This document shows, piece by piece, positions 1 through 64,000 of a stretch of 64,000 nucleotides of DNA. This DNA is from Raja brachyura. Lineage: Eukaryota. The notes beneath the pieces were generated by a model. It was not told where the DNA came from. It made no database searches and saw only the letters and a program-made list of their open reading frames with translations. Every line of letters begins with the position of its first letter. Position 1 is the stretch's first letter. The position numbers and the translations under genes were made by a program. The stretch spans positions 39,928,001-39,992,000 of the forward strand of contig OY740791.1 in NCBI GenBank assembly GCA_963514005.1. Reading direction: 5' to 3'.

Positions 1-827
1 TTTATTAACTAGAGTAGTTTAAAAATTACCTTCTAAACCCGGTGAAAGCTGATAGCAGAACAGACCTAACGTACGCGATAAAAGAAGGTACACAGTTTAT
101 TTTTACATAAAAACGTGGTTCTTAGGAAGCATTTAATCACATTTTCATGTTGCGAAAAGGGGACAAACAAAATGTATGAACCAGCTGTATTTTTCATACC
201 GACTTCACCGCAAACCACAACGTTCCAATCCACCACATTCCACTAAAACCCACTTGCTAGTTGATTTAAATGGCCATTAATTTACAGGCATTACACACTA
301 AATTCCTTCCATTTGGCCTATAAATTCATGAAAATGAGATTTTAAAATCATGTTATATTGTGGATTATTGTGTGAATGTTATTTGGACACTTAGGCAATT
401 TAAAAAAGTTTATTTTTTCTTAAGAAATGGATAGATGTTTAGATCTAGTAATTGAATTTTGTAATTAGCAACAATTAGATAACTAACTAATTATATGCTT
501 TAATTTCAGGTCATCCAAGTAAGATTGTTTCATATTTGTTTCAGAATGCTTCAATCTATAATAACTGAAATTTTCATTGCGTTCTCTTAATTTTTAAGAA
601 AGTTATGGGCTTTTGACCGTTCTAGATCACAGCTTTTGAGTTAAGTCAATGGAAAGGCAATGGGGAACAAGATGCTAATTTTCGAGTATGAAAATGGCCA
701 TAAATTTTTTTAATACTGAAGATATGAAAGTGAATTAGGTTTCAAATTAAACTGCTTTTTATGCCTTATCTGATTGGATAAATTGCAGACTTGATTTTTT
801 AAATCTCAAAATTTTGTAACATTGCTA
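1..827 (+). mobile_element. Non-autonomous DNA transposon (hAT-like), right part; same family as 11597-18735
   Basis: Colinear with 11800-12404 plus 18524-18735. Ends in TTGTAACATTGCTA, the right TIR. The left end lies outside the window. Confidence 0.8.
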
Positions 828-929
828 CATTTGCCGGAAGTTAGGATGTCCTCCAGATGGATTGAGCGGCTCCGTGCGTCACGCCCTTTGACCCAGTGAC
901 CTTCCGTGCTCCCCGCTCTTCGACACAAG

Positions 930-1070
930 AGGCAGCTTAACCCACTCGCATCTTCGAACCTGGGAGAAAACCAGAACACGAGGGGAAACTGGTGGAGAAC
1001 CTGCGAACTCCACGCAGGTGGCACTGGCGGGTGGGATCGAACCTGGGTGACTACAGCTGTGAGGAAACTG
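930..1070 (-). mobile_element. tRNA-derived SINE fragment (V-SINE-like) abutting the truncated TIM exon
   Basis: Minus strand reads CCAGGTTCGATCC (B-box-like) followed by GTGGAGTTCGCAGGTTCTCC, resembling the V-SINE core. Confidence 0.55.
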
Positions 1071-1949
1071 CCGGGTATCCTCGCACTGGTGATCCGGTGA
1101 CAAGGGCCACTCGACCTGAAACAGTCCGGGAAAAGACAGTTATAGCCGGCGCTGAGTGATGAGATGGGGAGAGGCCACAGTGTGACAACCCGTCCCAGCG
1201 CTGAGAAAATGAGCCCGTTACCGCATGCGGCAATTGGGAATATAGTGAAAGGGTTTCTATTTATCGGGATGTGCGTATTGCAGGCAGATCCAGTATTTAC
1301 CCCCCAACCCCATTTTATCCCAGGGTAAGTGGTGGCGAGCGGCCGTCTCCAATCGCTGCATTTCTGTAGCAGCTTTGACACAACCGGTCGGCTTGTGAAG
1401 CAATTTCAGGGACGGACACGGGGACATATGGGACAGGGACTGACACACATTGTGTTCCCTGAATGACTCCTGGGAAGCAAATATTTTCGTCTCTTGACAT
1501 TTTGTTCACATTTCATTTCATTCGATTCCAAACTCCCCGGGTAGGACCGGAACAAACAATTCGGGTCACAGCTCCAGCCTTTGGTCTATTTGTCGTTAAC
1601 AAACCCATTGAGCTGACAAAACCAGTGGAACAGATTCGGAGCCGAATATCCTCAATGCCGTCAGATCAGCGCCGACCTGAACTTCAACTCCAACCCCGTT
1701 AGTTCACCCCTCGACCTTCTCAACTCCAGGGGACGGAGCCCGTCCTCGCGATCAGACCCGGCATCACTCGGTGACTCGGCTGGACCCCCTCGGGCCCCTC
1801 GGTTACGCACAGACAGACACATCTCACTTACTGCATTCCAGGGATTTTAAATAACACGATTTGACAAAACAATTCAATTCCTGACTCGGAAACGTACCTA
1901 AAATAAGAGATACTACGATCAAATGAGCCACACCGCCAGTAACAACCAT
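1071..1949 (-). pseudogene. TIM/HAVCR-family copy A: leader exon 1898-1949 plus the first 45 nt of the IgV exon (1071-1115), then truncated
   Basis: Leader MVVTGGVAHLIVVSLIL ends in a phase-1 donor G|gtacgt. Acceptor tgtttcag|GTCGAGTGGCC is identical to that of the intact IgV exon at 26219. Homology stops at GGATACCCGG, where SINE sequence begins. Confidence 0.75.
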
Positions 1950-1959
1950 CGCGCTGGAC

Positions 1960-2050
1960 ACTGTAGTGCTGGAGTAACTCAGCGGGTCAGGCAGCATTTC
2001 TGGAGAGAAGGAATAGGTGACGTTCCGGGTCGGGCCCCTTCTTCAGACTC
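1960..2050 (-). repeat. Penelope-derived short repeat with a degenerate hammerhead core
   Basis: GCTGGAGTAACTCAGCGGGTCAGGCAGCAT...CCCTTCTTCAGACT motif, also found near 4340, 7180, 9450, 10165, 35835, 37210 and 41050. Confidence 0.7.
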
Positions 2051-3059
2051 GAAGGCACTGTCACGGCCGCTCTCTGTGCTGTCGCTGGGCCACACCCTGT
2101 CCTGTGGCTGTTGCTTCCTACTTGACGGGGACACGTGTTTGCTTCACAGTATCGTTAACCAACACCCCGGTGAATTGAGGCAAATTATATCAGCCACTCG
2201 GCTCCTGCTCTGGCGTAAAATAAATGTCCAACGTGCATTAATTACAACCTCCTTCAGCGTTGCTGTCAATTTAGATCCTCGGATCACTGGTGACAAAATG
2301 CACCGAGCAGATCTCGTGTCTGTCCTGTGCAGTAGCAGTAGGAGAAGTGGAAATGGTGCCAAGTGCCGACTGGCTGGGTCGCTGCTCCACCTGTCCTGGG
2401 ATTTAGTGCCACTTTTCAATGTTTTATCTGGGAAGAGAATGCGATGAAGTGGGGAGAAAGCGAGAGTCTCCGGGCATTTTGTGTCTGTCTCCGGGAGAGT
2501 GAGATAATATTTCTAGCATTTTCATAATCGTACTTTATTAGCCAAGTATGTTTTGCAACATATGAGGAATTTCATTTGCCATACAGTGATACCAATAAAA
2601 AGCAACAGATCACACAAAATACATTTTAACATAAACATCCACCACAGTGACTCCTCCACATTCCTCACTGTGATGGAAGGAGAAAAAATGTTAAATTTCT
2701 TCCGCTTCTTTGGTCTTCCGCAGTCGGGGGACTCAAGCCTACCGTTGACGGGATGATCTTGGCTCCCGTAGCCAGTGGTCGGGCCCTCCGTGTCGGGACA
2801 ATCAAGCTCCTGCATCGGGGGGGGGGGATCTCAGCTCCCCCACGACGGGCGATCTGACCCCGGGTCGGGGCTGGTGTGAGCTCCTCAATGATGAAATCTG
2901 CAGTTGGAGCGTCGATCCCAGGCAAGGGATTGGCTCCAATGTTAAGTCCACATCCCCGTCTGTTTCTATTATCACTCCAGGCTGCACTAACGGTTTCATT
3001 CTGCACACTGGAGTCTCTAAACTGGAATAATGTGAGCCCCAAACCTGGTTTATCCTGGG

Positions 3060-3720
3060 CTGTTGTTATAACCATGACATTAGAAGTGGTAATACAGGTG
3101 GATAGAGCGGTAAAGAAGGCATCTGATATGCTTGTTTTCATAGGTTGGGGCATTGAGTATAAGAGTCAAGAGTATAAGATGTATATTTACAGAACTTTGG
3201 CTGGGCTGCATTTAGAGTATTGTGTGCATTGCTGGTTGTCCCTGTGACAGGAGGGACGTGGAGGCTTTGGAAAGGGTGCAGAGGAGATTTACCAGAATGA
3301 TGCCTTGATCAGGAGGTATTAACTTCTGGGAGACGTTGGACAAACTTGGATTATTTTCTGTGCAACTGGAGATTGCGGGCAGAGATGATAGAAGTATGGC
3401 CAATATGAGGTGTGGATAGGGTGGATGGTCAGAATCGCTATCCCAGGATGGTTAAATCAAATACTGTAGGGCATAGTATTAAGGTGAGATGGGCAAAGTT
3501 TAAAGGAGTTTTGCAGGGCAAGTTTTTTACACAAAGATGGTGAGCACTTGGAATGCACTGCTGAAGGTAATGATTGAAGCACATACGTTAGTGTTCAAGA
3601 GACTTTCGGATAGGCATATGGATTTACAGGGGATGGAGGGATATGATTTATTATGCAAGTAGACAAGGGTTGGTCTTGGCATCATGTTTGGCACAGACGT
3701 TGTGCTGACCTGTTACATGT
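3060..3720 (+). mobile_element. Old CR1 LINE 3' fragment
   Basis: Translates to AVKKASDMLVFIGWGIEYKS...LHLEYCVHCW, the CR1 ORF2 C-terminus. Confidence 0.8.
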
Positions 3721-4339
3721 TCTATGTCCTATGACTGATCCCTGTGCTGGGGTCAGACCCAGGTCCTCTTGGATATGGAAGTGGGTGTATCAGGTACGTG
3801 GTGCACTCCACCCCCACACCCCCACCCCCAGCCCCCCAGGCAGCTCACTGCTAAAGAATAGCTGAATATCAGATCCCCAAATAGGGTAATCGATGAACGG
3901 TAGATAGGTGTGAGGAATAAGTGGTGTGAGGTGAGTGAGAAATTGGGGAAGTAATTGAAAGTGTGAGGATTGAGAGAAGTAAATGAGTCCAAAGAGACTG
4001 CAGAACAAAACAGTGGATTTGGTTTTGAGAGCTATTCAGTTCCCTTTGATGAGAAACAACATGTCAAGCTGTGAAATGTGATGTGGGGATGATCACGGGG
4101 ATCTCAATACAGAGAAGCAAAGGGAGATGAGGAGGAGTTTCGGGAAAGATCAGCAGGATTCATTCACAGTTGGCAACACTTTCTCCACATCACATCAACA
4201 AAAATAAAACTTCTAAAACAGCAGCAGAATGATGCTGGGTTTCCATTTGCACACTGCACTGGGTGGTGATCTCGAAGGTGGCATAGGAATAGCAGCAGCT
4301 AACTCCTCACACAGTGGGAGCAGCAATGTAACAGTGGTA

Positions 4340-4497
4340 GATAGACGCAAAAATCTGGAGTAACTCAGCAGGACAGGCAGCATGTCTGGAGAGAAGGAAT
4401 GGGTGACGTTTCGAGTCAAGACCCTTCTTCAGACAAGTTACTCCAGCTTTTTGTGTCTATCTTCGGTTTAAACCAGCATCTGCAGTACCTTCCTACA
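4340..4497. repeat. Penelope-derived short repeat, partial inverted pair
   Basis: CTGGAGTAACTCAGC...CTTCTTCAGAC followed by the inverted GTTACTCCAGCTTTTTGTGTCTATC. Confidence 0.65.
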
Positions 4498-5012
4498 TAT
4501 GTGATGGAACAGTGGTAGAGTGACCATGCGACAAGACCATGGACCCTGTAGCAACGTCAAAGCAACAATTAAAGAGTAACAAGATCACACTGACAATTCT
4601 GCAACAGAGTTGTCACAGTGTCAACATGAGAGCAACATTACACCAGCTGCAGTATCATGTTGGCATCATCGACCTGATGGAGAAGTAATTTCCCTACACC
4701 CATCCTCAGAGTTCAGTCAGAATCCGTCTGGGATGGAAAACCCATTCATGCATGTGGAGCGGCACAACACAGAACTCTGGAAATGTTGTTAAATCTAACC
4801 AAAAGCCACAAATAATATAAGTTCAACACAATAAATAATATGACACTAGATTATACTTAAAACTTCCAGAAGAATTTTAAATACTACAGATTGCCGTGCT
4901 CTAATGAGACCTCTGCACTCTGTACCTTGCACAGCTTTAACACTAATTGCAACTCCAGACATCTCTGTCCCTGCACAGGTGGTCAATTCAGTGTGTGGAC
5001 AAAAGTGTTGGA

Positions 5013-7169
5013 GAAACATAGAAATTAGGTGCAGGAGTAGGCCATTCGGCCCTTCGAGCCTGCACCGCCATTCAATATGATCATGGCTGATAATCCAACT
5101 CAGTATCCCGTACCTGCCTTTGCTCCATACCCTCTGATCCCCTTAGCCACAAGGGCCACATCTAACTCCCTCTTAAATATAGCCAATGAACTGGCCTCAA
5201 CTACCCTCTGTGGCAGAGAGTTCCAGATACTCACCACTCTCTGTGTGAAAAAAGTCTTTCTCATCTCGGTCTTAAAGGATTTCCCCCTTATCCTTAAGCT
5301 GTGACACCTTGTCCTGGACTTCCCCAACATCGGGAACAATCTTCCTGCATCTAGCCTGTCCAACCCCTTAAGAATTTTATAAGTTTCTATAAGATCCCCT
5401 CTCAATCTCCTAAATTCTAGAGAGTATAAACCGAGTCTATCCAGTCTTTCTTCATAAGACAGTCCTGACATCCCAGGAAACAGTCTGGTGAACCTTCTCT
5501 GCACTCCCTCTATGGCAATAATGTCCTTCCTCAGATCAAAACTGTACGCAATACTCCAGGTGTGGTCTCACCAAGACCCTGTATAACTGAAGTAGAACCT
5601 CCCTGCTCCTATACTCAAATCCTTTTGCTATGAAAGCTAACATACCATTCGTTCACTGCTTGCTGCACCTGCATGCCTACTTTCAATGACTGGTGTACCA
5701 TGACACCCAGGTCTCGCTGGATCTCCCCTTTTCCTAATCGACCAGCATTTAGATAATAGTCTGCTTTTCTGTTTTTGCCACCAAAGTGGATAACCTCACA
5801 TTTATCCACATTATACTGCATCTGCCAAACATTTGCCCACTCACCCAGCCTATCCAAGTCACCTTGCAGTCTCCTAGCATCCTCCTCACAGCTAACACTG
5901 CCCCCCAGCTTAGTGTCATCTGCAAACTTGGAGATATTGCCTTCAATTCCCTCATCCTGATCATTAATATATATTGTAAATAGCTGGGGTCCCAGCACGG
6001 AGCCTTGCGGTACCCCACTAGTCACTGCCTGCCATTGTGAAAAGGACCCATTTACTCCTACTATTTGCTTCCAGTTTGCCAGCCAGTTCTCTATCCACAT
6101 CAATACTGAACCCCCAATGCCGTATGCTTTAAATTTGTATACTAATCTCTTATGTGGGACCTTGTCGAAAGCCTTCTGGAAGTCTAGATACACCACATCC
6201 ACTGGTTCTCCCTTATCCACTCTACTAGTTACATCCTCTAAAAATTCCACAAGATTCGTCAGACATGATTTACCTTTCGTAAATTCATGCTGACTTTGTC
6301 CAATGATTTCACCACATTCCAAATGTGCTCCTATCCCATCTTTAATAACTAGCAGTTTCCCCACTACCGATGTTAGACTAACTGGTCTGTAATTCCCCGT
6401 TTTCTCTCTCCCTCCCTTCTTAAAAAGAGGGGTTACGTTTGCTACCCGCCAATTCTCAGGAACTATTCCAGAATCTAAAGAGGTTTGAAAGATTAGCACT
6501 AATGCATCCACTATTTCCGGAGCTATTTCCTTACGTTCTCTGGGATGCAGCCTATCTGGCCTTTAATCCATTCAATTTACCCAACACCACTTCCCGACTA
6601 ACCTGGATTTCACTCAATTCATCCTTTTACCCGCGGTCCCCTGCTATTTCCGGCAGATTATTTATGTCTTCAAAGAACCAAAGTTATTCAATTGGTCTGC
6701 CATATCCTTGTTCCCCATGATCAACTCACCTGTTTCTGACTGCAAGGGACCTACATTTGTTTTAACTCATCTCTTTCTCTTCACATATCTATAAGAACTT
6801 TTGCAGTCAGTTTTTATGTTCCCTGACAGTTTTCTTTCATAATCTATTTTTCCTTTCCTAATTAAGCCCTTTTTTCCTCCTCTGCTGGTCTCTGAATTTC
6901 TCCCAGTCCTCTGGTATGCTGCTTTTTCTGGCTACTTTGTAAGCATCATCCTTTGCTTTGATACTATCCCTGATTTCCCTTGTTATCCACGGATGCACTA
7001 CCTTCCCTGATTTATTCTTTTGCCAAACTGGGATGAACAATTTTTGTAGTTCATCCATGCAGTCTTTAAATGTCTTCCATTGCATATCCACCGTCAACCC
7101 TTGTAGAATTAATTGCCAGTCAATCTTGGCCAATTCACGTCTCATACCCTCAAAGTTACCTTTCTTTAA
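5013..7169 (-). mobile_element. CR1 LINE, 5'-truncated, frameshifted ORF2 (RT)
   Basis: ORFs 5615-6511 (YLDFQKAFDKV, GVPQGSVLGP, FADD), 5100-5504 and 6858-7145. CTATGTTT-type 3' tail at about 5013. Confidence 0.92.
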
Positions 7170-7170
7170 G

Positions 7171-7920
7171 TAGGGTGAGCGGGTGAGGCAGCAACTATGG
7201 AGCGAATGAATAGGTGACGTTTTGAGTTGAGACCCTTCTTCAGACTAATGTGGGGTGGGTGGAGGGGGAGGGTGGCGGGAAGAAGAAAGGAAGAGTTGGA
7301 GACAGTAGGCTGTGGGAGAGTTGGGAAGGGGAGGGGAAGGAGGGGGAAAGCAAGGACTACCTGAAATTGGAGAAGTCAATGTTCATACCGCTGGGGTGTA
7401 AACCTCTCAAGCGAAATATGAGGTGCTGTTCCTCCAATTTGCGGTGGGACACACACTCTGGCCACGGAGGAGGCCCAGGACAGAAAGGTCGGATTCGGAA
7501 TGGGAGGGAGAGTTGAAGTCTGAGCCACCGGGAGATCAGGTAGGTTAATGCAAACTGTGCGGAGGTGTTGGGCGAAGCGATCGCCAAGCCTGTGCTTGGT
7601 CTCACCGATGTAGAGCAGTTGACACCCAGAGCAGCTGATGAAATAGATGAGGTTGGAGGATGTGCAGGTGAATCTCTGCCTCACCTGGAAAGACTGCTAG
7701 GGTCCTTAGATGGGGTCAAGGGGAGAGGTAAAGCGACAAGTGTACCATTTCCTGTGATTGCAAGGGAAAGTACCAGGGGAGGGGGTGGGAAGGGACAAAT
7801 TGACCAAGGAATTATGGAAGGAACGGTCTCCGCGGAAAGCTGAAAGGGGAGGAGATGGGAAAATGTGGCTAGTGGTGGGGTCCCGTTTGAGATGGCAAAA
7901 ATGTCGGAGGATTATCTGTG
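7171..7920 (-). mobile_element. Penelope-like element 3' part (GIY-YIG endonuclease)
   Basis: FTCTSSNLIYFISCSGCQLLYIGETKHRLGDRFAQH and the C-terminal RKLEEQHLIFRL...GMNIDFSNFR. Confidence 0.88.
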
Positions 7921-8579
7921 TAGTTCACTTGCAAGCTACCCTACAACATTAACTATTGCTTAACCTTTAGGTCAAGATTATTTTAGAGAGAGATCTTACC
8001 AAGACAACCACAGGATGTTCTCTCTTTTGCTCTTTGCAAGCCGCCCTCTCGCTGTGTCATTTCTTTATACGTATGATAAATATGAAGCCTGTTTCATCTA
8101 GACTATTGGCTAATGCTGAGTGGGCCGGAATAAACAAATTAAAGAAAAATAATGATTAAAATATTATGGGTTGGAACAATAGCAACCACAAATTGCCAGT
8201 CCTGATGCAATAGAGAAAAAAAAGCAAGTTATCTGAAGTTGATGAATTCAATATTTATTACTACAAACAAAACGTGCTCAGACAAAACATGAAATGTTCT
8301 TACTTGAGGTTATGCCGGGCCTCATAATAGTGCAGAAGGCCACATACACACACAGAGGCCAAAGTGTGAGCAGAATGGTGATTTTAAATGGCAGACAATC
8401 GGAAGCTCAGGGTTACCCCTTCTGACTGAGTTCAGGTGTTCTGCAAATTGATTACCCGATCTGTGTTTGGTCTCTACAATGTAGTGGAGGCCACATTGTA
8501 AACATCAAAAGCAACAGACTAGATTGGAAGAAGTGCAAGTTAACTGCTGTCTTCTCTGAATGGTTGGAAGGGATAAGGT

Positions 8580-8900
8580 TTTTAGTTTAGTTTGGTTGAG
8601 AGATACAGCACGGAAAGCGGCCCTTCAGCCCACCGAGTCTGCATCGACCAGCGATCCCAGCACATTCGCACGACCCGACACACAGTAGGGACAGATTTAC
8701 ATTTAAACCAAGCCAACTAACCTACAAACCTCTACGTCTTTGGAATATGGGAGGAAATCGAAGATTTTGGGAAAAATCCCATGCAGGTGATGGGGAGAAT
8801 GTACAAACTCCGTACTGACAAATACCCCATAGTCAGGACCTAATTCAGGTCTCTGGCACTAAGGCAGTAGCTCTACCACTATGCCACCATGCTGCACTAA
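8580..8900 (-). mobile_element. tRNA-derived SINE with CR1-like tail
   Basis: Head GCATGGTGGCATAGTGGTAGAGC on the minus strand, V-SINE-like core, (CTAAA)n tail. Confidence 0.7.
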
Positions 8901-9444
8901 GGTGAAACACAGCAACAGGCCATTCGCTCCACAATGTCCATGCCGAACATGATGCCAGGTTAAACTAATCTTCTCTCCTCCTCTACCTGCATGTGATCCA
9001 TATCCCTAATTCACTGCATATCCACACATCTATCTCAAAACCTCTTTAACACCATAATCGTATCTGCTACCACCCTTGTAGCATGTTCCAGGCACCTTCC
9101 TCTGCAAATAAAGAGCTTGCCCTGCAAATCTCCATGCATCTTTGTCCCACTCTCCTTAAAGCTGTGCCCTCTAGTCTTTAACAAAAGATGAGGTGTTGAT
9201 CCTGCTGTATATGTTGGGCCTCATTGTAGTAATGCAGGAGCCTACAGACAGAACGGTTGGAGTAAGAATGCCAAAGTAATCAGAAGTTTTACTCCCTGAG
9301 GAATATGTTCTGACTGTCTATCATATCTATGCCTCTCATAATTTTATATACCTCTATCAAATCTCCCCTCAATCTCTGACACAATTCAATAAACAACAGT
9401 TGTGGTTGCATGGGAAAGTGCCCAACAATGGGAAGTAGAGAAGA

Positions 9445-9675
9445 AGACACAAAGAGTTTAGTAACTCAGGTCAGGAAGCATCTCTGGAGAATATGGATAG
9501 GTGACGATTCAGGTCGGGATCCTTCTTCAGACTGAAGAAGAGTCCCATCAGTCTGAAGAACGGTCCTGACCCCAAACTTCACTTACCCATATTCATCAGA
9601 GATGGTGCTTGAGCTGCTGAGTTAATCCAGCACTTTGTGTCTTTTTTTGTACACCAGCATCTGCAGTTTCTTGTT
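9445..9675. repeat. Palindromic Penelope-derived element (two inverted arms)
   Basis: GACACAAAG...TCTTCAGACTGA mirrored by TCAGTCTGAAGA...CTTTGTGTC. Confidence 0.7.
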
Positions 9676-10164
9676 TCTATAATGTGGGAGAGTGGACCAG
9701 AGTGTTGAGAAGGGAACAATGTTTAAAATGCTGAAAGGCAAAGGGAGGGAATGTGTGATTGGTGGTGGAATTTTGTTGGAACTGGTGAAAATTGCATAGG
9801 ATGATATGTTGAGTGCACAAATTGGTGGGGCCAAATGCAAAGACTAGGGATGATCTGTTCTTTCCAAAATCATTATTCCATGGCTACATTACTCCAACAC
9901 ATTACTGACATTCCAATTCCCCTTGTTCCACCCATTGCCCTACCCAACCTTCTCTGCGGCAAAGGCAAACTTGCTTTCTCTTTCTCAGTTCGGATAAAGG
10001 GACTTCAAAACAGTTGTTTTTGAAACGTTCAGCACTGACACTGGGTTCCATGCAGCTTTATGGGATAGGTATTTCAGTCAATATATTCGGCTGATCTTTG
10101 ATGAGCTATGTTTATGCCATCTTGTGGACGTTGAAGGAACAGTAGCCACTCGGTGTACAGAGGG

Positions 10165-10325
10165 TTACACAAAAAGCTGGAGAAACTCAGCGGGTGCAGC
10201 AGCATCTAAGGAGCGAAGGAGATGGGCGACGTTTCGGGTCGAGACCCTTCTTCAGACTGGTCAGGGATCAGGGAAACGAGAGATATAAACAGTGATGTGG
10301 AGAGATAAGGAACAATGAGTGAAAG
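10165..10325 (-). repeat. Penelope-derived repeat with an intact hammerhead core motif (10228-10255)
   Basis: Minus strand CTGAAGA-A-GGGTC-TC-GACCC-GAAA-CGTC. Confidence 0.7.
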
Positions 10326-10634
10326 TGTACAGAGTCTACTGGCTGCAGGTACAGTGGGCTTGATGCTGTTCTTATTCAGACTGATGAAGGATGGACCCGA
10401 ATTATACAAAGTTGAAGAACGCTGGTGAATTAACCTTAGATGTTTTACTTGAACTCTACAGGTAGTTACCCATGCAGCAAGTAAGATCTAATTTTCCCAG
10501 TTTATATGACAATTAAATTATCTTGCATCTACAATGAAAACAGATAGATTTTTTGCAGAATGAAGGAAGCACTTTTTTTGCAATACAAGGAGAGGTTGAC
10601 AGAAGCCTCCTCGTGGTGATCCCCGGAAACAGAA

Positions 10635-10883
10635 TTGAGGAAACACTTTTTCTCACAGAGAGTTGTGAGTCTGTGGAATTCTCTGCCTCAGAGGGCAGTG
10701 GAGGCCGGTTCTCTGGATACTTTCAAGAGAAAGCTCGATAGGGCTTTTAAAGATAGCGGAGTCGGGGGGATGTGGGGAGAAGGCAGGAACGGGATACTGA
10801 TTGGGGATGATCAGCCGCGATCACATTGAATGGCGGTGCTGGCTCGAAGGGCGAATGGCCTACTCCGGCACCTATTGTCTATT
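10635..10883 (+). mobile_element. CR1 3' end
   Basis: RKHFFSQRVVSLWNSLPQRAVEA plus CR1 3' UTR. Confidence 0.85.
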
Positions 10884-10929
10884 GACTCGCCACTTGTAGG
10901 GAACTTTGAACTCATTGTTCTGCAACGCT

Positions 10930-11450
10930 CTCAAAGGCTCTATAATTCACTGTGTAAGCCCTGCCCAAGCTTGAAATATCAAAGACCAACACCTGACACT
11001 TCTCATATTTAAATTCAATTTTCAATTTCCTGGTCCATCTACCTAAGTGATCTAGATCCTGGTGTAAACTTGGGTATCCTTCCTAACTGTAACTATCAAT
11101 TTTGGTGTCATCTGCAAATTTACTAATAACATTAACTACGTTGTCATTCAAATCAATAATGTAAATAACAAACAGCAGTGGACTCTGCACCGACTCCTGT
11201 GGTATTCCACTGATTACAAAAAATCTAATCAGGAAACAACCCTCCACAACTACACTTTGACACCTTCCTCCAAGTCTATTTTCAATCCAATTGGCAAACT
11301 CACCTTGAATTCCAGTCACTCTAACCTTTCAGGCTACCATGCAAGACAATCGAAGGCCTTGTTAAAATTCATATAGACTATGTCCACTCCCCTGCCCTCA
11401 TCGTCCTCTAGGTGATCTCTTCAAAAAGACTATCAGTTTTGTGAGACAAA
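10930..11450 (-). mobile_element. Old CR1 RT fragment
   Basis: SGIPQESVQSPLLFVIYI...ISKFADDTK. Confidence 0.8.
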
Positions 11451-12790
11451 TTTGTGAGGCAGCAGTAAAACCACAAGATGGTTTTGAGAAGGGGAGATCT
11501 TGCCTGATGAATCTGCTGGAATTCTTTGAAGAAGTAAATAACAGGACAGACAAAGGAGAGTCAGTTGGTGTTGTAGATTTTCAGAAAGCCTTTGATTAGG
11601 TATGTTACAAAACTTACCTTGAGCAGCGCTCTGCCGCTCTCCGTGTGCGTGACTTTGGCGCCTTTCAGAGGGGGGCGGGCTTAAAGTGCCGTTTTTCCAC
11701 AGGCAGGGAAAATCGATCAATGTCGGGCGATTTCGTTGCGGAAGAAAAATCGCTCCGACATTTCATGAATGAAGGTATTTTTAAATTACTCTAAATTATT
11801 TATTAACTAGAGTAATTTAAAAATCACCTTCAAAAGCTGTGAGCGCCGACAACCGGAAGGATTTTGCGTAGGGGAGAAAAAAAGGTAGTTTATTTTTATA
11901 TTAAAAGTTGGTTTTTCGGGAGGCTTTAATAATATTTTCATGTTGCGAAATGGGGTCCAAAAAAATGTATGAACAAACAGTATTTTTCCTCCCGACTTCA
12001 CCGCTAACTGCAACGTTCCAATCCACCACATTCCACTAAAACCCACTCGCTAGTTGATTTAAATGGCCATTAATTTACAAGCATAAAACACTAAATTCCT
12101 TCCATTTGGCCCAGAAATTCATGAAAATTAGATTTAAAAATTATGTTATATTGTGGATTATTGTGTGAATGTTATTTGGACACTTAGGCAATTTAAAAAA
12201 AGTTTATATTTTCTTAAGTAATGGATAGATGTTTAGATCTACTCATTGAATTTTGTAATTAGCTACAATTAGATAACTAATTATATGCTTTAATTTCAGG
12301 TCATCCAAGTAAGATTGTTTCATATTTGTTTCAGAATGCTTAGATCTATAATAACTGAAAATTTCATTCAGTTCTCTTAATTTTTAAGAAAGTTATGGGC
12401 TTTTTTTTTTTGAATAATTTTTTTATTAGCAATAAACAATTCTCAATGTTTAAAACTGAGTTATAAACATCAACTTAAATCAATATTTGTACTCTAATGA
12501 TTATTATCTTTTTTTTTTTGAAAATAAAAGTGGGTAAAGAGAAATACCATTATTAATCAATAAAATTATAATTCCTTAATAATTATTTGGTATAAAAGAA
12601 AAAGAAAAAATGAAGAAAAAGAAAAAAGACATATTATGTATATATATCAATTAAAAGCCACACAATATATTATAAATGAAACAACTACAAATAATAATAT
12701 CAGTAAAGACATGCATATATCCTGGTATACCAATACATTATTTTCATCAAATCCCGCAGGGTGTCAGTCGAGCCGTGATGCCAAGAACAG

Positions 12791-15700
12791 CTACTTCTCT
12801 AAATACTGTATATATGGAGACCATATCTGTTGAAAAGAATTATACTCGTCCAAAAGGACAAATCTGATTCTTTCCAACTGCAACGTCTCCAACATCTCTG
12901 ATGCCCACATTTTAATTGTTGGGGATAATGTTCCCTTCCAAAATTTCAATATTATTTTTTTCCCTAATATCAAACAATAATCAAGGAAATTTCTTTGATC
13001 TAGTGTAAATATCAAATTAGCCTCTGGAATTCCCAGTATTATTAGCTTTGGGTCGGGTTCTAATTTAACCTTAAGAACTTCAGAAATAACTTTAAAAATT
13101 TCTGTCCAATAATAATTCAATTTAGGACATGTAACAAAACTGTGTGTTAAATTTGCTTCTAAATTCTTACATTTATCACAAATAGAGGAGAGATTAGGAA
13201 ATATACTATTTAATTTGGCTTTTGAATAATGTAATCTGTATAATACTTTAAATTGTATTAATATATGTCTAGCATTTAACGAGCACCGGTGTATTCGTTG
13301 TAGACTTTCTTCCCAATTTTCTTTGGTTATAGGTGATCCAATTTCATTTTCCCATGCTTGACGATATGTTTCAGTTATTGGATTCTCCTTATCCATAATG
13401 ATGTTATATATATAAGCTATTAATTTTTCTGTGGTTGGATGCCAGTTAAACGATTCATCTAATAATCCTGGTTCCTTATTTTTTAAATCCTGTGTATTAG
13501 ATTTAATATAATCTCTAATTTGGAAATACCTAAACAAATGCTGTGAAGACAATCCGTAGATATCTTGTAATTCCTGAAATGAAAGAAATTTTCCATTTCT
13601 ATAGAGGTGCTCTACCCTTGTAATTCCTAAATTATCCCAATGTCTGAACCCTCCATCCAATGTGGAGGGCTTAAATAATGGGTTATTCATAATTGGTAAT
13701 CTAAATGAAAGGTTGTCTAAATGTAAAGTCTTGACTATTTGTTTCCAAATACGTCTATTATTATAAATGATTGGATTGTCCCTATAAATTTTTTTTTGAA
13801 CTTCCTTTGGGGCAAAAATAATTGAATCTACGTTGAAAGGCAAACAATCTTCCTTTTCTATCTTTAGCCACGTTGGTTCCAGGTCCGTATTTACCCACCA
13901 AAAATTCATATTCTTAATCTGTACTGCCCAGAAGTAGTATAGAAAATTTGGAAGTGCTAATCCTCCGTTTATCTTTGACTTACATAAATGTTTTTTACTT
14001 ATTCTATGATTTTTATAATCCCAGATAAAACTATTAACAATATTATCAATTTTTTTAAAAAAGGTTTTCGGAAGGAAAAAAGGGATAGCTTGAAACAGAT
14101 ATAATAATTGTGGTAGAAAAACCATCTTTATAGCATTTATTCTACCAATCAAAGATATAGGCAGTGTTTTCCAATATAAAATATTTTTTTTAAGTTTATC
14201 TAATAATTGAGGATAATTCGATCTAATTAATGAGTTATGAGATTTAGATACATTAATTCCTAAATATTTAATTTTGTCAGTAACTATTGATAATGGATAT
14301 TGTTGTAATATGTTTAAATTTATATTAGTTATTGGCATAATATCACTTTTATTCCAATTAATCCTATATCCAGAAAATGTACTAAATTTATTTATAACAT
14401 CAAACAACATTGGAATACTAATTTCAGGTTTTGTGATGTAAATCAAAACATCATCTGCATATAAGGATATTTTATTAGTTGTTCTGTCAGTATTATAACC
14501 GTATATTTCAGGTTCTGACCTAATTCTTTCCGCCAAAGGCTCTATCGCCAAGGCAAATAATAAAGGCGATAACGGACATCCTTGTCTACATCCCCTAAAG
14601 AGTTTAAATTTAACTGATAGTATTTGATTAGTTAGAATTCTTGCAGTAGGATCTGAGTATAGGATTCTTACCCATTTACAAAATTGATCCCCCAATTGAA
14701 ACTTTTCCATTATATTAAATAGATATAACCATTCCACCTGGTCAAATGCTTTTTCTGCGTCTAACGATATGACTGCTAATTCCGTATCTCGTATTCTTTT
14801 AGAATATATAATATTAAACAGGCGTCTTAAATTATGAGATGAATAGCGTTTTGGAATAAAACCTGTTTGATCATAATGTATTAATTTAGAGATCACCAAA
14901 CTTAGTCTCCTAGATAAAACTTTAGCTAATATTTTTTGGTCTGTATTTAGAAGGGCAATCGCTCTATATGAACCAGGATCTTCCAGATCTTTATCTACCT
15001 TAGGTATAAGTGTAATTGTGGATTCATTTAAAGAGTCTGGTAATTTTCCTTGTTCATATGCATGTCTATACACTGTATGTAGTCTTGGAGAGATCAGATC
15101 TTGAAATTTTTAATAAAATTCTGCACTCAGGCCGTCAGGTCCCGCAGCTTTTCCATTCTTTAATGAACCAATTGATTCTGCGATATCTTTCACTGATATT
15201 TCAGCATTTAACAAATGTCTCCCTTCCTGATCTAAACTCTTAATTTGACATTCTTGTAGAAATGTTTCCATTCCATCTGTTTGTCCTGTTAATTTTGATG
15301 AGTAAAGATTTTGGTAATATTGTAAAAATCTATCATTAATATCTTTTGGTATGGTCAGTATATTTCCTTGCATTGATCTGATTCCATGTATCGTTTTTTC
15401 ATCGTCTAATTTTCTTAATTGTCGTGCTAGCAATTTATGCGGTTTATCTCCAAATTCAAAATGCACTTGTTTGGTTTGTTGATAAAGTTTGATGACTTGA
15501 TTAGAGTATATTTCATTTAGTCTATACTTTGCTATTGCAATTTTATTACTTAACTCCTTAGAAGGGTGTTTTATATTCTCATTGTCTAGTTGTTTTATCT
15601 CCATTTCTAACTTCTGTTCCCTCTTTCGGTTTTCTTTATTAAAATATGCTTGTGCCGATATTATTGCACCACGCATGAATGCCTTAAATGTATCCCAAAG

Positions 15701-16579
15701 TAACAATGGTGAAATTTCAGGTGTGTCGTTTGTCTCAAAGAATAATTTAATCTGTTCTGTCACATGATTACAACAATCCGTGTCCTTCAGTATCTGAGGA
15801 TTAAATCTCCAAGTCATAGTTTTATTAGATATATCTTTTAGTTTTATCTTAAATGTTAATGGTGCATGATCTGAAATAATAATATTGTGATATTTTGCAT
15901 TGTACGCATAGGGAAGCAGTTTTGAGTCTATTAAAAAGTAATCTATCCTCGAGTAGGTTCCGAATACGGGCGAGAAAAAAGAATATTCTCGTCCGGATGG
16001 GTTCTCTAATCTCCAAATATCCTTAACGTTAGTTGAGTTAATGAAAGAATTTATAAGTTTACTTGAATTAGAAATAGCTTTCCTTTTTGTTGAGGATCTG
16101 TCTAAGTAGTTATCCAAAGTGCAATTTAAATCGCCCCCAATTATTAAATTATGTTGAGTGGATATAGGAATATTATTGAATATTTTCTTGAAAAATAATG
16201 GGTTATCGAAATTAGGAGCATATATATTCATAAGAATTACTTTTTTTGAGTATAATTCCCCTGTAATTATTACATATCTGCCCTCTTTATCTTCTATTAT
16301 AGAACTTTGTTTAAAAGGTATACCTTTACGAATAATTATTGCAACTCCCCTAGATTTATGTATAAATGAAGAATGATATACCTTTGAAATCCATTTAGCT
16401 GTTAATCTATATTGATCATCTCTTTTGAGATGCGTCTCTTGGAGGAAAATAACGTCTGATTTCAATCTATTCAGCTGCGCTAACACCTTACCCCTTTTAA
16501 TTGGTTCATTAATTCCCTTAACATTCCAACTACAGAAAGTGATTCCATCATCCCCAGTCTTCAAATTCATATCTTGCAT
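12791..16579 (-). pseudogene. L1 ORF2p (APE endonuclease-RT-CCHC), about 1262 codons with one in-frame TAA at 15110-15112
   Basis: WNVKG, LQETH, GGDLN, SRIDY and SDH (EN); QGCPLSP and YADD (RT); CDKC...H...C. Both ORF pieces are in the same frame. Confidence 0.93.
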
Positions 16580-17192
16580 TTTAGTATTAGGGTGGTTTTT
16601 TTTGGAGTACCCCTCTCGGCCCCTCCAGCTCAACAAGGCACCCAAACGCCAATCCGACGAAAATTACCAATCTCAATAATCCATATCCATGTCTATCTAA
16701 AATAACTATACGGTATTGTTCATAATTACATTCATATAATATATAACATAAATTCAAATACTTAATATATAAAAAAAAATAGAAAATATAAGTGAAAAAA
16801 GAAAAAAGAGTGTTAAAAGGGTGCCCAAAGAAAAAAAAGACTACACTGATAGATTGTGTAGTGTGTGTTAGTGAACGCCACACTAACGTGGCGATTAATC
16901 TAATGACTTCCGTGTTTAAAAAAGATGTTAAATATTCCAGCTCCCAACTAGAATACTGTGTATATTGGGGTGGGGTACTAACTTTAAGGGTTTAGTAATT
17001 ATTTATATTATTCATGAAACTATTTATTAATTACTATTCTATTGTAATTAGTATTATAATAAATAATACTATGTTAGGGGAATTATTGAAATTCTACAAA
17101 TTGATACCAAACCACTACTACATTCCCATTATTTTCCCTCTTTCTCAATGAATAATTCATAACCGCAGGTTAATGATAAAAGTCCAAAATGT

Positions 17193-18326
17193 TCAGTCGT
17201 CGTCTTCTTCCTCCCGTGATTCATCGTCTGTTTCCTCCTCTTCTGCCTTCTTCTGTATGCCTTGAGCGAACTTCAATGCGTCAGTATGCTTAACGAAGCG
17301 GTGTTCCTCGTTGTCATAGGTCACTCTCAGTGTTGCTGGGTACATCAAGCCATATCTGAGATCCACTGTATTCTTTAAATTCCGTAGGATGCCTCTTGTT
17401 TCAGTGAATAAGGATCTTCTCTTAGCAACATTCGCTGGGTAATCTCTGAAGATACTAATGTTATTTCCTTCGTATTTCAAATTTCTCTTTCTCATTATTA
17501 TCTTCATCATATCTTCAAAGACGTGATCATACACCACCTTTACAATCATTTGTCTGGGTGGTGCACCTCTCCCAAGGACCCGTCTTAAAGCCCTGTGGGC
17601 ACGGCCCAACAGTGGTTCTTCATCCAATTCCAAAATGTCTTTTAGGAGTTTTGCAACAAATTTTCGTGGATCTTGATTTCCTTCACAACCTTCGGTCAAT
17701 CCTACAATTCGCAAATTCTTACGTCTTTGTCGGCCCTCCAAATCAATACATTTCTCATTTATTTTGCGAAGTAGTTCTGAGAGGCGTTTATTCTCGGCAA
17801 GTAACTTCTCAGTTTCCTTGGCACTTTTTACAGCAAAATCAGCCAAATCTTTAAGTGTATCATTGTGTTGGTCCATTGTAATGGTAATAGGATCTATCTT
17901 ATCATTCAGCATTTGTTCCAACCCAGCAACCTTGGCGTTTATCTCAGAGAATCGGTTTTGAAATTCAGCCTCCGTCTTACTTTTCCATTCGCTCATCATA
18001 ATCTTTACCGTCTCGGTAACTTCTTTTGTTAATTCCACTTTAATTCTCTCCTGAGACACCAGAATCTCCTCTTTTAGATTTTTTATTTCATCTTTATATT
18101 CTTTCTTCATGTCTTTAAATTCATCTTTATATTCCTTCTTCAGATCTTTTATTTCTTTCACCAGTTTCTTCATCTCACCTATCATGGAATTTTTAAACTC
18201 TTCCATTTCCACTTTTCTCTGTGAGATCTCTTCCTGGGAGGCAGTCAGACTCGAGCCCGAGGCTTTGGTGGTGCCAGCCTCTCTTCTTAGGCCCGTTTTC
18301 TTCGGGGGAGGGGAGGAGTGCTGCAT
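17193..18326 (-). CDS. L1 ORF1p (coiled coil plus RRM/CTD), 377 aa, open
   Basis: Heptad-rich N-terminus; LEGRQRRKNLRIVGLTEG, RAHR, ISIFRDY and YPATLRV motifs. Confidence 0.93.
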   Translation of the reverse strand: MQHSSPPPKKTGLRREAGTTKASGSSLTASQEEISQRKVEMEEFKNSMIGEMKKLVKEIKDLKKEYKDEFKDMKKEYKDEIKNLKEEILVSQERIKVELTKEVTETVKIMMSEWKSKTEAEFQNRFSEINAKVAGLEQMLNDKIDPITITMDQHNDTLKDLADFAVKSAKETEKLLAENKRLSELLRKINEKCIDLEGRQRRKNLRIVGLTEGCEGNQDPRKFVAKLLKDILELDEEPLLGRAHRALRRVLGRGAPPRQMIVKVVYDHVFEDMMKIIMRKRNLKYEGNNISIFRDYPANVAKRRSLFTETRGILRNLKNTVDLRYGLMYPATLRVTYDNEEHRFVKHTDALKFAQGIQKKAEEEETDDESREEEDDD

Positions 18327-19851
18327 TTTAAATTTCTTACCGAAGTCGCGCGCCTGATGACGTCACGCAGCCTTCAATCGCACCGGAGCCGTTTTTAATC
18401 GATCTCCTGCGGTAAGTAGCGTTAGCACCCTCCTTTAGCCCCGTTTTTTTTACAGATTTTTACGGAGCTGATCTGGCGCTGTTCTCCCCTAGAACATGGC
18501 GCCACCGAAAGTTATGGGCTTTTAACTGTTCCAGATCACAGCTTTTGAGTTAAGTCAATTGAAAGGCAATGGGGAACAAGATGCTAATTTCCGAGTATGA
18601 AAATGGCCATAACTTTCTTAATACTGAAGATATGAAAGTGAATTAGGTGTCAAATAAAACTTCTTTTTATGCTTTATCTGATGGGATAAATTGCAGACTT
18701 GATTTTTAAAATCTCAAAATGTTGTAACATTGCTACTTTGATAAGGTGCCATGTGGGCAGCTGCGAAGGTAGATGAGGGGATTGAAGGCTTTGTGGCCAA
18801 GTTTGCAGATTATACGAAAATAGGTGGAGGGGCAGGTAGTATAGGGAAAGCAGGGACTGCAGAAGGACTTGGGCAGGTTGGGAGAGTGGGCAGAGAAGTG
18901 GCAGAAGGAATATAGTGAAGCAAAGTGTGGAGTCATGCATTTTGGTAGTAAGACTATTTTCTAAATAGGGAAATAATCTAGAAATCGAAGGTGTAAAGGT
19001 AAGGGAGTGCTGGTGCAGGATTCCCAAAAAGTTATTTGCAAGTCAAATCAATAGTAAGGAAGGCAAATGCAATGCTAGCATTTGTTTCAAGAGGGCTAGA
19101 ATACAAACACCCAGATATAATGCTGAGGCTCTATAAGGCGCTGGTCAGGCTGAATTTGGAGTATTGTGAGCAACTTTGGGTACCATATCTGATGAAGGAT
19201 GTGCTGTCTCTGGCGAGGGTCCAGATGAGTTTTACAAGAATTAGCCCAGGAATGAGTGGATTAACATATGATGAGCGTTTGATGGCACTGGGCCTATACT
19301 CACTGGAGTTTAGAAGGATGAGGGGGGGGGGGACCTCATTGAAACTTACCAAATAATGAAAGGCCTGGATGGATTCAATGTGGAGATGATGCTAGTCTAG
19401 GATCAGAGGCCGTAGCCTCGGACTAAAAGGTCATACCTTTAGAAAGAAAATGAGCTGGAATTTCCTGATTCGGGTGGTGAATCTGTGCAATTCATTGCCA
19501 CAGATGGCTGTGGGGGCCAAATCAATGGATATTTTTAAGGCGGAGATTGACAGATTCTTGATTAGAATGGGTCTAGGGTCATGGGGAGAAGGTAGGCGAA
19601 TGGGGTTGAGTGGGAAAGATAAATCACCCATGATTGAATGGCAGAGTAGACTTGATGGGCTGAATGGCCTAATTTTGCTCCTATAACTTATGAACAGTAT
19701 TGCTCTCTGAACAGAAATGAAGCTGACTTGGGCTGACACTCTCCAGGGTATAAATAAATGACTAATGGCATCACTGGGCTTAGTAGGGTGGATAAGGGGT
19801 GATATTTCCATGAGCAAAGCAAACTGATTGCCAGAGCAGCTAAACGCTTAC

Positions 19852-19929
19852 ATCCACTTCCATTATTTTTGAGTTTATGTTCTTTTGCTGGTGGTATGGA
19901 TGGTAGTTTTGAAATGTATCTTCCAAGAA
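19852..19929 (-). CDS. Candidate stalk exon 3 of TIM copy B: (V)LGRYISKLPSIPPAKEHKLKNNGSG
   Basis: Acceptor ctctcccttag and donor T|gtaagc. 78 nt, open, phase 1-1 compatible with the IgV exon, and in unique sequence. Confidence 0.5.
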
Positions 19930-20389
19930 CTAAGGGAGAGGAGATGAATCATTGTGGTAGATGCCTGTCCTCAGAATTAACGTTATTTTGACAATCCGCT
20001 CAAGAACAGAAAGGAAATAAAACCAAAAACCAGGGGGAACATCCTGTGGCACTGAGTTTTCTTATTTTCTTAGCATTAGATCTTATTCAAATCACTTTGA
20101 TGACCAAATGCTCATGTGGATTTTTGGTTCTGCTTCTCCCAGCAATCTGATGAATTAACATTGGTCAATTCAATCAAATTTTGCTCTGACTGCTGGACTG
20201 CTGTGCCTTATGGACTAGGAACTGGGCTGAGCCTGTACTTCACTGCAGTACATTTTCACAGCAAAGAAATTACATTTCCATCCGCCCAAAAAAATCTGAT
20301 TAGCAAGTGGAAAAACAGTACCTATAGTAGTAGTTCACATTTGGAAAGACTGATGGAAGGTTGACATTAGGATCAGTCTTAAAGGAAAG

Positions 20390-21670
20390 CAGAGGTTAAG
20401 GAAGCTGGAGGCTCAATGTTCCAGACTTTCAAAGTTTCAGACACGATAAGGTGGGAGGGAAGAGGTGGCGGAGTTGCTCTACTAATCAGGGAGAATGTCA
20501 AAGTGGCACTTTGAGAGAACGCAGTGTAGGGTCCGCCCACTGAGTTGATAAGGGTCAAGATCAAAATTAAGAAAGGTGCAAGCAATCTAAAGGGATTGTA
20601 CTATCAGCCCCTCAATAGTCAGCAGGAGATAGAGCAACTATTTGTAGATAGAGTACTGAAAGATTCAGAGTTGTCTACGTGGATGAGCTTAACTTCACCT
20701 ATATTGACCAGGACTTGCTCAGTGCTAAAGGCTTAGAAAGGGCAGAATTTATTCAGTGTATCAAAGACTGTTTCCTGAAACAGTATGTGGATAGACCAAC
20801 CCGAGAAGGAAACATACTTGTGTTGGAAAATGAGCTTAGTAAAAGGCAACTAACTTCATGCAGAGTAAGGAGGAGTGCTGGTTCCACATGAACAGTGACA
20901 CGAATACTGCAATTTACAATTTACATTCATAATTTATTTTCTAAATGGGGAGAGAATCCAGAAATCGGAGGTGCAAAGGGACTTGGGAGTGCTGGTGCAG
21001 GATCCCCAAAAAGTTAATCTGCAAGTCGAATCGGTAGTAAAGAAAGCAAACTTAATGCTAGCATTTATTTCAATTGGGCTTGTATACAAAAAGAGTCGTA
21101 ATGCTCAGGCTCAATAAGGGCTGGTAAGGCCACATTTGGAATATTGTGAGCAATTTTAGGCACTATATCTGAGGAAGGATGTGCTGGCTCTGGAGAGGGT
21201 CCAGAGGAGTTTACAAGAATGATCCCAGGAATGAGCAGGTAAACCTACGATGAGCGTTTGTTGCCACTGAGCCTGAACTCGCTGGGGTTTAGAAGAATGA
21301 GGGGGGACCTCATTGAAACAGACAGAATAGTGAAAGGCTTGGATAGAGTGGATGGGGAGAGGATGATTCCACTAGTGGGAGAGTCGAGGACCAGAGGTCA
21401 GAGCCTCAGAACTAAAGGACGTTCTTTAAGGAAGGAGATGAGGAGAAATTTCTTTAGTCAGACGGTGGTGATCTGTGGAATTCTTTGCCACAGAAGGCTG
21501 TGGAGGCCAAGTCCATGAATATTTTTACAGCAGAGATAGATAGATTCTTGATTAGTACAGGTGTCAGAGGTTTTGAGGAGAAGGCAGGAGAATAGGGTTG
21601 TGAGGGAGAGACAGAGCAGCCATGATTGAATATTGATGGGCCAAATGGCCTAATTCTACTTCTATCACAT
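20390..21670 (+). mobile_element. CR1 fragments (EN part about 20390-20830; 3' part about 20935-21670)
   Basis: GGGVALLI / FLKQYVDRPTRE; FRRMRGDLIET...MRRNFFSQ; CR1 3' UTR. Confidence 0.8.
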
Positions 21671-22524
21671 ATAATTTAGACTTGGGAATGAAATTTTTTA
21701 TAATTAATAGTCATTAATCCTGAAGAGTATTCCGACAAATCACATGAGTAATAATGAACTTAATTTGTTAATTATTTGTCAACAGTGCAAACCAGATCAT
21801 ACAAAGTGGAAAGAATAGGAAGGTCACTTATCACTTGACAGATATGAATCTAAGCTGTGTAAAAAAAGCACGGAGTATAAATAACCTTCACTGCTGATTT
21901 TGCTACAGCTTACAAAGGCAATAGAAAATGCAAGTTAAACCCAATGGTTCATTTATGAAGGAGTATCAAACAATGCGGTAGTTATACAAAATCTGCTTTG
22001 AGCTTTGGTGGGAACATATTAGTGATTAGTTTGCCCAGTTCTGGTCTGCACATTATAAAAAGGATGCAGAAGGTGCACATAGATATTTTGTAAGGATTTA
22101 CATGGAATTACGAGACATGGCTCCCGGTGACCAAGGCTGGGAGCTAAACATGCAGGGGTATTAGATATTCTGGAAGGATAGACAGAAAGGAAGAGGAGAT
22201 GGGGTGATATTGCTGGTTAAAGAGGAGATTAATGCAAAAGCAAGGAGAGACATCAGCTTGGATGCGGTAAAATCGGTATAGGTAGAACTGCAAATTAGCC
22301 AAGGGCAGAAAACGCTTTTGGAGTGGTATACAGAGCATCAAACAACAGTAGTGAGATCAGGGATAACATCAGGCAGGAAATTAGAGTGGGTGTAGCAAAG
22401 CTACAGCAGTTATTATGGGAGACTTTAATCTACATATAGATTGGGCCAACCAAATTGGTAACAGTGCCGAGGAGGAGGATTTCCTGGAATGTATACTGAA
22501 TGGTTTTTAAATCAATATGTAGTG

Positions 22525-22819
22525 CAGGAGTGGGTAACCTGCGGCCCTAAGGTCTCATGCGGCCTTCTAGGCCACTAAGTGCTGCCTTTTGAATGAATCC
22601 AAATTTTGTGGAACAAATCCTTTTATTTTTATTAATATGTTTTTGTTTGTCTTTAATTGTTTATATTTTAATCTTTAAAAACGTATTTAAAATACCAAAG
22701 AGAGAAAGAAGATTCAACAAAATAATCCTATATCTAATTGAAGTTTCTTGGATGTGGCCTTTAATAGATTACAGCTAACTTAATGCGGCCTTCCAACATG
22801 AAAAGGTTCCCCACCCCTG
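22525..22819. mobile_element. hAT-Charlie-type MITE
   Basis: TIRs CAGGAGTGGGTAACCT / AGGTTCCCCACCCCTG; degenerate 8-bp TSD ATGTAGTG / ATGCAGAG. Confidence 0.8.
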
Positions 22820-24702
22820 ATGCAGAGGAACCGAATAGAGGCCATCCTAGACTGGGTATTGTGTAATGAGGAAGGATTATTAAGCAATCTTGTTGTGCAA
22901 TGCCCCTTGGGCAACAGTGACCATATGGTGGAATTCTGCATTAGGATGGGGAGTGACACGGTTAATTCAGAGACTAGGCTACTGAACTTGAATAACGGAG
23001 ACTTTGAAGGTATGAGATGGGAATTGGCTAGGATAGACTGGCAAATCATACTTAAAGGATTGACAATGGAGATGCAATGGCAAAGATTTAATGACCGCAT
23101 GGATGAACTCCGGAAATTGTTCAACCGTGGCTGACAAGGGACATCAAGGATAGTGTTAATGCCAAGGAAGAGGCAAAAAATTGTCCAGAAGAAGTGACAA
23201 ACCAGAGGGCTGGAGAAATTTAGATCACAACAGAGGAGGGGAAAGGGTTTAGTTAAGGTGTGTGGGGGAGGGGGGGGGGGGGATGAAAGAAAGCTTGCGG
23301 GGAATATAAAAACTGACTGTAAAAGTTTCTATAGGTATGTAAAAAGGAAAAGACAAGTGAAGACGTATGTAGGTCCCTTACAGTCAGAGACAGGTGAATT
23401 TATATTTGGAAACAAGGAAATGGCAGAACAGTTAAACAAATACTTTGGTTCTGTCTTCACTAAGGAAGAAACAAACAATCTAGGGGACGAAGGATCTAGT
23501 GGTGGGGAGGAACTGAAGGGAATCCACATTAGTCAGAAAATGGTTTTAGGTAAATTGTTGGGACTGAAGGCAGATAAATCCCCAGGGCCTGATGGTCTGC
23601 ATCCCAGATTACTCAGGGTGGTGGCCCCAGAAATTGTGGATGCATTGGTGATCATTTTCCAATGTTCTCTCGACTCTGGATCCGTTCCTGTGGAATGGAG
23701 GGTGGCCAATGTAACTCCACTTTGAAGAAAGGGGACAGAGAGAAAATGGGGAATTATAGACCAGTTAGCTTTGCATCGGTAGTGGGGAAGATGCTGGAGT
23801 CGATTATTAACACTTATAGCAGCACATTTGAAGAACAGTGATGGGATCAGTCAACGTAAGCATGGATTTATGAAGGGGAATTCATACCTGACTAATCTTT
23901 TGAAATTTTTTGAGGATGTAACAAGTAGAATGGATTAGGGAGAGCCAGTGGATGTGGTGTATCTGGACATTCAAAAAGCCTTTGACAAGGTCCCACACAA
24001 GAGATTAGTGTGCAAAATTAGACCACGTGGTATTGGGGGTAGGGTATTGACATGGATAGAGAACTGGTTGGCAGACAGGAAGCAAAGAGTGGGAATTAAC
24101 AGGTCCTTTTCAGAATGGCAGGCAGTGAATATGTATTAACGATTTAGACAAGGGAATTAAATGGAACATCTCTATGACACAAAGCTGGGCAGCAGTGTGA
24201 GCTGCGAGGACGATGCTATGAGGCTGCAAGGTGACTTGGATAGGTTGGGTGAGTGCCCAGAAGCATGGCAGATGCAGTATAATGTGGATAAATGTGAGGT
24301 TATCCACTTTGGTGACAAGAACAGGAAGGCAGATTATTATATGAATGGTGTCAGATTAGGAGAAGGGGAGTTGCAACGAGACCTGGGTGTGCTTGTACAT
24401 CAATCACTGAAAGTAAGCATGTAGGTACAGCAGGCAGTGAAGAAAGGCATGTTGGCCTTCATTGCAAGAGGATTTGAGTTTAGGAGCAAGGAGGTCCTAC
24501 TGCAGTTGTACAGGGCCCTGGTGAGACCACACCTGGAGTATTTTGTGCAATTGTGGGCCCCTAATTTGAGGTTGGACATTATTGCTATTGAGGGAGTGCA
24601 GCGTAGGTTCACCAGAATTCCCAGGATGGCGGGACTGATGTATGATGAAAGAATGGATCCAGCTTGTATTCGCTGGAATTTAGGTGGATGAGAGGGGATC
24701 TT

Positions 24703-24975
24703 ATCTATAATTAAAAGTCTCATCTTGACCACTTCCTGTTTGCACTGCATATTGATTTTAGAAAAAATGCTACCGCTTACGACTGATTTTTTGCCATCTT
24801 ACTCAGAGTCTCCCTCCGCTGTGCAGGACAATAGGATTTTTCCCTGCAGGATGGGGAGGGAGAGGTCACCTTGGTGGACTTGCATCCTGCTTGAAATGGT
24901 CGGAAACTATTTTTGAATTTGGTGGCCTTGGACCCTGCTTGAAATGGTATGAAACTGCTTTTGATACCACCAAAT
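24703..24975 (+). mobile_element. Helitron-like 5' fragment inserted in CR1
   Basis: Begins A|TCTATAATTAAAAG inside the CR1 GDLI codons. No 3' CTRR end is seen. Confidence 0.4.
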
Positions 24976-25871
24976 GTTCCCGGTTGGGGAGTCCAGAACC
25001 AGGGGTCACAGTTTAAGATTAAGGGGTAGGTCATTTAGGACTGAGATGAGGAAAAACTTTTTCACCCAGAGTTGTGAATCTGTGAATTCTCTGCCACAGA
25101 AGGCAGTGGAGGCCAATTCATTGGATGTTTTCAAGAGGTAGATTTAGCTCCTGGGGCTAAGTAAATCAAGGGATCTGGGGGAAAAGCCAAAATGGGGTAC
25201 TGATTTTGGATGATCAGCCATGATCATATTGAATGGCGGTGCTGGCTCGAAGGGCCAAATGGCCTACTCCTGCACCTATTTTCTATGTTGCTATGTTAGA
25301 TATGCAAGAGCGTACATTAAAGAAAAAGATGATGAGACCAAACTCTTTGGCTTTGGAATAAGGCTGACGGCTAAGCCAAGCGAAGTTGTTAATATGAGAC
25401 GTTTTGTTAGATAGGGTGCATAATTAGAAGCCATCAATTTGGACAGCTAACAAAAACAAAAAAAATCCAGCAGCAAATTCAGCAAAAAATGTAGAACTTG
25501 CTACTGCGGTGAGTGGTTGAAATAAATAAAGATGTATTTATGGGGAAAACACGCAAACATTTAAGGTGAACGGGAATAGATATTTATACCAACAATAGAT
25601 CGTTAAAAAACTGGGAAAGCCTCAAGTGGAGCATAAATGCCAGCATGGACTGGTTGCCACAGCTGGGGGTTTTCTCTGCCGAAAAATACAGCATGTTCTT
25701 TCCCACAATATCTGAGGCAATATCTGAGGCACCCTTACATAAAATACAGGACTCCGCTGTCTTTTGCATCGTGTACATTGATCATGGAGCTTGATGTTTG
25801 AATGTAGCAACGAGTAATCTAGAAACAGCATTTATGAGACAGAAACGTGTAATATTGAGGTTCCTGCTTAC

Positions 25872-26219
25872 CCTCCAAAACCAGGAGATTCAAATTCACT
25901 TTCACATCATTAAACGGTCCAGGGATCTCCACACGGCAGCAATACCAGCCGCCGTCTTCTTTCCGGGGCTGCTTTATCGTGAGCGACACGTCTCCTTCCT
26001 CAATGTTCCCACCAAGCTGATATTTCTCGGATCCTGCTGAAGTTACTGTTTCTCCGTTTGTTTTAATCAGTTCATCTCCACAGCCAAAGATAGGGCACTC
26101 TCCCCGACCCCAGCACATCTCAGTTTCACCATACTGTCGGACAGAGTAGTGGCACGGCAGAGTGATCGCCTGTCCCGGGTATCCTCGCACTGGTGATCCG
26201 GTGACAAGGGCCACTCGAC
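25872..26219 (-). CDS. TIM/HAVCR-family (TIM-1/TIM-4-like) IgV exon, copy B
   Basis: ITLPCHYS, MCWGRGECPIFGC, GDVSLTI and DGGWYCCRVEIPGPFND give the six-Cys TIM IgV. Acceptor tttcag, donor G|gtaagc, 348 nt, phase 1-1. Confidence 0.93.
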
Positions 26220-26529
26220 CTGAAACAGTCCGGGAAAAGACAGTTATAGCCGGCGCTGAGTGATGAGATGGGAAGTGGCCACAGTGTGACAACCCGTCCC
26301 AGCGCTGAGAAAATGAGCCCGTTACCGCTGGCAGCAATTGGGAATATTGTGAAAGGGTTTCTATTTATCGGGATGTGCGTATTGCAGGCAGATCCAGTAT
26401 TTACCCCCCAGCCCCATTTTATCCCAGGGTAAGTGGTGGCGAGCGGCCGTCTCCAATCGCTGCATTTCTGTAGCAGCTTTGACACAACCGGTCGGCTTGT
26501 GAAGCAATTTCAGAGACGGACACGGGGAT

Positions 26530-26608
26530 ACAGAGTAGTGGCACGGTAGAGTGATCGCCTGTCCCGGGTATCCTCGCACGTGTGATCCGGTGGCAAGGGC
26601 CCCTCGAC
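26530..26608 (-). pseudogene. Truncated paralogous start of a TIM IgV exon with its own acceptor
   Basis: tgtttcag|GTCGAGGGGCC...GQAITLPCHYS, then an abrupt switch into copy-A-like intron sequence. Confidence 0.8.
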
Positions 26609-27016
26609 CTGAAACAATCGGGGAAAGAAACGGACAACGGACTCTGACTGGAGTGAAGAGAGAGGGGGTGTCCACAGAAGTGAAAACCCATCGCAGCACC
26701 GAGAAAGTGACCCCGTTACTGACTGGGCGGAAAATATTGGGATATTATCAAATCATGTTTTGTGTGCATGAATGTGATGTGTGCGTTATCGTTCGTCTCC
26801 ATTTAGCTCTATACTCAAAACCGAGTGATAAATTCCATGCCCAGGACATGGAAAGAGCACGTTATGCATCGGAACCCGTCACCTGTTCTCACAACCAGAC
26901 CCGGCATCACTCGGGAACTCGTCTGTATCCCGCCAACCCCTCTAATTTACTGCCGTCCAAGGAATTTTAATAACATGATCAAATATAATAAACAAATTCT
27001 TAACTCAGAAACTTAC

Positions 27017-27065
27017 TTAAAAGAGATATGATGGTCAAATAATCCACACGGCTAACCACAACCAT
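27017..27065 (-). CDS. TIM copy B leader (signal peptide) exon MVVVSRVDYLTIISLL
   Basis: ATG at 27063-27065 and phase-1 donor A|gtaagt. Homologous to 1898-1949. Confidence 0.75.
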
Positions 27066-27289
27066 TGTGCCCCACACTGACCGCCGCTCTCCGAGCCTTC
27101 ACAGGAAACCAGCTATTGTGTCCAATAGCCAAACCCCGCGGAAATGTGGCAACTGCTCGCAAAACTGAGCTCCTGCACTAAGACATAGTTTCTTTCCATT
27201 GCATTGTGTCGCGGTTTGCCGTTATGACAGACAAAATACTAAGCTGGTCACCGCTGACATTGCATCCTCCCTTGATCTGCAACTCGTGG

Positions 27290-29270
27290 AGAAATAGTTG
27301 CAGGAGTTGGCCATTCGGCCCTTCAAGCCAGCACCGCCATTCAATGGGATCCTAGTTGATCATCTAAAAATCAGTACCCGTTCCTGCCTTCTCCCCATAT
27401 CCCTTAACTCCGCGATCTTTAAGAGCTCCATCAGAGTTGGATCCAGAGAATCGGTACCACTGCCTTCTGAGGCAGAGAATTCCACTGATTCACAACTTTC
27501 TGGGTGAAAACGTTTTTCCTCATCTCCGTTCTAAATAGCCTACCACTTATTCTTAACGTGTGCCCCGTTGGTTCTGCACTCCCCCAATATCGGGAGCATG
27601 TTTCCTGCCACTTGCGTGTCCAATCCCTTAATAATCTTATATGTTTCAATAAGGTTCCCTTTCATCCTTCTAAATTCCAGTGTGTACAAGCCCAGTCGCT
27701 CCATTCTTTCAACATATGACAGTCCAGCCATTCCGGGAATTAACCTGGTGAATCTACCATACACTCCCTGCACAAAAATGTCCTTCTGCAAATTTGGAGA
27801 CCAAAACTGCACACAGTACTCCAGGTGTGCTCTCACCAGGGCCCTGTCCAACTGCAGAAGGACCTCTTTGCACCTATACTCAACTCCTCTTGTTATGAAG
27901 GCCAACATGCCATTAGCTTTCTTCACTGCCTGCTATACCTGCATGCTTACTTTCAGAGACTGATGTACAAGGACACGCAGATCTTGTTGTACTACCCTTT
28001 TTCCATTCAGAAAATAATCTGCCTTCCTGTTCTTGACACCAAAGTGGATAACCTCACATTTATCCACTTTAAACTGCACCTGCCATGCATCTGCCCAATC
28101 ATCCATCTTTCCACCCTGCATCCTCATAGCATCCTCCTCACAGTTCACACTGCCACCCAGCTTTGTATCATCTGCAAATTTGCTAATGTTACTTTTAATC
28201 CCTTCATCTAAATCATTAATGTATATTGTAAATAGCTGCCGTCCCAGCACCGAGCCTTGCAGTACCCCACTGCCTGCCATTCTGAAAGGGACCTATTAAT
28301 CCCTGCTCTTTGTTTCCTGTTTGCCAACCAATTTTCTATCCATGTCAATAACCTACCCCCAATACCATGTGTTCTAATTTTGCCCACTAATCTCCTATGT
28401 GGGACCTTATCAAAGGCTTTCTGAAAGTTCATGTACACTACACCCACTGGCTCTCCCATGTCCATTTTCCTGGTTACAAACTCAAAAAATTCCAGTAGAT
28501 TAGTCATCCCGCCATCCCGGGAATTAACCTGGTGAACCTATGCTGCACTCCCTCAATAGCAATAATGTCCTTCATCAAATTAGGAGACTAAAATAGCACA
28601 CAATACTCCAGGTGCAGTCTCACTAGGGCCCTGTACAACTGCAGTAGGCCCTCCTTGCCCCGAAACTCAATCCTCTTGAAGCCCAAAATGTCATAAGCTT
28701 TCTTCACTGCCTGCTGTACCTGCATGCTTACTTTCAATGACTGATGTACAAGCATACCCAAGTCTCATTGCACCTCCCCTTTTCCTATTCTGACATAATT
28801 CAGATAATAATCTGCCTTCCTGTTCTTGCCACCAAAGTGGATAACCTCACATTTATCCACATTATACTCCATCTGCCCACTCACCCGACCTACCCAACTC
28901 ACCCTGCAGCCTCATACCAGCTCACACTGCCACCTAGCTTTGTGTCATCCGCAAACTTGGAGATGTCACATCTAAATCGTTAATATATATTGTAAATAAC
29001 TTGAGTCCCAGCACTGAGCCTTGCGGCACCGTATTAGTCACTACCTGCCATTCTGAAAAGGGCACGTTAATTCCTACTCTAAGCTTCCTGTCTGCCAACC
29101 AGTTCTCTATCCATGTCAATACCCTACCCCCAATACCATGTTCTCTAATTTTGCACACTAGTCTCATGTGGGACCTTGTCAAAGGCTTTTTGAAAGTCCA
29201 GATATACCACATCCGCTGGCTTTCCCTTACCAATTCCACTTGTTACATCCATAGGGAGTGTTTGCGAAAA
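27290..29270 (-). mobile_element. Two tandem CR1 RT fragments (junction about 28505)
   Basis: ORFs 27540-27926, 27933-28280, 28208-28507 and 28934-29239 carry CR1 RT motifs. Confidence 0.88.
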
Positions 29271-30284
29271 TGAGATATAGAACTAGTGTGAAGAGGTGAT
29301 CACTGGCCAGCATGGACTCAATTTGACTTCCCAAAATGCATTAGGTTCAAAGGTTCTTTATTAGTCACCTTGCAGGATGAAATTGTATAGCCTAACCCTT
29401 CAATTTTCCATCTGTTCTAGATCCTGCTGTAACTTTCGACAACCTTCCGCCCTACACCTATGCTGGGTGTACATGGTGCATGGTCCACTGATTTATTCAC
29501 GTGCCGTCATCTGGCATTCTTAAATAAAATAATAGCTATCATTCAGTCTTCCAACACTTCACCTTTAATGAAGATACAAAAATCTCCACTGGGGCCCTGC
29601 GGTGTACGGCAACTTGCGATGAATCTCATACGCACCTGGGCATTTATCAACTCTTGTATGTCCCATTTCATCTTACTGCATTCACTTTGTTAATACTGAT
29701 CTGCTCTGGATTATCCATGTACCCCTCACTACCCTCCATACCCAATACAGACAAGTATTTATATAGCATCTTGCCAATATTTAATATACTCATCTGCATC
29801 CTTAAATGGTTCATTCTATCCTTACTCTGCATCATTCTCGTCTGTTTTTTAGCAAATGTCCCCCACTCCTCAAAATCTCCATTAATAACAATAACTCCAC
29901 ATCCAAAGCCAAAATCGTATTGTATAGTATATGATTTCCACAGAAGGATAAACTTGAGTCAAATGTCTTCTCTTGTACATTAATTTTACTCAAATAAAAC
30001 AGTTTAATTTCAGCCAAATATCTTCATGATGTCATAAAATAAGACATGCTCAAATAGTAGCACCATATTTCTACTAGCAATGGAGTACTGTGATATTAGG
30101 CTGAAAGTAAGCTGTTTTAATTGACCTAATGCACCTATCTATCTAGACATCAAACCATTACCTGCACATCATCTAAAGTTAGACCCAATGCCAGATACTT
30201 TGTCAATGACTGCTTGTCTGTTTCAGCTGCATACCTCCCCCACCCATTGCCAAAGAATTCAGTGAAGGATGTACGATATAATAG

Positions 30285-32620
30285 AACTTTATTTATCCCA
30301 GTCTACCCTACGACAGAAAGGGGAGATGTTGTACAGTTTGATAGCCACAGGGAAGAACGATCTCCTGTGGCGTTCTGTCCTGCATCTTGGTGGAATCGGT
30401 CTGTTGCTGAAGGTTCTCCTCAGGTTGACCAGTGTGTCATGGAGGGGCTAAACTGTATTGTCCAGGATGAACCACTGTTTGAGGAGCATCTTCCCCTCCA
30501 AGACCACCTCCGATGAATCCAACTATGCCCCCAGGACGGAGCCAGCCTTCCTGATGACTTTGTTGATCCTATTGGTGTCCGCAGCCTTCGCCCTGTGCCG
30601 CAGCACATGGCAGCGACAAAGATGGCACTGGCTACCACCGATTGGTAGAACATCTGCAGCATCTTATTGCAAATGTTTAAGGAGCAGAGCCTTCTTAAAA
30701 TGTATAGTCGGCTCTGTCCCTTCTTGTACAGGGCCTCAACGTTCCTGGACCAGTCCAGTTTACACTCCAGCTGCACTAGAAAACATAGAAAATAGGTGCA
30801 GGAGGAGGCCATTCGGCCCTTCGAGCCAGCACCGCCATTCATTGTGATCATGGCTGATCGTCCCCTATTAATAACCCGTGCGTGCCTTCTCCCCATATCC
30901 CTTAACTCCACTAGCCCCTAGAACTCTATCTAACTCTCTCTTAAATCCATCCACTGCCCTCTGTGGCAGGGAATTCCATAAATTCACAACTCTCTGGGTT
31001 AAAAAGTTTTTTTTCACCTCCGTCTTAAATGACCTCCCCTTTATTCTAAGACTGTGGCCCCTGGTTCTGGACTCACCCAACATTGGGAACATTTTTTCTG
31101 CATCTAGCTTGTCCAGTCCTTTTATAATTTTATACGTTTCTATAAGATCCCCCCTCATCCTTCTAAACTCCAGTGAATAGAAGCCTAGTCTATTCAATCT
31201 TTCCTCATATGACAGTCCCGCCATCCCAGGGATCAATCTCGTGAACCTACGCTGCACTGCCTCAATCACAAGGATGTCCTTCCTCAAATTAGGAGACCAA
31301 ACTGTACACAATACTCCAGATGTGGCCTCACCAGATCCTGTACAACTGCAGAAGAACCTCTTTACTCCTATACTGAAATCCTCTTGTTACGAAGGCCAAT
31401 ATTCCATTAGCTTTCTTCACTGCCTGCTGTACCTGTAAACCAACTTTCAGTGACCGGTGTACAAGGACACCCAGGTCTCACGGTACCTCCCCCTTACCTA
31501 ACCTAATTGAGATAATAATCTGCCCCCTTGTTTCTGCTGCCAAAGTGGATAACCTCACATGTATCTATATTATACTGCATCTGCCCACTCACTCAACCTG
31601 TCCAGGTCACCCTGCAACCTCCTAACATCCTCTTCACAGTTCACACTGCCACCCAGCTTTGTGACATCCGCAAACTTGTTAGTGTTGCTCCTAATTCCCT
31701 CTTCCAAATCATGAATATAAATGGTAAACAGTTGCGGCCCCAACACCGAGCCTTGCGGCACTCCACTCGCCACTGCCTGCCATTCTGAAAAGGACCCATT
31801 CACTCCTTCTCTTTGCTTCCGGTCTGCCAACCAATTTTCTATCCATGTCAACACCCTACCCCCAATATCATGTGCTCTAATTTTAGTCACCAGTCTCCCG
31901 TGCGGGACCTTATCAAAGGCTTTCTGTAAGTCTAGATACACTACATCCACTGGCACCTTCATCCATTTTACTTGTCACATCCTCAAAACATTCCAGAAGA
32001 TTAGTCAAGCATGATTTCCCTTTCATAAATCCATGTTGACTTGGACTAATCCTTTTACTGCTATCCAAATGCCCCATTATTACCTCTTTAATAATTGACT
32101 CCAGCATCTTTCCCACCACCAAAGTCAGGCTAACTGGTCTGTAATTCCCCGTTTTCTCTCTCGCTCCTTTCGTGAAAAATGGGATAACATTAGCTATCCT
32201 CCAATCCACAGGAACTGATCCTGGATCTATTGAACATTGGAAAATGATCACCAATGCGTCCACTATTTCTAGAGCCACCTCCCTGAGGTCCCTGGGATGC
32301 AGAGTATCAGGCCCATGGGGATTTATCATCCTTCAGTCCCATTAGCCTACCCAATACTATTTCTCGCATAATGAAATTTTCTTTCAGTTCCTCTACCCCC
32401 TTAGATCTTCTGTCCTCCAGTACATCTGGGAGATTGTTTGTGTCTTCCTTAGTGAACACTCTAAGATATTTGTACTTCCTGGTAAACTGTACATCCACAC
32501 GATTGATGGTGACAGAGGACAGGGGTGTTCCTCTCCTCCTAAAGTCCACCACCAACTCCTTAGACTTGTTGGTGATGAGCTGCAGGTGATTCAGCCCACA
32601 CCCCGCAACAAAGTCAGGCT
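30285..32620 (-). mobile_element. Rex1/Babar LINE fragment (30285-30777 plus 32457-32620) split by CR1
   Basis: KSKELVVDFRR...KYKYL|VQLECKLDWSRNVEALYKKGQSRLYILRRL. Confidence 0.8.
30778..32456 (-). mobile_element. CR1, 5'-truncated, with apparent 4-bp TSD CACT
   Basis: RT ORFs 30868-31311, 31570-31962 and 31913-32329. CACT at 30774-30777 and 32457-32460. Confidence 0.88.
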
Positions 32621-32825
32621 CAATGAATATCCATCCCATGAGAAATTGCACCTTCTTGCTTCCGGCATTCATCTTAAGTCACACAAGCAGCAATTCTATA
32701 GAGATCATATTATTGCAAACGTTCGTATTCCAACATTTCATCCTAAATCCTTTATTGAACGATAAACCAGCCTGAAATGTTCAAAGCCAGCAAGTTAAGA
32801 ATGTGAATGCTAATTATGCCTGCTC

Positions 32826-33438
32826 TTGAGTACAAGAGCGGGGAGGTTCTACTGCAGTCGTACAGGGTCTTGGCGAGGCCACACCTGGAATATTGCATAC
32901 AGTTTTGGTCTCCTAATCGGAGGAAAGACATTCTTGCCATAGAGGGAGTACAGAGAAGGTTCACCAGACTGCTTCCTGGGATGGCAGGACTTCCATATGA
33001 AGAAAGACTGGATAGACCCGGCTTGTACTCGCTGGAATTTAGAAGATTGAGGGGGGATCTCATAGAGACTTACAAAATTCTTAAGGGGTTGATCAGGCTA
33101 GGTGCAAGAAGATTGTTCCCGATGTTGGGGAAGTCCAGGACAAGGGGTCACAGTTTAAGGATAAGGGGGAAGTCTTTTAGGACCGAGATGAGAAAATCAT
33201 TTTTCACACAGAGTGGTGAATCAGTGGAATTCTCTTCCACAGAAGGTAGTTGAGGCCAGTTTGTTGGCTATATTTAAGAGCGAGTTGGCTACCTCTTGTG
33301 GCTAAAGGGATCAGGGGATATTAGGAGAAGGCAGGTACAGGATACTGAGTTGGATGATCAGCCATGATCATATCGAATGGTGGTGCAGGCTCGAAGGGCC
33401 GAATGGCCTACTCCTGCACCTATTTTCTATGTTTCTAT
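32826..33438 (+). mobile_element. CR1 3' fragment
   Basis: ORF 32807-33253 plus 3' UTR and CTATGTTT tail. Confidence 0.9.
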
Positions 33439-33839
33439 GCGTAATTGGATTCTAATTCACCTTTCCCATTGACAGGAATTTCTCTTCTTCATTTTCAGCT
33501 GTGGAAACATTCACATCATTAAATACATGTGATAGAATTAGTATTAGTAATCCAGGGAGCCTGAATCAACAATCCACAAGTTAAGATTCCACCAATGTGG
33601 TTGGGGTATTTAAATTCAATTAATTAAAAAAAGAAACTGTCCGACTAACTTAAAAACCATCCAATTTACCAGTGAATTTAGGGAATCTTTGTCCTCACTT
33701 AACATGGTGGGCATTTGAATCCTGAAGCCTTGAATATGGTTGACACTTAAACCATTAACTACCTGGTCACTAGATTTGGATACTGCAGTTACTCACAGCC
33801 CACAACCCTTTGCAAAGTTCTCCTCAAGCATCAAAGTCC

Positions 33840-34930
33840 AAGATCAAAATTAGGAGATGCTTCTTCTCCACAAATTAGATTATGGGCTAAAAATTCTTAG
33901 AATTCAGTGGAGATGCTGTGTTTTGTTAAAGAAGCTGAGTACATCCTTACATGAACCAAGTGCATTGAAGGTATTGGAGCTTTGTCTCGCTAGTCATGGA
34001 TTATCAATGCCTTTATCAAGAGTAAGGTCCCAAGATATAGAAAATGAGGTTGGTTTCTCTGGGACCTAATGTGAACCTTAATTGTGCGTTGGTTGTGTGC
34101 TGCAGGTGGGGCATATGGGTAGAAGATCTTTATCCGCAAAAGTTAGTTACAAGACCAATGCTTTCAAATGCTTTAGTGAACATGTCAAAAATAGCTTTCA
34201 GCTGGACCTCTGTATGCACACAAATGCAAGCAACAACTGAGTCCTGTTGCTTACCCTCAGGGGTCAAGTCCATTTATCTGCAATGTTGTCACCACAGGTT
34301 GAGATTCAAGCAGAAGCCTCCACGTGGCATATCCCGAGCAATGCTGACGACAGGAACTGTACCGCAGTGACTGACTGAAGTAGCCAATTCTGCAACCACC
34401 GACCGTCAACCGTCACTGACCGACCGGAAAGACGTGATATAGAAGATGGCCGGACACGAGGAAGGAGACCACAGGTTCAAATAAATCACGTAAATTATGA
34501 AGATTACCTTGTCTTTTACAGAAAGTCTGTTGATGGTAAGATGCAGCATTGCCTCAACAGTTCTCTCATTTTTTTTTGTTGGAATGTCACAGGCTTGCTT
34601 GATACCAGTCTTTGTGAAATTGGTTGAGTAGAATTGTCTTGCATGCTGTCATGAAACAAATTTCTGCAGGCAATCAAATTTGAGGAGGCTTTTCCTCGAC
34701 TCTCCAGATATCCATGACTGTGCAGCCAGACAGAACTCCAATGCTATTTTTAAATTCACTGGAGCTTCCGGTCCTGAAATGCCGTGATTCTGTGGTCACT
34801 CATCAAACCAATCCGGGTTGTTCTTGGAAACACAAGAATCTCTATACAGATGCAAATAATGACTAACTTCAGGTCAGCCTGCAAACTGTGTACATTCTGA
34901 CTAATTTGCTTCAATGTGCTTCTACTGCTC
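33840..34930 (-). mobile_element. Old RTE-like LINE remnants
   Basis: Minus strand encodes KNNPDWFDE, resembling the RTE DWFDEN motif. Heavily degraded. Confidence 0.35.
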
Positions 34931-35462
34931 CAGGGATACACTTGACCCATGGCTACAGCTAGTTATACCCGACCCATGCATCCTCCTTTTTCATGACCAG
35001 AGCTGTAATTTCTTTTATTATCCAGCATTACTTATTCCTACCTGCCTTGCCCTTCATTCAAACTGGGACATGCATACCTTGAACTCCATCTATGACCTTT
35101 TGAAAAGCATCCCACTTTCAGGACATCCTTTGCCTCCATATAACCTATTCCAATCAACCTAAGCAAGCTCCTGCCTAGTACCATTAAAGTTGGCTATGTC
35201 CTAATTCAGAGCTAGTTCTGAATTCGGAATGTATCAGTCCAAATGTCTTTTGTATATTGTTACTGTACCTACCTCAACTTCTACTGCACACAAGGCCCCA
35301 CTTGTGGAGACGGTGGGACCTAATGTGGAGGAGGCTTGGAACGCAGCATGTTCCAGTTCTTGGTTGGATTTACGCTTGGAAACTTTGTGGGATGTATCTG
35401 GTCCAGAATTATCAGATTCCAAACATCTACAAGAAGCTTGAAGAATTCAAAAGCGAGAGTTG

Positions 35463-36144
35463 AGGGACTGTCCCACTTACGTGTCCTTGGCATGCAAATT
35501 ACGCGACCTCGTGGTCGCGTTGAGGCGCATGGGCATCATGTGGCCGCGTGGGGCCGGTCCCACTGAGAAGCGCGGAGGGGTATGTAGTTGTGCGCGAGAT
35601 CACGCTGGGCTCCGAAATTTTTGTAGCGAATGAAATCTTTGCGCGCCAACTGCCTGTCACGTAACTGACGGCCAAAGTGGGACAGGCCCAAGACCCTGGC
35701 GCGACGCAACGTCTTACCTCCAACAGCAGCAGAAGCAGGCAAACGATCGCCGAACTAGGCCCGGGGCTCATGGCCGTTGCGGTCCGGATCCGCCCCACTT
35801 CTACTCCCAGAGCGGGGCCAAGAAGATTGAAGATGGACACAAAATGCAGGAGTAACTCAGCGGGACCGGCAACATCTCTGGAGAGAAGCAATGGGTGACA
35901 TTTCGGGTCAAGACCCTTCTTTTCAGACAGGAGCAGAGTCTCGACACGAAACGTCACCATGCCTTCTCTCCAGAAATGCTGGCGGTCCCGCTGAGTTACT
36001 CCAGCTTTGTGTCCATCTTCAAATGACGTCACGCGCTCCAGACGGCTGTGCGTACGCATGAAATCACGAGCGACCGTTGCGGCTCAAAGCGACCACGTGG
36101 TTGCGTTATTTGCGTGCCAAGGACACGCAAGTGGGACAGGCCCT
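35463..36144. mobile_element. PIF/Harbinger-like MITE containing a palindromic Penelope-derived insert (about 35828-36022)
   Basis: TIRs AGGGACTGTCCCACTT / AAGTGGGACAGGCCCT with TTG/TTA flanks. Confidence 0.7.
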
Positions 36145-37174
36145 TTAGATTTAGCTCTTAGGGCTAAGGGAATCAGGGATATGGGGAAAAATCCAGAATG
36201 GGGTACTGATCTTGGATGATCAGCCATGGTCATATTGAATGGCTGTGCTGGATCAAAAGGCCAAATGGCTGACTCCTGCAACTATGTTTCTATGTTTCAT
36301 CTGGCAGCTTGTTCCACCCTCTGAGAAAACAGTTGGAAAGACGAGAAGAGAAATAGCAAGTGTGAGGTGTTGAACTTTGGGAGTTCGATGTGAAAATAAA
36401 ATAAACAGTAAATTGCAGGACCCAGGGGAGCAATTTTGGGGTGCACTTCTGAATCCATACAACCAAGTCATCTTACATCCCATACATCTTAATCTTCTAG
36501 ACGAGGGACTTTGTCAAAAGCCTCACAAAACCCATGTGTACAACATCCACCGTCCTACCTTCATCAATTCCATTATCATCTCCTCAAAAAACTCAACAGT
36601 AAGGCATGACCTGTCAGTTATCCCTGATTAGCCGTGCTGGTTATCCCCGATTAGACCATGATCTTCCAAATTGGAGTAAATCCTATCTCGAGAATTCCAT
36701 CCAATATTTTCCCTCCTTACTCTTAACCTCTTACCCTGCCCCAGTCAATATTGAAGAAATTAGTCAACCACTACAACAACCCTGTGGTTTTTGCATCCTT
36801 CTGTAATCTATCTACATACCTGAAACTCTATCTCCTGGCGGCAATTGGATGGCCTATAATATAATCCCATTAGCGTAATTGTTCCCTTCTTATTTTTGAA
36901 AGCATCAGTAGACGTACCCTCCAATATGTCCTTTCTAAGTATCACCATGACATTCTCCATGCTCCATAAAGTAGCTCCTCCAACTCTTTTATTTGTTCTC
37001 TATCATGTGAGAAACATCAAAACCCAGGTGCAGTGAGCTGCCATTTGTGCTCTTCTTGCAACCAAGATCATAGACCATAAATGGCCACAAGATCATAGAA
37101 AATAGGTGCAGGAGTAGGCCATTCGAGCCAGCACCGTCATTAAATATGATCATGGCTGATCATCCAAAATCAGT

Positions 37175-38390
37175 ACGAAAGAACTGCAGATGCTGGTAAA
37201 ATCGAAGGTAGACACAAAGTGCTGGAGTAACTCAGCAGGGAAGTAGCAACTCTGGAGAGAAGGAATGGGCGACTTTTCGGGTCGAGACTCTTCTTCTGAC
37301 TGATGTCAGGGGAAGCGGTGGGACAAAGAAAGAATGTAGGCGGAGACAGTAAGACTAGTGGGAGAACTGGGAAGGGGATGGAGAGAGAAAGCAAGGGCTA
37401 TCTGAAGTTAGAGAAGTCAATTTTCATTAATACACTACCCAAGCGAAATATGAGGTGATGTTTGTCCAATTTGTGCTGGGCCTCACTCTGACAATGGAGG
37501 AGGCCCAGGATGGAAAGGTCAGATTGGGAATGGGAGTGCTGGGAGATCAGGTAGGTTAAGATGGACTGAGCGGAGGTGTTCAGCGAAACGATTGCCGAGC
37601 CTGTGCTTGGTCTCGAAGTTAGTAGAGAAGTTGACACCTGGTACTGTGGATACAGTAGGTGAGGTTGGAGGAGGTGCAAGTGAACCTCTGCCTCACCTGA
37701 ATAGACTGTTTGGGTCCTTGGATGAAGTCGAGGGGGGAGGTAAAATGACAGGTGTGGCATCTCCTGCGGTGGTAGGGGAAAGTACCTGGGGAGGGGGTGG
37801 TTTGGGTGGGAAGGGATGAGTAGGCCAGGGAGTTACGGCCGGAACGGTCTCTACGGAAAGCAGAAAGGGGTGGAGATGGGAAGATGTGGCCAGTAGTAGG
37901 ATCTCATTGGAGGAGGCGAAAATGTTGGAGGATTATATGCTGGATGCGATGGCTGATGGGGTGGTAGGAAATGACAAGGGGGACTGTCCTTGTTACGAAT
38001 GGGAGGGGGAATAAGAATGGAGCTGTGGGATATCGAGGAGACCCTAGTGATAACCTCATCTATAATGGAAGAGGGGAACCCCCATTCCCTGAAGAATGAG
38101 GACATCTCTGATGCCGTAGTATGGAACACCTTATCCTGGGCGCAGATGCAGCGCAGACGGAGGAATTTGGAGTAGGGGATAGAGTCTTTACAGGAAGCAG
38201 CAAGGGAAGAAGTGTAGTCAAGATAGCTATGGGGGTCAGTAGGTTTGTAGTAGATGTCGGTCAAAAGTCTGTTTCCTGTGACGGAGATGGTGAGATCTAG
38301 AAACGGTGGGGAGATGTAGGAGATGGTCCAAGTGAATTGAGTGCAGGATGGAAATTAGTGGAGAAGTTGATGTAGTTTCCATCCTGCACT
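37175..38390 (-). mobile_element. Penelope-like element (RT C-terminus plus GIY-YIG)
   Basis: TDIYYKPTDPHSYLDYTSS...SIPYSKFLRLRCIC; ...KIDFSNFR; terminal repeat. Confidence 0.88.
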
Positions 38391-38394
38391 CACT

Positions 38395-41300
38395 TACTTT
38401 CAGTGACTGTTGTACAAGACACCCAGGTCTCGTTGCACCTCCCCTTCTCCTAATCTGACACCATTCAGAAGATAATCTGCCTTCCTGTTCTTGCCACCAA
38501 AGTTGATAACCTCACATTTATCCATATTATATCTGCCATGCTTCTGCCCACTCACCCAACCTATGCAAGTCACCCTGCAGTCTCATAGCATCCTCCTCTC
38601 AGCTCACACTACCACCCAGCTTTGTGTCATCTACAAACTTAGAGATGTTACATTTAATTCTCTCATCTAAATCGATAATATATATTGTAAACAACTGGGG
38701 TCACAGCGCACTAGTCACTGCCTGCCATTCTGAAAAGGACCCGTTAATTCCTACTCTTTGCTTTCTGTCTGCCAATCAGTTCTCTATCCATGTCAATACC
38801 CTATCCCCCATACCATGTGCTCTAATTTTGCACACTAATCTCTTGTGTAGGACCTTGTCAAAGGCTTTTTTGAAAGTCCAGAGACACCACATCTACTGGC
38901 TCTCCCTTATCCATTCTAATTGTTACAAACTGAAAAAATTCCAAAAGATTAGTCAAGCATGATTTCCCCTTCATAAATCCATGCTTACTTTGACCGATCA
39001 TGTCACTGCTTTCCAAATGCGCTGCTATAACATCTTTAATAATCGACTCCAGCATCTTCCCCACTTCCAATGCAAAGCTAACGGGTCTATAATTCCCCAT
39101 TTTCTCTCTCCCTCCTTTCTCAAAAAGTGGAGTTACATTGGCCACCCTCCTTTCCACAGGAACTGATCCAGAGTTGAGAAAACATTGGAAAATGATCACC
39201 AATGATCATCTACGATTTCTAGGGCCACCTCCTTGAGTACTCTGGGATGCAGACCATCAGGCCCTGGGGATTTATCTGCCTTCAGTCCTAACTAATCCTT
39301 CCTCATTACTAGAGCCAGGATGTTTAGGTGCTAAAAAACTCTGAAATAGGCAGGCAAAAAGGCTTAATAAATTTACAAAAAAGGCACAAAAAATGCATTT
39401 ATTGACAAAAAAGACATATTTCCACCACCAAAATAACCATTAAATGACCAAAGTTGCCTGGTTGCACATAATTACTAGCATTTTTTTCAAATTATCTGGT
39501 GTTAAACTATGCCATCTGTCAGACAGAATATGCTTCAGTTCTGAAATACTTCTACCTCAGCTGACGTCACTGGTGCATATGCTAAACAAGCTACCGACTC
39601 TATATTCATGTTAATAACTTGTGCATTACAACTACCTTTGAGAACTTCAGCTATGTTTTGTATTTCTTCAAGATCTTAGCTAAAATCACTCTCTCACATT
39701 TTCCTTGTATATCTTTACCTACATCACCAGGAATTTTACAGGTATCGTCAGTTACTTTGTTGAAAACCTGCAAGTTATTCGCTAATGTTTCGCCACATTT
39801 CTCAAGGGAAGAGATAGCTTATGGGAAGTTTGCAAAATTGGAAGCAATGAATACAAGATCGCGGTGGAGGGTCTTTTTCGGCATGATTTCACTGACAATC
39901 CTGACTGCAGCAGATTCTTCTTCTTCAAAACAGTTGACGATTTATTTTATCTTTTAAAAATTTGCAGCATAGTAGAGTACAGCAGAGAGCCATGTACCCC
40001 ACCTAGTCAAAATGGGCTGAGGAGGTAGCGGAATCTCGGGTGCCAATTCCTTGAACACTGCACACTTTGATGAAGATTTTCTTGACATTGGAAACTAGGC
40101 GATCGACATTTGGGAACAAGCCACGTATGTGCTTGACAATTCTATAAAGTCCTTGAGCTAAGCATGTCAAATGCAACATTTTGGGGAATAAAACCTTAAG
40201 AGCACCCAGAGAGATGTGAATTTGTGGAATTCCCTGCCACAGAGGGCAGTGGAGGCCAAATCACTGGTTAGATTTAAGAGAGAGTTAGATAGAGCTCTAG
40301 GGGCTAGTGGAATCAAGGGATATGGGGAGAAGGCAGGCACGGGTTATTGATTGAGGACGATCAGCCATGATCACAATGAATGGCGGTGCTGGCTCGAAGG
40401 GCCTAATGGCCTCCTCCTGCACCTATTTTCAATGTTTCTATGTTTATGACACGAGCAGCTATTTGTATGTACGGAGCTGCATCAGTCACAAACAGAAGAA
40501 CTTTCTTGTGTTTTATACCTTCTGGCCAAAGTACAGCAAGTGAAGATGTAAACAACTAAGCAACGGTTGAGCTGTTTGACTTCTCCAATACTTCCGATGT
40601 CAACAATGACTCCTTTGATGGTTGACATGCCTCCAGGATGCCGATGACAACATTGGCAACATATCTCCCCACAACATCGGTTGTCTCGTCTATTGAGGTC
40701 CATATTTTCAAATTTTCTGCACAATAATGTGGAAGTTGCTGTCAACATAATTTTTCCGTAATAATGACTTGTTTGGTTTCTGTTCCTCTGTGTATTCCTC
40801 TAAAAAAAAAACCTCTGAGAGATTTGTTTTCCAATTACCACAGTGAAATTCCAGCATCAATGAATGCCTTGCACAGATCACTCAAACTCAGATTTACGAC
40901 TGGAGCCAGCATTTCGCTTGTGCCTACCCCCAGTGGTATCAACATTGACTTCTTTAATTTTAGATAGCCCTTGTCTTCGCCCTCTCACCCTTCCCATCTC
41001 TCCTCTACTATCTCCGCCTCTTCCCTTCTTTTTCCCACCCCCTCCCCCCACATCAGTCTGAAGAAGGGTCTCGACCCGAAATGTCACATATTCCTTCTAT
41101 CCATAGATGCTGCCTCACCCGCTGAATTTCTCCTGCATATTTTGTGTACCTACGCTTTTTCCAGTATCTGCAGTTCTTTCTTAAATCGATCTTGGAGCAG
41201 ACTGAACCAGCGGGCAGCGGCACGAATGAATGAACGACCGACGGTGGCGCCTCCAGTTTTGCCCCAGTGGTGGAAATGTGGAAGTTATACTGTTAACACA

Positions 41301-41880
41301 TTAATAAGAACATTAATATTAACGTGTTAACAAAGAAAACGTTGTTGAAATCATGGTACAGTTAGAGAAAATAGTATGACTTAGCAAAATGGCAAAAAAA
41401 GGCTGATTTAGGCACTCAATCGTGAAAAATGGTGAAATCATTAAAAAAAAGGCACATGGCATTTATGGCAAAATCCTGGCTCTACTCGTTACACAATGCT
41501 CAGTCTAGGATGGCCTGCCCTCCAGTCGGTTCTTCTACATATTGGTTAAAACACCCAGCCCGTACACATTCCAGGAAATCCTCCTCCTCAGCACTGCTAC
41601 CAATTTGGTTGGCCCAATCTATATGTAGATCAGTCTCCCATGGTAACTGCTGTACCTTTGTTACCTGCATCCCTAATTTCCTGCTTGATGCTATCCCCCA
41701 ACCTCCCTACTGCTGTTTGGTGGTCTGTGCATTTTCAGCCCTTCGCTATTTGACCGCTCTATCCGTACCGATTCTACAGCATCCAAGCTAATGTCTCTGC
41801 TTGCTATTGCATTAATCTCCACTTTAACCAGCAATGCCATCCCGCCGCCTCGTCCTTTCTGTCTATCCTTCCTGAATATC
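38395..41880 (-). mobile_element. CR1 fragment (38395-39309 plus 41485-41880) split by a hAT
   Basis: ORF 38858-39202 (RT) and ORF 41691-41942 (EN; RKDRQKGRGGG). Confidence 0.8.
39310..41484 (-). mobile_element. Decayed hAT transposon (CGGBP-related transposase), interrupted by a CR1 3' end (about 40205-40447) and a Penelope 3' end (about 40900-41185)
   Basis: TIRs TAGAGCCAGGAT / ATCCTGGCTCTA; 8-bp TSD CTCATTAC / CTCGTTAC. Remnant peptides IWTSIDETTDVVGRYVANVVIG, HLTCLAQGLYRI...[18 protein letters not shown]...ILSDR. Confidence 0.85.
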
Positions 41881-41999
41881 ATAATTCCCAGCACCAATAT
41901 AAGCTCCAAATTCAAAAGCTTTACCCACAATACTCCTTGCATTGAAGAAAAAACCTCAGACCTTCGTCATCCACATATTCATGAACCACTCCCTACCTG

Positions 42000-42860
42000 T
42001 CCGTCCTTTGATACTTACTTGTCATAACCTCCACTTTCTCATCAGCCCTTTCATTTGCAGACCTGCCGCTCTGGTTTCTACCTTCCTGCCATTCTAGCTT
42101 AAACCCTCCCGAGTAGCACTAGCAAACCTCGCTACAAGAATGTTGGTGCCCCTCCAGTTCAAGTGAAATCCTTCCCTCTTGTACAGGTACCCTCTGCCCT
42201 AGAAGCAATCCCAATGGTCCAAAGATCTAAATTCATATCCCTGCAACAACTCCTCAGCCATGCATTCATCCTAACCTCCTATTGCTACCCTCACTAACAC
42301 GTGGCACTGATAGTAATCCAGAGCTACCACCCTCAAGGTCCTGCATTTTAACCTTTTGCCCAACTCCCTATATTCACTCTGCAGGACCTCATCTTTCCTG
42401 CCCATGTTATTTGTGTCAACATGCATTACGACTTCTGGCTGCTAACCCTCCCCCTTGAAAATGTTCTGCAGCTGCTCAGATGCATCCTGGGCCCTGGCAC
42501 CATGGAGGCAACAGAACATACTGGAGTCTAGTTTGCTGCTACAGAATCCCCCATCAGTCTCCGATCTATCGAATCTCCTATCATTATAACCTTGCCCAAC
42601 TTCACCCTACCCCACAATGCCTCAGAGCCAGGCCGAGTGTCACGTACCTTATGGCTGCTGTCCCCTGAATGTCCATAGCATCCAAAAGCGTATACCTGTT
42701 TTTCCAGGGGAATGGCCACAGGAGATTCCTGAACTCTCTACCTACTCCCTATCCTGGTAGTGATCTATCAATTTTCTGCCTGCACCTTAGGTGTGACTAC
42801 CTCACTATGGCTCCTTATTATGACTGGCTCACTCTCCTGGATTAGCCAATGTCATCAAAC
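42000..42860 (-). mobile_element. Old CR1 ORF1 region (SGNH/GDS esterase-like)
   Basis: VIMIGDSIDRR motif in ORF 42528-42719. Confidence 0.6.
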
Positions 42861-43299
42861 TGCAGCTCCAGTTTCATTATTAATCCTTTCATTTTCTGCA
42901 ACACATACTTTGTTACCGTTTTTAAATATAGAAACTGTTTTTTACAATTCTGAATAGATCTCTTGTACTGTAATTACTGTTCCTTGTTGAACTTCCAGTA
43001 ATTTTTAACTATTTGTAATTTGTCTAATCTTCTCATCTGCTGTCTATATCAAAGCAATTATTTGTTTTTTCTCTAAGTTCGGTGAAAACTTCACCTTCTG
43101 AGTTTACTGGAGGCCATCCAAATATCCAATTTCATGCATGCCAGTTCATTTTAATTAACTGATCCTTTAACCGAATTTGCCAGCATACTTCTTTCTGCTT
43201 TTATGTCATCATAATTGTCCTTATTGATGTTGAAATGTTGATGTTGGAATTACTAGTCATTGACCAATTCTTTCTTTCTTTTAGTTGAATGGATTAATG

Positions 43300-44155
43300 G
43301 TTGAAGGGAGGAGGTCCAGACCCTAGCAGCATGGTGCGCTGACAACAACCTAGCCCTTAACACCAAGAAGCCCAAGGAGCTCATTGTGGACTACTGAAGG
43401 TCTAGGGGTGGCACGCACACCCCCATCCATATTAACGGGACGGAGGTGGAGTGTGATTCCAGCTTCAGGTTTCTGGGGGTCAACATCTCTGATGACCTCT
43501 CTTGGACCCAAAATACCTCAACACTGATCAAGAAGGCTCACCAGCGTCTCTTCTTCCTGAGGAGACTAAATAAGGTCCACCTGTCTCCTCAGATTCTGGT
43601 GAACTTCTACCGCTGCACCATCGAGAGCATCCTTACTAACTGTATCACAGTATGGTATGGCAACTGCTCTGTCTCCGACCGGAAAGCACTGCAGAGAGTG
43701 GTGAAAACTGCCCAACGCAACACCAGTTCCTCACTCCCCTCCATTGAGTCTGTCCAGAGCAAGCGATGTCTGCGAAGGGAGCGCAGCATCGTCAAGGACT
43801 GCTCTCACCCCAACCACAGACTGTTTACCCTCCTCCCATCTGGGAGACGCTACAGATCTCTCCGTTGCCAGACCAGCAGGTTCAGGAACAGCTCTTCCCT
43901 GCGGCTGTTACCCTACTTAACTCTGCACCTTGACGATTGCCAGTCCTCCCCCCCCCCCCCCCCCCGGACACTCCTGCCCCCAGTGACTGATCTCCCCCCT
44001 CCCCCCTCCCCCCCACTGAAAGTTGCACTACTGCTACTGTATATACATATATATTTTACTGTTCCGTTATTCTGTGGTGAGATGCTAACTGCATTTTGTT
44101 ATCTCTGCACTTGTACACTGCACAATGACAATAAAGTTTTGGATATTGAATCTTG
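43300..44155 (+). mobile_element. Rex1/Babar LINE 3' part
   Basis: FRFLGVNISDDLSW...KKAHQRLFFLRRL...FYRCTIESILT...LLPSGRRYRS. Confidence 0.9.
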
Positions 44156-44159
44156 AAAT

Positions 44160-44770
44160 AATACTGTCCCACTTGGCTGTCATTTGCGCAGGTAAAATAG
44201 GTCGACGCGTGGGGTGCGCATGGGTGATGCACGCATTGCGCATGGTGAGACGTGGAATCGCATGCAGTGGCACACGGTATCGCGCGGCGCTCCAGGATTT
44301 CCCTGTACCAAAATCCTCGCTCCCCACCAGCATGACGCATTGGCTTCACACGCATGGTTACGTCACCGTGCGTCAATGCCCGTAAACATGCAGCGCCGTG
44401 TGCCGCACATACGCAGTCGGCCGGCCTTTTACGCGTCATGTAACCTCTAACCTCGTCCACACAGACCTCTTCATGGGTTTCTTGCTAGCCTTTCTTGGTG
44501 TACTTCTGCCTGGCTGATCTGTAAGCATAAGGGCTGCTGCTAACAGACGTCTCTGCTGTTATAGCAATAAAATCTGCAGCTCTTCCATGATGGTCATGAT
44601 GCAGAATAGGGAAGCGGGGTATTCTAACGACGTCACGCGCACCAGACGGCTGTGCTGATGCATGATGACGTGTGATTTGTGTGCGACGTCGCGCGTCACG
44701 ACATGTCGACCTATTCAACATATGACGCATAAATGAGGCGCAAGTGACAGCCAAGTGGGACTGGCCCTAT
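44160..44770. mobile_element. Harbinger-like MITE (same TIR family as 35463-36144)
   Basis: CTGTCCCACTTGG ... CCAAGTGGGACTGGCCCT. Confidence 0.65.
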
Positions 44771-45344
44771 AAGCAGACCTTCACAATGATTTCATCAATT
44801 ATTAATTAGTAGCTTAATGCTTGCAGCAACAGTTTCAAAATATTAGTTGCTGTGCTGTTATTATACTGCCTTTCTGAATGTCCATCCCACAACCTGATAA
44901 CCCTTTACGCAAAGAATTAAGTAATATTTCAATAGTTATTACTAATGAAGTAATATTGGGTCCATGAATGAGATATACATAAAAAAAGACTCAGCTCAAG
45001 AATAAATTTATATGAAATGCACGTTGAAGTATTTGGGTACTATTTGCAATGTGCCCAAAAACATGCTTTCAGTCTGAATCATGCATATAAAATAGGTGCT
45101 TTCTGTGTGTAAATTGGTAGAAGTGGCGTTGATCTACATTCAATGATCATCATCAGAAGAATAATGAGGGATCAAAAAACAGTGCGAGTTTGACCAATTA
45201 AATTAATATCTGCCATCAGGAAATTACTTGTCTTTAACAAAGGATAATAAACACATGGAGAATTTGCAACTGATCAGACAGCCAGAAAGGCTGCTCATAC
45301 CCAATAAACATAATTATCAACTTCCATTTACATGGATTTACACA

Positions 45345-46120
45345 AGGCAATAGACAAAATAGACTATATGTGCAGGAGTAGGCCATTCGAGCCAGCACTA
45401 CTATTCATTGTGATGATTCCCAATCAGTATCCCGTTCCTGCCTTCTCCCCGTATCCCATGGCTCCGCTATCTTTAAGAGCCCTATCTAGCTCTCTCTTGA
45501 AAGTATCCAGAGAACCAGCCTCCACTGCCCTCTGAGGCTGAAAATTCCACAGACTCACAACTATCTGTGAGAAAGTGTTTCCTCTGCTCCATTCTAAATG
45601 GCTTAACCCTTATTCTTAAACTGTGGTCCCTGGTTCTAGACTCACCCAACATCGGGAACATGCTTCCTGCCTCCAGCATGTCCAAACCTTTAATAATCTT
45701 ATGTTTCAATAAGATCCCCTCTCATCCTTCTAAACTTCAGAGCTATACAAGCCCAGCCGCTCCATTTTCTCAGCATATGACAGTCCCGCCATCCCGGGAA
45801 TTAACCTTGTATACCTACGCAGCACTCCCTCAATAGCAAGAATGTCCTTCCTCAAATTAGGGGACCAAAACTGCACATAATACTCCAGGTGTGGTCTCAC
45901 TAGGGCCCTATACAACTGCAGAAGGACCTCTTTGCTCCTATACTCAACCCCTCTTGTTATATAGGTCAACATGCCATTCGCTTTCTTTACTGCCTGCTGT
46001 ACCTGCATGCTTACTTTCATTGAATGATGAACAAGGACCTCCAGATCCTGTTGTACTTCCCCTTTTCCCAACTTGACACCATTTAGATAGTAATCTGCCT
46101 TCCTGTTTTAGCCACCAAAG
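45345..46120 (-). mobile_element. CR1 3' fragment
   Basis: ORFs 45730-46071 and 45482-45709. Confidence 0.88.
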
Positions 46121-46314
46121 GCATTTGGTAAAACACCTAGGTAGCTAAATTAGGACATAGAAGGCCAATAAAATTATTTCCCCACCATATGAAATTTGCT
46201 GAGCAAAAACTCCCGAGATTTTTTCCATTTCGCTAGCGATTTCACTTTTACATTCGCAAATCCACTCATTACATTTAGACATTTTTATGTACATTTTTTA
46301 ATTTAATAAAATCC

Positions 46315-46640
46315 TTCCCCCCCTCTCCCCCCCCCCTCCCTCTCCCCCCCCCCTCCCTCTCCCCCCCCCCCCCCTCCCTCTCCCCCCCCCTCCCTCTCCC
46401 CCCCCCCCTCCCTCTCCCCCCCCCCCTCCCCCCTCTCCCCCCCCCCCTCCCTCTCCCCCCCCCCCTCCCTCTCCCCCCCCCCCCCTCCCTCTTCCCCTCC
46501 CCCCCCCCTCCCTCTTCCCCTCCCCCCCCCTCCCTCTTCCCCTCCCCCCCCCCTCCCTCCCCCCCCCCCTCCCCCCTCCCCCCCTCCCCCCCCTCCCTCC
46601 CCCCCCTCCCTCTCCCCCCCCCCCCCACCCCCCACCCGGG
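46315..46640. repeat. C/T low-complexity tandem tract (CCCTCTCCCCC-like; G-rich on the minus strand)
   Basis: Directly visible in the sequence. Confidence 0.95.
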
Positions 46641-46729
46641 CCCCGATATTTTCCTTATTTCGCTGGTGATTTTACTTCCTCCATTTCCCCACACCCCCTC
46701 CCGGGACAGCTCTGTCATGCTGGCTGAAG

Positions 46730-47237
46730 CCAAAGATCGGCTGTTTCCCCGCTGCTTTTCGCCGTCCTTGGAGAAGCAGCTGGGGAACAGCCGATCTTTG
46801 GCTTGAGCCAGCGTGAGAGTTTGCGCGTCAACGGCCTGTCAGCCCACAGGCGCATTGAGGGCGTTCGCAGCGTCTTGATCATGGGAGACCCCTTCCACCG
46901 CAGCAACGGACTGTTCCAGCTGCTACGGTCAGGCAAACGCCTCTGTTGCCATGCTGTGAGAACGGAGAGGATGAGGAGTTTCTTCCCAGAGGCCATTAGG
47001 ACTGTAAACTCCTATCTCTCCAGGAACTAACTTTACTGTACAATTTTACAGTTGTGTGGTGTCTTTTTAAAATTGCAGTTTGTTTCCCCTTTTTCTTCCC
47101 TCCCACAAATATGTAATATTTGATTCTGTTCCATTCTGGTTGTAGTTTGTTTTTCTTTTGCACAATCCACGAGCATTGCCACTTTTCATTTCACTGCACA
47201 TCCCGTATGTGTATGTGACGAATAAATTTGACTTGAC
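46730..47237 (+). mobile_element. Rex1/Babar-type LINE 3' end
   Basis: HRSNGLFQLLRSGKRL...TERMRSFFPEAIR; AATAAA followed by a (TTGAC)n tail. Confidence 0.75.
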
Positions 47238-47464
47238 TTCACACGCAGAAGCGCACAGAGAAACACACATAAACACGCACTTGCAGAGAAACATGCACAC
47301 GCACGGAAACGCACACAAACACAAACACACACCCACACAGAGAAGGACACCCACACACACAGAGACACAGACAGACAGAGACAGAAAAACGCACATACAA
47401 ACACAGAAACACACGCATACAGAAAAACTCCCACACAGACAGAGGAGTGCACGCGCAATAGTAT

Positions 47465-48275
47465 ATTAGGCCAAGTGCAGACCCGTTGGGTCTGTTCCCC
47501 CAACGTGTGGTTGCCGGGGGGGGGGGAGGGGCTGGCAACATGCGGTGTCACACTAACTACCCCCCCCCCCACCCCACCCCCCCCCGCCCACACGCTAACA
47601 ACCACCCTTGATATTTTACCTTTGGTCCTTTTATTTGATCCTTGTACCCCATAGCCGCCCTATCCACTGACGCATAGCCCCCAACTCGCAGGCGCGTCTA
47701 GAGAGAGGGGGGGGGGGGGTAGAGAGTGAGAGCAGAGAGAGAATGGGGAGAGACAAAGAGAAAGGGGCAGAGACAGAAGGGCAAGAGAAAGGGGGAGGAG
47801 GGGTGAGAGAGGGGGCTGAGGTGGGGGTGAAGGGAAAGGGAGGGTGTTTGGGGGGAAGGAAGAGGGTGGGTGAGAGGTAGGGTGGGGGAGGAGGGGTGAG
47901 AGAGATGGGAAGAGAGGGGAGGAGAGAGGGGGCTAAGAGGGGGAAGGGAAGAGGGTGAGAGGTGGGGGGGAAGGGAGAGGGATGGGGTGGAGGGAGATGG
48001 GGTAGGGGAGGGAGATGGGGTAGGGGAGAGAGGGAAGAGTGTGGAGAGAGGGTGAGGGGTAGGGGGAGAGAGGGGGAAGAGTGGGGTGGGGGCAGTCCAT
48101 CTATTCCCCACTTCCTATCGCCCCCACTCCTCTCCGTCTATTCCCACACTTTCCCTTCGCACCTCCCCCATTCCCTCAATCCCCCCACTCCCTCTCTTTA
48201 TCTCCCCAGGATCTTGCCTGTCCTCCGGATCTGCATAACTTGCTCGTTCACAGAGAGGAACACAGAACAGGGAGG
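47465..48275 (-). mobile_element. Helitron-like element with a purine-rich low-complexity interior
   Basis: Minus-strand 3' hairpin CAGACCCAACGGGTCTG about 10 nt before CTAA|T. Confidence 0.55.
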
Positions 48276-48379
48276 AGTGTGATGTACTTCTAACGGCAGC
48301 TGAGGAAGCGCAATCTGCCACAGGTAATGATGGTCCAATTCTACACGGCCATCGTAGAGTCTGTTCTCACCTTCCCCAT

Positions 48380-48864
48380 TGTGAGAAAAGAGGTTAACAG
48401 ACATGGTTGATTTAAACTAGGAATAGAAAAAATGTAGCTTAGAAAGAAATAAGGTTTCAACAAAGCCAGACTGTTAGTGGGATAGAAAGTCACGACAGAT
48501 AGAGAGAACTTTGAGATAGAAAGTAACGACAGATAGAACAGAGCACAGAGAGAACTTTGAGATAAAAAGTAGCAGATAGAAACTTCAGTATAAGCCTTTG
48601 ACGTCAGGAGATGTTCCGAGGCGTTCCTGGACTTTCTCGTGGGAATGTGGGCTTTATGTTATAATTAAAAAGAGGCAAAATGGTGAGAAAAGAGGGTGTG
48701 GCTATAATGTAATGAAATGTATAAAGATAGAATACATCCCGACCCTCGGTGTGCCTCTAGGGGAGAGGAAAGGAGAGGCACCTATTCTGCAGAATATTAT
48801 CTTAATAAAAGCTTCTTTGCTGACTTTGTCTCAAACAGCATTTGTGATTTTTTAATCTCTCACA
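48380..48864 (+). repeat. 5' LTR
   Basis: TGTGAGA...TCTCACA; TATAAA 48720-48725; AATAAA 48804-48809; about 3 differences from the 3' LTR. Confidence 0.97.
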
Positions 48865-48867
48865 ATT

Positions 48868-48887
48868 TGGGAGCTCGGTTCCGGTAT
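48868..48887 (+). promoter_or_regulatory. Primer-binding site, degenerate tRNA-Pro type
   Basis: TGGGAGCTCGGTTCCGGTAT versus the canonical TGGGGGCTCGTCCGGGAT, 3 nt after the LTR. Confidence 0.7.
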
Positions 48888-49165
48888 TTAATTACTCCAA
48901 GCCAGCTGACGGGGGTACACGGACGAAGAGAAGGTGCACCCCGCTGAGTTCAGCGGTCTCAGACTCCTTGCTTACCGTCAGGAGGTTTGAGCCAGTGATG
49001 CCCGGACCAAAGAGAGACTCAGCAAAGAAGTGAAGGTGGTTGGAGATTGGTTGGAAATTGCAAAAATCGAGTAATTCTGTGCACAGACCCCGGTAAGAAA
49101 CTTTGACTATTATAGTATTACCTGGGCGATTTGATAAAAGATCGGAGAGGATTCCGATAAAGAGA

Positions 49166-49750
49166 ATGGGAAATGTAAGTGAAAAACCCATCCCAGCATT
49201 CTGCCCAATAGTCCGTTGGGGGCGAATGCTGAACCACTGGGGGGCAAGAAATACCCAGGGGTCGGAGAAGACAATAATGATAAGGTATTGTTATTTTGAA
49301 TGGCCAAAACACCCGATAAAGGAACTTCGGTCTGGTGGCCAGAGGATGAGTCAGATGAGGATTGGGTACAACAGGCATTGAATGAATATGTGAAAAATAA
49401 ACCCAATCCAATAATAGGAGAGATCAAGTATGCCGCAGTATGGGAAGCGGGATAAAATTATTAAAGGAGAGAGAGGCAGTTTAACTCCTTGTGGATACCA
49501 CCCTGAGAGGTCAGGGTTCTGTCGGACGGGAATAGTCCGATAAGACAATGGATAACCGGAACGGGAAAAGTAAGAGTCCGGGGGGAAAAGAAAAAGGCTC
49601 AAAGGTGAAGAGCCGCACATTCTGCCTGATAGTCCGTTGGGGCGAATGTGGCAATCTTGGGGAGAAGGAAGCCCCGGGGGTAAAGATAAGGAGACTATGA
49701 TTAAGTTCTGTTATTTTGATTAACCAAAGGAACCAATAATGAGGATTGGG
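49166..49750 (+). pseudogene. gag: gag matrix-like module, two tandem copies (49166-49445 and 49548-49750), frameshifted
   Basis: MGNVSE..NSPLGRMLNHW..MIRYCYFEWPKHPI..WWPEDESDEDWVQQALNEYV..EIKYAAVW and PDSPLGRMWQSW..ETMIKFCYFD*PKEPI, resembling HERV-I-type MA. Confidence 0.8.
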
Positions 49751-50114
49751 CACTTTGGATGCTGTACAGAATATTTAGAGTATCCCTCAAACATTGCAAA
49801 AATCTAAGGAAAATCACAGTGCCAAATGTTTTGAGTATGAAAAGTTAAAAAAGGAAGGAGCAACACGGAAAGAAATAGAAAAGACAACTGTCAAATCTAA
49901 AAAAAAGCTACAGAAATCTATAAATTATATGTGGAAAAACAGATTTTGAACAAAAATTGACAGAAACCTCAAAGAAATTTCAGGAAATTGAAGAAGCTCA
50001 TCTTAAGCACTTGAAAGAAATATTATTGTTGTGAGTTGTTTCACAAAATCTATAGAAGGAACTCATATACAGATTGGTCAGGTACATGAGGAGTTAGTGC
50101 AAAATATTGTAGAA
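49749..50114 (+). pseudogene. FCHO2: Captured intronless fragment of the FCHO2 F-BAR domain inside the provirus
   Basis: [89 protein letters not shown]/..THIQIGQVHEEL is colinear with remembered vertebrate FCHO2. Confidence 0.88.
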
Positions 50115-51109
50115 TAGCAGAAAGTAGAATTGCATTAAGAATAATGTAATATAGTGACTACGAGGACAGAGGAGGTGTAAGGACTGCGTTTCTTGACTGT
50201 GGAGATAAAATTGCTACATTCTCTCTGCTGAGAGATCGACAAAATGAGTTTATTTGTTTGGAGATTAATGGGAGTGGGGTGTGGTCAGATGTTGAGTGAC
50301 TAGGATTTTGAATGGTTGTGATCTTAGTGGGGTGTGGTTAGAATTTGAGTGACGGTGAGTCTGACTAATCACGATCTGAATCACTATCCAATCACAGCGC
50401 TCAGGAACCTGATTGATGGGGGATTAGACCATCCTACTTTAACTTAAAAGGGGAGATAAGAATTATATAAATGTTAATTTTGAAACTTGAATCTGTGTAG
50501 AAAATTGCATAATTTCTTTGAAGTAAGAATGGAACGAATGTGATTTGTGTGTACAAACCGGTTTTGAATGAATGAGAAAGTTCATATATGTGATCTTTTG
50601 TTTGTTGTAGGCCACATGCTGTAAGGGTGTGTGTGTGTGTTCCTTTAAGAAATTGTAAGCAATGAGGAAGGTTACGAACAGCTGTAAGGTAACGAACAAC
50701 GCTTTGTATCATCGCAGCTTAAAAGGGGAAAGTTGGAAAATGAAGGTTGCTTGGTTTTGCTTATGTTTCTATAGATTTCTTTTCAGTAAAGTTAATTTGG
50801 AAAATTGTTACTAGTACCAGGGACTGGAAATTTCAAAATAGTGGTGAGAATGGATTGAAAAAAAAAATTAAGCAGTTTAGAGAGGAAAGGAGAGGCAGTG
50901 AGGAGGTAACAGAAGGAGGAAACGACAGGTGTGAACGTAATAAATCAGGAGGAGTCAGTGGAAGATTTTAAAAGAAAAGTGAATACATTTGCAAAGGAGG
51001 GTAAACTATCTAAGAAGTAAGAAATTGAGTTTAGAATGAGAAAAAAGGCATATCAGAAAGGATTAAAGTGGGAAACAAAGGGATAAATTGATGAGACTGC
51101 TTTAAAAAG

Positions 51110-52240
51110 ATAAGAGCAGCCACAGAACAGATGGTAGAAATGAAGTCACTAATACCTTTAAGGGGACAAGAGGAAAAGATACCTAACTTTAGTGAGAAAG
51201 AGCAGGAACACATGCGAGAAATGGGGGCTCAGCGTACTTCAAATGGGAAATGGTGGACACCGGATGGAAAGCAGCTATTGAACAAAGAAATAATGAGAGA
51301 ATTATTAGGGAGGTTGCATGGACAAAGCCATTGGGGAACACAAGCCCTCTGTGACACCCTCCTCAGAACCTACGCTTGCCGTGGAATGTATACAATGGCC
51401 GGACAAGTCATAGGGGGCTGTGTAATATGTCAGCGAATTAACAAAAGAATCATGAGAGCAGTTCCAGGAGGAGGACAACCATTAGTAGTTAGGCCCTTCC
51501 AGAGAATACAGATAAATTTCACCGAGCTGCCCCAGGTAAAAACCTGGAAGTACCTGTTAGTGATAGTGGACCATTTCACCAGGTGGGTAGAGGCATTCCC
51601 CACGGCAACTGCCACCTCACAGGCGGTAGCCAAGATATTACTAGAACAAATTATACCCAGATATGGGATTGTGGAAACAATAGACTCAGATAGAGGGACT
51701 CATTTTGCCTCCAAAACACATAAAATGATATGTGAAGCACTAGGAATAGAATGGAAATTGCATACACCATGGCATTCCCAGAGCTCAGGAAAGGTGGAAA
51801 GAATGAATAGCACCTTGAAGACCCAAATCACCAAGTTGATAGAGGAAACAAGACTCCCCTGGACTAAGTGCCTCCCGATAGCCCTGTTAAGAATCCGAAC
51901 GGCACCTCGAAAAGACATAGGGATATCACCATATGAGATGTTATTTGGGCTCCCATACTTAGGGAAGATTGAAGGAGTTCCAACAATGCGAGGGCAGTGA
52001 TGTATTCTTAAGGAACTATTTACTGGCAGTGTCCCAATCTCTTGCAGAACTAAAAATTAAAGGATTGCTGGCCCAGAGCCCACCACAGGACTTCCCAATT
52101 CACTCAGTCAAGGCTGGAGACTGCGTATAAATAAAAAACGTGGAAAGAAGAAAAGCTGCAACCTGGTGTTACTAATCACCGAGACAGCAGTACGAACAAG
52201 AGAGAAAAGATGGACACACGCAAGGGTCCTGTGGAGGCCC
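51110..52240 (+). pseudogene. pol: Retroviral integrase (pol 3' end), frameshifted after about 51995
   Basis: LHGQSHWG...CVICQ zinc finger; IQINFTELP (first catalytic D replaced by N), IDSDRGTHF, SSGKVERMN; C-terminal VLLITETAVRT. Confidence 0.93.
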
Positions 52241-52322
52241 CACCAGACAATATCAGCCCGTGGACTGTGCGCAAAGGAGAGGAATCATTGACTTTTATAT
52301 TTACCAGGAACACGCAGGAAAA

Positions 52323-54274
52323 ATGAAGATTTTATGTTGGTGGGTCGTGTGTTGGGAAATCACCCAACTTGTAAGTAATGTAACATGCATAAAAATCACA
52401 ATACCACAGAATAGAAGGTTCACCACCATTCCATTTGATGTATGTAAAGGAAAATGATGGTGCGGCTATAGAATGTATGTATGCACCCGTCCCTGTAAAG
52501 ATTGGCACGTGGTGTTCACTTCATCAAAATATGGGTGGCATCGGACCACCTATCAAACTGATAGGTGGAAAGTGTATCAAAACCCAAACGAGAAATTACC
52601 AGGACGCGTATATGTGAGCATACAGAGTGTTCAAATGCAGGAAAGTGGTAGATATTGGATATGTGCAGATAGAACATGGAAGGATGCATGTCTGAAGTTT
52701 GAGATAGAAGTGAAGCGGGATGGAGAGATGGTAAGATACGAGGAGAAGGGAGAGGTGGTCAAGATAGATGACAGTCAGAATAGGGATCCCGGGGCAACAC
52801 CAGCACCACCAGCAGTCAGCAATGTAAATAGGGAAAATGAGCCTAAGGATCTGAAGATAATGATAGTAGCAGGAGAAACAGGATTAAGGCAGTTATATGA
52901 GGGGGAAAAGGAGCCAACACCTGGCTAGCCTGGATGATGTACACAGCCAGAAGTATGCAACAAACCAATTGTTATGCCTGCGCCGGAGCCAGGCCTCAGC
53001 TGGTCCCAGTACCATTTCCCCTGAATTGGGATAGAACACCTGGGGCTATGTCATGTATACTACAGCTATTCACGAATCCCCTCTTACCAGAGAATGCAAT
53101 ATGCCAGAGTTATCATTACCTATTTCCGACCAGCAACAACAATACGAAGGGCCGAAGGGAAGACCCTAGACCTCCTCCATTGACCATTCCTCTTGGGGAG
53201 GAGGGATTTGAGTGCTATACAAGATATAACCCAGAGGGACAGGATATGGGGAAGGTGCTCAACTGCAATCAGACGTATAACATAACGGCTGAGGAACAGG
53301 GGCCACTGTTCAAAAGCTCCTGGCTGAGAAAGCAGATAATCAGTAGAGCTGATGTCTGGTGGTGGTGCGGGGAGAATACCCTGTGACCCCGGTTACCAGG
53401 GTCATGGACGGGAACCTGTACCCTCATACAACTGATGATGCCCTTTACCATAGCAGTAGAACATGCTGTAGAACTCAAGGAAGGAAACCAACGACAAAAG
53501 AGAAAGGTGAAGAGATCATTCGACACACACATCTATATAGATGCGATAGGTGTGCCAAGAGGGGTACCCGCTGAATTCAAAGCCAGAAACCAGATAGCTG
53601 CAGGCTTTGAGTCCATGCTCTTCTGGTGGTCCACAATTAATAAAAATGTGGACTTGATCAACTACTTATACTACAATCAACAACGCTTTATAAATTACAC
53701 TCGAGATGCAGTTGAAGGATTAGCGGAACAACTGACAGCTACCAGCCAAATGACCTGGCAAAATCGCATGGCCTTGGACATGCTACTGGCTGAGAAGGGA
53801 GGGGTATGTGTAATGTTTGGCGAACAATGTTGCACATTCATCCCCAACAACACTGCTCCGGATGGGTCAGTGTCAAGAGCCCTAGCAGGTCTCACCTCTC
53901 TGTCTATCGAATTGGCTGAGAACTCTGGAGTAGACACCTCTTGGACTGGGTTTCTAGAATCCTGGTTTGGGAAATGGAAGCACATCTTTACATCAACGCT
54001 AACATCAGTGGTAGTCATGGTGGGGTTACTGTGTTTGTTTGGATGCTGTATCATTCCCTGCGTACGGGGGTTGGCCCAGCGATTGATAGAAACAGCCCTG
54101 ACAAAGAACAGCGCTGCCACCATAATGGCTTTCAGAACACATTATGACCAACGAGAGGGGGACCAACGAGATGGAGGCGAAGAATTTGTTGATAGCATTA
54201 GAAAAGGAGGATGTAGTGTAAATCAAAAGTTGCGTGGCAAAAAGAAAATGATGGATTGTGAGAAAAGAGGTTAA
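52323..54274 (+). pseudogene. env: env (gamma-type, PABL/PRIMA4-like) with 2 nonsense codons (52455, 53384) and 1 frameshift (about 52900); TM subunit open
   Basis: Signal peptide MKILCWWVVC; CYAC (CXXC); furin RQKRKVKR; YIDAIGVPRGVP; ISD QNRMALDMLLAEKGGVC; CX6CC; TM helix. Splice acceptor tttatatttaccag at 52307 and candidate donor CCG|gtaaga at 49092. Confidence 0.93.
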
Positions 54275-54741
54275 CAGACATGGTTGATTTAAACTAGGAA
54301 TAGAAAAAATGTAGCTTAGAAAGAAATAAGGTTTCAACAAAGCCAGACTGTTAGTGGGATAGAAAGTCACGACAGATAGAGAGAACTTTGAGATAGAAAG
54401 TAACGACAGATAGAACAGAGCACAGAGAGAACTTTGAGATAAAAAGTAGCAGATAGAAACTTCAGTATAAGCCTTTGACATCAGGAGATGTTCCGAGGCG
54501 TTCCTGGACTTTCTCGTGGGAATGTGGGCTTTATGTTATAATTAAAAAGAGGCAAAATGGTGAGAAAAGAGGGTGTGGCTATAATGTAATGAAATGTATA
54601 AAGATAGAATACATCCCGACCCTCGGTGTGCCTCTAGGGGAGAGGAAAGGAGAGGCACCTATTCTGCAGAATATTATCTTAATAAAAGCTTCTTTGCTGA
54701 CTTTGTCTCAAACAGCATTTGTGATTTTTTTATATCTCACA
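54257..54741 (+). repeat. 3' LTR
   Basis: 485 bp, near-identical to 48380-48864. Confidence 0.97.
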
Positions 54742-55204
54742 CCCATCATAGTCTGGTTTGGCTCAGCCACCAAGCACGACACCTGGAGGCTGCAGCGAAT
54801 CGGCCGATCAGCGGAGGTTATTGGCTGTAACCTTCCCTCCATTGAGGAACTATGCACTGCAAGGGCCAGGAAGCGAGCGGGCAAGATCATCTCTGACCCC
54901 TCTCACCCTGGTCACAAACTCTTTGAATCACTTTCCTCTAGAAGACGACGCCGTACTGTCAAAGCTGCCAGCCAGACATAAAAACTGTTTTTATCCATGA
55001 ATAGTTACTCTACTCACCAGCCAAAAATCTGTAGCCTCCCTTTAATCTGGTATTTTGTTGGTTCACATGCTTGATTAATGCTTTATCATGAATGTTTAGT
55101 GTTTTCTGAGTCATTCGTAACCGTCACTGTATGTCATGTTGTTACTTGTGGGCGGAGCACCAAGGAAATTCCTTGTATGTGAATACTTGGCAAATAAATA
55201 ACTT

Positions 55205-55822
55205 TTCTCTGCGTGTGCGTGCTTCTTCGTGCGCATTTCTGTGTGTGTTTCTCTGCGTGTGTGCGCCCACGCGATCGTATCTACGCCAAAATGTACACAG
55301 TAGCGCTAAATTTCTTACGGAACCTTACTCAGCTTTTTCCCGTTGTCACCCATGTCAAGTTTCCTTCAGATTTGATGCTATATTTCACGTTATTGATATT
55401 TAACGGTTTATAAAAGCCAATTTTAAAATGATTTTTACTGTTAAATCCTTGCAGCCCCAGCTTACAACAAACTTCCATCCAACGCTGTCATCCAGGAACA
55501 CCCTGTACTTCCATCAAGTTTCCACCTGAACGGAATCTCACAGTCCACGGACATTTCCAACAATGTTGCCATCATCAAACTCCTGCTCCTGCCAACACAG
55601 GAGGGGGAGGGGCCAGTGGAAGTGGAATTGGCAGTGCTGGGGGAGGCAGGGGAAGTGTAATTGGATTTATTATTTTTTTTTTAAGTGCAGCGCTGGAGGA
55701 GGCATGGGAGTGGTGGAATCTTATGTTGGGGAATGGGTTGCGTTGGGTGACCAGGCCTCCCGTGGGGGTAATGGGTGAGTGGTGGAATATTGCGTTGGGG
55801 TCAGGCCTCCCGTCTGGTCTAG
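55205..55822 (+). mobile_element. Helitron-like non-autonomous element
   Basis: (GT)-rich start, ends in GGTCTAG|T; the subterminal hairpin is degenerate. Confidence 0.45.
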
Positions 55823-58800
55823 TAAACAATAAAATACACAGAAATTGATTTCTGCTTGTACATTGTGAATTTTCTCAGAAGGGAGCCCATTTGGAAAGGC
55901 AGCAGCTAGTGATGCAAAAGTAATATGGGAGTTGGATTCATGATGCTATTCAAAACTCACCAGCTGCCATCAATCGGAATATTCCACTTACCTGGATGAG
56001 TGCAGCTTCGCGAACACTTCGACAGCTCAGTAACATCCAGAACAAAGTAGTCTGTTTGATTAGTAACCTAGTTTTTATTCTCTCCACCACTAGCATGCTG
56101 TGGTAAATTTACAAAACGCACAAAACTGCACCTCCAATAATACTTCCTGAACCTATTACTTCTACCATCGAAGAGAACGAGAGCCTTAAAACTGTGGGAT
56201 CATCTTCAGTATGATCCCCTCAAAGTTGCACACCATTCTAACTTGGAAGAAAATTATTCCATTTTTTATTATTCTATTTTTTTATCTTTACCTTTTTGTC
56301 TTTTGTAAACTTTGAAAATATTCTACTCTGGATGAAACACGACAAAATTCACAGACTTACTCATGAAACCATCACAAGTACTGCAGGTACAAAATATCAC
56401 CTCTTTTGCTCTCTACACTTAATTCTCCAAGCTAACCAAGTCGCCAATCGTAGAACTTAGATAAAATTTCACCTTGCTCAACTACATTGTGATCACACAT
56501 TGGGAATGACAATACAATAATAGTAACAGTTCATAGTTCTAGTTCCACCATTTAAAAAGTAGTTCCGTGTTGAGCATTAAGGCTAGCTTTTTCCACATAC
56601 CATCAATTTACCAGGAAAAACTAAACCAAAATAAGATTGAACCACACGTCGTGGGCATTACATATTGAAGATATTAATATTGAAGAGGTCACCTTTACTC
56701 ATATCTTTGCACCAATTTTGCATTTCTCCAAGGTTAATACAATATTGAACATGATGTTTTCATTTATTTAATAAACATGTGTGTCATCAGGCTGTGAACT
56801 AAATGTGTCTTATTATTCAATATTGAACATTAAAAAAAAAAATTTGGAGCAACTCAGTGGGTCAGTATCTGTGAAGGGAAATTAACAGATAAGATATGGG
56901 GTAAGGACCATTCTTCAGACCTGAAAACATTGTCTGTATATTTCCCTCCACCAATGGTGCCAGATCCGCTGAATTCCACCTGCATCTTGTTTTCTTGGTC
57001 ACATTTCTTACCTTAAATTTAAATATTGTGCCAAATCTATTTTAATTGATGAAATAATTGCGATTTGAAGATATGGTGAAAATACGAAGCTGCGTGCGTT
57101 CTAGGTGTAACACTGCTCACTCTACAGCTGTAATCTCTACATACATAAAGTATCACCTTAATGGCAAATCATACGAGGACCATTTCTAAAATTGTGCATT
57201 ATGTTGTACTTGGTTGCAGATTTGGCCTTGATCGGACTTGATTCTTGATGAGTTATATTAAAAAGCTCAAAATATTATAGCATTTACATATCTACATAAT
57301 GCGTAGAAGTTTCAAAAGAGTCAAATAAGTATATTAAAACATTTCAATGGAGGCGAGGCACTGAAATCTTAAACCCTGGAACCATTTTAAGGCTGATGTG
57401 CTCAGGAAAAGGTATACCCAATAGTCAACGCAATCTTCGTAAACGCAAGTGAGAAATGCCATATATATTAAAAAAAACTAGAAAGGACTTCAGCTTCACT
57501 CATTACCAAACTCATTAAAAACTGAAACTTCTGTTTTCAATAACAGGGTGATAATTTCTTGTAGGTTTTCAGATTAAGTCTTGCAGTGATTAGGATCATT
57601 TGAATGCACAACTTTAACTTGAACAAAAACTTCAAACTTGATTCAAATTTCAATGGAAGACGTCATTTTCTAAAGATGCTGATTTACTTTCTTTTGGAAA
57701 AGATTCTCGGAAGAAAAAATTAATTAATTTCTAATTTCACCATCTAATTAGAAAAAAAAAATCCAGTTGCAATTACTTTCCACTCCATGCCAGAAAGATA
57801 AATCCTTGATTGTGAAAAACACAGGATTATGAGCTCTTCTAACCAATATCACTAATTGTATAGGAGAAAGTGCACTTTTGTTAACAGCTGTTATCAACTA
57901 CATATTTTTTTCAGCTGAAGGGTTTCATTTAGCAAAGTAGAAAAGAGATACCGGACTGGCATTAAATTGCGTCCAACCGGTTTCTCGGGCACATAAACAA
58001 TATAAGGGCATGTCGTGCAGAGAACTGTTTTGAGTTCTCACATTAACACTTTTTTAAAAATGGATCCAGGTCAAATATAATGCTTTCACCTGATTTCTTT
58101 TTCTGACTCTGAACAGACTAAGCACTAGGTATTTCTGTGCTGCTGGGATAGCTATCGTCATGGTTAAATGCAGTAATTAAAGGCAAACAGTTTCTGTGTT
58201 GGATTTCATAGACAGATGACGCTTGATGAATGTCACTTCTTGTCAAATCCCACCAATCCTTCTCATGTCTTTCTGGACCTACAAATGGATGCAGAACAAA
58301 TCTCTAAGAAAATAAGCACACATATCTTCATCAAGACATTGTATTTATCTTTCAAAAGAAAGACAATTCACAGTACATAATTTAAAAAAGGATATCAAAA
58401 AGGTCTCGGTCAGCATAATAGAAACCTACATTCTTTTCAGAATTAACAGTCAGAACATTGGCTTATACCACTGCGTTTTAGTTCAGACTGGCTGGTGCCA
58501 GAAAGTCGTATAAAACTAACAATTTTTGGTTTGAAATAGATAAAAATGCTCTTGTTACAATACAAAATAAAGATACATATAATGGAACAAAATCTATTTA
58601 AACAACCAATTGCAAGATTATAAATTGATAAGATTTCACATTTTGAAAACTACACGGGGTTACTTCAAACACGTATTTTAAACAAAGTAAAGCATACATT
58701 AAACTGTTTCAGTGGATGGGAATTGCTTCCCCAAACATTTCTGGGATCTGCTGCAGGCATGAAATGGAGCATAAAACACAAAATTAATTTATACCATAAG

Positions 58801-61545
58801 ATACCTTTCCCTACAACTGTTCAGAAACAATATTCTTATTTCAAATAAAAACATTTCTTCCAGAGGGCTCAGTCCAACATATAATATGAAAGATATCCCA
58901 ATCTAAATCTTGCTGAGAATTTGAGCGCTGTGGAGATGGTTATGAGATTCAGACAAAAATCATATTCATTGTAGCATCCATTACAAACAGAACATACTTC
59001 CTTCTTCCAAAAGGAAAACAAATTAAAGACAGCATAAACAGGACAAAAAAAAGGACACATGCCAAGAAGCTGGTTTTATAAACAAAACAAAAACAAGTAA
59101 AGCAAATACTATAATATAAAATGCCACTTCATGGGAATGGACTGCTGCTCTGTGACTCACATGTCTTCAAGTTGCAACAAGAATGATCTGTTTACAACAA
59201 TGAAAAGTAAAAGATGAAACAGGAATCATATACTACAATGCAAATTCAGCTACAGTCACTAATACACAACAGGAAAGTTTTCATTCAGTTTCCATCACAT
59301 TGGTGAGGACTTTATTTAATCTTCACATAAAATGAACTTTACAACAATTATAGCCAATTTACTTTACTAAGAGTTATTAATAAAAACACTTGAATATAAA
59401 GATTTGTTTGTCATTCTGTAATGTACAGATGTGCATTAGCACAATCTGCACCGACACCACTATACACAGGATATTTACAATGTGGTTCTAAACACATATA
59501 AAGTTTATCATAAATGATCAATTAGCATCCATGCTTGAAATTGACCATGATATGAAAGTGGGTCGGCCACTACAGGTTTATATATTGTCACCACTACACA
59601 CTCCAATATGGTGGCGCAGCAGGAAGTCTTTAACTTACAGTACAATATACTGCAAAATGCGGTTTACTCCATGACTATAGAAGATACCAACCAGCTGGTT
59701 ATCACCGTCAGTTCAGCAGTTAATACTTACTCGCCATGAAGATACCACATGGCCAAATCATTTTTTTTTCTTTCTCGCAATTATGATCTTATTCTTGGCT
59801 GGGATGTGGCAGCGATTTAAGGAATAGAAATTAATTATAAAAAGAAAAGGAGAAAGAAGCAATGTACTTGCAGCATTTTATTTACCAGAAATAACCAAGG
59901 AGATCAGATTTAGTATGCTCAATTGTTGATTGTACTTGGGCTGAATACAAATATTATTGGGCTTATGATCAAAGAGTCTGATCACTGTGTAGATAATTTG
60001 CTGTACAAGGTCAGCAAAGGAACACAATTGGTTGATCAAGCTCTACCACTCACATTATAACCAAAACATGAACTCTGATTTTTCATTTTAAAGAGTTTGC
60101 AGTTCCATATTTAATTTTCATTTCCAACCAAATCATAAGCAACACCAGATTTTCAGATCATTACTCTGCTACATCGGCATTCAAATTCTATGTTATAGAT
60201 AGTATTTGTCCAAAATTTGTGCTTCAACACTTAGAATATTGGTTTGGTGTCAAAACAACTTTAAAAAAGCTATTATTAAGATAGGGAACTGTGCACTTCT
60301 GAGATTGATGATGTAATTGAGAAGAGAGAAAGCACGATCAAAAATGCTGATGTAAGACTTCCATTACAGCACAGCACCTCCTGTAATGGGCAGATTGTCA
60401 CTACCTGGTAGTGTTTAAAATAAGCACCAATGCAGTTGCCTGCACACAATTAATTGCTGTGCTATTAGCCTCAAGTCATTTTTCTATATAGCATTGCTTG
60501 GGTTTTCATCTCATGCTGTCAAAAAATGTAGCTAGCTAATTTAAGAGCTACAAAAATCAGAGCATTTTTCAAAGCCGATTTTAAATGGTATAGGCAATTT
60601 CACCATTCCCTCTACACTGTTTCAACAGCTTCCAAATACACAGCTTATTTACATACCTATTAAGGAAAACAGGCTGCACTAACCTGGGTGTCAGTTTTGA
60701 AAGTAATCACCTCTATTTATTTTTCTGATTCTATAAATGTACGTTCAAAGGTCTCAGAATTAGAACTGGGAAGAGAAATGGACAATCAAAAGGCACATGA
60801 TCTACCTTCCCAGTTAACAAAACACACTATAGCATTGTTACATTTCATATGTAGTCTTTGCTCTATCACTGAATTGTGTTCCCAGAGATGACTATTGACA
60901 ATATTCACCTTTACTCCAGTTCTCATGAGACATTCTGAGGACAGCAATTACTATACACATCTTGCCAAAGGGGCTAATTAAAGCTACACCCAATTGGTGC
61001 AAAATCTAAGATGTTAAATATTATTTGATGTTTATGCTGACAGATTTTATTTAGATTTAAGATCAAGATGTTCTCCTAAAAATCAGTTCCATTTGCAGAT
61101 CACTGCACAAGAGACAATCCTCAAGTAGCATGAAATGTGACTGCCCTGCCTTACTATTACTTTAACGACCAAACAACTATCCTATTCCACATTTTATCCG
61201 ACTTGGCTGCCCAAAAAACATTTTGCAAACTTTGGAACTTTACAATTCCCATATTGATTTCTACTGGAAATCCCATTTGCTTCACTGGTGTCAACACTTA
61301 TCGACAAAATTTCTCACAATGACCATAAAGCACAAGAAACAAACCCAAGAAACAATTAAGCCACCCACTTAGAGACGTGCACTTCTTCTGGCTAAGGCAC
61401 TGGTTGTGGATGACATCACAGCAAGTTGTTCATACATCACAGCAAATTAGCTTAAGCTGTGAGAGCAGGCTGATATCCATCGCAGCAAGGAATGATAACC
61501 GCAGGGCATTTCCAGTTTCTGTTAGGCAAGAGCTGGGCGCCCTCT

Positions 61546-61665
<120 letters not shown>

Positions 61666-63070
61666 TCAGAGCAAAATGAAAGGAAATAATAATAATTGTT
61701 ATTCCTGTTTTGCTATACGAATTAAATACCCACACAAAAAAAATAACTCACCTGCTGTATTCTACAAAACAAAATGCTATTGGTTGCAAATGAAATAAAA
61801 AGTAGAGTTTGGGTGTTTGCAGCAAAAATAACTACAAAAGAAAACATCAATTATGAAGATGAGTAACAAAATACTAACATGGTATTTAGGATGTATACAA
61901 TGGTGATCATTCTTAATTTCTATTTATGTCTGAAATGTTTATGCTTTTATCTACTTAGAAATGCTAATAAAGATGTTTGATAATGTTTGATCTGGCCCAT
62001 GATTCGGGTCAGCACAAATACTATTCTCTTATCCAAACCATCCGAAAGGTCTCGTGGCTACAGCCAGACCAGAGCAGTGCATTCAGCCAGGAGCAACCAG
62101 GCATCAAATTGCAATCCTGTCACCCTGATCTCAGATCACCCTTGATGGTCTTTATAATTGTATTCAATATGTCTCTGCTTAATTTTTTTTAATGAACATG
62201 TTACACACATTTATTTAAAAATACACTTACCTCACACAATTTAAAACTATTTAAGTAAACCACTTACTATTTTCTTCCAGGTAAGCAACTCTATTCAAAT
62301 TAATAGAATCACATTAGACAAGCAACATGAAGCAGAGAGGCCTGATACTGCACAACTGACCACTCAGCTCGAGGCCATCTGGAGCAGCCCTTGGACTTGG
62401 TGGCGGTTTTGGGTGCAATGCACTGATAGCTGGCTTTGATGCGACATAATGCTATTATGTCGCATCAAAGGCAGATCATGTTGATGCTAATACCCAGTTA
62501 TCCAACAGTTCTATGTACAACTTCTGGCTAGCCATCAGCTCAATCTTGCCTGCTAGGATTGATGAACAATGCAAGTGAGTGACCCTGGGACCAGGGCATA
62601 CAAGAGCTGAAAGGCAAGGGCAAGGAAGAGCAAAACTAATAAGGGAGAGAATCTACTGGTAAATAATAGCAGCAATGAGACTGTGGGTAAAATTGATGAG
62701 ATCTATCTAGGGAAGAAAACACCAGAAAATTAAAAGTAAACAAAAAATGGATTTAAAAATGCAAGATAGCAAGTGACAATCGGGTATAAACACAGAAATG
62801 CAAGGCTTGAACACAAGAGGGAGCACTCAAAGCATAAACAAGAGATTGAGCAGAGGAACAAATAGTGTCCGCATGGGAGAAAGCGGGAGTATGAAAAGAG
62901 ACGAACATGGAAAGGCAGTCTCCAAAGTCATTTTATTGTTAGTTGTCTATGTCATTGTTGACAGAAAATAAGGAAAAGTCAGTATAACTAAAAATTCTGC
63001 TAATATGAATTGTCTCCTTTTCACGTTGAAGACGACTGCCTCATGGCAATTAGGTTCTCTTTTTACTTGC

Positions 63071-63152
63071 CTCTTAAAATGTTCCACCTCACGGTCTGTT
63101 TCATCCATCTCCACATTGTCTAAGTCAATGTCTTTGGGAAGAAATACATCAT
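63071..63152 (-). CDS. FAM193B: FAM193B penultimate coding exon: (D)DVFLPKDIDLDNVEMDETDREVEHFK(R)
   Basis: Acceptor ttttcatttctcag and donor AG|gcaagt; joins the next exon in frame. Confidence 0.87.
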
Positions 63153-64000
63153 CTGAGAAATGAAAAGAGCTGCTCAGTAAGGATACAACGCTCAAATGAT
63201 GAATTGCTGCATAATAACATAGAATCGACTATCTTCAATTTAGCCAGTGTAACACACAATATTTAAAATTAAAGCAATTCAGTCATTTGAATTTTAAGAT
63301 TAAGATTAGTTTAGAATAGAATACAAACCACACAGGCAATCATTAGTGGTTACAAATAGACTTCTTGCATAGCTCTGACACAGTTGGAAATGTTCACAAT
63401 ATGAACGTTATGATATTCAATATTTGGTCTCCTCTGCATTGTGGTCCACTGCAACGACCCGGTTTTTGCCACTTTTATTCTCAACCCCCATGCCTGCTCT
63501 GAGCTATATGTTTCTGACCTCCCCATGGTTACAACAAGCCCCAATGCAACCTCTATGCAGATGTGCTGAAGTTTTCTGAAGTCTAAACATGTTTTCCAGC
63601 TTTAGGTAACTTGCTTTTAACCATCCATTTCAGAACTGGCCATTTTTGCCAGTCATCCATTTATGATTTGGGCTCTATTTTCCTCTCCTCATTAGTACAG
63701 CCTGACCCACAAATGACAACACCTAACATAGACAAAGAGTACGTGCCTCCAACTGCCACATTTGGTCTTACGTAATCATAGATGTTCCCTTTATTCTACT
63801 TGGCTCCCCCTAACTTGCTCTGACCTGCTGCATGCACCAACATTTTTATTTTTATTTCAGATTTCCAGCATTTGCACTTTTTATTGATTTTCATTTGTAG
63901 TTATGAAAGTGCATACGGTATGAAAATCTGTTATGAAAATTTGGCAATCCAAGTTATGTTTTTTTAAAAAAAGAACACCAACTTAGTCATCAAAGTACTG

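Follow-up and report, generated by a model that had tools for sequence, protein, structure and literature searches.

A provirus with a piece of host FCHO2 behind its matrix gene

The window, a stretch of 64,000 nucleotides from the genome of the skate Raja brachyura, contains a provirus of 6.36 kb that holds within it a piece of the host gene FCHO2. All features of the provirus lie on the + strand: a 5-bp target-site duplication (left copy 48375..48379, right copy 54742-54746) encloses a 5' LTR (48380..48864, TG...CA, type A) and a 3' LTR (54257..54741), both of 485 nt and identical at 482 of 485 positions, leaving three differences. The type A LTR has no blastn match to the LTRs of the long-type elements described below. 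Inside the 5' LTR follow a primer-binding-site-like stretch (48868..48885), which we take to be tRNA-Pro-like, and a stop-broken first matrix-like gag start (MA-1, 49147..49453) native to LTR type A, which in the related loci L149 and L154 extends into more gag-like sequence, with the FCHO2 piece absent nearby. Of a second matrix module (MA-2), which is common to the long-type lineage and belongs to the gene hit by the insertion, the 5' half is present (49588..49749) and directly precedes the FCHO2 remnant (49750..50116), which runs out of frame with MA-2 from nt 20 of exon 5 to nt 34 of exon 8. A closed-frame spacer (50117..51094) with no notable Pfam family in the three + frames, whose part at 50456-51132 resembles broken gag-like pieces in the related proviruses L112, L113 and L118, leads to an integrase (51095..51997; H2C2 and rve domains by Pfam, 301 open codons) and to an env (52458..54274) broken by stops and frameshifts, with a TLV_coat domain in its 3' part. 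Protease and reverse transcriptase (RT) were not found in this provirus, which is therefore non-autonomous.

The TLV_coat and rve domains of the window provirus are class I traits. Pfam recognises neither the short FCHO2 pieces nor the matrix pieces; blind as it is to the latter, the matrix identity rests on relatives of the module, and Gag_p30 was found in 3 of 9 matrix relatives scanned. The RT of L159, an insert-free relative, best matches RT/RNase H p80 chains (E 6e-69), presumably of MLV, as against protease-RT chains (E 6e-14), presumably of foamy viruses. The types of Gag, RT and Env thus place the captor among class I (gamma/epsilon-like) endogenous retroviruses (ERVs), the RT evidence consisting of matches to protein chains.

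A sequence-only reading of the same DNA had put an FCHO2 F-BAR piece between the second of two matrix-like modules and integrase, and this is borne out. As that reading predicted, the two longest unbroken frame pieces match the human FCHO2 F-BAR structure 2V0O (residues 123-174, E 5.9e-17; residues 192-218, E 2.4e-7). A protein search returned 41 proteins, every one with FCH/F-BAR Pfam domains; the named ones are all cartilaginous-fish FCHO2, and the best are skate proteins at 88%. When exon junctions are mapped onto the FCHO2 gene of the same genome, the remnant (residues about 120-241) resolves into exons 5-8 with three introns spliced out: nt 20-153 of exon 5 at 49750-49883 (94% identical to the genome's own FCHO2), exon 6 at 49885-49972 (a 16-nt deletion and two extra nucleotides in an A-run), exon 7 at 49975-50081 (an 8-nt insertion) and nt 1-34 of exon 8 at 50082-50116 (a 1-nt insertion). 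The copy had been described as broken, and it is, by one stop in exon 5 and indels in exons 6, 7 and 8. It had also been described as lacking the N-terminal helices, which is true of the window copy but not of longer copies, where exons 2-4 stand behind exon 8.

Copies of the window type are abundant. A DNA search of the genome gave at least 520 first-look candidates, a floor rather than a census, and the 40 that were scored are all 96-100% identical; a matrix-site pattern occurs at 173 or more places, and 8 of 10 fetched adjoin an FCHO2 piece. In the 30 closest copies FCHO2 always starts at nt 20 of exon 5 and extends to nt 34 of exon 8 (in one copy to nt 27), and the subfamily has neither exons 2-4, nor the join of exon 8 to exon 2, nor the 3' half of MA-2. 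Some window-type proviruses stand in tandem at a spacing of about 5.95 kb and others at about 45 kb (G000:C10:4.95-5.29 Mb, C283, C29:21.6-21.8 Mb), through segmental duplication or an assembly effect.

Elsewhere the window contains, on the - strand, a near-complete element at 12791-18362 with open stretches of 389, 517 and 772 codons, which we take to be L1-like, and an exon-like immunoglobulin V domain at 25819-26364, which we assume resembles TIM/HAVCR proteins; a related copy lies near 806-1405, and a segment upstream of the two copies is duplicated (1071-1370 and 26175-26474, 98%).

Permuted exons, the insertion site and the history of the element

The host FCHO2 gene (G000:C3) has exons 2-8 of 92, 75, 142, 153, 105, 99 and 97 nt, 763 nt in total, each single-copy within 200 kb, and the introns flanking the set measure about 39 and 18 kb. 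In the longer viral copies a protein search finds FCHO2 residues 120-264 followed by residues 10-120, and the DNA order is exon 5 (20-153), 6, 7, 8, 2, 3, 4, 5 (1-23), the last base of exon 8 abutting the first base of exon 2. A 71-nt probe spanning this join matches in full at 30 places in the genome; the remaining one of its 31 matches, all of them scored, is host exon 2 by itself. Among 30 long-type loci the join is gap-free with at most one mismatch in 24 nt in 23, carries four mismatches in one and is absent from six; five of the 30 have lost it together with much of exons 5-8. The 3' half of MA-2 occurs at 34 places, and all 30 fetched contain FCHO2. Exon 9 is absent from every viral locus checked, and FCHO2 residues 1-9 (exon 1) and those beyond about 267 have no match in the viral copies. 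There is no poly(A): in 29 of 30 loci matrix sequence follows directly on the 3' junction, and the remaining locus is rearranged. Most long copies share a deletion across exons 2-3, and L057 and L062 retain nearly the whole lap. Starting from nt 20 of exon 5, the insert returns to nt 16-24 of that exon, so that its length differs by no more than 1-3 nt from a single lap of a 763-nt circle. As in circRNA-derived pseudogenes, the non-colinear join falls on true splice sites, only exons of the circle are present and poly(A) is wanting; on sequence grounds this pattern bears the mark of a back-spliced circle, with the opening point in exon 5. Loci L031/L066, considered as a separate intronless F-BAR gene, were rejected as such and are a deletion form of the FCHO2 insert.

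Introns 1 and 8 share 13 inverted-repeat hits (1668 nt) against 4-15 hits (1263-3771 nt) in 12 control intron pairs, and are no richer in complementarity than those controls. Run X4 (three contigs, guessed to be RNA) shows linear exon order only, in contigs that drop rare forms and are uninformative on the circle. According to PMC10838848, the human circFCHO2 hsa_circ_0002490 consists of exons 19-20; it resembles the skate case in marking FCHO2 as a circle-producing locus and differs in its exons, which are 2-8 in the putative skate circle.

The left flank of the insert corresponds to a Gag N-terminus, with 59 relatives, the best-scoring of which match near their own N-terminus, and in matrix relatives the motif that precedes the junction runs on with the residues that here follow FCHO2. 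Locus L159 (G000:C30), a member of the long-type LTR family (86-88%) with neither FCHO2 nor the RRBP1 sequence described below, has the two flanks separated by 5 letters in a single open frame that continues into gag. It is a cousin and not the direct parent (87% and 76% in the two flanks), and at the junction it agrees with the host FCHO2 stretch at 6 of 8 positions only. The insert-free joint also occurs in two contigs of DNA run X15 (organism C), where FCHO2 exons appear at flat depth only and the boundary of exon 8 with exon 2 shows loose ends. In runs X1 and X2 (organisms A and B) the chimera is deeply covered, and one X2 contig spans the back-splice join. The chimera is therefore present in two other organisms and not seen in organism C, which has the insert-free virus, on contigs that show presence and not absence. 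An insert-free joint in a single X2 contig with a 29-nt side, possibly an MA-1 paralogue, was left out of this count. Two pattern searches for the insert-free site with guessed codons gave no matches; a third found 173 places, of which the 100 listed comprise 99 MA-1 sites and one MA-2-type site, L159. A word-index protein search with the MA-2 half gave no match.

In the long type, gag-pol behind the matrix has been replaced by spliced, colinear pieces of RRBP1 (88%) and CCHCR1, the latter with a Pfam HCR domain (E 9e-16) and three host exons in order. Permutation was found in neither piece, and the colinearity of RRBP1 points to a linear mRNA source. The RRBP1 sequence lies directly behind matrix at L104:2511-3334 (G000:C10:54.45 Mb) and at eight more long-type loci; its pieces (residues about 503-708 and 874-950) are 88% identical to skate RRBP1, and 189 codons of its frame are open in L104. 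The spliced 3' part of CCHCR1 with the HCR domain, the third host RNA, lies at L104:3490-3990 (host exons at G000:C1351:60553-64874). Between the two, about 95 nt (L104:3406-3500) are 87% identical to one other place in the host (G000:C40:22412496-22412592) and are possibly a fourth captured RNA; a short tandem repeat of variable copy number marks the RRBP1-CCHCR1 boundary in L104 (3340-3420) and other long copies.

The block of matrix and FCHO2 occurs with LTR type B (L103), with the type of L112 (75% identical to B over 360 nt) and with the unrelated type A of the window. Because type A elements without a nearby block exist (L149, L154), the window element is a recombinant. L103 has LTRs of 504 nt and a 5-bp target duplication. 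Divergence between paired LTRs is 0.6% in the window provirus, a young element, 4.8% in L103 and roughly 2-8% in several others, as would suit a long-lived passenger that was still being copied recently. Identical junctions at dispersed sites, with two or more unrelated LTR types, indicate copying as a non-autonomous element. The FCHO2-bearing loci L112, L113 and L118 retain decayed capsid- and RT-like stretches and what we take to be a third, different matrix motif; they look like mosaics of several class I lineages.

Probable capture of a circular RNA and its alternatives

Analysis of these sequences makes it probable that a skate class I retrovirus took up a circular RNA of FCHO2 exons 2-8, that RT copied one lap of it into the matrix gene, and that the product spread as a passenger. 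The sequence-only reading had proposed capture from mRNA during viral replication. Its timing stands, given that the insert is spliced and has neither poly(A) nor a target duplication of its own, and it gains from the single 5' junction shared by dispersed proviruses and from the existence of an insert-free relative. Its template does not: with the exons in a circularly permuted sequence and an exact join at the back-splice, a linear mRNA is almost certainly the wrong source. We propose instead that the retrovirus co-packaged the 763-nt circle; that RT, during minus-strand synthesis, quit the viral RNA within the matrix gene, where 8 nt resemble exon 5, made a single lap of the circle that took it across the back-splice join, and rejoined the viral RNA almost at its point of departure, with the loss of about 8 viral nt; and that RNase H would have degraded the circle behind RT, so that after one lap the template was exhausted and return was forced. 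The insertion would have destroyed Gag, leaving a dead genome that could still be copied in trans, that also took up pieces of RRBP1 and CCHCR1 mRNA, and from which the matrix-FCHO2 block may have moved by recombination into elements with other LTRs, the trimmed window type becoming the abundant form.

The 3' side of such an insert is the side copied first in minus-strand synthesis. There virus and exon 5 agree at 7 of 8 nt when the chimera flank is compared with the allele of organism C (chance 4e-4 at a given site) and at 6 of 8 when it is compared with today's host allele (chance 4e-3 at a given site), a homology that we liken to the microsimilarity switches of LTR-mediated retrocopies as presented in parts of PMC5131818. 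In these comparisons the 5' (return) junction has a homology of about 1 nt only. On a 763-nt circle, the chance that exit and entry lie no more than 3 nt apart is about 0.9%. Consumption of the template by RNase H could explain why the lap ended and return was forced; a precise return and then, early on, the deletion of a few nucleotides is equally compatible with the data. Passages of PMC6721031 describe tandem (rolling-circle) cDNA made from circles in the laboratory with an RNase H-minus enzyme. The single-lap rule rests on one event, one data point, and it is an even question whether there is a general route by which retroviruses package host circular RNAs and an RNase H-positive RT inserts exactly one lap at short homology.

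A linear RNA with repeated exons, made by trans-splicing or from a segregating tandem duplication of exons 2-8, would contain an identical exact 8-to-2 join, and if RT entered in the second exon 5 and left in the first, the recurrence of the homology one period away would make a capture of period length possible. We regard this donor as unlikely: the host exons are single-copy, the probe finds one host exon 2, and no flanking exon 1 or 9 sequence was taken. Exon-repeat mRNAs are in general much rarer than circles, and this rarity also tells against such a donor, even though trans-splicing is a recognised source of such joins in the passages of PMC8586232 that treat them.

Retroposition of the circle by a LINE enzyme into a resident provirus, with later amplification, is less probable still. 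Elements that we take to be L1-like and CR1-like are plentiful in the window, and a word of 4-5 nt is present at both ends of the insert; yet FCHO2 itself contains that word, and the viral letters that should have survived in the left flank, had a target been duplicated, are missing. Circular RNAs do not carry the poly(A) tail that LINE retroposition needs, and poly(A) is absent here. The junction lies, moreover, at virus-host homology, and two more host RNAs replaced gag-pol in the same lineage, which is the pattern of template switching described in sections of PMC5131818.

The sequence-only reading further envisaged an ancestral MA-F-BAR protein that aided budding or blocked FCHO-dependent endocytosis, and in favour of it the insert lies in sense right behind the membrane-binding matrix half, and L053 and L056 keep 150-155 open codons in the FCHO2 frame. 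Such a protein is nevertheless very improbable. FCHO2 is out of frame with matrix at all 54 readable junctions (from a survey of 64 loci, some of them the same place twice, 10 being unreadable), as the same reading had already noted for the window copy. The matrix frame ends after 35 further codons in the window and after 22-46 in each of the 14 long copies read; the exon 8|2 join shifts the frame as well (763 nt), and with this second shift no permuted F-BAR is possible. Synonymous counts among copies look neutral, the shared substitutions giving no sign of purifying selection. In 30 long-type copies 11 of 45 shared changes are synonymous (neutral expectation 26%), as are 36 of 200 private ones, and there are 16 stops in all; in 30 window-type copies the figures are 6 of 15 shared (p 0.13) and 10 of 42 private. 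The 16-nt deletion and the 8-nt insertion occur in 30/30 window-type copies, so this type was amplified after the frame was lost.

One further count favours a protein: fixed differences between the long copies and the host are mostly synonymous (8/13, p 0.007). At 11 of these 13 sites no difference of X15 (organism C) from L104 is listed (6 firm; 5 near contig ends or uncertain), and the excess appears largely to reflect change on the host side. At the three residues where the host differs from the FCHO2 of Amblyraja and Leucoraja the viral copies have the state of the latter, so that the capture either predates the host changes or came from another skate lineage. The viral copies also look closer to the FCHO2 of organism C, which has no visible chimera, than to that of their own genome (residues 130, 241 and 245), which may reflect rapid change in the host or a transfer from one skate lineage to another. 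Median identity of the insert to the host exons is 96%. With neither an open frame joined to viral genes nor purifying selection, the FCHO2 sequence travels as a passenger and does not count as a gene.

Least probable of all is a permutation produced by an extra RT jump on ordinary linear FCHO2 mRNA, for although RTs generate false back-splice joins (passages of PMC8586232) and recombination is frequent among these elements, the join falls on a splice site on either side, for which the chance under random jumping is about 8e-4, and the outer junctions would also have to meet within 3 nt.

Relation to known systems and significance

The closest counterpart of a captured circle is mouse circRfwd2, with 33 pseudogenes, LTRs enriched nearby, MMERVK10C-int named in figure legends and a mechanism called 'mysterious' (Dong et al. 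2016, PMC4897178). The two cases share a non-colinear join, dozens of copies from one circle, the lack of poly(A) and an association with ERVs. They differ in that the skate insert sits within the matrix gene of proviruses bounded by LTRs and keeps a complete lap, that its two junctions are legible, as is a relative free of the insert, and that the host is a cartilaginous fish. The window copy, which has lost the join, would fall into the low-confidence class of that study, whereas the long copies hold the join. In the passages concerned, the reviews PMC5408686 and PMC12747553 suggest mediation by LTRs or merely restate the class.

LTR-mediated retroposition (Tan et al. 2016, PMC5131818, as far as its consulted sections go) resembles the skate elements in that LTRs enclose spliced pieces of host genes, that one element may hold pieces of several such genes, and that amplification goes on non-autonomously; its short homology at junctions has a likeness at the skate 3' junction (6-7 of 8 nt), against about 1 nt at the 5' junction. 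The Drosophila cases in those sections always replace part of the element, whereas the FCHO2 insert is permuted and removes about 8 viral nt, and the words 'circular' and 'circRNA' have 0 occurrences in that text. The skate elements have both LTRs and the element's own target duplication (window, L103), and were copied further non-autonomously. Crocodilian ERVs with KIT-ligand and nectin3 (passages of PMC4299795) are likewise host mRNA sequence amplified by a retrovirus of a non-mammalian vertebrate; their captures have open frames under purifying selection, in contrast to the out-of-frame, neutral FCHO2 insert. No earlier report of this element, or of an FCHO2/F-BAR capture, was found among the matches listed in the open-access literature. 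In gag-onc transduction, too, host mRNA-derived sequence is carried by a retrovirus. New here is an unusually complete mechanistic record of the probable capture of a circle; the kind is already known from mouse, and the cargo is without function.

The description of circRNA-derived pseudogenes left unexplained how circRNAs return to genomes. Here the points of entry and exit and a full lap survive, together with a relative free of the insert, so that the proposed mechanism can be tested with ordinary RT assays. Two cautions follow for skates and their viruses: back-splice reads of skate FCHO2 may stem from dozens of proviruses, and an F-BAR match next to matrix is no evidence of a viral membrane-bending protein. 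The proposed capture would imply that circles get into retroviral particles in the germ line. If the one-lap route is indeed general, the insert preserves an ancient germ-line back-splice of a cartilaginous fish, single-lap permuted inserts would be a diagnostic signature with which to scan vertebrate ERVs, and circRNA-derived pseudogenes, those of mouse circRfwd2 in MMERVK10C among them, would gain the mechanism they have lacked.
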